Of a stretch of DNA of 33,695 bases, positions 1-33,695 are shown one piece after another. The number at the start of each line of letters is the position of its first letter. The first letter of the stretch is position 1. The notes below the pieces were generated by a model that ran no database searches, had not been told where the DNA came from, and was given only the letters and a program-made list of their open reading frames with translations. The stretch spans positions 1 through 33,695 of the forward strand of contig JAGVZG010000025.1 in assembly GCA_018302765.1 (NCBI GenBank), written 5' to 3'. The DNA comes from Candidatus Woesearchaeota archaeon (lineage in GTDB: Archaea; Nanobdellota; Nanobdellia; SCGC-AAA011-G17; GW2011-AR18). Made by a program: the position numbers and the translations under genes.

Positions 1-1041
1 GTTATTAAGTTAGAGAATGTAAATAACATAATACAGCAGTATATAGGAAGCACGTTAAAATATAATATACAATTGGCAATAATAATAACACAGATTGATG
101 ACGAAGGAGATCACACGCCTATTCCTTATGAAGTTAAGAAAGGAATTTATCCAAATGTCTTTGAAGGTATTAAAGAATTAATCTTAAGCGAACTTGATAA
201 TATATTAAACTTTATTTCAATTGACCAATCATCTAGAGATATAGTAATAAATAATAAACAAGAAGATAATATTAGAACAAAAATAATTAAGTCCTTAGAA
301 AACAACCAAGTAAATTTCTCATATTCCAGAGGATTCCTGTTCTTTATAAAACCAAAAATAGAATTTTATCAGGAATGCCTTATTGACAGGAAAACTTTCA
401 ATCTGCCAAGAACTTATAAAATAACTTATCAGACCATAGTCAAGTCTGAAGGAAAACCTGGTAAGTTAGCCCTGCAAGCAGCAGAAGAACAAGTACTAAT
501 TCCAGAAGCTTCAACGGTAGAAGATCCAAAAAACTGGATAATTCTTCCAGCAAATAATAAAGTTGGGAATTCTTCCTATCCAAATATATTAGTTTCAACA
601 GAAAGATCACACTCAAACAATAAATGGGGTGAATGCCAAACTTTGCTCCACAGTGAACAAGAATTTATGCTTACAATAAGGCAGTTTGTTGATTTCATCA
701 ATTTATTAAGGTCTGGAAATGTAAAATATGCAGACGGTTCTAAAATAGCTAAAAGAAAAATAAAGAAAATTTTAAATGAAATAATAAAAGTAAGAGAACC
801 ATCGAGAGCTGAATGGCTTGATGCTGGAATAGACTTAGATTACTGGCTGTCAAATTCAACTTCCTGGGGAATTCCTAAAACTAATATCCCAAATGGTAGT
901 TTATATTATTGGCATCCAAGAGATACAGCTGTCGTTAGGTTCGGGGTCAATTCTGGCGGGGTCGGCTTGAACTGTGGCGGGAATCCTCGGGGCTCGGGCT
1001 CGGGGTTGTGGGTACGTCGCGCAAAAATTTTTAGGCAATAA
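1..1041 (+). CDS. Putative DGR target (variable) protein with C-terminal CLec-like domain; 5'-partial
   Basis: Frame 1 is open from base 1 (VIKLENVNN...), so the TTG at 73 is probably not the true start. The C-terminus AVVRFGVNSGGVGLNCGGNPRGSGSGLWVRR matches the 'RF.A.S....L.C..NP..S.S.LGVR' tail of DPANN DGR variable proteins. Confidence 0.7.
   Translation, partial: VIKLENVNNIIQQYIGSTLKYNIQLAIIITQIDDEGDHTPIPYEVKKGIYPNVFEGIKELILSELDNILNFISIDQSSRDIVINNKQEDNIRTKIIKSLENNQVNFSYSRGFLFFIKPKIEFYQECLIDRKTFNLPRTYKITYQTIVKSEGKPGKLALQAAEEQVLIPEASTVEDPKNWIILPANNKVGNSSYPNILVSTERSHSNNKWGECQTLLHSEQEFMLTIRQFVDFINLLRSGNVKYADGSKIAKRKIKKILNEIIKVREPSRAEWLDAGIDLDYWLSNSTSWGIPKTNIPNGSLYYWHPRDTAVVRFGVNSGGVGLNCGGNPRGSGSGLWVRRAKIFRQ
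928..1022 (+). other. Putative DGR variable region (VR)
   Basis: Bases 931-1020 are 59/90 G+C with only 8 A, in a ~28% GC background. GGC/GTC/GGG codons sit where AAC-type template codons would be expected. Confidence 0.65.
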
Positions 1042-1045
1042 TTTT

Positions 1046-2932
1046 TTACACAACGTTTACATAGACTTTCTTAACGTCTTTTATTTTATTTATTCTAGAA
1101 ATAACTTCATTTAATTTATCTAAGCTTCCAACATCTGCAGTAAATACACATTCAACATTACTGTCTTTTAATATTTTACATTTAGCACCATTTATCAGTA
1201 CAAATTTATTTATACTGTTTAGGATTTCCTTAAATAAACCAGGCCTGTCTTTTGCATCAACTGTTATTTTAACAGGTTCTTTAAATTTTTCTAGCCAACT
1301 AATTTTGATCTTGTTTTTACTAATTTTTCCAATTGATGTACAGTTAATCTTATGAACCATCATTTTGACATTACTATTTTTAATTCCAATTATTTTATCA
1401 CCAGGTAAAGGTTTGCAGCATAAAGCCAGTTTAACTTTTAGTTTTTTATCGCCTTCAAATACAAGTAAGATTTCACCAATATCTTTTTTAATTTCTTCAT
1501 AAGTGGAATAAATCCTTGTAGTAATTTTGCCCAATTCTTTTAAGGCATGTTTGATTTTTGTTCTTCCCTTTTCTGTTTTTGCAAATTTCAGCCATTCTCT
1601 GCTTGGTTTTTGAGTCTTAGAAGTCAATACCTCAACAACGTCACCATTATCAAGCTTCTCCTTCAAAGATGCAAAAACACCATTTATTCTTGCACCTATA
1701 CAATGATCACCTAAATCACTATGAACAGAATAAGCAAAATCTATTACAGTTGCGCCGCTTGGAAGTTCAACAACTTTTCCTTTTGGTGTAAAAGCAAAAA
1801 ACTCATCGCCAAAGAAGTCAACATTAAATTTGTTTTCAGCATCTTTATTCTCAACAAGCTGTTTAAGCCAGCTTAGTTTTCTGTCAAATTCATTTTCATG
1901 ACTGACTTTTTTGTAACTAAAATGTGCTGCAATACCTTCTTCAGCCACACCATGCATATCAAAAGTTCTTATCTGGACTTCAAATATTCTGCCTTCATTA
2001 TCAACAACAGAAGTATGCAATGATTGATAGCCATTTGGTTTTGGCATTGCTATGTAATCTTTAAACCTGTTTGGTATAGGCCTAAAATTGTTATGAACAA
2101 TCCTGAGGGCATTATAGCAATCTTCGACATTATTTACTATTACCCTAAAAGCTAAAATATCATAAATATCTTCTAAGTTATGAGTTTTTTCATTAATCTT
2201 CTTATAAATGCTATAAATATGCTTAATCCTTACTTCTAATTCTGCTTCAATTCCCTCTTTCTTAAGAGAAGATTCAATACTATTCTTGATCTTAAACAAG
2301 GCTTTCTCATCACCTTTTCTTATTTTTTCAACTTTGTTCAATATTTGGCTGTAAATCTTTTCATCAAGACACCTAAAAGCCAAGTCTTCCATTTCAGATT
2401 TAATCTTGCCAAGTCCCAATCTATAAGCCAATGGTGCATAAATATCCATAACTTCTTTTGCAATTCTCTTTCTTTCATTTTGAGGTAAGAAATCTATTTC
2501 TCTTAGATTCACAATTTTATCGCATAATTTTATTAACAATGCCCTTATGTCTCTGGAAGCAGCCAGCATAACTTTCCTTAAGCCTTCAATGTCTTTGGTA
2601 TTTTTTGTTATATTTTTTTTAATTTCCCCCATTCTTTCTATATTTTCCAGAATTTCAGCAATGTCTCTTCCAAATAACCTTGTTATTTCTTTTATATTGC
2701 CACCTTTGTTTAAAATGCCATGCATAAGTGCCGCGGCTATAGAATTCTCATCTAATTTCAAATTAGCTGCTTCATAAGCAACATCTAAATAATGTTCTGT
2801 CCAGGGTTTGCCAGAAGCCCTTGTTTTTTCATCAACAACACTGCTGGAATATTTGTATGTTTTCTCAAGTAAATCAATATTAACTTCTTTATTATATCTC
2901 ATAACTTTTTTTATTAAGTCTTTAAAATGCAT
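1046..2932 (-). CDS. rel: Long RelA/SpoT homolog (HD*-SYNTH-TGS-ZFD-ACT); synthetase motifs intact, hydrolase degenerate
   Basis: Synthetase motifs RIKHIYSIYKK, DILAFRVIV, RFKDYIAMPKPNGYQSLHT and EVQIRT..MH..AEEGIAAH. TGS FTPKG..VELP.GAT.IDFAY.VHSDLG. ZFD CCKPLPGD...H..C. ACT DRPGL. The HD motif reads AAALMHGIL. Confidence 0.95.
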   Translation of the reverse strand: MHFKDLIKKVMRYNKEVNIDLLEKTYKYSSSVVDEKTRASGKPWTEHYLDVAYEAANLKLDENSIAAALMHGILNKGGNIKEITRLFGRDIAEILENIERMGEIKKNITKNTKDIEGLRKVMLAASRDIRALLIKLCDKIVNLREIDFLPQNERKRIAKEVMDIYAPLAYRLGLGKIKSEMEDLAFRCLDEKIYSQILNKVEKIRKGDEKALFKIKNSIESSLKKEGIEAELEVRIKHIYSIYKKINEKTHNLEDIYDILAFRVIVNNVEDCYNALRIVHNNFRPIPNRFKDYIAMPKPNGYQSLHTSVVDNEGRIFEVQIRTFDMHGVAEEGIAAHFSYKKVSHENEFDRKLSWLKQLVENKDAENKFNVDFFGDEFFAFTPKGKVVELPSGATVIDFAYSVHSDLGDHCIGARINGVFASLKEKLDNGDVVEVLTSKTQKPSREWLKFAKTEKGRTKIKHALKELGKITTRIYSTYEEIKKDIGEILLVFEGDKKLKVKLALCCKPLPGDKIIGIKNSNVKMMVHKINCTSIGKISKNKIKISWLEKFKEPVKITVDAKDRPGLFKEILNSINKFVLINGAKCKILKDSNVECVFTADVGSLDKLNEVISRINKIKDVKKVYVNVV

Positions 2933-2953
2933 ATGAAATAATTACTTAAGAAG

Positions 2954-2962
2954 CTTTAAAAG
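2954..2962. promoter_or_regulatory. Candidate bidirectional TATA box between divergent rel and E1 genes
   Basis: CTTTAAAAG is centred about 26-27 nt from both ATGs (2932 and 2985). Confidence 0.45.
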
Positions 2963-2984
2963 TTTTGTCAAATGCCAAATTACC

Positions 2985-3938
2985 ATGAGATACATAAGAC
3001 AGGAACAATTTAGTAAAATAGGTAAAGAAAACCAGGAGAAGCTTCTAAAAGCAACAGTGTCTATAGTAGGTATAGGTGCTCTGGGCACAACAGTTTTAGA
3101 TATATTATCAAGAGCAGGTATAGGAAGAATAAAAATAATAGACAGAGATATAATAGAACTGAATAATTTGCACAGGCAGATATTATTTACAGAGGAGGAT
3201 TTAGGGAAGCCAAAAGTTGCTGTAGCAAAAGAAAAAATATTGCAGATAAATTCAGAAATAAATATAGAAGAACATTTGATAGATTTGGATTATGATAATA
3301 TTGATTTAATAAAAAGTGATTTAATAATTGATTGCACAGACAATATTTACACAAGGTTTCTTATTAACGAATATTCAAGAAAAAATAATATTCCTTGGAT
3401 ATATGCTTCTGTAATTGGTTCTAGAGGCATGACAATGAACGTAACTAGTGAAACACCTTGTTTTTCATGCATATTTAAGGAACCAGGTCAGCCATTGGAT
3501 ACGTGCGACACTGAAGGAATATTAAACACAGTTCCGCATGCCTTAGCAGCAATACAAGCAACAGAAGCAATAAAAATACTTACAGATCAAGACTACAGCA
3601 AAGAACTAATACATTATAATTTATGGAACAATGAAATAACAAAAGTTAAAGTCAAGAAATCAAATGAATGCACAGTTTGTAATGGAAAGTATAAATATCT
3701 GGAAGGCAAAAAATCTCGTGGAGTAATAAAAATATGCGGTTCATGCAATTATCAAATAAAGATCGAGAATGTAAATATGCTGGACCTATTTAATAAATTA
3801 AACAAATTAAATAGCATAAAAACAACAGAAGATTGTCTTATATTACCTAATGTTATATTCTTTAAAAGTGGGAGAGCATTAGTAAAAGCTAAAACAAAGG
3901 AAAAAGCAAAGGCAATAGTAGATAGGTATTTAGGATGA
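2985..3938 (+). CDS. ThiF/MoeB/UbaA-family E1-like adenylyltransferase with extra C-terminal domain
   Basis: VGIGALG nucleotide-binding loop, DRD.IELNNLHRQ, DCTDN, Zn motifs CFSC and CTVC, catalytic-Cys region CDTEGIL. Confidence 0.92.
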   Translation: MRYIRQEQFSKIGKENQEKLLKATVSIVGIGALGTTVLDILSRAGIGRIKIIDRDIIELNNLHRQILFTEEDLGKPKVAVAKEKILQINSEINIEEHLIDLDYDNIDLIKSDLIIDCTDNIYTRFLINEYSRKNNIPWIYASVIGSRGMTMNVTSETPCFSCIFKEPGQPLDTCDTEGILNTVPHALAAIQATEAIKILTDQDYSKELIHYNLWNNEITKVKVKKSNECTVCNGKYKYLEGKKSRGVIKICGSCNYQIKIENVNMLDLFNKLNKLNSIKTTEDCLILPNVIFFKSGRALVKAKTKEKAKAIVDRYLG

Positions 3939-4180
3939 TTGTAAGAAGATGTTCAACCAAAGGAGCATTTGAAGCAATTCCTGAGAAAAATATAAACCTT
4001 AATCTATATAAAATTAAATTAAAATATGAAACTATAGCAGACCTCCCTATTTTGGTATTAATTAAATATAATAATTACGAAATCACATGTTATAAGAATG
4101 GCAAGTTGATCATAAGAAAATGCGAAATTAAAGAAGAAGCTGAAAAAATAGCAAATAAAATATATGAAGATGCAAAATGA
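3935..4180 (+). CDS. Small protein resembling the C-terminal domain of the upstream E1
   Basis: ATGA overlap with E1. Manual alignment RRC...ITCYKNGKLII...EEAEKIANK versus KIC...VIFFKSGRALV...EKAKAIVDR. Confidence 0.7.
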   Translation: MIVRRCSTKGAFEAIPEKNINLNLYKIKLKYETIADLPILVLIKYNNYEITCYKNGKLIIRKCEIKEEAEKIANKIYEDAK

Positions 4181-4965
4181 AAGGAATAATACTGGCTGCA
4201 GGGTCTTCAAAGAGATTAAGGCCATTAACTGAAAATTTGCCAAAATGTATGTTGCCTGTATACGGAAAGCCAATTATACAAAATACAATAGAATTATTTA
4301 GAAATAATAAAATTAATGATATATCAATTATTAGGGGTTGGCAAAAGGAAAAAATAAATTTTGCTGATGTAAATTATTTTGAAAATACAGATTTCTGGAA
4401 TAATAATATATTGTATTCATTGATGTTTGCAAGGAAAAAACTGGAAGAAGCAATAAAAACAAATGAAGAAGTGATAATTACTTATTCTGATATATGGTAT
4501 AATGAAATTGTTGTTAAAGAATTATTGCAAGACAAGCACGATATGGCTGCAATTGTAGATACTGACTGGCAGGATTATTACATCGGAAGAACAGAACATC
4601 CAATTACAGAGGCAGAAAATGTTATCTTGGATGATAAAAAAAGAATACTGAAGATAGGTAAGCATATTTTTACTGACAATATTTCAAAGGAAAGACAAGG
4701 TGAATTTATTGGATTATGGAAATTTACTCCAAGGGGGACCACAAATTTTCTGCAGCATTTTGACAGATTAAACAATGTTTTGAAAGTGACAGAGCCTTAT
4801 CAGAATACGAAAGAATGGCAGAAATCATACATTACAGACATTTTTCAGGAAATGATTGACAAAGGGGAAAATATTTATGCAGTTTCAATACAAAAAAACT
4901 GGAAGGAATTTGATACTGTGCAAGATTATGAAAGAATAAAAAACGAAAAAGAATTTAATATTTAG
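4177..4965 (+). CDS. Nucleotidyltransferase, phosphocholine cytidylyltransferase (LicC)-like
   Basis: IILAAGSSKRLRPLTENLPKCML signature, YSD, EFIGL, W.EFDT.QDY. Confidence 0.85.
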   Translation: MKGIILAAGSSKRLRPLTENLPKCMLPVYGKPIIQNTIELFRNNKINDISIIRGWQKEKINFADVNYFENTDFWNNNILYSLMFARKKLEEAIKTNEEVIITYSDIWYNEIVVKELLQDKHDMAAIVDTDWQDYYIGRTEHPITEAENVILDDKKRILKIGKHIFTDNISKERQGEFIGLWKFTPRGTTNFLQHFDRLNNVLKVTEPYQNTKEWQKSYITDIFQEMIDKGENIYAVSIQKNWKEFDTVQDYERIKNEKEFNI

Positions 4966-4972
4966 AGTTAAA

Positions 4973-5539
4973 ATGAAAGGATTATTATTAATTTCAGGAG
5001 GATTTGATTCTGCAGTTGCAGGTTATTTAATGCAGCAGAAAGGAGTAGAAGTTCATGCAGTTCATTTTTCCTATGAACCATTTACAGATAATAGTCCAGA
5101 AATAAAATCAAAGGCAACTTCAGATTTATTAAACTTCAAAAGTTTTACAGTAATAAATATTTCAAAAGAAGTGGAAGAAATAGCAAAAAAATGCAATCAC
5201 AGATTATATTTTATTTTATCTAAAAGATTAATGATGAAAAAAGCAGAGGAATTAGCTAAGGAATTAAGCTGTGATTTTTTAATAACAGGAGAGAATCTGG
5301 CACAAGTCTCTAGCCAAACATTGTCTAATTTGCAATCAATAACAGATGCAGCGAAAATGCAAATTTTAAGACCATTATTGACTTATGATAAGGAGGAAAT
5401 ATTAAAAATAGCAAGAAAAATAGGAACGTATGAAATTTCAAAAGGACCAGAAGTATGTGATTGTCTTGGACCAAAAAATCCAGCAACAAAATCATATTTA
5501 GAAGAAGTAAGGCTGGAAGAAAAGAAATTAAAAATATAA
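4973..5539 (+). CDS. thiI: ThiI-like PP-loop sulfurtransferase, catalytic domain only (no NFLD/THUMP)
   Basis: LLISGGFDS PP-loop, TGENLAQVSSQT, LRPL..DKEEI..ARKIGTYEIS, PEVC. Only 188 aa. Confidence 0.85.
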   Translation: MKGLLLISGGFDSAVAGYLMQQKGVEVHAVHFSYEPFTDNSPEIKSKATSDLLNFKSFTVINISKEVEEIAKKCNHRLYFILSKRLMMKKAEELAKELSCDFLITGENLAQVSSQTLSNLQSITDAAKMQILRPLLTYDKEEILKIARKIGTYEISKGPEVCDCLGPKNPATKSYLEEVRLEEKKLKI

Positions 5540-5543
5540 AATT

Positions 5544-5858
5544 TTAACCTACTCCTCCTAACATAAAACCAATAATTGGTAAGACAAATAAAAATAATAA
5601 TTTAAAAAGTATCTCAATTATTGATATAATAATTCCTGACTTTGCGACTTTTTTTGCAGATGATTTAAGTCCAATTATTCCAAATATTATTGGGATGGTG
5701 GGTAAAATAAATAGGCTTACTGGGATGTGTTTATATGTCTGTCTGATAATATTTATATTGCCTTGTGCAGTTAGAAGAAAGAACTCAAGTGTTCCTAAAA
5801 TACTAAATAGTGCAAAAGCTAATGAAACAATTGCATATGCATCTGATATTTTTTTCAT
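5544..5858 (-). CDS. Small membrane protein (DUF4190-like pattern)
   Basis: Three hydrophobic segments; AIVSLAF...IIFGIIGL...A.SGIIISII pattern. Confidence 0.65.
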   Translation of the reverse strand: MKKISDAYAIVSLAFALFSILGTLEFFLLTAQGNINIIRQTYKHIPVSLFILPTIPIIFGIIGLKSSAKKVAKSGIIISIIEILFKLLFLFVLPIIGFMLGGVG

Positions 5859-5919
5859 AGTTTAAACAATATAAATTAATATTAAATACTTTTATAAGTT
5901 TTCTTATTATTTTGTTAAT

Positions 5920-6297
5920 ATGAAAAGATTAGCACTATATTTAGGATTGGTTTTTGCAAGTTGTAGTCAAGACACAACAGATATAGCAAGGTATGCATTA
6001 AAAAATGATCAGGATCTTAGAAAAATTGCAGAGGAATATATAACAGATTCCACTCCGAATATGTTCAATTATAGATTTTCTGATGAAACAGAATTAATAT
6101 TTACAGATTATCCATCATATGAAAATTATGGTCATGAAGACACATTGTCAATTTTCTTTAAAAGAAGAGTGGATATTTCGGAGTTTGCTAGAGAAGGAAG
6201 AGTAGCTGATAATGGCCTGGATGGAAAATTAGAATTATGCGATCCTGAAGATGAATGTATTGAAACGTTAAAGAGAGTTAGACAAAGAATAAAATGA
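5920..6297 (+). CDS. Hypothetical secreted or lipoprotein-like protein
   Basis: MKRLALYLGLVFASC: signal peptide-like N-terminus ending in Cys. Confidence 0.6.
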   Translation: MKRLALYLGLVFASCSQDTTDIARYALKNDQDLRKIAEEYITDSTPNMFNYRFSDETELIFTDYPSYENYGHEDTLSIFFKRRVDISEFAREGRVADNGLDGKLELCDPEDECIETLKRVRQRIK

Positions 6298-6485
6298 AAA
6301 TTTATCTGGAAAAAACAAATGAATACAAAGATGTAGAAGCATCAACAGTTAAGGAATTATTAGCAAAACTAAAAATTAATCCTACAACAGTTATAGTAAT
6401 TAAAAATAATGAATTAGTTTCAGAAGATGATAAGGTATCAAACAAAGATGAAATTAAGCTTCTTTCTGTAATTTCAGGTGGCTAA
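6294..6485 (+). CDS. Ubiquitin-like sulfur carrier (SAMP/ThiS/MoaD family)
   Basis: 63 aa with a beta-grasp pattern and C-terminal VISGG; overlaps the ncsA start. Confidence 0.92.
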   Translation: MKIYLEKTNEYKDVEASTVKELLAKLKINPTTVIVIKNNELVSEDDKVSNKDEIKLLSVISGG

Positions 6486-7408
6486 TGGTTTGCAAAAATT
6501 GTCAAGAAAGACCAGTAATAAAACTTACTAATAGTAATATTTATTTATGTAAAAATTGTTTTATAAAATATTTTGAAAAAAAAGTAAAAAAGACAATATC
6601 TGATTACAAATTAATAGAAAAAAATGATAATATAATTATTGCAACTAGTGGAGGAAAAGACAGTACATCTTTATTATATCTTCTAAAGAAAATACTTAAA
6701 GGCAGAAAAGACATTAAAATTATAGCCATAGCAATAGATGAAGGAATTCATAATTACAGGGATAAAAGCCTAGAGTTCTTAAAAATATTCTGCCAAGAAC
6801 ATGAAGTTGAACTAAAAATATTTTCTTATAAAGAAGAATTTGGTAAGTCATTAGATGAAATATTAAAAACCTACAAAGGAATTCCATGTTCTATATGCGG
6901 TGTTTTAAGAAGGTATCTATTAAACAAGAAATCAAAAGAGCTAAAAGCTACAAAGTTAGCTACAGGGCACAATTTGGATGACGAAGCGCAAAGTATAGTA
7001 ATGAACTATTTTAAAAATAATATAAAAATATCAGCTAGACTTGGTCCAATAACAGGAATAAAAAAAGATGAGAAATTCATACCAAGAATTAAACCGCTAT
7101 ATTTTCTTACAGAAAAAGAAGTTACAGCTTATGCATTTTTAAAAGGGTTTATGGACAAATTCAATGAATGTCCAAACAGCCCTTATTCATATAGAGGTCA
7201 AATAAGAGATATGTTAAATGATTTTGAAGCTAAATATCCAGGCACAAAGCATTCAATTATAATGTCATTCCTGGAGTTACTGCCTGTCTTAAAGGAAAAT
7301 TATAGAAATAATCTACATGCAATAAATTACTGTGTATCATGCAGTGAGCCTTGTTCACAAAAAGAATGTAAGACATGTAAATATATAAAAACAGTTATCA
7401 AATTGTAA
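6485..7408 (+). CDS. ncsA: tRNA 2-thiolation protein NcsA/Ctu1/TtuA (TIGR00269-like)
   Basis: N-terminal CxxC...CxxC, SGGKDS PP-loop, CSIC, TGHNLDDE, RIKPL, ECP, C-terminal Zn finger. Confidence 0.93.
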   Translation: MVCKNCQERPVIKLTNSNIYLCKNCFIKYFEKKVKKTISDYKLIEKNDNIIIATSGGKDSTSLLYLLKKILKGRKDIKIIAIAIDEGIHNYRDKSLEFLKIFCQEHEVELKIFSYKEEFGKSLDEILKTYKGIPCSICGVLRRYLLNKKSKELKATKLATGHNLDDEAQSIVMNYFKNNIKISARLGPITGIKKDEKFIPRIKPLYFLTEKEVTAYAFLKGFMDKFNECPNSPYSYRGQIRDMLNDFEAKYPGTKHSIIMSFLELLPVLKENYRNNLHAINYCVSCSEPCSQKECKTCKYIKTVIKL

Positions 7409-7496
7409 AAACCCAATTTAAGCTCAGATAAGGTCAAATTAATATGAAAAAATTTATATACTAGATATTACTAAACTTCTTGAGGTAAACTTAAAG

Positions 7497-7829
7497 ATGG
7501 TTCCTGATCAAGATGTAATAATTTCATGCACAAGATGTACTATTAACGTCCCTATAGGACAGACAACTTATGAAACTAATAGTAGAAATTTAATCTGCTT
7601 TAATTGCTATAATAAACTGGCAAGAGGTTTACAGCCTGATAAAATAATTCAATCAGCTGAAATGCCTGAAAAAGTAATCTATAAATGTATGGCTTGTAGC
7701 TATAAATTTTCACGTTCAAGAGAATTTCAATTTGGTGGGCGTTGCTTCCATTGCGGAAAAGCAGCAGTTCAAGTTGAAGAAACAAAACAGATTCTTGCTA
7801 AAGATAGAAAAAGCTTATTAGATTATTAA
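7497..7829 (+). CDS. Double zinc-ribbon small protein
   Basis: Four CxxC pairs (CTRC, CFNC, CMAC, CFHC). Confidence 0.75.
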   Translation: MVPDQDVIISCTRCTINVPIGQTTYETNSRNLICFNCYNKLARGLQPDKIIQSAEMPEKVIYKCMACSYKFSRSREFQFGGRCFHCGKAAVQVEETKQILAKDRKSLLDY

Positions 7830-7843
7830 TTTATTTTCTTTAT

Positions 7844-8320
7844 ATGGATTATGATACAATAGCTAAAAGTTATAATGAGCTTTACATAGAAGAACAATTA
7901 AGAAAACTAAATATAATTAAAAAATATCTAAAAATTAAGAAAAACCATAAATTGTTGGATGTTGGGTGTGGCACAGGAATTTCAACAAATTTCTTTGATT
8001 GTAAAACTTTTGGCATAGATAAAAGTAAGGAAATGATTGAGCAAGGAAATGGAAACCTGATTCAGTCATTGGCAGAAGACCTTCCATTCAAAGATAAATA
8101 TTTTGATATCGTAATTTCTGTAACATCAGTGCATAATTTTGATAATCCTAAAAAAGCACTAAAAGAAATTCAAAGAGTGAAAAAGTCAAAAGCACAGGTT
8201 GTTATTACATTGTTAAACAAATCAATTAAATATAATAAAATTAAAGAATTAATCAAGAAATATTTTGAAATAATAAGTGAAATAGATGAAGATAAGGATA
8301 CAATATTCATCCTTAGATAA
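7844..8320 (+). CDS. Class I SAM-dependent methyltransferase
   Basis: LLDVGCGTG motif I; AEDLPFKDKYFDIVIS. Confidence 0.9.
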   Translation: MDYDTIAKSYNELYIEEQLRKLNIIKKYLKIKKNHKLLDVGCGTGISTNFFDCKTFGIDKSKEMIEQGNGNLIQSLAEDLPFKDKYFDIVISVTSVHNFDNPKKALKEIQRVKKSKAQVVITLLNKSIKYNKIKELIKKYFEIISEIDEDKDTIFILR

Positions 8321-8362
8321 AATAATTAATTTTTTATACTGTTTCAATATGTTTTATTTATT

Positions 8363-8476
8363 GGGCTCGTAGCGCAGCCAGGAAGCTTCTCAAACCTTAG
8401 TTAAGGTAAGAGTATTGGTATATAGCGCAGCAGGTTCCTAACCTGTTGGTCGGGGGTTCAAATCCCCTCGGGCCCG
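8363..8476 (+). tRNA. tRNA-Arg(CCT) with a 39-nt D-loop intron (about 8383-8421, position ~19/20)
   Basis: Acceptor GGGCTCG/CGGGCCC, anticodon arm GCAGG-TTCCTAA-CCTGT, T arm GGGGG-TTCAAAT-CCCCT. The D loop AGCCAGG|ATA is restored after excision; central helix GCCA/TGGT. Confidence 0.9.
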
Positions 8477-8529
8477 CTTGTCTCTCAAAAGGAGTAAATT
8501 TATAAATTTATTCAGTTCTTTCTTATAAA

Positions 8530-9027
8530 ATGGAACTATCAATAAAACACAAACCAGTTGCAACAGTTTTGTTTACAGGATTTCTTATAACATATAGTTT
8601 ATTCTCTAATTATTTTTTATCAATACTTAAAAATCAAACTAATCAAGATACAGAAGTTAAAGTATATTACGTTGATGGAGCAAAAGTAGGGAAAAAATGT
8701 AGTAAGTATAAAGATAGTCTTAATCGTTCTATAGATTTGTGTCTTTATATAGCAGAAGGTTCTATAAATTTTAATTTTAGTAACGGTTCAAATAAAAGAT
8801 TTGAAGCGCAAACATACATTTTTCTTAGAGATATTAATGGAAATATAACTGATTACGCACGTGTTGCAAATAGCGAGACAAGTAAGATAGATGGTAGAAT
8901 TAAAACTTCAGCGTATTATTCAAAATATCCAAGACCAGAAATATTCATAGGAAGCGCACAACAATTAAACAAAAATATAGAAGATAGAGTAAAAGAAATA
9001 CATAAAAAATTAGATAGTGGAATGTAA
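8530..9027 (+). CDS. Hypothetical protein with N-terminal membrane anchor
   Basis: Single N-terminal hydrophobic segment; no recognised motif. Confidence 0.6.
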   Translation: MELSIKHKPVATVLFTGFLITYSLFSNYFLSILKNQTNQDTEVKVYYVDGAKVGKKCSKYKDSLNRSIDLCLYIAEGSINFNFSNGSNKRFEAQTYIFLRDINGNITDYARVANSETSKIDGRIKTSAYYSKYPRPEIFIGSAQQLNKNIEDRVKEIHKKLDSGM

Positions 9028-9061
9028 AGTAAATTTTTTAGCCTTCAATTTTTCTTTAAAA

Positions 9062-9694
9062 TTATTCTCCATCAACAAACTTCTTCTCTTTTTTATTAAT
9101 AACACTAACAAAACTAATAGGGTCTTTTCTTGCCAAACTTAAGAACTCTTTTATTTTGTTATAATTATCTTCTAATTCTTTCTTGCAAACGTCTAAGGTT
9201 AATGCGCTCCATCTTTCCTCAACTTTTTCTTCAGCCAATAAAAATATTTCTTCAAAATTATATCCTCTTTGCTTCCAGTTGTAAAACATTCTTAAAATTT
9301 TCTTAGGAACTAAGAATTTATAGCAGTCAGCATTAGCACAAATTTCAGATTCTATGTAACTAAACTTTTTGCAGTGGTGTTCCATAATACAAGCAAAAAC
9401 TTTTTGCTTTACATCCTCTTCAAATGGATATTTACTTAAAAATTCCTTTGCAAATCCCAAGGATTTAGTAATATGTTCGTTTATTTTCTTTTCATTAGTA
9501 GCTTCACCAAGTTTAATATCTAGAAATCTAGATCCCAATTTTATTACAGATAAGTTAGCATTTAATTTTTTACCAAGTTCAATTGCAACATTAACTACAT
9601 CATTATAATTATCCAATGTAGGGATATTATATTTCATTATTTCAGAAACAGCAAACTGGTCTAAATCATTTACAATATCATCAACGTAATCCAT
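9062..9694 (-). CDS. HD-domain-like protein with degenerate HD motif
   Basis: Spacing typical of HD proteins: SRFLDIK (H replaced by L), CIMEHH, CANADC. Confidence 0.6.
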   Translation of the reverse strand: MDYVDDIVNDLDQFAVSEIMKYNIPTLDNYNDVVNVAIELGKKLNANLSVIKLGSRFLDIKLGEATNEKKINEHITKSLGFAKEFLSKYPFEEDVKQKVFACIMEHHCKKFSYIESEICANADCYKFLVPKKILRMFYNWKQRGYNFEEIFLLAEEKVEERWSALTLDVCKKELEDNYNKIKEFLSLARKDPISFVSVINKKEKKFVDGE

Positions 9695-9865
9695 AAAATA
9701 AGTTAGAAAAATGAGTTTATAATTATTTATCTACTCTAAACGTTTTTTTAAACAATAGAATATATGAAAATCAAGACAAAGGTTTATAAGCATAGATAAA
9801 TTAGTGATACCATGTTAAAGTTGTTAAATTAAAAATATGGTTATTTTTAAATAATAAGATTTAAT

Positions 9866-10519
9866 ATGAAAAGAAACTTAGAAATCATATTAATGCTGGT
9901 TTTATGTCTTATAGTTTTTATTATAATATTTGGGTTAACTAAATTTATAGACAATACAAATATGAAAAAAGAAGAAACATTTGATAATAATTCAATGATA
10001 ATAAAGATATGTAAAAGTGAGTTAGCAACAATTAAACATTACACCAATGGGTCTGTTTTTTTATGTGGTGATAATTATAGAAAAGTTCCACCTTCAGATT
10101 TAGAGGATGCACCAGACGTTATTTTCAATAAAAGTGGAAATATTGTTGCATTTTGTGGCGGCATACCCACTCAAGAACAAGTTGAATATAATGAAAAGTG
10201 TTACATTACTTGTGAGAAAACAAATCTATGTAAAAATTTAATACAACAGAAATATGATATGAATAATGTAAATGTTATTGAAAGAAAATGTAGAGAAATA
10301 TCAAAATTTGCCAAGCAGAATGCCCAAACGGCAGTTTTTATGAGATGCAAAGAGTATTATGATAAGCGCTGCACCAGTGATAGTGACTGCGGGCCTTTCC
10401 CTTGCAATGGCACTAAATGCCTGATAAAGCCTTGTAATGAGGATGCAGAATGCCCAAGGGTTTGCGGTCTCCATCTGACAGCGGTTCCGGGTTTTTGTAC
10501 TACAAATGATGCAATATGA
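9866..10519 (+). CDS. Membrane-anchored Cys-rich extracellular protein
   Basis: N-terminal TM; many Cys, including CTSDSDC and CNEDAEC repeats. Confidence 0.65.
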   Translation: MKRNLEIILMLVLCLIVFIIIFGLTKFIDNTNMKKEETFDNNSMIIKICKSELATIKHYTNGSVFLCGDNYRKVPPSDLEDAPDVIFNKSGNIVAFCGGIPTQEQVEYNEKCYITCEKTNLCKNLIQQKYDMNNVNVIERKCREISKFAKQNAQTAVFMRCKEYYDKRCTSDSDCGPFPCNGTKCLIKPCNEDAECPRVCGLHLTAVPGFCTTNDAI

Positions 10520-10597
10520 TGTCAAAATAATAACAATAAAATTAAAATCAAGTAAAACTTAAAAATAAATTTTCTTTAATTTCAATATCTTACATTA

Positions 10598-11725
10598 TTA
10601 AGAATAAGTAAAAATGCTTTTTTTATTTTTATTAATTTTATAATTGCTTAGAAATTCTTTCTTTAAATTATCAAACTCACAATTTTTTATTGCTTTTCTG
10701 CATTGTTTTATTAAGTTTTGCACAAAGAATAAATTATGTATGTTGCCGTATCTGTCCCTTATAGGTTCATAAGTTCTGTATAAATGATGGATGTAAGCCC
10801 TGCTAAATCTCCTGCAAGTATAACACCTGCAATTTTCATCCAAAGGATTTTCATCGTCTCTATAGCATGCTTTCTCAATATTTATTTTGCCTTCACTAGT
10901 AAATATTCCACCATGCCGAGCATTCATAGTAGGAAACCTAGAATCAAAACAATCTATTCCTAAGCCTATTGACTCTATAATATCTTCAGGGCTTCCAACA
11001 CCCATTAAATACCTTGTTTTATCTTCATCTATGTTTTTTGTACTCCATTTAATGGCATTTGACATTAATTTGCTTCCTTCTCCAATTCCTAACCCACCTA
11101 AAGCTACACCATCAAAATCTAAACCATTAATAAATTTAGCACTTTTTTCTCTTAAATCTCTAAAAGTTCCGCCCTGACATATTCCAAATAATAACTGTTT
11201 TTTATCATCGTGCACTTTTATACATCTATTTGCCCATAAGTGCGTTATCCTTGTGCATTCACTAATGTAATCTTTTGTATGTCCATAATGTGGGACAAAA
11301 TCTAAAGCCATGGCTACATCCGCTCTTATACTTTCTTCTATTTTAATTATGTCTTCAGGAGTAAAAAATCTCTTGCTGCCATCAAATGGGTTTTTAAAAT
11401 AAACTCCTTTTTCATCAGCTTTATGTAAAAAACTTTTACTTAAAATTTGAAAGCCTCCAGAATCTGTAAAAACAACCCTATCCCATTTCATAAAACTATG
11501 TATGCCTTTAAATTTCTTTATAATATCAAGACCAGGTTTCAAATGCAAGATAAATGCATTAGCTATTATTGCATCGCTTCCCAATTCTTTTAATTCATCT
11601 TGGCTTATTTGTTTAGCAGTTCCTTTAGTAGCAATAGGCATAAAAAAAGGAGTTTCTATAGTTCCATGACTAGTCTTTAATTTTCCATATCTTGCTCCAG
11701 AATCTTCTGAAATTAATTTTAACAT
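10598..11725 (-). CDS. tgt: Bacterial/eukaryote-type tRNA-guanine(34) transglycosylase
   Basis: FMPIATKG, TDSGGFQ, GICQGG, GGLGIGE, YLMGVG, FDS, Zn site CRCYTC...H. 375 aa with no archaeal PUA extension. Confidence 0.92.
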   Translation of the reverse strand: MLKLISEDSGARYGKLKTSHGTIETPFFMPIATKGTAKQISQDELKELGSDAIIANAFILHLKPGLDIIKKFKGIHSFMKWDRVVFTDSGGFQILSKSFLHKADEKGVYFKNPFDGSKRFFTPEDIIKIEESIRADVAMALDFVPHYGHTKDYISECTRITHLWANRCIKVHDDKKQLLFGICQGGTFRDLREKSAKFINGLDFDGVALGGLGIGEGSKLMSNAIKWSTKNIDEDKTRYLMGVGSPEDIIESIGLGIDCFDSRFPTMNARHGGIFTSEGKINIEKACYRDDENPLDENCRCYTCRRFSRAYIHHLYRTYEPIRDRYGNIHNLFFVQNLIKQCRKAIKNCEFDNLKKEFLSNYKINKNKKSIFTYS

Positions 11726-11774
11726 AAATTAATTACTTAGAAAATGTTTATAAATATGACCATACTAAATTTAT

Positions 11775-12133
11775 ATGAAAAAGAAAAAACATGAAACTTT
11801 AGAAGCATTATTAATTATTGGAATAAGTATTCATTTTGTATTTGGTATGAATTATATTTTTGACAAAATAGATCCAATTCCTCGCCTATCAGCATTAATA
11901 AGAAAGGAAAGTTACGAAATTACAAAATAGGACAACAAGAGAGAATTAAGCAAGCAATTGACAATGAATTTAATATTTATGATTTAAATAGTGACAAAAA
12001 TTTAGATAGGGATGAATATTTAAATCTAGAAAAACTAACCATTAATTCATCTTATTTTATAAAATCTTTCAGCAAACCTGCACTTAGCATGAAATCCGGA
12101 AAATACAGCTCTTATTATAACAGGAATAATTAG
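11775..12133 (+). pseudogene. Possible frameshifted small membrane protein with an EF-hand
   Basis: ORF 11775-11930 (51 aa, hydrophobic segment). An overlapping -1 frame encodes FNIYDLNSDKNLDRDEYL (EF loop at 11981-12016) and lacks its own upstream start. Confidence 0.35.
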
Positions 12134-12697
12134 TAGATAAACATAAAGCCATTGACTCTTAAATTTCTTCATAGCTTGTATTTTCTTCCCAAAAGTGTCA
12201 GATACATCAATATACATTCTAGGCTTTAATTCATTTAAAACATTCCAAACTTCAAAGACATATACATTTATTTTATATTTCTTGTCACATTCATATAAAG
12301 CGTCAAAAACAACTTTATTTGCAGCTCTGTGGTCTTTGTGAGGATCATATTTGGAATGTGTAAAAATACTTGTTGGTTTAAAATGTTTTATTATATTAAT
12401 CACTGCTTTTTTTACTCTGGGATTTTCTATTTCTTCAGTTAGATGCATATCTTTTAAACCAAAGAATATAGTCTGTTTACTTCCTAAAAATACAGAGATC
12501 TTTTTTACTTCTTCTTTTCTTGTTTCAGTTAGATATTCCTTTCTTAACCAAGGGCTGCTATTTTCTCCACTGCTAAAAATTACAGTAATTACTTTTTTAC
12601 CTTGGTTTGCATATTTAGCTATAGTAGCACCACAACCTATTGTCTCATCATCGGCGTGCGATGCAAATACAATAATTATTTCCTTATTATTTTCCAT
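12047..12697 (-). CDS. PIG-L/LmbE family deacetylase
   Basis: ASHADDETIGCG and H..D.H.DH motifs. Start moved to the ATG at 12697 because the longer ORF runs into tRNA-Gly. Confidence 0.88.
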   Translation of the reverse strand: MENNKEIIIVFASHADDETIGCGATIAKYANQGKKVITVIFSSGENSSPWLRKEYLTETRKEEVKKISVFLGSKQTIFFGLKDMHLTEEIENPRVKKAVINIIKHFKPTSIFTHSKYDPHKDHRAANKVVFDALYECDKKYKINVYVFEVWNVLNELKPRMYIDVSDTFGKKIQAMKKFKSQWLYVYLLIIPVIIRAVFSGFHAKCRFAERFYKIR

Positions 12698-12722
12698 TGC
12701 TATTCTAATATAAAACCATAAA

Positions 12723-12809
12723 TGCACTAGCCGGGATTTGAACCCGGATGAAGAGCTAACTTCTAAATACCATTGGAAGGCTCTCATGCTACCATTGCAT
12801 CACTAGTGC
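12723..12809 (-). tRNA. tRNA-Gly(TCC) with a 16-nt canonical 37/38 intron (12758-12773)
   Basis: GCACTAG/CTAGTGC acceptor, AGAGC-CTTCCA|A-GCTCT anticodon arm, BHB central helix CTTC/GAAG. Confidence 0.93.
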
Positions 12810-12835
12810 TTTTAAATTGGTTCTCTAAACTAAAG

Positions 12836-12849
12836 TTATAAATCTTTCG
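12836..12849 (-). promoter_or_regulatory. BRE-TATA promoter of tRNA-Gly
   Basis: CGAAAGATTTATAA on the minus strand, about 27 nt upstream of the tRNA. Confidence 0.65.
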
Positions 12850-12930
12850 TATTCCACTTACAAAAAATTCTTAGATATAAGTTAAAAATAAATAAACTAA
12901 TAATAAAACAGTAAAAATTTAATAATAAAA

Positions 12931-13260
12931 TTATTCAGATTTAGGTAGATATTCACCAATTTTATATTTAGGAGAATTCATGCAACCGTAAGCTTTAACT
13001 CCATTTAATCCAGCAAAGAATTTTCTAAGGGGGTGACCGTTAGGATAATTAATAAGGGGCTGATCTAGCTCTAAGACAAAACCTTCTCTTGCTTTTCTAT
13101 CTACAGGATCTCTAACTTCTTGCAAATTAATAAATATCCCATCGTATGAAAAAGAAAGTTTTGATCTTCCATCTTCTCTATCAAATCCACATTCAGTCAA
13201 AATACTAACCAAATCCCGTCTAGAATTGTCTGTCCCAAAATATTCTTGCAAAAATGTCAT
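12931..13260 (-). CDS. Hypothetical protein
   Basis: 109-aa ORF filling the gap; no motif recognised. Confidence 0.5.
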   Translation of the reverse strand: MTFLQEYFGTDNSRRDLVSILTECGFDREDGRSKLSFSYDGIFINLQEVRDPVDRKAREGFVLELDQPLINYPNGHPLRKFFAGLNGVKAYGCMNSPKYKIGEYLPKSE

Positions 13261-13368
13261 TGTTGTGTGGCTAAAATTGCAATATTTAAGAATTATTTCA
13301 CTACTATTATTATTTTGTAATTTACATTATTCGTTACATTAATAAACAAAATACTATAAATAAAACTT

Positions 13369-15936
13369 ATGTATTATAAGAAAGAGATAGATGAAGTTCT
13401 AAGGGAATATAATTCAAGTGAAGACGGTTTAACATCAAAAGAAGCAGAACTAAGATTAAAAAAATATGGGAAAAATGAGATCCAAAAATTCAAAAAAATA
13501 TCGTCTTTAAGAATATTTCTAAGTCAATTTAAAAGCTTTTTAATTTATATATTATTGGCATCAACACTTCTTGCATTTATTTTAGGGGAAAAAATAGATG
13601 CAGTAGTAATTTTAGTTATATTATTATTGAATGCAATTCTGGGTTTCTTTCAGGAATATAAAGCTGAGAAATCAATAGAAGCATTGAGAAGGTTAACAGC
13701 ATTAACAGCAATTGTTATAAGAAATAAAAAAACAATGAAAATAGATTCTTCGGAGATCGTGCCTGGAGATATAATTATTATAGAAGAAGGAAGTTACATA
13801 CCTGCTGATGCAAGGCTAATAGACACTTCTTCATTATATATTGATGAATCAACATTAACTGGAGAGTCTACTACAGTATCTAAAAATATAAGCACAATAA
13901 AACAAGATACTATAATTTCTAATCAAAAAAATATGGTTTTTGCAGGTACAATAGCAACCAGAGGGCGCGCGAAAGCAGTTATAATAGCTACAGGACCAAA
14001 TACTGAACTTGGTAAAATTGCCAAAGAAATACAATTAACAGAAGAAAAAGAAACACCACTACAAAGAAAGTTGCACAAACTTGGAATTTACATAACAGCA
14101 TCAATATTAATTATATGTGCATTAATACTTGTATTAGATTTCTTTAGAGGTGCCTCATTTATAGAATCACTTTTAACTTCAATATCTTTGGCTGTGGCTG
14201 CAATACCTGAAGGGCTGCCTGCAGTTATAACTATCACTTTGGCAATAGGTACACAAAGAATGTTAAAGAAAAATTCCTTAGTAAGACGTTTGTCTGCTGT
14301 AGAATCATTGGGCAGTGTAACTGTAATATGTGCAGATAAAACAGGAACATTAACAAAAAATGAAATGACTGTAAAACATGTTTATACCAATAACAAAAAT
14401 TTTTTAGTAAGTGGAAATGGTTATGATACCAATGGCGACTTTCTTTTTGATAATAAAAAAATCAGTCCAATACAATTAAGTAAAATAATGGAAATAGCCA
14501 CTTTGTGCAATAATGCTTCTTTAGATGGCCCAGCAGATCCAACAGAAAAAGCATTGCTAGTTGTTGCTAAGAAAGCAGGCTACAATAAAACTTATCCAAG
14601 ATTAAAGGAAATGCCATTTAGCTCAGAAACAAAATATATGACAACATTGAACAAAATAGAAGATAAATTAATTTATCATATGAAGGGAGCTCCTGAAATA
14701 GTATTAAAGAAATGTAATAAGATATTAATTAATGGAAAGGAAATTAGTTTTACTAAGAAAAATTTAGAAGAAATACAGAAAAACTATGAGCAAATGGCAT
14801 CTAATGCTCTAAGAGTTTTAGGTTTTGCTTATTCTTGTGATGATAAAATCTACACTTTTGTAGGATTAATGGGAATGATTGACCCTCCGCGTGAAGAAGT
14901 TCCTAATGCAATAGAACTATGTAAAAAAGCAGGTATAAGAGTTATAATGATTACTGGCGACTATGCACTTACTGCAAAAGCCATAGCTAAAGAAATAGGA
15001 ATTGAAGGAGATATAATAACGGGAGAAGACCTAGATAAAATAGAATCAAAAGATCTGTCAATGGTTATAGATAATATAAGTATCTATGCAAGGGTTTCTC
15101 CGCAGCACAAAGTTAAGATTCTAGAAGCATTAAAATCTAGGGGACAGATTGTAGCAATGACTGGTGATGGCGTAAATGATGCAGTGGCTCTAAAAAGATC
15201 TGATGTCGGAACTGCAGTAGGTTCTGGTACTGATGTCGCAAAAGAAGCTTCTGATATAATATTATTAGATGACAATTTTAAGTCTATAGTAGATGCCATT
15301 AAAGAAGGCAGAGGAATTTACAACAATATAAAAAAATTTATAGGATATTTATTTTCATGCAATTTAGCAGAGGTTCTAGTTATATTTATTTCTTTATTAA
15401 TAGGTTTGCCTATCCCGCTAATAGCAATACAAATACTTTGGATGAATTTAATTACAGATGGTTTGCCAGCTCTTGCCTTGGGTTTAGATAAAGTAAATGA
15501 CGAAGTAATGTATAAACCTCCAAGAAACCCTAAGGAGAGCATAATAACAAAAAAAGATATGTTATTTCTTATAGTACAAGGATTTGCAATTACTGTTTTA
15601 ACATTAGGATTATTTTACTACTATTTTAAAAATGGAAGTATAGATTATGCAAAAACAATTGCATTTTCAACAATAGTTTTACTTGAATTATTTAACTCAA
15701 TAAATTATCATGTTGGACATAATAGTATATTTAATATAAATTTATTTTCAAACAAATACTTAATATTGGCAATTTTAAGCTCTGTCTTGCTGCAGGTTGT
15801 AGTTGTTTATGGAGCAAACTACATTTTCAAGACAAATCCATTATTGGTTTTCGATTGGATACTAATAATATCTGCATGTATATTTTTAATTGTAGTTCAG
15901 GAAATAACAAAATTATTTGTAAAACAAGATTATTAA
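13369..15936 (+). CDS. P-type ATPase, type II (Ca2+-transporting, SERCA-like)
   Basis: TGES, PEGL, DKTGTLT, KGAPE, TGDGVND. Membrane ligands N..E (SCNLAEV), N..TD (WMNLITDG) and E (LELFN). Confidence 0.93.
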   Translation: MYYKKEIDEVLREYNSSEDGLTSKEAELRLKKYGKNEIQKFKKISSLRIFLSQFKSFLIYILLASTLLAFILGEKIDAVVILVILLLNAILGFFQEYKAEKSIEALRRLTALTAIVIRNKKTMKIDSSEIVPGDIIIIEEGSYIPADARLIDTSSLYIDESTLTGESTTVSKNISTIKQDTIISNQKNMVFAGTIATRGRAKAVIIATGPNTELGKIAKEIQLTEEKETPLQRKLHKLGIYITASILIICALILVLDFFRGASFIESLLTSISLAVAAIPEGLPAVITITLAIGTQRMLKKNSLVRRLSAVESLGSVTVICADKTGTLTKNEMTVKHVYTNNKNFLVSGNGYDTNGDFLFDNKKISPIQLSKIMEIATLCNNASLDGPADPTEKALLVVAKKAGYNKTYPRLKEMPFSSETKYMTTLNKIEDKLIYHMKGAPEIVLKKCNKILINGKEISFTKKNLEEIQKNYEQMASNALRVLGFAYSCDDKIYTFVGLMGMIDPPREEVPNAIELCKKAGIRVIMITGDYALTAKAIAKEIGIEGDIITGEDLDKIESKDLSMVIDNISIYARVSPQHKVKILEALKSRGQIVAMTGDGVNDAVALKRSDVGTAVGSGTDVAKEASDIILLDDNFKSIVDAIKEGRGIYNNIKKFIGYLFSCNLAEVLVIFISLLIGLPIPLIAIQILWMNLITDGLPALALGLDKVNDEVMYKPPRNPKESIITKKDMLFLIVQGFAITVLTLGLFYYYFKNGSIDYAKTIAFSTIVLLELFNSINYHVGHNSIFNINLFSNKYLILAILSSVLLQVVVVYGANYIFKTNPLLVFDWILIISACIFLIVVQEITKLFVKQDY

Positions 15937-18659
15937 TGTTTTAAATGTGCGCCTTTTTCAATAAATTGTTGTTTATGCTTGCTTAATTTGGTTTCATTAA
16001 TAACAGAATTTATTTGCATGTCATTCCAGCCTTTGCTCTTAAGGGCAACCTTTATCTTATCTTCACTTAGACCTTTATTTAATGAATCATTTACAAAATC
16101 TTTCACTAAATTATGGTCTTTTTCATTCTTAAATAATTTTTTCGAATCAAGAGGCATGAATTTTTTCTTTCTGAGTAAGCCTCCTTTAAAAAAGTATCCA
16201 AAATAAGCAACCAGAACAGCAAGTATTACAATAACTCCAATAATAACAAAAGGCAGTCTGCTTTTTTCTTTACAGTCTTTTGCACAGCCAATTTCGTCCT
16301 CATCACTTTCGCATATTTTATTACCGCATACAGAAGGCTCTGGTTTTACTTCTGATTCTTTTTGTGAAGCATTTACAGTTATGCTCTCTAAATTGCCAGG
16401 CAAAACTGCAGTTCTTGTTTGTAGAGCTTTTCCTAAATCTGCTGTGTCAATCTTATAAACAATTTGATTTGTAGGTGAAAAACTATAAACGTTAGGTGCA
16501 GGTGCTGAAACTACACCACCCACAAGAACATTCTCAGGGTTTATGGAAAATCCAAAAGGTACAAATTCATAAACCTTGCTTCCAGTACCAACTATATCTT
16601 TCTTAATAATCATGAAATTTTCTATTCTACCACTATTATAAACAATATTAATAATTCTTACTTCTCCTTCTACTCTCACTGATTGTTGTGCAGCAAGCAT
16701 CTTGGTCTTTTGAATATCTGTAGTAAACTCACAACAGGAAGTTATTTGATTAAGCCCAGTAACCTTGCCGCTGAAACTGGCACTATCAGCAGTAAACTTA
16801 CTTGGTATTTGATTATTAATTGCAATTGCTTGTTTGATTAAACTGTTTATTGTTTCGCTTATTTGAGCATCACTAACATTTGAGTCTGCTAATAAGGAAT
16901 TATAGCTTTGTTTTATAGCAGTTAAGTTAGATTCTAAATTTGATAATAAAGCATTAATTTTCAACAAGTTAGCTGTATCTTTAATTTGTGCTGAACTTGA
17001 ATCTAATTTGCTTTTAAACAAATTAATTGACGTTAAGGTATTGTTTACTATAGAATTTATATTCATGTTGCCGCCATTTTGTACATTAATAATTACTCTG
17101 TCTATTCCATAAACACCATCAGAATCTGTAACTTTCAAAGTTACAGTATAATTTCCACTTTGTAAGTAAATATGTTTTGTGTTTGTCCCGTTGCCAATAT
17201 TATCATCACCAAAATCCCAAATATAAGAAACCAATTTTTTACCACTTTCTGCCTTGCTGGTACTTGCATCAAAATTCACTTCTTCATTAATTCCTGGATT
17301 AAAAGGACCATATCTAATAAAAGCGCTAGGTGAACGTACTACTTCAAAGTTAATTTTCTTGCTTTCAAGTCCGTTAAACTTAGCATAAATTGTACTCTTA
17401 CCAAGAGAAGAAGGAGAAATCACATCATCTAATTTGTTTAAATCAACACGTATCTTGCCATCATATTTCACTGATTCAGGTATAAATATAAGGGACTTAA
17501 AACTTTTTTCTTCTCTTCTTATTTGATAAGAGTATTTCAAGCTTAAATCGCTTAATTCTAAACTACCAGTACTAGATACACTAATATTTAGAGGAATTAA
17601 TAAACATTCATTATCACATCCTTCTTTATGAATATAATCATATATATATTGAACAGGAACATTAATACTTGTTTTTTGGGTTAATGCTGTATCATATGTC
17701 CTGTAATCATCATATACATAAAAATTAGCATCTCCTAAAGCCTCGCCGTTTGCATATGCACTAGAAGGCTTGTCATTGTCTGTTTTTATATAAAAGTAAG
17801 TAACACTTGGATCTTCAGCTGTAGGATATAAGCAAACATACTGCTTGGTTGGTTGATTTATTATTTTATTTATAATGCATTTAGTTTCACTAAAGTCATT
17901 GCTTGGATATAAAGTACAACATGGAGTTCTTGGATCACTACAACTTTGTGGGTTTACTAAGTCGCTCATTTCATCAAGCATAGTCACATTTATATTAATA
18001 TTATTAGGAGTAGCAGAATTTCTTTTTACCAAAGCTTTTATATTGTATTCATTGGAGTCTTTCACGTCTATAAACTGGCAAAAAAAATCACCGCCACTTA
18101 TATCTGCTGTCCCATCAGGTGTTCCAACTAAATAATCCTTATTTAATGCATTCCAGCTGCTTGGGCTTCCCCTATATTTATAGAGTATTTGATCAGCTAG
18201 TAAAATCACTAAATCTTTAGGGTTATTGTTTTTAGGAGTTATATTAAAAGATAAATATTCTCCTATCAAATTAAATTGATTTATGTCTCTTGGGCTTTGT
18301 CCTCTTAAGTCTATGCCTGACTCAACTTTCGATCCTCCTGAAGTGAACTTTATAGTAATATTTTCAGAACCGCTGCTTGTTGTGTTATACTTTGCTGCTA
18401 ATACACTTCCAACAACGCCAGACAAATTAAGCAATTTCTTTAACACAACGTCTGTTTTTACACTGCCTACAAAAAAACCCATAGGTGTGTCTGTTGATTT
18501 ATAGCCTGAAAACTCAAAATCAACAAAACCATCAAAAGGAACCCTAGGTCCTATTTTTACAGTTGTTAAATTTAAACTAATGCTGTCAGAAGCATAAACA
18601 AGATTGCTGAGTAATAATACAAATGTAAAAACAAGCAAACCCCTTTTAATTATTTTCAT
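15933..18659 (-). CDS. Large PKD-domain surface protein with C-terminal TM and cytoplasmic tail
   Basis: Signal peptide; PKD motif WDFGDD...HIY...GNYTVTLKVTD; CGNKICE...C..DC Cys knot; TM near the C-terminus. Confidence 0.8.
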   Translation of the reverse strand: MKIIKRGLLVFTFVLLLSNLVYASDSISLNLTTVKIGPRVPFDGFVDFEFSGYKSTDTPMGFFVGSVKTDVVLKKLLNLSGVVGSVLAAKYNTTSSGSENITIKFTSGGSKVESGIDLRGQSPRDINQFNLIGEYLSFNITPKNNNPKDLVILLADQILYKYRGSPSSWNALNKDYLVGTPDGTADISGGDFFCQFIDVKDSNEYNIKALVKRNSATPNNININVTMLDEMSDLVNPQSCSDPRTPCCTLYPSNDFSETKCIINKIINQPTKQYVCLYPTAEDPSVTYFYIKTDNDKPSSAYANGEALGDANFYVYDDYRTYDTALTQKTSINVPVQYIYDYIHKEGCDNECLLIPLNISVSSTGSLELSDLSLKYSYQIRREEKSFKSLIFIPESVKYDGKIRVDLNKLDDVISPSSLGKSTIYAKFNGLESKKINFEVVRSPSAFIRYGPFNPGINEEVNFDASTSKAESGKKLVSYIWDFGDDNIGNGTNTKHIYLQSGNYTVTLKVTDSDGVYGIDRVIINVQNGGNMNINSIVNNTLTSINLFKSKLDSSSAQIKDTANLLKINALLSNLESNLTAIKQSYNSLLADSNVSDAQISETINSLIKQAIAINNQIPSKFTADSASFSGKVTGLNQITSCCEFTTDIQKTKMLAAQQSVRVEGEVRIINIVYNSGRIENFMIIKKDIVGTGSKVYEFVPFGFSINPENVLVGGVVSAPAPNVYSFSPTNQIVYKIDTADLGKALQTRTAVLPGNLESITVNASQKESEVKPEPSVCGNKICESDEDEIGCAKDCKEKSRLPFVIIGVIVILAVLVAYFGYFFKGGLLRKKKFMPLDSKKLFKNEKDHNLVKDFVNDSLNKGLSEDKIKVALKSKGWNDMQINSVINETKLSKHKQQFIEKGAHLKH

Positions 18660-18672
18660 TAATCATTTTATA

Positions 18673-19185
18673 TCATAACTGCTTTAAAAGTTTTCCCTTT
18701 TTCATGCCAACAACCTGTAATTTGGCATTTTTAAAATTTTCTTTGTAGCCAAATATTTCATAAAGAAAAATACCTAAAGCACTAACCTCAGAAATAGGCT
18801 GGTTGGTAACACTAAAATTAAAATCAGCAATGTTATAAAAATCATATTCAACCTTTTCTCCGCCAACAATAATTAATAAATTTCTATTTTTAATATTGTT
18901 TTTAGAAGATATAAAATCCTTGCCATACATTGTTAGATGTGCTATCAAGAAACCCTGCTTTTTCTTTTGTTCCAATAACGATTTTGGGTCTTCTAAATAT
19001 TCAATTTCAAAAGGCCCGCCAAATTTTTCAGTTATTTTATTTATGCTTTTTTCCATGTTGTTGTCTTTTTGTCCACTATAATATATTTTTGAAGAACATA
19101 AAGCTCTTGCAGTAAGTGCAACATGGGTGCTTACTCTTGCATCTCTTCCAATCCTATGATTTAATCTTAGAACTTCTATTACCAT
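18673..19185 (-). CDS. trm56: tRNA (cytidine(56)-2'-O)-methyltransferase
   Basis: LRLNHRIGRDARVSTHVALTARA, HLTMYG, VGGEKV, NQPISEVSAL. Confidence 0.95.
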   Translation of the reverse strand: MVIEVLRLNHRIGRDARVSTHVALTARALCSSKIYYSGQKDNNMEKSINKITEKFGGPFEIEYLEDPKSLLEQKKKQGFLIAHLTMYGKDFISSKNNIKNRNLLIIVGGEKVEYDFYNIADFNFSVTNQPISEVSALGIFLYEIFGYKENFKNAKLQVVGMKKGKLLKQL

Positions 19186-19365
19186 TTACTTGTCCATTTA
19201 TTATCTTTCTGCAATTTTTACTTCTACAGCTATATTTAATTTTCCTATGATAACATTATCAGTTATAATCATGAAAATCAACTTTCTTGGAAAATTATAT
19301 AATTTTTATAATTAAATATAATTGTATATTTTTTCTTATTTCTAATTTCAAGTAATTTCTTAAAT

Positions 19366-19893
19366 TCATTTTTTTAAAATATCAATAACTTCTTCCTCTA
19401 TTTCGTCAACACTTCTGTCTCCTTCTATAATTACTGCTCTGTTTTTATAGTATTTCAGCAAAGGTTGAGTCTGCTCCCTGTAAACCTTGAATCTTTCTTT
19501 TATTGTATCAGGAGTGTCATCACTTCTTCCTTCAAGCTTAGCCCTTTTTAATAATCTTGCCTTCAAAACATGAAAAGGCACATCTAAAACAATAACAAAA
19601 TCTGGAGGATTATAATTATCTAAGAACCTTGCCTGTTCCAGAGTTCTAGGATATCCATCTAATATATATTTATTTTTAGGTATGATTCTTTTTATAATGT
19701 AATTAAGATCTATAGGTGCTAATTCACCCTTTTCTATAAATTTCTTGATTTTCTTACCAACACTGCTGTTTTTTTCTATTTCTTCTCTTAATATATCACC
19801 AGTAGAGATATGTTTAATTCTAAGGTCTTTTGCCATTAATTTTGCCTGTGTGCCTTTGCCAGATCCAGGCGGACCAAAAATAATAATTTTCAT
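19366..19893 (-). CDS. adk: Adenylate kinase, bacterial-type short-LID
   Basis: GPPGSGKGTQA, STGDILR, LDGYPRT..QA, R.DD....I..R. Confidence 0.95.
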   Translation of the reverse strand: MKIIIFGPPGSGKGTQAKLMAKDLRIKHISTGDILREEIEKNSSVGKKIKKFIEKGELAPIDLNYIIKRIIPKNKYILDGYPRTLEQARFLDNYNPPDFVIVLDVPFHVLKARLLKRAKLEGRSDDTPDTIKERFKVYREQTQPLLKYYKNRAVIIEGDRSVDEIEEEVIDILKK

Positions 19894-20381
19894 CTTAATT
19901 TTTTAACCATTCTGTATTTTGCTATTTTAAAACCCCATTTTTTATATAAATTAACTGCAGGGTTTTTCACATTAACATCCAAATCAGCTTGTTTATATTT
20001 TCTTTTTTGAACTTCTTTTAAAAATATATTTTTCATCTTGGTTGCGATGCTCAAATTTCTAAATTTCTTTAAGACAAATAAGTCTGCAATATAACCCCTT
20101 TTATATTTATCATAAAAAATACCTTCAATATAACCTGTAATTTTTCCATTAAATTCAGCAACTACAAAATAATTCTTTAGTTTATCACAAAATTCATCTT
20201 TTATCTGTCTCTTCGAGAACTTAAAGAATATTTCACATATACTTATTTTTTTATATTCTTTTTCAAATATCTTATATAATCCATAATACTCTTCAAAATC
20301 AGTTATATTTCCCTTTCTAAAAATTAAAGACCTACCCAAAGTAGCCCTCTTCTTCGTCTTTTGTTTCTTCTTTCCAGACAT
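19890..20381 (-). CDS. GNAT family N-acetyltransferase (start uncertain)
   Basis: VAEFNGKITGY, IADLFV...R...IAT, A.NLYKKWGF. The annotated start overlaps the upstream gene by 50 nt. Confidence 0.8.
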   Translation of the reverse strand: MSGKKKQKTKKRATLGRSLIFRKGNITDFEEYYGLYKIFEKEYKKISICEIFFKFSKRQIKDEFCDKLKNYFVVAEFNGKITGYIEGIFYDKYKRGYIADLFVLKKFRNLSIATKMKNIFLKEVQKRKYKQADLDVNVKNPAVNLYKKWGFKIAKYRMVKKLR

Positions 20382-20811
20382 CTTTCATTTTTTCAATAAT
20401 AACAAGCAGTTCTTTTTTAAAATCTTGCCATTGTTTATTGACTTCTATTATATATTTAACATCTTCTTCATCAGAGCCACATTCAACGTCTAAAAGAAGA
20501 GAATTTCTTTCAATAATCATTAATTTTTTGTGTAATAAAACTAATTTTGTTTTTTCTTGTTCATTAAAAAAGCCGGCTTCATAGCCACTTATTGCGCTCT
20601 GTAAACTTGGATAAAGTATGTTCTCTATGATTCTGCAGAAAAATATAACCTTATCATTTATTTTTCTTCTTATGCTTCTAATTATAAAACTATTTTTATC
20701 AATTAAAGATATTTCAAAATCTTTATTTACTAAGTCAAAATTTGGAAGATATTTAAATTTTTTTCTGAGTTTTATATATTCTGTTTCAATATCAAAATTT
20801 TCTTTTGCCAT
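20332..20811 (-). CDS. Hypothetical helical protein
   Basis: 159-aa ORF in an operon-like run with GNAT and adk. Confidence 0.65.
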   Translation of the reverse strand: MAKENFDIETEYIKLRKKFKYLPNFDLVNKDFEISLIDKNSFIIRSIRRKINDKVIFFCRIIENILYPSLQSAISGYEAGFFNEQEKTKLVLLHKKLMIIERNSLLLDVECGSDEEDVKYIIEVNKQWQDFKKELLVIIEKMKDVWKEETKDEEEGYFG

Positions 20812-20883
20812 TAAAAAAGCAATGAGTTATCAACATTTAAATTTTTTGTATATTTTTACTACGGCTTAGGAAAATGATTATAA

Positions 20884-20988
20884 AGCCCTGGGGGAGATTT
20901 GGACTCCCGATCTCTTCCTATTTGGCTTAAATACCAAGGAATTTAGCAAACTTTCGTTTTGTGCTATACCAGGCTAAGCCACCAGGGC
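20884..20988 (-). tRNA. tRNA-Thr(GGT) with two introns: 19 nt at 27/28 (20942-20960) and 12 nt at 37/38 (20920-20931)
   Basis: GCCCTGG/CCAGGGC acceptor; C|TTCC-TTGGTA|A-GGAAG anticodon arm after excision; central helices TAGC/GCTA and TTGG/CCAA. Confidence 0.9.
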
Positions 20989-21036
20989 AATAGAAATCAA
21001 AAATTTATTCTATTTTTAAAAGTTGTCGTTTTAAGA

Positions 21037-24000
21037 TTAATCATAAGGATACAATTCATCTATATCTTCTTCAGCTATTTTTACTTTAGCTAAGATCTTA
21101 TTTGCTCCTAATCTTATTTTTGTTTTGTCTTCAACTAAACCGCCAAATAATAAAATTAAAGGAACTAACATTACAAAAATAATCCAAGACCTTAAATTAG
21201 ATAAAACTACGTCCACTCTTCTCGGAATTTTTACTAATGATTCCACATTTAAATCAATGTCTAATTCAGGAACAAGGACACCATCTTTTAAAACCATCTT
21301 AGGTTTCAATCTTGCAGTATTTCTTCCTTCATTAATATGAATTGTTCCACCTCTAACTCCAATAGTTACTGCTCCTGGCTTTGGAACTTCTTCTGGCTTC
21401 TCTTCTGGTGGAGAAGGTTTTTCTTTTCCGCCTCCCCCACCGCCACCTCCACCACTTGCTCTTTCTTGGCTCCCAGTACTAGGAACGTCAACAAATCTTA
21501 CAACACCAAAACTACTAAAACTCGTTATCGGACCATAATTAATCCTGCCATTTAATAAGTCTATATTAGATCTTCCTAAACTAGACCATCCAGAAGAACC
21601 ATATCTGGCAATTCTAATTTGGCTTAAAAGTGCACCTAAACCATTAGCTTTACTAGCATTATAAAACAACGTTAAATTTATACTTCCAGATTCGCTATTA
21701 TTTGTAATATTAACAATATTAGAAAGGTTAGTTAATATATTACAACTGCTAAATCCACTAGATGCACAACCACTTTCCTGCACACCAGTGTTATTTAAGT
21801 CTAATGCTTTTATTGCAATATTAGTAGCACTGTCTATAATATATACACCATAATCAGTAACTATACCATTCATTCCAGAATCATAAACATATCCTCCTTC
21901 AGTAATGTTAAAGTCAGGAGTAGTATTATTTGATTGGCTTATATTTATAGTTTCTCTTAGGTAAGCTGTAGCATTATATATTAAAATTTGTGATATAGAA
22001 TTATTTCTTAAAAACAAATTTGATATTGTGATATTATTAGTATTAAGGACAACAAGACCTTTGCTATTATTTGTAATGTTATTTACACTCAAAACATTAT
22101 TAGGCCCAGATACAACAATTCCGCCACGGTCAATGTTAAGACTGCCTAATAAATTATTGGTAGAAATATAATTATATCTAATGTTATTATTTTGTGAATT
22201 GCCTTGAATACGTAGTCCACTAAAATTATTAATAAAAATATTGTTGCCTGTTATATTATTATTATCTGAAAATCCTGATAAATCAATACCATTTGAATTA
22301 TTAAACATACTATTATTAATTAATTGATTATTTGATGAGTTATCAAGTACAACACCACCTTCTCTATTGTTTAGAATAGTATTCAATGACATATTATTTT
22401 CAGATCCAAAAATAAGATATAAGCCTCTACTATCATTATTCAAGATATTCAAATTTACTAAAGTATTATTACTATAATTTAAAACAACACTTCCATTGTT
22501 AAAATTAAAAGTATTATTTGTAATATTATTATAATACGAATTAACTATATAAGTTCCTTTGTTATTATTAAATCTTATGGTATTAAAGCTAACATTAGTA
22601 TAGTTACTAAAGTTAAGATAGATGCCATAAGTATTATTCTCAATAAAAGAATTGCTGTATATATGATTAATAAAATTAACACCAGTAATATAAATTCCAG
22701 AAGCAAGCCCATTAGTATGATTTGTTATTGTATTGCTGAATATCCTGTTGCTATTAGGTGTTTCATTAATGTAAATACCACTTAAACCATTAGTTCCAAA
22801 AAAGTTTCCGCTAATATTATTAAAAGAAGAATTCCTTGATATTAACAAACCATAAACAGTATTATTTATCAGACTGTTGTTAAATATGCTATTGTTGCTA
22901 GAACCCAATTCAATACCATAGCCAACATTATCTTTAATTGTATTATTCGTAATGTTATTAAAGTCTGAAGTAGGATCAACAAAAACACCAGTATTCAAAT
23001 TGTTATTTATAATATTAAATCCTAAAATATTAATTTCGCTATTGCTATCAAACTTAATGCCATGTCTTATTTGATTATTTATACTATTACTGCTAATATT
23101 ATTATAATAAGCAGATTTTAACTCAAATCCATCTATACTACTTAATCTTATAGTATTATTTGTTATATTAGTATAGTTACTAAAGTTAAGATAAATACCA
23201 TAAGTATTATTCTCAATTAATGGATTGTTATAAATATAATTAATATCATTAACAAGATTCAGAATTACACCGCTGCCTTCTAAGGTTGAATTTAAATGAT
23301 TATATATACTGTTAGAATAAATTCTATTTCTGCTTGATGTAAAATTTAAAACAATACCATAAACAGTATTATTGTATATCCTATTGTTACTTATGTTATT
23401 ATCAGAAGAATTAAGTAATCTTATCCCTCCAATATTATTGAATCTTATGGTGTTATTAGTAATATTAGTATAATTACTATGATTCAAATTAATACCATAA
23501 GTATTATTCTCAATAAAGTAATTATTATAAATATGATTAATACCATTAACAGTATTTACATCTATAGCCCTTCCACGTCCCCTATCCAAATGTTTGTATA
23601 TTGTATTATTAAATAAGATATTTCCAGAAGCTCCTTCCCTAAGAGCAACCCCTATGTCTGTATTATTATAAATTGTATTTGAGTTTATATTATTAAATTT
23701 AGAATTTGATACTAATGATATCCCATTTGCTTGATTTTCAGATACGTTATTGAAACTTATAGTATTGTTTTCAGAGTAATCTAGTCTTAAACCATTAAAA
23801 GTATTACTATAAATTGAATTATTAGATATTACATTGCTTTTTGAAACATTAATAAGTATTCCTCTTCCAGTGTTGCTGAATATCTTGTTTGAAACCAAAG
23901 TATTATTATATGAAGTTGAAGCAATATTAACTCCAAAGTTATTTGAGCTTATATTGTTAGAAGTTAAATTATTAAATGTTGAATTTTCTATACGTACACC

Positions 24001-27000
24001 GTCATTAGTATTGGAACTTATCACATTATTTGTTATATTAGTATAGTTGCTAAAGTTAAGATAGATACCATAAGTATTACTATTTATTAATAAATTATTA
24101 TATATATTACTTATATTATTAACACCATTTATGTAAACTCCGCTGGCTAAACCTTTAGTGTTATTGCGTATTTCATTAAAATATACTTTAATTTCAGCTG
24201 ATCCAGTTGTTATAAAAACCCCAGCTTCAGAATTATTATAAATAGTATTATTATAAATGTTATTGCTCTGCGAATTTAAAGTATAAATACCATAGCTGCT
24301 ATTACTAATATTAAGCCCATAAATGTTACTGTTATTGCTTTTTAAGTACACTGCACCAAGACTAGAACTACCAGAAGAACCGAAAATAGTTAAATTTGTT
24401 ATATTAATACCGTTTGCGTCAGTTATATTTAAGGCAGGCAGGGAACTATTAGTTGCATTTAATAAAACACCAGATTGGTTTCCATAAATATTCATAGATT
24501 TATTTAACAAAACGTTTTCATTAAAAGGTGTAGTTGAATAACAACTAAGTATGGTGCCACCAGCGCTTGAATTATCTATGGCCCACTGAAGTCGTGTAAA
24601 TGCTTCTTCACTAGAACTATCACAAAAGGTCCCATCTGCACTTGCAGATACATTGGTTAAACCAAAGCTGACAACAGCAAGCGGTCCTAAATTAGTTATT
24701 GACTTTAATGTAACAAATTTTGTAGTTGTATCAATACCTGTTCTCCTCAGGTTACTCCAGCCGCTGAAGGAAAAATTATACATTCCAATATTTATATTTG
24801 TCTTTCTTCTACTATCATTATAATTTATTATTGTTAAGTCTAGTGTGCCTAAACCGCTGGTATTTGTAACATTTATAACGTTCGAAAAGTTTGTTATAAT
24901 CCTGCAGTTAATATCTGAAGAATTTGCGCACCCATTAAGAGTTGCTCCAGAAGCGCCTAAAGTTAACGCTTTTACAGTTATGTTTGTAGCATTATTTATC
25001 ATATAACTGCCATAATCTGTAGTTATATTGCTTAAACTATTATTGTATAAAAAACTGCCAAAACTGATATTCAGATCTAAGGAAGAATTTGATGTTCTTG
25101 ATATATTTATTACGCCAGAGATATTTACTATGGAATTTATAGCACGAATTTGCGCTAAAGTGTTGTTCACAAAAATACTGCGGTTAACAATAATATCAGT
25201 AACATTTACAAACAAAAGGCCTTCTACTGTATTATTTACTAAAATATTATCTTCTAAATTATTTCTGTCAGATGAATTTACTAATATTCCGGTAGCGCTA
25301 TTGATTACTGTATTATTTGTAATATTAACATGCTTTGATGCTAATTCTAATACAATTCCATAGCTAGAAGCATCGTAAACAGTATTATTAAAAATACTTG
25401 TATTTGTAATTGATGATAAATAAATTCCATTTTGCTGGGCACTCCCAATAAATGTATTATTATATAAAGTAATATTATAAGAATTAGAGTCTAACAAGAA
25501 TCCATATATTGTGTTATTTGTTACAGTATTATTTATTATGGTAGCATTAGATGAGTTGGATAAACGCAAGCCAGAATTAGAATTATTAATTAATGTATTG
25601 TAATAAACCCCAACAAGCATGCTGTTATTTATAAAAATGCCGTCTAAACTATTAAACCTAATTACATTGTTTGTAATATTTACAAACCTGCTGTAATTTA
25701 TATAAATTCCATAAGTATTGTTTTCAATAGCAGGATTATCATAAATTTTATTTGTAAATGCAATTGAATCTACAAGATTCTGCTGTAAGAATATGCCGGC
25801 TGCATTTGTTCCTCTATGTCCATGAATAGTGTTATTGAAAATAAGATTTGTATCAGCACTAGTAGTAGTTAAATAAATTCCTGCTAAAGAATTATTGTAA
25901 ATCATATTATAGGAAACATTATGGCCATTAGCAGAACTTCCTAAATTTATTCCATATCTTGTATTATTCGCAATTGTATTATTTACAATCACATTATTAT
26001 CATTAGAAGCTATAGTAAATCCATCTGTATTATTATGAATTAAATTACCACTGTAATTATTATTGTCTGCCAGTATAAAAAAACCATTAGTACTATTTGC
26101 AATTAAATTACCTGTAAAATTATTATTTTGCGTATTGCTTATAACTTCAAAGCCATACCTAAAACAAAAAACAACATTTAAATCAAGAGTGTTGTTTCCT
26201 CCACCACTTAAAGTAACGCAGTCACCAAAGCCTCGTACAAGATTACTTCTGAAAATACTATTATATGCAGTAGTAATATACAAACCAGATGTTTGTGTTC
26301 CAGTGTATCTATTAGTGATATTATTATTTGTTAAATTAGTATTGTTTGTAAAATTTAAGTAGATACCATATGTATTATTTGCAATCAATGGGTTATTGTA
26401 AATATGATTTGTTCCATTAATAAGACTCAAGTAAATACCTGCAGCCAAACCTGCAGTATGATAAGCAACAGTATTATTCTCAAAAAGTCTGTTATTATTA
26501 ACTGGCCCTTCTTTGCTTGCATCCATATAAATTCCAGCTTGTCCATTGCCTGAAATATTGTTTCTTGAGAAATTATTCAGGCTTCCAGAAACAAAATAAA
26601 ATCCATAAAACCCATTCTCTGTTATATTGCTTGTACGAAATTTATTGTTATCAGAATTATTTGTGACATAAATTCCATAATAAGAGTTATTTGAAATCCA
26701 GCTAAATTCTATTTCCATAAAAGTAGTATTCTGGTAAAGAATACCATATAAACCATTATGGCTGATGTTGTTGTTTGGTTTAAATGCACCATTGGTACAA
26801 AAATAACAATGTAAACCTATCTGAGTATTCTCGCTAAGATTATTTTCTGATACTCTTGAATTATTAGTTGTATTAAAATAGACAGCTATGCTATTTGATT
26901 TAATATTACTATATGAAACATTTGTAAAGTTTGCATTATTATCTGAAACGCCATAAGTGTTGTTTGTTATGCTATTGCTGTATAAAAAAGTTATATTGTT

Positions 27001-27771
27001 AATCAGTTCTAAATAAATTCCAGAAGCAAGCCCATTGGTATGATTATATATTGTATTGCTAAAAACACTGTTATTGTTTGATATTTCTCTAATAAATATT
27101 CCTGATTGACTATTATTAAATATAAGATTATTGCTTAAATTATTAAATGAGCTAAAATTTAAGAAAATACCATAAGCATTGTTGCTAATGTTGTTGCCAT
27201 TAAGTAGATTAGCTGTTGCATTTCTTAATGGGTTTACACCTCCAAAAGGTATTGTATGATCTAAAAGAAATCCTTCTCTATTGCCAATAGCAATATTATT
27301 GCTTAAATTATTGTCCTGTGCTTGAATTGAAAAACCAGAATTTGTTATATTAGAAGCGCGACTGCTATCAATAGTATTATTTGTTCCATTGCCGTCAATA
27401 TTAAAACCAGATCTTGTGTTATTAATAGAAGTTATATTTCTGATTATTACATTAGTAGCGTTATGGATTGTTATGCCATGGTAGCTAGCATTGATTGTAC
27501 CGTTGGCGACAATTGTTCCAAAAGCTGTAGGGGCAATATATATAGCCGCCTCGCCATTTTTGCTTGAATTGCTTATAGAGAAGCCAGCCAAATCAAAAAT
27601 AATTCCTGTAGAAGTAATATTTATGCATGCAACACCAGTAGAAGACACTAAACTGGTGTTTAATGTGTATGTTCCAGCACTGCTTAATACTCCACAAGAG
27701 TCCACACCAACAGTATAAACAAGAGGTAAAGTTAATAGAAAAATAACTATAAAAATTAATCCTCTTTTCAT
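21037..27771 (-). CDS. Giant (~2,244 aa) right-handed parallel beta-helix (NosD/PbH1-repeat) surface protein
   Basis: Signal peptide MKRGLIFIVIF at 27771 (the longer ORF start lies inside tRNA-Leu). Dozens of N.I.NN..GI.L repeats, poly-Gly/Pro linker, C-terminal TM. Confidence 0.85.
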   Translation of the reverse strand: MKRGLIFIVIFLLTLPLVYTVGVDSCGVLSSAGTYTLNTSLVSSTGVACINITSTGIIFDLAGFSISNSSKNGEAAIYIAPTAFGTIVANGTINASYHGITIHNATNVIIRNITSINNTRSGFNIDGNGTNNTIDSSRASNITNSGFSIQAQDNNLSNNIAIGNREGFLLDHTIPFGGVNPLRNATANLLNGNNISNNAYGIFLNFSSFNNLSNNLIFNNSQSGIFIREISNNNSVFSNTIYNHTNGLASGIYLELINNITFLYSNSITNNTYGVSDNNANFTNVSYSNIKSNSIAVYFNTTNNSRVSENNLSENTQIGLHCYFCTNGAFKPNNNISHNGLYGILYQNTTFMEIEFSWISNNSYYGIYVTNNSDNNKFRTSNITENGFYGFYFVSGSLNNFSRNNISGNGQAGIYMDASKEGPVNNNRLFENNTVAYHTAGLAAGIYLSLINGTNHIYNNPLIANNTYGIYLNFTNNTNLTNNNITNRYTGTQTSGLYITTAYNSIFRSNLVRGFGDCVTLSGGGNNTLDLNVVFCFRYGFEVISNTQNNNFTGNLIANSTNGFFILADNNNYSGNLIHNNTDGFTIASNDNNVIVNNTIANNTRYGINLGSSANGHNVSYNMIYNNSLAGIYLTTTSADTNLIFNNTIHGHRGTNAAGIFLQQNLVDSIAFTNKIYDNPAIENNTYGIYINYSRFVNITNNVIRFNSLDGIFINNSMLVGVYYNTLINNSNSGLRLSNSSNATIINNTVTNNTIYGFLLDSNSYNITLYNNTFIGSAQQNGIYLSSITNTSIFNNTVYDASSYGIVLELASKHVNITNNTVINSATGILVNSSDRNNLEDNILVNNTVEGLLFVNVTDIIVNRSIFVNNTLAQIRAINSIVNISGVINISRTSNSSLDLNISFGSFLYNNSLSNITTDYGSYMINNATNITVKALTLGASGATLNGCANSSDINCRIITNFSNVINVTNTSGLGTLDLTIINYNDSRRKTNINIGMYNFSFSGWSNLRRTGIDTTTKFVTLKSITNLGPLAVVSFGLTNVSASADGTFCDSSSEEAFTRLQWAIDNSSAGGTILSCYSTTPFNENVLLNKSMNIYGNQSGVLLNATNSSLPALNITDANGINITNLTIFGSSGSSSLGAVYLKSNNSNIYGLNISNSSYGIYTLNSQSNNIYNNTIYNNSEAGVFITTGSAEIKVYFNEIRNNTKGLASGVYINGVNNISNIYNNLLINSNTYGIYLNFSNYTNITNNVISSNTNDGVRIENSTFNNLTSNNISSNNFGVNIASTSYNNTLVSNKIFSNTGRGILINVSKSNVISNNSIYSNTFNGLRLDYSENNTISFNNVSENQANGISLVSNSKFNNINSNTIYNNTDIGVALREGASGNILFNNTIYKHLDRGRGRAIDVNTVNGINHIYNNYFIENNTYGINLNHSNYTNITNNTIRFNNIGGIRLLNSSDNNISNNRIYNNTVYGIVLNFTSSRNRIYSNSIYNHLNSTLEGSGVILNLVNDINYIYNNPLIENNTYGIYLNFSNYTNITNNTIRLSSIDGFELKSAYYNNISSNSINNQIRHGIKFDSNSEINILGFNIINNNLNTGVFVDPTSDFNNITNNTIKDNVGYGIELGSSNNSIFNNSLINNTVYGLLISRNSSFNNISGNFFGTNGLSGIYINETPNSNRIFSNTITNHTNGLASGIYITGVNFINHIYSNSFIENNTYGIYLNFSNYTNVSFNTIRFNNNKGTYIVNSYYNNITNNTFNFNNGSVVLNYSNNTLVNLNILNNDSRGLYLIFGSENNMSLNTILNNREGGVVLDNSSNNQLINNSMFNNSNGIDLSGFSDNNNITGNNIFINNFSGLRIQGNSQNNNIRYNYISTNNLLGSLNIDRGGIVVSGPNNVLSVNNITNNSKGLVVLNTNNITISNLFLRNNSISQILIYNATAYLRETINISQSNNTTPDFNITEGGYVYDSGMNGIVTDYGVYIIDSATNIAIKALDLNNTGVQESGCASSGFSSCNILTNLSNIVNITNNSESGSINLTLFYNASKANGLGALLSQIRIARYGSSGWSSLGRSNIDLLNGRINYGPITSFSSFGVVRFVDVPSTGSQERASGGGGGGGGGKEKPSPPEEKPEEVPKPGAVTIGVRGGTIHINEGRNTARLKPKMVLKDGVLVPELDIDLNVESLVKIPRRVDVVLSNLRSWIIFVMLVPLILLFGGLVEDKTKIRLGANKILAKVKIAEEDIDELYPYD
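22594..24079. repeat. Three near-identical 43-nt intragenic repeats (22594-22636, 23167-23209, 24037-24079)
   Basis: ATTAGTATAGTT(A/G)CTAAAGTTAAGATA(G/A)AT(G/A)CCATAAGTATTA; 41/43 identity pairwise; encodes NTYGIYLNFSNYTN. Confidence 0.85.
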
Positions 27772-27823
27772 GTTATAAAGTCTGTTTAAGAACTTTAAAA
27801 ACATTACTGTGAAGAAATATAAG

Positions 27824-28008
27824 TGCGGGGGACAGGATTTTCTCATAAGTCTAGGAGTTGATAATAACCTAGGTTCTTATATTTGAACCTGCGTAGGCCT
27901 TAGCCACAGGATATCTTATTGCCTGATCTTAAGTTTAGCAAAGCTTCTCTAGCTTACCTGCCCATATAGTCCTTCTTACGAAGATTGACCAGGCTCTGGC
28001 ACCCCCGC
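27824..28008 (-). tRNA. tRNA-Leu(TAA) with four introns (21/22: 27966-27984; 30/31: 27935-27956; 37/38: 27913-27927; ~58/59: 27839-27882)
   Basis: Removing 19+22+15+44 nt from 185 nt gives an 85-nt canonical archaeal Leu: GCGGGGG TG CCAG AGCCTGGTCAA ATGG G CAGGA CTTAAGA TCCTG TGGCTAAGGCCTAC GCAGG TTCAAAT CCTGT CCCCCGC A. Confidence 0.87.
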
Positions 28009-28033
28009 TTAAAATAAAAGAATCAGATATTAT

Positions 28034-28048
28034 TTTATAAAGTTTTGG
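28034..28048 (-). promoter_or_regulatory. BRE-TATA promoter of tRNA-Leu
   Basis: CCAAAACTTTATAAA on the minus strand, about 26 nt upstream of the tRNA. Confidence 0.6.
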
Positions 28049-28118
28049 ATTTGTTCTTAGTACTGTTCAAATAAAAATCATCCAAAATATTTAAAAAAAC
28101 CAACGAAATATTGAATTT

Positions 28119-29135
28119 ATGTCTTTGCCATTAATCCAAGAAACAGTTCAAGAATTTAAAGTTCCTAATATAAAATATGAAGAAAATATAGATATTTCTA
28201 CTTATCAAGGCTATAAGAAAAAACTAGAAAAACAAGGATATAGATTTATTGGCGAACATTCTGCAGTTAAAATATGTGAGTGGACTGCTAAAAGCCTTAA
28301 AAATCAAGGTCATTGTTACAAGCAGAAATTCTACGGCATAAGAAGCCACAGATGCGGTCAACTAAGTGTTGCAGTTAATTTTTGTGATAAGTCTTGCACA
28401 TACTGCTGGAGGGAAAGAAATAATTTTCCATTTACAAAAATTGATAATCCTAAAGAATTATTAGCAAAAATACCAGAGCACCAATTCAAATTGCTTAGTG
28501 GTTATGGTGGAAACCAAGATATCAATAAAGATAAATGGAATCAAATAAAGGAAATAAGTCATTTTGCCATAAGTCTTACAGGTGAGAACTTATACTATCC
28601 AAAAATAAATGAGTTAATTAGAGAAATTAAGACACAAGGCAAAACGAGTTTTGTTGTTACTCATGGTGGATTTCCAGAAGCAATGGAAAAATTAGAGCCA
28701 CCAACCCAGCTTTATTTAAGTATGGATACTGTGGATGAAGAAAATTTCAAAGAAATACAAAGACCAATTCATAAAGATGCCTGGAATAGGTGGTTAAAAA
28801 GCTTAGATGCTTTGAGGAATATTAGAAATAAGACAAGGACAGTAATTAGATATACATTAATCAAAGGACTTAATGACGTTAATCATAAAAATATAGCAGA
28901 CCTATTTGAAAGAGGAGATCCTCATTTTATAGAAATTAAAAGTTATATACATGTTGGTGCTAGCAGGGAAAATCTACAAAGAAAAAATATGTCAACAATA
29001 GAAGAAGTTAGGGACTTTGCTAAAGAAATTGAAAAGCGCTGCAGCTATAAAATAATAGATGAACATATTCCATCTAGAGTTGTTCTAATGGCAAAAGAAG
29101 ACTATCCTTGGAGAATTATAAAATTTGATGATTAA
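28119..29135 (+). CDS. tyw1: 4-demethylwyosine synthase Taw1/Tyw1 (radical SAM)
   Basis: GY...GEHSAVKIC.W, CYKQKFYGI.SHRC (auxiliary-cluster Cys and pyruvate Lys), CDKSCTYC, AISLTGE, YIHVGASR. Confidence 0.93.
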   Translation: MSLPLIQETVQEFKVPNIKYEENIDISTYQGYKKKLEKQGYRFIGEHSAVKICEWTAKSLKNQGHCYKQKFYGIRSHRCGQLSVAVNFCDKSCTYCWRERNNFPFTKIDNPKELLAKIPEHQFKLLSGYGGNQDINKDKWNQIKEISHFAISLTGENLYYPKINELIREIKTQGKTSFVVTHGGFPEAMEKLEPPTQLYLSMDTVDEENFKEIQRPIHKDAWNRWLKSLDALRNIRNKTRTVIRYTLIKGLNDVNHKNIADLFERGDPHFIEIKSYIHVGASRENLQRKNMSTIEEVRDFAKEIEKRCSYKIIDEHIPSRVVLMAKEDYPWRIIKFDD

Positions 29136-29144
29136 AGTAAATTT

Positions 29145-30581
29145 TCATTTCAAAACATCAATATCATGTGCATGACTTTCTTTTAGACCAGCAGATGTAA
29201 TTTTAACAAACTCTGCATTTTTCCAAAGTTCATTCATATTATGTGCTCCACAGTAGCTCATTCCACTTTTTAATCCGCCAACCAACTGATAAAGAACTTC
29301 CGAAACATTACCCTTGTAAGGGACAGTTCCTTCAACACCTTCAGGAACAACATCGCTTAAATCATCATTTCCATTTTCTCTTTGTTTTCTAGACATTACA
29401 GATCCAAACCCAGCGCTGCCCCTATAAATTTTAAATTTTCTTCCCCCTCTTATGATTGTTTGTCCCGGACTCTCTTCTGTTCCTCCAAGTAAATTTCCAA
29501 GCATAACGCTAGAAGCGCCAGCAGCTAATGCTTTAGTTATGTCTCCAGATTGTTTTATTCCACCGTCAGCAATAACAGGAATTCCAAATTCATTGGCAAC
29601 TTTTACACAGTCTAAAACAGCACTAAATTGCGGAACTCCTGCGCCAGTTACAATTCTAGTTACACAAATGCTACCACCACCAACACCTGTCTTGATAGCA
29701 TCAGCACCAGCATTAATTAAATCCAAAGTTCCCTCTGCAGTTGCAACATTACCAGCAATTATTTGAACATCATCAAATTTATCTCTTAATGCTTTTATTG
29801 TGTCAACTACAAATTGTGAATGACCATGAGCAATATCTATACATAAAACATCACACTCTGCATTTATCAAAGCCTCTGCCCTTTCCAAATAATCACCCTT
29901 TATTCCTATCGCACCCCCAACCAATAATCGTCCTTTTTTGTCTTTTGAAGCTAAAGGATGCATATCTTTTTTCATTATATCTTTTGCAGTAATTAAGCCT
30001 TTAAGCAAACCATTTTTATCAACTAAAGGAAGTTTTTCTACTTTATATTCTTTAAATAACTTCTTGGCTGCTTCAATGTTAATATTAGGTACGGAAGTAA
30101 TAGATTCATCTTTTGGAGTCATAATTTCAGAAATTGGTTTTAATAAATTATCTTCAAACATTAGGTCTCTATGAGTTAATATTCCAACGTACCTTCCAAC
30201 GTTGTCAGTAATTAGAATTCCAGTTATATTTTTATTTTCCATTAAAACTTTAGCATCCTTTATTATATGTTCAGGAGTTAATGTATAGGGTTTTTCTATT
30301 AAAATACCTTCAGACCTTTTTACCTTTAAGATTTCATTTGTCTGATCTTCAATTGTCATAAATCTGTGGATAATCCCGATACCGCCGTGTCTTGCCATTG
30401 AAATAGCCATAGAGGATTCTGTTACAGTATCCATATTTGCACTCACAATTGGAAGATTTATCATTATTTTTTTCGTCAAATTTGTAGAGATATCTACTTG
30501 TTTCCTTGAGTTTATATTTGAAAATCTAGGTACTAAAAGAACGTCGTCATAAGATAATGCTTCTCTAATTTCTTCAGCCAC
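29145..30581 (-). CDS. guaB: IMPDH/GMP reductase family enzyme with CBS (Bateman) domains
   Basis: [21 protein letters not shown] pair, GSICVTR catalytic Cys, IADGGI, VPEGVEG. The flap lacks the RY dyad, so GMPR activity is possible. Confidence 0.8.
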
Positions 30582-30669
30582 TTTTTACCCTAGCAACAAC
30601 CAAAGTTTATATTTTTAAGTATTATTGTAATTCAAAAGTATAAATAAAATATATGAAGTAAGCAATCAT

Positions 30670-32997
30670 TCAAAAATTATCTAACAATGTTTGTTTGTTT
30701 CCATTCAATAAAGATTCGAAATCAGTATTAAAAAAAACCAAAATAGAATTAGCTATGGGTTTAATTTGTTTTTCTATGTAATGTTTATAATCAATTTTAT
30801 GTTTAATATGCTCAAATGGTTCTGGTCCATCTTCTGTCATTACATATCTTATAATATTGGATTCCAATTTAATTCCAGCACCAATAAGTTTTTTAGCTGC
30901 CTTTTTATGGGGTGTCTCGACAGCATAATCTTCTATTCCTTTCCTCATAGTTTTTTTATAAACCAACAAATCGTTGTATTTTCCATTGTTTAAATCATCG
31001 ACAAATTTCTTAGTATAATTTATAACCTCTTTATTATGAAAGACTCTATCTAATAATTCTTGCTGATATTTTTTTGCTAAATTAGTCCAATCACCCCTCA
31101 CAACTTCGAGGCCGGTAAATTGAATTTCTTCTTTTCCATTTTTTATAACCAAACCAGCATATCTTTTTTTAGCACCAACATCAGATTTTCTTAGTTTAGG
31201 CATTAAACATTTAACAAAACACTTTTCATAGCTTAATTCTAAAAAACTTTCCCTATTGTAATTATTTTTAATAAATTTTTTGTAAAATTCGTTTATATAT
31301 TTTGCAATATTTTTTCCAATATTTTCTGCTTCTTCTAAATCTTTAGCCTTTGAAATTACAAATGAGCTATCGGTGTCCCCATAGGCAATGTCATAGCCTA
31401 ATTTTTTGATTTCTTCATGCGTAATCTTCAAAATATCCTGTCCAAAATAAGTTATTGCATTTGTCATATTTATATCAAAGAACCTACAAGAAGGATTGGC
31501 TAAAACTCCAAAAAAACTATTCATCAGAATTTTAATGGCATACTTTGTCAATTCATCTTTTTCTTTTCTAGCTTTCTCTCTCTCATGGTATAATTTCGTT
31601 AAAATTTCAGGCAGAACACCATCTTCATTTCTAAAACAAGCGCCATTAGGTGCTTTAATTAGGTTTTTGCCTTTACAATCTGAAACATAACTATATGGAT
31701 CTATGTTAAATGTTCTCATCATGCTTGGGTATAGGCTCTTAAAATCCAAAATTAAAATATAGTTATAAATTCCAGGAAGACTTTCTCTTACATAACCACC
31801 TTTAATTCCTTCTTCCTTAACAACAAAATTTCCGCTTGGCGCAACTATATTTCTTTTATTAAGTTCTCTTAAATACAATGAATCAAAAGATGCAATTGAA
31901 GCATTAACTCTGTCTAAAGGCATTCCTGTTAATAAACTTCTTAAAATACTTAATTCAAGAACTTTTGTTTTACCTAATATCTTAATGACTAATTCAGCAT
32001 CTTTTAAATTATAATCCACTAATTTCTTCTTATTATTCTTAAACAATTCATCAATTTCTTTATACTTATCAGGACCTTGTGCCTCTATTAATTTTCCTTC
32101 TCCAAGAATAGATTTTGATACAGTGTCTAGTTTGTAGTCATCAACTTTTATAAAAGAAACCCTGAGTAAATTCAGCCCATCCAAAACTTGTCTTCCAGAT
32201 ATGTCTGCTTTGCTTTCTCTAAAGAAATTCTCCTCAAGTCTTATTTTGCATTTACTAGGTTCTCTTCCAATATCAAAGCCAATTTTTAATTTTTTGCATT
32301 TTTTGCTTAAATATGCCAAATCAAAGTCTATAACATTCCAGCCAGTAATAATATCAGGATCTAGGATTAAAATCTCATCTATAAATTTTTCAATAACTTC
32401 TTTTTCACCATTGCATGAAACCGCGCCTTCAACATTTTCTTTTGAGTTAATAAAAACTTTTTTTATATTTCCGCAAACTAGTCCAATACAATAAAGCAGG
32501 TCATTTTCTGTTCCATTGCCGCTTTCTATATCAAAAGATAAGACCTTTAAGTTTGGTTTGTAGTCAAAGCATGCTTTAATTTCAGGTTCTTTGTAAACCC
32601 TATCTATTCTGTCGCCAATAATATAATCTCCTTCAATTTCAAAGCTTCCTTGTATGCTTTTATCCATCATAAAACGATAAGCAAATCTCACGTCAGCTTC
32701 ATAGCACGCTATTTGGTTCTCTTCAAATTTTCTTCTTAGTTTTGGAACGTCTTCAGGAATATCAAGAATTATTTTTACAACTTCTTCATTTTTAAAATTC
32801 CTAAAGCCGGTTTTTAAATAATCAAACTTTTGATTTAATGCCTGTGCAAATTCCAAGTCTTCTTTTTTTATATAAAAATAAGGTCTGAAGTAATTTATAG
32901 TAAGAAAGCTCTCTCCATTATCAAGCTTTCCAAATAAATAGACATAAGCCCTATTTTCTATTATTTTATATGTAGGATAAATTACAAAACATTTCAT
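30670..32997 (-). CDS. polB: Family B DNA polymerase (E. coli Pol II-like architecture)
   Basis: Exo I FDIES, Exo II GWNVIDFD, Exo III YNLKD, DFKSLYPS, KILMNSFFG, YGDTDS, KKRY, VRGDW. Confidence 0.95.
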   Translation of the reverse strand: MKCFVIYPTYKIIENRAYVYLFGKLDNGESFLTINYFRPYFYIKKEDLEFAQALNQKFDYLKTGFRNFKNEEVVKIILDIPEDVPKLRRKFEENQIACYEADVRFAYRFMMDKSIQGSFEIEGDYIIGDRIDRVYKEPEIKACFDYKPNLKVLSFDIESGNGTENDLLYCIGLVCGNIKKVFINSKENVEGAVSCNGEKEVIEKFIDEILILDPDIITGWNVIDFDLAYLSKKCKKLKIGFDIGREPSKCKIRLEENFFRESKADISGRQVLDGLNLLRVSFIKVDDYKLDTVSKSILGEGKLIEAQGPDKYKEIDELFKNNKKKLVDYNLKDAELVIKILGKTKVLELSILRSLLTGMPLDRVNASIASFDSLYLRELNKRNIVAPSGNFVVKEEGIKGGYVRESLPGIYNYILILDFKSLYPSMMRTFNIDPYSYVSDCKGKNLIKAPNGACFRNEDGVLPEILTKLYHEREKARKEKDELTKYAIKILMNSFFGVLANPSCRFFDINMTNAITYFGQDILKITHEEIKKLGYDIAYGDTDSSFVISKAKDLEEAENIGKNIAKYINEFYKKFIKNNYNRESFLELSYEKCFVKCLMPKLRKSDVGAKKRYAGLVIKNGKEEIQFTGLEVVRGDWTNLAKKYQQELLDRVFHNKEVINYTKKFVDDLNNGKYNDLLVYKKTMRKGIEDYAVETPHKKAAKKLIGAGIKLESNIIRYVMTEDGPEPFEHIKHKIDYKHYIEKQIKPIANSILVFFNTDFESLLNGNKQTLLDNF

Positions 32998-33031
32998 AAG
33001 ATAAAAATATAATGAAGATATTTAAAATTAG

Positions 33032-33596
33032 CTAAATTAAAACTACCCTTTCTAATTTTTTACCGATTTGTGATTTCATTAATTTACCTATAAAAATTGG
33101 TTTATCTGGGGTTGTCTCAGCTATGTAATAAGTGCTTCCTCTATAATTTACAAGACCATCGAGATGTAAGCCTGCAGGTGCACCGGCTACTTGATTCGAT
33201 ATGAAATCTAAATTGACTCCAACATTAACATGGTTTGGAAAATATAAAAAAGCAGATCTTATCCCAATATAGCTTAATAATGTAGAATACAAAACAGATG
33301 TGTCTTTACAGTCACCCTTGCCTTCACATAAAGTTTGCTGTGGAGTTCTTACAAAATCTAAATCATCATTTCTTAATGTAGCTTCTACTTTTTCTTCATC
33401 ATATTTTATTCCTGTTTGAACAAAACATAAAAGGGCCTGGGCTTTATTTTGATCAGTTTTATATCTACCAGTTAATTTTCCAACAAAATCATCTAATAAT
33501 TTATCTCTTCTAACTAGATACTTTCTTAAATCAAACTCTACGGTTTGATAAACTTGAACTACGCCTGTTGATTTGTCTATTTGTTGTCTTTCAGAT
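33032..33596 (-). pseudogene. Transglutaminase-like Cys-protease gene, 5'-truncated by an IS end
   Basis: The frame stays open ~100 codons upstream of the TTG call: ...FVRTPQQTLCEGKGDCKDTSVLYSTLL..IG....LYFPNHVNVGV...YYIAETT. It has no ATG and hits in-frame TAGs only inside the IS. Confidence 0.7.
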
Positions 33597-33695
33597 GGCT
33601 CTGTCCTGAGTCTCTAGAACAATACCTAACAAGTTATGGCAGATTAGTCTGCCATATATTTCAGCCTTTATTGTTTTAGCACTTTTAGAGCTTAT
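33597..33695 (-). mobile_element. Right end of an IS5-family (IS903-like) insertion sequence with transposase C-terminus; partial
   Basis: The minus frame from the window edge reads ISSKSAKTIKAEIYGRLICHNL (DDE-transposase-like E...HN tail). The + strand terminus GGCTCTGTCC at 33597 resembles IS903 GGCTTTGTTG. Confidence 0.6.

What the first reader, a model, noticed from the sequence alone, without database searches (positions are those of the whole stretch)
1..1046. Orphan DGR variable protein with a heavily mutagenised, A-depleted VR
Seen: the last ~95 nt of the ORF jump to 66% GC and 9% A, with GGC/GGG/GTC codons. Known: DGRs mutate adenines of a template repeat, typically AAC codons, into a C-terminal CLec VR, and DPANN DGR targets end in a similar RF..S...L.C..NP..S...LGVR motif. 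Inference: this gene is a DGR target. I found no RT or TR copy in the window, so the cassette is either just left of base 1 or acts in trans.
Basis: partly seen in the sequence, partly recalled or inferred. Interest (0 to 1): 0.75.

Follow-up and report, generated by a model that had tools for sequence, protein, structure and literature searches.

The report
Remote DGR target gene, spliced template
The GC-rich tail of this small archaeal gene is a genuine hypermutation cassette written by a diversity-generating retroelement that lies on another contig. That is ordinary for these archaea, except that the template carries a tRNA-type mini-intron that is missing from the gene copy.

Summary
Observation confirmed. 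Window 928-1022 is 66% GC and 8% A, and it holds the GC-richest 95-nt stretch of this 1.02-Mb, 30%-GC DPANN (Woesearchaeota-like) genome.

Interpretation supported. The genome's only DGR cassette lies on contig C26: RT-16 RNA 173-369, template repeat (TR) 367-473, reverse transcriptase (RT) 527-1594.
- Window 929-1014 matches the TR at 62 of 62 non-adenine sites. It differs at 16 of 24 TR adenines, all A>G (P about 8e-12).
- The match needs 21 nt of the TR (C26:437-457) to be removed. The only placement with no non-A mismatch and no invariant VR base opposite a TR adenine has the geometry of an archaeal bulge-helix-bulge (BHB) intron.
- In 53 related loci with a TR/VR pair, 15 carry 23 such TR-only inserts. 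Sixteen obey the same cut rule, against 9% of random placements.
- The protein's C-terminal domain is a C-type lectin fold; the best match is a DGR variable protein.

Caveats:
- The RT has an in-frame TGA in this assembly, and an intact allele exists in other assemblies.
- Only three VR alleles recur across assemblies, so ongoing diversification is not shown.
- The window's copy lacks 39 codons that other assemblies and four runs contain.

This scan noted spliced DGR templates before, in this genome and at least eight others. I found no paper describing them.

The parts
1..1041 (+). Target (variable-protein) gene: 346 codons plus stop. Only the start codon is missing, and it lies in the 3 nt left of base 1.
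   Evidence: ORF list. Contig C12's last 99 nt equal the window's first 99 nt. The codon before base 1 is ATA in C12 and ATG in C21/C8. Relatives start MVIKLENV. No Pfam or NCBIfam match. 55 homologues, mostly of about 250 aa; the one that carries an organism name is from a Woesearchaeota archaeon.
1..495 (+). N-terminal alpha/beta domain of unknown function (about residues 1-165), absent from the approximately 250-aa family members.
   Evidence: Model of the intact form, pLDDT 81-94 up to residue 150, with a low-confidence stretch at 151-180 (lowest block 161-170, mean 44). The short homologues cover only the C-terminal half.
508..1038 (+). C-type lectin-fold domain that carries the VR at its C-terminal end.
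   Evidence: VIA-align on the model of the intact form P0062, residues 171-386: TaqVP 5vf4 Z 9.4, TvpA 2y3c Z 7.3, Mtd 1yu0 Z 7.3, AvpA 5ioo Z 7.1. Most of the 50 rows shown are C-type lectin domains, the rest mostly bacterial lectin-fold (FGE-type) proteins and DGR variable proteins.
825..826 (+). Junction of an in-frame 39-codon (117-nt) deletion relative to the intact 386-aa form; 2-nt microhomology (CT).
   Evidence: Alignment with P0062 and cluster members. In four sequencing runs every contig reaching 825 or 824 runs on into the missing segment, and none bridges the junction (tables 7 and 8). The model of the deleted form drops to mean pLDDT 46-71 over residues 291-340, against 93-97 over the matching residues of the intact form.
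929..1014 (+). Variable repeat (VR), homologous to the spliced TR (C26:367-436 plus 458-473). Changed sites run from 943 to 1012.
   Evidence: 24 TR-adenine sites, 16 changed, all A>G. 0 of 62 non-adenine sites changed. Hypergeometric P 7.6e-12.
998..999 (+). Exon-exon junction 'scar': the point where 21 nt of the TR (C26:437-457) are absent from the VR.
   Evidence: Gapped alignments. Placement analysis (my reading). The same gap is in the other two VRs that match this TR.
1006..1034 (+). Invariant 3' element (IMH-like, contains TGGGTA opposite TGAATA in the TR). All of it is shared with the two VRs written by this TR, and its last 23 nt (1012-1034) also with the C5-end/C12-start copy; it encodes L-W-V-R-R-A-K-I-F.
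   Evidence: Alignment of all VR copies. The 22-23-nt exact matches in C12, C24 and C26. The same element is in the closest relative L012. Paul 2015 reports IMH TGGGGT and IMH* TGGAAT in Nanoarchaeota DGRs.

Best explanation
The window's ORF encodes a two-domain protein. Its C-terminal C-type-lectin-fold domain ends in a DGR variable repeat (window 929-1014).

This VR was written in trans by mutagenic retrohoming from the only TR in the genome, which lies on contig C26 beside an RT-16 structured RNA and a DGR-clade RT. The steps are:
1. The TR region is transcribed.
2. A 21-nt bulge-helix-bulge mini-intron (C26:437-457) is removed, most likely by the host tRNA-splicing endonuclease and the RtcB ligase.
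3. The RT copies the spliced RNA and misreads adenines. In this clade the change is mostly A>G, which explains the GC-rich, A-poor patch.
4. The cDNA replaces the VR up to the invariant 3' element (IMH-like, 1006-1034).

Shown here: the TR/VR relation, the RT clade, the fold, the absence of the 21 nt from all three VRs, the BHB geometry and its recurrence in relatives, and the presence of EndA and RtcB genes.

Inferred: that removal happens at the RNA level by EndA/RtcB, and the order of the steps.

Current state: in this assembly the RT carries a nonsense codon, and this gene copy has an ATA in place of the start codon on one joining contig and lacks 39 codons. The VR seen here is therefore most likely a static allele. 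An intact RT allele circulates in the same or related populations.
For: TR and RT:
- They were found by whole-genome search.
- Spliced TR against window VR: 16 of 24 A sites changed, 0 of 62 non-A sites changed, P 7.6e-12.
- Two further VRs (C24 and the C26 start) fit the same TR, with 12 and 17 A changes and 1 and 0 non-A changes.
- The RT's best solved relative is the BPP-1 DGR RT 8ub7 at E 1.6e-37, against about 1e-19 for group II intron and retron-type RTs. The LGNLTSQ motif is present.
- Thousands of DPANN homologues exist.

Fold: C-type lectin fold, Z 9.4 to TaqVP.

Same genome: the TR contig's depth tracks the window flank's depth in four runs (7.68 vs 7.78, 23.8 vs 28.2, 8.43 vs 11.2, 3.71 vs 4.5).

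Intron:
- Only one placement of the 21-nt gap gives zero non-A mismatches and puts no invariant VR base opposite a TR adenine.
- That placement has a 4-bp helix CUCG/CGAG flanked by the bulges AA|A and AC|C, which is the BHB cut rule.
- In 53 related TR/VR pairs, 15 loci hold 23 TR-only inserts of 15-44 nt. Sixteen obey the strict rule, against 9% in the control.
- These show 8 different central helices and covarying inner helices of 2-7 bp. Insert lengths are often not multiples of 3.
- EndA and RtcB genes are present.

Clade mutation spectrum at TR adenines: A>G 485, A>T 206, A>C 37. Non-A changes: 30 of 3421 sites.
Against: - No RNA data exist for this organism, so splicing is inferred from DNA only.
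- In this TR the BHB is weak. The inner helix has 2 bp and there is essentially no outer helix. Minimum-free-energy folding prefers another pairing and is no better than shuffles.
- Seven of 23 inserts in relatives fail the strict rule.
- No significant hairpin lies downstream of the VR.
- No Avd gene was found.
- The RT has an in-frame TGA at codon 49 in this assembly.
- The VR1 allele was not recovered in the Logan contigs of the four runs laid.
Confidence: 0.85

Rival explanations
1. The VR is a live target. The intact RT allele (W49) in the population still rewrites window 929-1014, and the three alleles seen are only the dominant ones.
For: - A full-length 355-aa RT, identical except for W at codon 49, is on 13 contigs from JGI, Logan and ENA.
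- The window's VR keeps the same 3' element as the VR next to the cassette.
- The three VRs differ from each other only at TR-adenine sites.
- Contigs drop rare variants (tool note).
Against: - Across 15 cluster members of this gene body and 3 full-length members of the paralogue, only the same three VR alleles occur.
- The four runs from 2014-2016 show no further allele.
- Truncated 212-aa RT gene calls, consistent with the TGA allele, are on 14 contigs, including the long ones.
- This copy of the gene has a 39-codon deletion and, on one joining contig, no ATG.
Confidence: 0.3
2. The 21 nt are not spliced out of the RNA. Either the RT jumps across the base of the hairpin while copying, or the insert entered the TR DNA after the last homing events.
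For: - No RNA evidence is available.
- Wu et al. 2018 ascribe TR/VR length differences to template slippage next to AAC.
- In this TR the predicted structure is weak.
Against: - 16 of 23 inserts in 15 related loci have the staggered cut positions of the splicing endonuclease (after the 2nd base of each 3-nt bulge around a 4-bp helix), against 9% in the control.
- Both helices show compensatory changes.
- Independent late insertions would not share this geometry.
- Slippage between the CTCGA repeats of this TR would remove 27 nt, not 21 nt (my reading).
Confidence: 0.12
3. This is not a DGR product. It is a Gly-rich, GC-rich C-terminus that arose by ordinary divergence or gene conversion among paralogues.
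For: - The gene body is multi-copy and the assemblies are partly chimeric.
- VR1 changes are all A>G and all-or-none within codons, which is odd for independent per-site mutagenesis.
Against: - All 16 differences from the TR fall on adenines, with none at 62 other sites (P about 8e-12).
- A DGR RT and the RT-16 RNA flank the TR.
- The fold and the family are those of DGR variable proteins.
Confidence: 0.02

Closest known systems
DGRs of Nanoarchaeota and other DPANN archaea (Paul et al. 2015, PMC4372165; variable protein AvpA, PDB 5ioo)
   Same: - Small-genome groundwater archaeon.
- RT of the same clade: homologues are named Woesearchaeota, Nanoarchaeota or Nanoarchaeia.
- VR at the C-terminus of a C-type lectin-fold protein.
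- IMH/IMH* pair of the TGGGGT/TGGAAT type; here it is TGGGTA/TGAATA.
- Remote or 'fragmentary' targets elsewhere in the genome.
   Different: - The TR carries a BHB mini-intron that is absent from the VRs. This is not mentioned in that paper or in any paper found.
- An extra N-terminal domain.
- No GRA-loop hairpin was detected after the VR.
Bordetella phage BPP-1 DGR (Mtd, bRT, Avd), the prototype
   Same: - Adenine-specific TR-to-VR information transfer.
- RT clade: 8ub7 is the best solved match.
- Lectin-fold target: Mtd 1yu0, Z 7.3.
- A 3' IMH-like element.
- From my own knowledge: a self-splicing td intron engineered into the BPP-1 TR was removed before transfer (Guo et al. 2008). That is the laboratory analogue of what is seen here.
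   Different: - No Avd.
- An RT-16 RNA lies 5' of the TR, rather than the RT-10 motif between TR and RT.
- Strong A>G bias.
- Natural host-dependent intron in the TR.
- Several targets in trans.
Archaeal bulge-helix-bulge introns of tRNA, rRNA and a few mRNAs (e.g. cbf5; my own knowledge)
   Same: A 4-bp central helix flanked by 3-nt bulges, with the missing segment bounded after the 2nd bulge base on both sides. The genome encodes EndA and RtcB.
   Different: - The host RNA is a retroelement template, not a tRNA, rRNA or mRNA.
- The outer helix has only 0-2 bp (a relaxed, HBh'-like form).
- Splicing is inferred, not observed.
TR/VR length differences catalogued by Wu et al. 2018 (PMC5758913)
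   Same: TR longer than VR in about 7% of DGRs, including an 'extreme example'.
   Different: Those were ascribed to slippage at AAC repeats. Here the inserts are hairpins of 15-44 nt with BHB cut geometry and covariation.

Membership tests
Diversity-generating retroelement (target/VR) | TR/VR pair whose differences fall on TR adenines | tested here: met
   16 of 24 A sites changed, 0 of 62 non-A sites changed, P 7.6e-12, after removing C26:437-457.
Diversity-generating retroelement (target/VR) | DGR-clade reverse transcriptase with the [I/L/V]GxxxSQ motif in the same genome | tested here: met
   C26:527-1594 has LGNLTSQ. Best PDB match is the BPP-1 bRT 8ub7 at E 1.6e-37. However, codon 49 is TGA in this assembly, and an intact allele exists elsewhere.
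Diversity-generating retroelement (target/VR) | VR at the 3' end of the target ORF, followed by an IMH element that differs from IMH* in the TR | tested here: met
   The VR ends 25 nt before the stop codon. TGGGTA (VR) stands opposite TGAATA (TR). All of 1006-1034 is shared with the two VRs written by this TR, and its last 23 nt also with the C5-end/C12-start copy. Compare Paul 2015.
Diversity-generating retroelement (target/VR) | Hairpin/cruciform downstream of the VR | tested here: inconclusive
   DNA folds of three VR 3' regions are no better than shuffles (z -0.5, +0.9, -1.0).
Diversity-generating retroelement (target/VR) | Accessory protein Avd | tested here: not met
   No PF05635 match in the genome. 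No ORF fits between the VR and the TR on C26. Avd is not universal in DGRs (my own knowledge), so this does not exclude membership.
Diversity-generating retroelement (target/VR) | Observed hypervariation of the VR within a population | tested here: not met
   Only three VR alleles occur, equal to the three VRs of this genome, over 15 plus 3 full-length cluster members and four runs. The data are contigs, which hide rare variants.
C-type lectin-fold DGR variable proteins | CLec fold with the VR in the C-terminal ligand-binding part | tested here: met
   Model pLDDT 89. Residues 171-386 against TaqVP Z 9.4, TvpA 7.3, Mtd 7.3, AvpA 7.1. Most rows are C-type lectin domains; the rest are mostly other lectin-fold proteins and DGR variable proteins. 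Foldseek alone gave only weak CTLD rows.
Archaeal bulge-helix-bulge intron | 4-bp central helix flanked by two 3-nt bulges, cut after the 2nd bulge base | tested here: met
   CUCG/CGAG with AA|A and AC|C at the only parsimonious placement. The same holds in 16 of 23 inserts of relatives, against 9% in the control.
Archaeal bulge-helix-bulge intron | Flanking outer and inner helices | tested here: inconclusive
   The inner helix has 2 bp here (2-7 bp in relatives). The outer helix has 0-2 bp. The MFE fold does not pick out the motif. It resembles relaxed forms.
Archaeal bulge-helix-bulge intron | Removal at the RNA level by the splicing endonuclease and ligase | not testable with these tools
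   No RNA run holds the locus. EndA and RtcB genes are present.

The most novel reading that the evidence does not exclude
The template RNA that wrote this VR has to be processed by the host's tRNA-splicing endonuclease and ligase before the DGR reverse transcriptase copies it. This would be a natural, host-dependent 'spliced template' step. It is widespread in DPANN DGRs (15 of 53 loci here, with up to three introns per TR) and is not described in the literature I could search.
Probability: 0.7. Interest if true: 0.75.

Novelty: new variant of a known kind. Interest (0 to 1): 0.55.

Why it matters
As a DGR target the gene is one more example of a kind already known in DPANN archaea.

The system behind it adds something. 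The VR in the window carries the exon-exon junction of a template that is interrupted by a tRNA-type intron. If that is confirmed, it ties a retroelement's information flow to the host tRNA-splicing machinery. It would also be natural proof that the template passes through RNA, and it would explain TR/VR length differences that had been put down to polymerase slippage.

There is a practical point too. DGR finders that expect collinear TR/VR pairs will mis-score or miss such cassettes.

The polymorphic RT stop codon, together with the fixed VR alleles, suggests that these elements are switched off in part of a natural population.

Tried and rejected
- A pattern scan of metagenome contigs for the RT stop-codon site found nothing.
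- No RNA holder was listed among the sequencing runs, so splicing and expression could not be tested.
- In the four runs laid, the VR core was covered only by the VR3 allele and by the TR contig. The window's own VR1 was not recovered in Logan contigs. This proves nothing about its frequency.
- Pfam and NCBIfam gave no family for the target protein.
- Foldseek against the PDB gave no match at E <= 0.001. VIA-align was needed.
- No SSU rRNA is in the assembly.
- No second TR was found for the second group of VR-like tails at C5:98521-98590, the C5 end/C12 start and C9:17853-17997.
- Only one RT-16 RNA is in the genome.
- I considered TGA recoding and rejected it. TGA ends 120 of 637 long ORFs, and reading it as sense adds little coding length.
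- I considered A-to-I editing of the TR RNA as the cause of the A>G-only pattern. I did not pursue it, because the whole clade is A>G-biased but also shows A>T and A>C.
- Slippage between the CTCGA repeats does not give the observed 21-nt gap.
Full report
**1. The observation**

Window 928-1022 has G42, T24, C21 and A8 of 95 bases, which is 66.3% GC and 8.4% A. The gene, the window and all 28 contigs of the genome are 28-33% GC. Only six 95-nt stretches in the 1.02-Mb genome reach 60% GC. This one is the highest, and four of the other five are Gly/Ala/Pro-rich low-complexity coding. The stretch lies at the 3' end of ORF 1..1041 (+), which has 346 codons.

**2. The gene and its assembly context**

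Contig ends in this assembly overlap by 99 nt. The window (contig C11) starts with the last 99 nt of C12. The ends of C21 and of reverse-complemented C8 also run into the window's first 72 nt.

Only the start codon is missing from the window. It reads ATA in C12 and ATG in C21/C8. Public gene calls of the same gene body split the same way:
- seven full-length forms start MVIKLENV;
- seven are called from the internal TTG at window 73.

In four sequencing runs (Logan contigs, groundwater and soil metagenomes, 2014-2016) the body 1-825 is present at 100% identity. Its depth is 2.1-3.1 times that of the unique flank 1004-1300. The gene body is therefore probably present in 2-3 copies, collapsed in this assembly.

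Relative to the intact 386-aa form (P0062, same VR and same tail), the window lacks 39 codons between 825 and 826. In all four runs the contigs reaching that point run on into the missing segment, and none bridges the junction. The junction has only 2 nt of microhomology, so it is not a k-mer artefact. It is either a minor real allele or an assembly error that I cannot explain.

With the same alignment, the intact form models at mean pLDDT 89, with 93-97 over residues 331-380, which include the VR. The deleted form drops to 46-71 over the matching residues 291-340. The missing strands therefore probably matter for the fold. This is an inference, because AlphaFold is a weak judge of stability.

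**3. The DGR cassette**

A whole-genome search with window 900-1046 found look-alikes on five other contigs. A search with the RVT_1 family found three RT genes.

Contig C26 begins inside a VR copy. It then holds:
- an Rfam RT-16 RNA at 173-369 (79 bits against a cut-off of 50, and the only copy in the genome);
- a TR from 367;
- an RT ORF at 527-1594.

The RT has the DGR motif LGNLTSQ. Its best solved relative is the Bordetella phage DGR RT (8ub7) at E 1.6e-37, against about 1e-19 for group II intron and retron-type RTs. It has thousands of homologues, and those that carry a name are from Woesearchaeota, Nanoarchaeota or Nanoarchaeia.

Weinberg et al. 2017 described the RT-1 to RT-19 motifs as RNAs near RT genes and guessed that some work in DGRs. 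Here RT-16 abuts the 5' end of the TR. No Avd gene was found.

The TR contig's depth follows that of the window's flank in all four runs, which supports one genome.

**4. TR against VR**

The alignment needs a 21-nt gap in each of the three VRs. The gap can be slid over several positions. Only one placement does both of the following:
- it gives no mismatch at non-adenine sites;
- it puts no invariant VR base opposite a TR adenine.

That placement is exon 1 = C26:367-436, insert = 437-457, exon 2 = 458 onward.

With it, window 929-1014 differs from the TR at 16 of 24 adenine sites (all A>G) and at 0 of 62 other sites (P 7.6e-12).
- The VR on C24 has 12 changed adenines (7 A>T, 5 A>G) and one other change.
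- The VR at the start of C26 has 17 of 23 changed (14 A>G, 3 A>T).

Homology ends at TGGGTA (VR) opposite TGAATA (TR). This is the archaeal IMH/IMH* pattern of Paul et al. 2015. It is followed by an invariant element, 1006-1034. All of it is shared with the two VRs written by this TR and with the closest relative's VR. Its last 23 nt are also shared with the C5-end/C12-start copy.

The gene is a DGR target served in trans. There is no RT or TR in the 33.7-kb window or in the 31.5-kb C12.

**5. The 21-nt insert**

At the chosen placement, the four bases before the last two of exon 1 (CUCG) pair perfectly with insert bases 16-19 (CGAG). This leaves the bulges AA|A and AC|C, each cut after its second base. 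That is the geometry of an archaeal bulge-helix-bulge intron.

In this TR the neighbouring helices are weak: 2 bp inside and practically none outside. Energy folding does not single the motif out.

The comparative evidence carries the case. I fetched 80 related RT loci and aligned each upstream TR to its VR.
- 53 loci gave a clear pair.
- 15 of them carry 23 TR-only inserts of 15-44 nt, with up to three in one TR.
- 16 inserts obey the strict rule at a placement compatible with the VR, against 9% of random placements.
- They use eight different central helices (CUCG/CGAG, CUCG/CGGG, UGCG/CGCA, AUGA/UCAU, GGUG/CAUC, CAGG/CCUG, CACG/CGUG, ACGC/GCGU).
- Their inner helices of 2-7 bp have unrelated sequences.
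- Many insert lengths are not multiples of three.

The genome encodes the splicing endonuclease and RtcB. ARAGORN in intron mode calls introns in 20 tRNA genes, some surely spurious.

I therefore think the TR RNA is spliced by host enzymes before it is copied. This is inferred, because no RNA run holds the locus.

I found no paper that links DGRs to BHB introns or to the splicing endonuclease. Wu et al. 2018 list TR/VR length differences and suggest slippage. Earlier notes of this scan report the same thing for this TR and for at least eight other genomes. My analysis of this TR and of the 53 loci was made independently of their details.

**6. The GC-rich patch explained**

Over the 53 related pairs, 728 of 1404 TR-adenine sites are changed. 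The changes are A>G 485, A>T 206 and A>C 37. Only 30 of 3421 other sites are changed.

The clade's RT thus turns an A-rich template into a G-rich VR, which stands out in a 30%-GC genome. The window's VR is at the far end of this bias.
- All 16 changes are A>G (about 0.0015 by chance at the clade's rate).
- Each of the seven AAY codons is either fully changed to GGC or fully kept.

I have no explanation for this beyond selection for glycine.

**7. The protein**

The target has no Pfam or NCBIfam match. Its 55 homologues are mostly proteins of about 250 aa that cover the C-terminal half.

The model of the intact form has two domains. Residues 171-386 match C-type lectin domains throughout the VIA-align list. 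The best match is the Thermus DGR variable protein TaqVP (Z 9.4), and TvpA, Mtd and the nanoarchaeal AvpA are at Z 7.1-7.3.

**8. Is it active?**

In this assembly RT codon 49 is TGA. The genome uses TGA as a stop. An identical full-length RT with W49 is on 13 public contigs. Truncated calls that start at the first GTG after the stop are on 14 contigs. Both alleles therefore appear to exist.

Across 15 cluster members of this gene body and 3 full-length members of the C24-type paralogue, only the three VR alleles of this genome occur, in various and partly chimeric combinations. The four runs add no new allele.

Contigs hide rare variants, so activity is not excluded. Nothing shows it either.

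**9. Verdict**

This is a genuine remote DGR target of a known DPANN kind. Its template is unusual because it carries a BHB mini-intron. The VR in the window marks the spliced junction at 998|999. The copy in this assembly looks decayed or mis-assembled, and the element's RT is knocked out here.

Noticed in passing
window 1046-2932 (-): A full-length long RelA/SpoT homologue (HD_4, RelA_SpoT, TGS, AH/RIS and ACT domains) lies convergent to the target gene in what is otherwise a DPANN archaeal genome. It is possibly a bacterial acquisition.
   Followed up: partly
L009 (C26) 173-369 (+): An Rfam RT-16 RNA (RF03019, 79 bits) sits directly 5' of the TR. It is the only copy in the genome. It may play the priming or scaffold role that Avd and the spacer RNA play in BPP-1.
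   Followed up: partly
L009 (C26) 671-673: The DGR RT has an in-frame TGA at codon 49. Public assemblies hold both a full-length W49 form (13 contigs) and truncated calls (14 contigs).
   Followed up: partly
window 943-1012: All 16 changed adenines are A>G. Each of the seven AAY codons is either fully changed to GGC or fully kept, with none mixed. This is unexplained.
   Followed up: partly
L010 (C10) 979-1818 (-): A second DGR-type RT that is only a C-terminal half (it starts just before LGNLTSQ) and carries a C-terminal extension. It lies directly downstream of an ATPase-like gene whose translation contains a long homing-endonuclease-like insert. It is probably a remnant.
   Followed up: no
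L011 (C5) 1063-2016 (+): A third RT, retron-like with a QGSP motif, not of DGR type. Earlier scan notes call it a thumbless retron-like RT.
   Followed up: no
C5:98521-98590 (-), C5 end = C12 start, C9:17853-17997 (-): A second group of VR-like tails. They share the 3' element but differ from the C26 TR at non-adenine sites, and no TR for them is in the assembly. The C9 copy looks almost unmutated (A-rich).
   Followed up: partly
C24:7886-8935 (-): The paralogue that carries VR2 is frameshifted just upstream of its VR in this assembly (346-aa call P0070). Other assemblies have an intact 388-aa form.
   Followed up: partly
window 1-99 and contigs C12, C21, C8: Three contigs converge on the window's first bases. 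The upstream sequence has a TTTATAA box about 27 nt before the start codon, and the gene body has 2-3 times the depth of its flank. This points to several near-identical copies collapsed into one contig.
   Followed up: partly
window 12723-12809 (-): A tRNA-Trp of 87 nt, long enough to hold an intron. ARAGORN in intron mode calls introns in 20 tRNA genes genome-wide, some doubtful.
   Followed up: no

Follow-up and report, generated by a model that had tools for sequence, protein, structure and literature searches.

The gene at positions 27824-28008 (minus strand) of the window, by which we mean the whole 33,695-nucleotide stretch of Candidatus Woesearchaeota DNA that was analysed, is very probably a functional, single-copy tRNA-Leu(UAA) of a small DPANN archaeon, with four introns that would be spliced by EndA and five exons that would be joined by RtcB. 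The original prediction of a tRNA-Leu(UAA) with introns in the D arm, anticodon stem, anticodon loop and T loop is upheld by the sequence, by the structure and, above all, by the relatives of this genome.

The gene is 185 nt long, does not encode the CCA end and was identified by ARAGORN in its spliced form (all features of the gene lie on the minus strand). Exon 1 (24 nt, 27985-28008) comprises the acceptor 5' strand, U8, the D stem 5' strand and the D loop to A21, and has the same sequence in a genome of the same genus (G002). It is followed, at the D-loop/D-stem junction (ca. 21/22), by intron 1 (19 nt, 27966-27984, gene positions 25-43) and then by exon 2 (9 nt, 27957-27965), with the D stem 3' strand, position 26 and anticodon-stem positions 27-30. 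Intron 2 (22 nt, 27935-27956, gene positions 53-74) is located at 30/31, and separates exon 2 from the very short exon 3 (7 nt, ACTTAAG, 27928-27934), which contains position 31, the anticodon UAA and G37. Intron 3 (15 nt, 27913-27927, gene positions 82-96) is at the canonical 37/38 site. Exon 4 (31 nt, 27882-27912) extends from position 38 through the anticodon stem 3' strand, the long variable arm and the T stem 5' strand to A59 in the T loop, where intron 4 (44 nt, 27838-27881, gene positions 128-171) is inserted, at 59/60 according to the BHB rule. Finally, exon 5 (14 nt, 27824-27837) provides T60, the T stem 3' strand, the acceptor 3' strand and the discriminator A73. An archaeal promoter-like element, AAAAC followed by TTTATAAAA (28033-28045, minus strand), has its centre ca. 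29 nt upstream of G1 and is a candidate promoter for the gene.

The neighbourhood of the gene deserves some comments. A mechanically defined ORF for a 2269-aa beta-helix protein starts at an ATG within intron 4 and crosses the tRNA 3' exon (window 27804-27846, minus strand), the next in-frame ATG being at 27804, 20 nt beyond the tRNA, and gene callers may stretch this protein into the tRNA gene. The divergent neighbour (28119-29135, plus strand) is a radical-SAM wyosine-formation protein (Taw1/TYW1-like, involved in tRNA-Phe G37 modification), a gene that is missing in G002 between the tRNA-Leu(UAA) and IMPDH.

Excision of the four inserts (19+22+15+44 = 100 of the 185 nt) leaves an 85-nt tRNA-Leu(taa) that is accepted by ARAGORN, thereby reproducing both the intronic share and the type II product that had been predicted. 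The cloverleaf restored in this way, as expected for BHB introns, has a 7-bp acceptor stem, a 5-bp T stem, a TTCAAAT T loop, G37, A73 and a long variable arm, and in the ARAGORN drawing it displays all the hallmarks of a class II tRNA-Leu. The exons have a GC content of 60%, compared with ca. 33% for the inserts (counted by hand) and 30% for the genome. The unspliced locus was called neither by ARAGORN (with or without its intron option) nor by Rfam at the gathering score, and the single tRNA that ARAGORN and Rfam called across the full window was a Trp gene (12723-12809). The five exons are colinear inside the 185 nt, which separates this gene from the split and permuted tRNA genes, and the inserts, of 15-44 nt, do not correspond to group I or group II self-splicing introns, the only Rfam match in the window being one tRNA.

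With the exons that flank them, introns 1-3 can be folded into near-canonical BHB motifs, and intron 4 into a relaxed one. The motif of intron 1 has the hBHBh' form, with an outer helix GCCT/GGGC, a central helix GGTC/GACT and an inner helix CTTC/GAAG (local fold of -11.3 kcal/mol), a 5' bulge AAU (here and below, bulges are cut after the second nucleotide) and, on the 3' side, a bulge to which the local fold gives 3-4 nt. That of intron 2 has the central helix GGCA/TGCT, bulges GGT and AAA and an inner helix AAGCT/AGCTT, with an outer helix that is nearly absent. For intron 3, the anticodon stem acts as outer helix, the central helix CTTA/TAAG is weak (three A-U pairs and one C-G pair), the bulges are AGA and ATA, and a loop of 8 nt replaces the inner helix. 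The motif of intron 4 uses the T stem as outer helix and is more relaxed, its central helix being TTC/GAA plus an A.A mismatch, flanked by two AAT bulges of 3 nt each; the local fold gives an inner helix ATAAG/CTTAT with one extra G adjoining and a second stem CTAGG/CCTAG. Cutting after the second nucleotide of 3-nt bulges around a 4-bp helix yields the exact mature sequence for introns 1-3. On sequence grounds, introns 1 and 2 have only one possible placement each, the boundary of intron 3 slides by up to 3 nt and that of intron 4 slides over AAAT; the assignments to 37/38 and 59/60 are made because the BHB rule selects among these sliding positions. All the helices originally named for introns 1-3 are present, with the small correction that the 3' bulge of intron 1 measures 3-4 nt. 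As for intron 4, both of its stems and the relaxed motif were borne out, and the boundary, originally given as uncertain by 1-2 nt, is corrected to a slide over AAAT that the BHB rule fixes.

The strongest evidence came from related genomes. To obtain orthologs, 40 relatives were searched with the locus by BLAST, and the mature sequence was then submitted to spliced alignment. The intron counts in distant relatives are those of our own aligner, with inspection by eye limited to the cases named here, and five divergent loci in which its 5' parts were unreliable (G029, G048, G141, G080, G036) were not counted. Most of the 37 aligned ortholog loci contained one to four inserts at shared junctions, and at least 10 had four. 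In G002 the exons are 100% identical to ours and only the 30/31 and 37/38 introns are present, so the joins of exon 1 to exon 2 and of exon 4 to exon 5 are visible there as plain DNA. Other genomes have the D-loop intron only (G017), the T-loop intron only (G037) or the 37/38 intron only (G004 and G032), while G006 has three introns, G038 four at the same sites as in our gene and G012 also four, one of them at an extra site (15/16). G002, G017, G012 and G008 have also kept the IMPDH gene adjoining the tRNA, in support of the orthology. This presence and absence of introns among close relatives makes the locus a clean system in which to study intron gain and loss.

At these shared junctions the BHB helices covary. 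The intron 1 site is occupied in G006, G017, G012 and G038, and the inner helix appears as CTTC/GAAG, CTCC/GGAG or CTTCC/GGAAG. The arrangement with introns at 30/31 and 37/38 was matched, as a pattern, in 53 of 240 genomes of the order. In 29 of 30 orthologs all four pairs of the intron 2 central helix are preserved, with compensatory exon/intron pair types (GGCA:TGCY, CGCA:TGCG, CGTA:TACG), and the inner helix of this intron differs in sequence nearly everywhere and nonetheless retains a mean terminal run of 3.8 bp, versus 0.66 in shuffles. The Leu(UAA) genes of G038, G037, G184 and G054 also have a T-loop intron at this site, and intron 4 was not found in the other Leu(UAA) orthologs examined from the genome's own family (f1). 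We consider this comparative evidence decisive for the four-intron reading. Introns 2 (30/31) and 3 (37/38) are old and occur widely across the order, and intron 1 (D loop) is common to the family.

Some of the Leu(UAA) orthologs showed another peculiarity, a unit ACTCAGA (an anticodon loop for CAG) within the 30/31 intron, just before the true exon ACTTAAG. The unit is near-invariant and preceded by a second copy of the 3' splice module (TGCY+AA). It was found in L093 (G008), L095 (G012), L091 (G040), L004 (G038), L107 (G063), L092 (G056), L079 (G145) and L090 (G065), as well as in G170, G117, G085 and G101, and in G165, G237, G239 and G071 it is located directly 3' of the 5' exon. In the seven carriers checked by eye (7/7), position 34 is faced by a G in the central-helix strand of intron 3 (TGAG, TGGG, GGAG), which can therefore pair with either loop; non-carriers, e.g., our genome (G000) and G032, have a TAAG strand. 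The gene in the window has no such unit. One possibility raised by these sequences is that ACTCAGA and ACTTAAG are mutually exclusive anticodon exons, by which one gene would produce either Leu-UAA or Leu-CAG. A stand-alone Leu(CAG) gene was not found in G008, but our genome lacks one as well, and the comparison is non-discriminating.

The gene appears to be indispensable. The genome (1.02 Mb, 28 contigs) has a completeness rating of 100%, and spliced alignment of the mature tRNA against all of it (with intron length limited to 130 nt) gave a score of 142, the maximum, at this locus, against 87-102 for three other Leu genes, which indicates that the match is not due to chance. Beyond these four Leu genes nothing in the 1.02 Mb scored 50 or more. 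The other three read CAA, UAG and AAG, and no second Leu(UAA) gene was found, as the original prediction required, leaving this locus as the only gene able to decode UUA. This codon represents 48% of the leucine codons and 47 per 1000 of all codons (ORFs of at least 250 codons). In other words, a heavily used tRNA, which decodes ca. 4.7% of the codons, is maintained as five pieces of 7-31 nt.

One of the other Leu genes is unusual in itself. The gene at C5:38286-38437 (minus strand) has the anticodon loop CTAAGGA, i.e., an anticodon AAG with A34, which to our knowledge is not expected in archaea. Leu(AAG) is also found in L016 (G001), L113 (G008) and L059 (G172), and the arm with the anticodon is uninterrupted in G001 and G008, which makes the reading independent of intron placement. 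The codons CUU and CUC make up 15.7% and 1.3% of the leucine codons in our genome. The T-loop introns (37 nt) of this Leu(AAG) gene and of Leu(CAA) (C27:121089-121235) are clearly homologous to one another but not to intron 4 of Leu(UAA), so that a single isotype has two intron families at one T-loop site.

The enzymes required for BHB introns are both encoded in the genome. There is one EndA, a 212-aa ORF that matches both PF01974 and PF02778 and has an N-terminal and a catalytic domain, at C12:28163-28798 (minus strand; L071:1474-2112), and one RtcB gene (565 bits). No EndA paralog or gene for a second subunit was detected at E <0.7 in the genome. The best solved relatives of this EndA are the alpha subunit of N. 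equitans and the alpha4 enzyme of M. jannaschii (1A79), with which it is colinear (168 vs. 166 aa); pairwise alignment with the latter revealed no insert corresponding to a broad-specificity loop (L1/CSL, L2/ASL or L3), and there is a 6-residue gap where the N. equitans subunit (3IEY_A) has the lysine-rich kkGKrser before the catalytic histidine. An extra charged N-terminal stretch of ca. 44 aa would be present if the TTG start is real. From its sequence, then, this EndA looks like a plain alpha4-like enzyme without loop insert. Lysine-rich and loop inserts have been tied to the cleavage of relaxed, non-canonical motifs (PMC5829648, PMC3239211), and a plain enzyme is notable in a genome so rich in non-canonical introns. 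The EndA and its introns provide a good test of the loop-specificity rule.

In the reading that we favour, a single precursor of ca. 185 nt would be transcribed from the TATA-like element located ca. 29 nt upstream, the lone EndA would cut both bulges of the BHB at each of the four introns, RtcB would ligate the exons, and the resulting 85-nt class II tRNA would then receive its CCA. We estimated how the four motifs become available from the central-helix probabilities in partition-function folds of the successive precursor states. In the raw precursor these probabilities were 0.02 for intron 1, 0.65 for intron 2, 0.00 for intron 3 and 0.40 for intron 4. With intron 2 removed they became 0.43 for intron 1, 0.33 for intron 3 and 0.39 for intron 4, and with introns 2 and 3 removed, 0.82 for intron 1 and 0.39 for intron 4; removal of introns 1 and 2 left intron 3 at 0.00 and intron 4 at 0.40. 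Introns 2 and 4 would thus be presented in the raw precursor, intron 3 after the removal of intron 2, and intron 1 best after that of intron 3. The models suggest a preferred order 2, 3, 1, with intron 4 independent.

Two sequence features are in line with this order. The helix of intron 2 takes up two nucleotides of the anticodon stem, and G37 together with the 7 nt that open intron 3 (GATCAGGC = GAUCAGGC) can form 8 bp with the D loop (GCCTGGTC = GCCUGGUC), the complementary stretches being 27920-27928 and 27987-27994 (minus strand). The D-loop stretch involved doubles as a strand of the intron 1 helices, and the pairing may gate the splicing order. The claim that splicing must be ordered, the 37/38 motif requiring prior removal of the 30/31 intron, agrees with these folding models as far as the appearance of the intron 3 motif after removal of intron 2 is concerned, but "must" is too strong a word for a thermodynamic prediction. 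Ordered removal has already been described for nearby BHB introns (PMC8450103, PMC3728597). Among the relatives, pairing of the D loop with the 37/38 intron covaries in G040 (GAGTCTGGTC/GGTCAGACTT), in G145 (CCGGAA/TTCCGG) and in G012, G023 and G056 (CTGGTC/GACCAG), and is absent in G038, G063, G032, G004 and G036.

Intron 4 contains the 25-nt core (AAGAACCTAGGTTATTATCAACTCC, 27854-27878, minus strand) of a dispersed palindromic repeat. The repeat consists of ATAAGAACCNAGGTTCTTAT, a perfect 20-nt palindrome, plus a tail CAACTCC (ca. 8 nt), and the core in intron 4 is identical to the 25-nt consensus at 24 of 25 positions. It was found in 25 of 201 genomes of the order, mostly of one family, with up to 19 copies per genome, while a reversed control pattern had zero matches in the same 201 genomes; in our genome there is a single copy. 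Among the 31 copies analysed with their flanks (relatives L041-L070), seven are within T-loop introns, in tRNA genes of various kinds (Arg-, Glu-, Ser- and Leu-like), and a D loop holds one more, several are reversed and located in anticodon-loop introns of tRNA genes on the opposite strand, two abut tRNA 5' ends and the remainder are in AT-rich intergenic DNA. In the related T-loop introns a 3' module GAA..AAT is kept and the inner helix varies, implying that T-loop introns of this kind are tolerated and spliced.

Dispersed, near-identical copies with a palindrome are what characterizes MITE- or REP-like elements, and the sequences suggest that intron 4 is a comparatively recent gain from a mobile or copy-prone element. 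We propose only tentatively, and with more doubt than confidence, that it is a recent copy of a small mobile element that seeds new tRNA introns in this order. Such an element would land, facing either way, in the T, D and anticodon loops of a wide range of tRNA genes, as well as in intergenic DNA, and would survive inside tRNA genes as long as its flanks can form a BHB motif removable by EndA. TnpB was considered as a mobilising gene of the repeat: TnpB-type genes are present in two of four carrier genomes and adjoin copies at one place only, and TnpB/IS605 was dropped as the mobiliser since the adjacency is not consistent. A possible resemblance of the repeat tail to the 3' end of 16S rRNA was also abandoned because the hairpin register appears not to fit. 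Finally, what looked like a conserved novel RNA around some copies gave nothing in Rfam, and with the repeat deleted, ARAGORN identified these regions as tRNA genes of the opposite strand. The mechanism by which archaeal tRNA genes gain introns has been called unclear (PMC5829648), and seeding by such an element, if true, would provide a concrete and testable one.

There are other possible explanations for a tRNA gene in this condition. One would be that it is a decaying pseudogene, with inserts that are junk and never removed, and the facts that standard tRNA finders miss it and that intron 4 holds a repeat known also outside tRNA genes could be read in this way. However, this is the sole gene decoding UUA, the commonest Leu codon, its exons are 100% identical to those of G002 while the introns have diverged, and each insert is at a junction that is also occupied in relatives, with BHB helices that covary, all of which makes decay extremely improbable. 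An equally slight chance is given to the idea that one or more of the inserts are assembly artefacts of a metagenome-assembled genome. The repeat of intron 4 could in principle mislead an assembler, but it is single-copy here, and independent assemblies contain intron 1 (G006, G017, G012), introns 2 and 3 (dozens of genomes) and an intron at the site of intron 4 (G038, G037, G184, G054).

A third alternative accepts the gene as functional and regards intron 4 as a recently arrived mobile palindrome that is spliced poorly, or with non-BHB help, and represents a burden. Several of its properties would fit: the relaxed motif, with a 3-bp central helix, a mismatch and an extra nucleotide, the absence from all other f1-family orthologs examined, the near identity (24/25) of its core with a repeat that other genomes of the order carry in as many as 19 copies each, and an EndA that lacks the known specificity loops. 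Against this, the same core together with the GAA..AAT module occurs in T-loop introns of at least six other tRNA genes in other genomes, and the tRNA is indispensable. We regard this explanation as unlikely, although somewhat less so than the previous two. A functional tRNA-Leu(UAA) with four introns removed by EndA is by far the better supported reading.

This gene is not an isolated oddity within its genome. The initiator tRNA-Met (C16:73081-73288, minus strand) has six introns, of 16, 22, 28, 22, 17 and 30 nt, and exons of 4-21 nt; once spliced it is a 73-nt tRNA-Met(cat) (ARAGORN), with an A1:U72 pair and an anticodon stem that has three G:C pairs at its base. It was located by a consensus probe and had not been found by a search for an intact acceptor stem, because that stem is split by an intron. 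Among ca. 32 tRNA genes recognised by their end structure, only two have an intron-less length. Within the window, two other tRNA genes, at 8363-8476 (plus strand, 114 nt) and 12723-12809 (minus strand, 87 nt), have intron-containing lengths, and Rfam sees only a part of the first (27.9 bits). Kaneta et al. (2018) had been unable to complete the tRNA sets of Woese- and Pacearchaeota, and for 208 complete genomes of the phylum a 2026 preprint still gives 26-54 tRNAs each, with gaps that it leaves unexplained. Genes such as our Leu(UAA) and the six-intron initiator explain why standard tools produce incomplete tRNA sets in these archaea.

With regard to known systems, up to three introns per archaeal tRNA gene is the figure stated in the tRNAscan-SE 2.0 paper (PMC8450103), and our four-intron gene pushes this accepted limit. 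The maximum of three given in the original prediction is thus still in print, but it is outdated, since four-intron tRNAs of Asgard archaea are listed in Supplementary Data 4 of Valentin-Alvarado et al. (2024) (PMC11291895) and the initiator tRNA of our own genome has six. Four introns are above the printed maximum and yet no record, nor are they extreme in their own genome, given the six of the initiator. A close parallel is found in the Thermoproteales (Pyrobaculum, Thermofilum and Caldivirga; Sugahara et al., 2007/2008), as summarized in PMC8450103 and PMC3728597, in which colinear tRNA genes are likewise interrupted more than once by short BHB introns, both canonical and non-canonical in position (D arm, anticodon stem and T loop). 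Close-set introns, one of which has to be removed before the next motif can form, are also described for them (PMC8450103). The Thermoproteales, however, have a published maximum of three introns and an (alpha-beta)2 EndA with a Crenarchaea-specific loop, whereas here we find four, in a DPANN genome with a single alpha4-like EndA.

In Atabeyarchaeia and Freyarchaeia (PMC11291895) introns are present in 92-95% of the tRNA genes and more than half have several, and the genes with four are Arg-TCT, Ile2-CAT and Leu-GAG in Freyarchaeia and Trp in Atabeyarchaeia. These Asgard archaea belong to a different superphylum, with genomes neither reduced nor AT-rich, and their four-intron cases appear in a supplementary table only, with no analysis of structure or comparison among genomes. 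Up to three BHB introns per gene are known in the red alga Cyanidioschyzon merolae (PMC3728597), at 37/38 and in the D arm and T loop as here, but this organism is a eukaryote whose Sen complex has four subunits, and its order of removal, followed by RT-PCR, tracks BHB stability, while the order proposed here is only modelled.

A further comparison is with the initiator tRNA-Met of the same genome, served by the same enzymes and interrupted by similarly short, AT-rich BHB inserts, six in that case versus four in Leu(UAA). As to the origin of such introns, Fujishima et al. (in Mol Biol Evol, 2010) are reported to have found in Thermoproteales related introns at equivalent sites of different tRNA genes, which were interpreted as gains by transposition. 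The core of intron 4 is likewise shared by T-loop introns of Arg-, Glu-, Ser- and Leu-like genes, but, unlike in those families, what is shared here is a palindrome with a tail that is also found reversed, in D- and anticodon-loop introns and in intergenic DNA.
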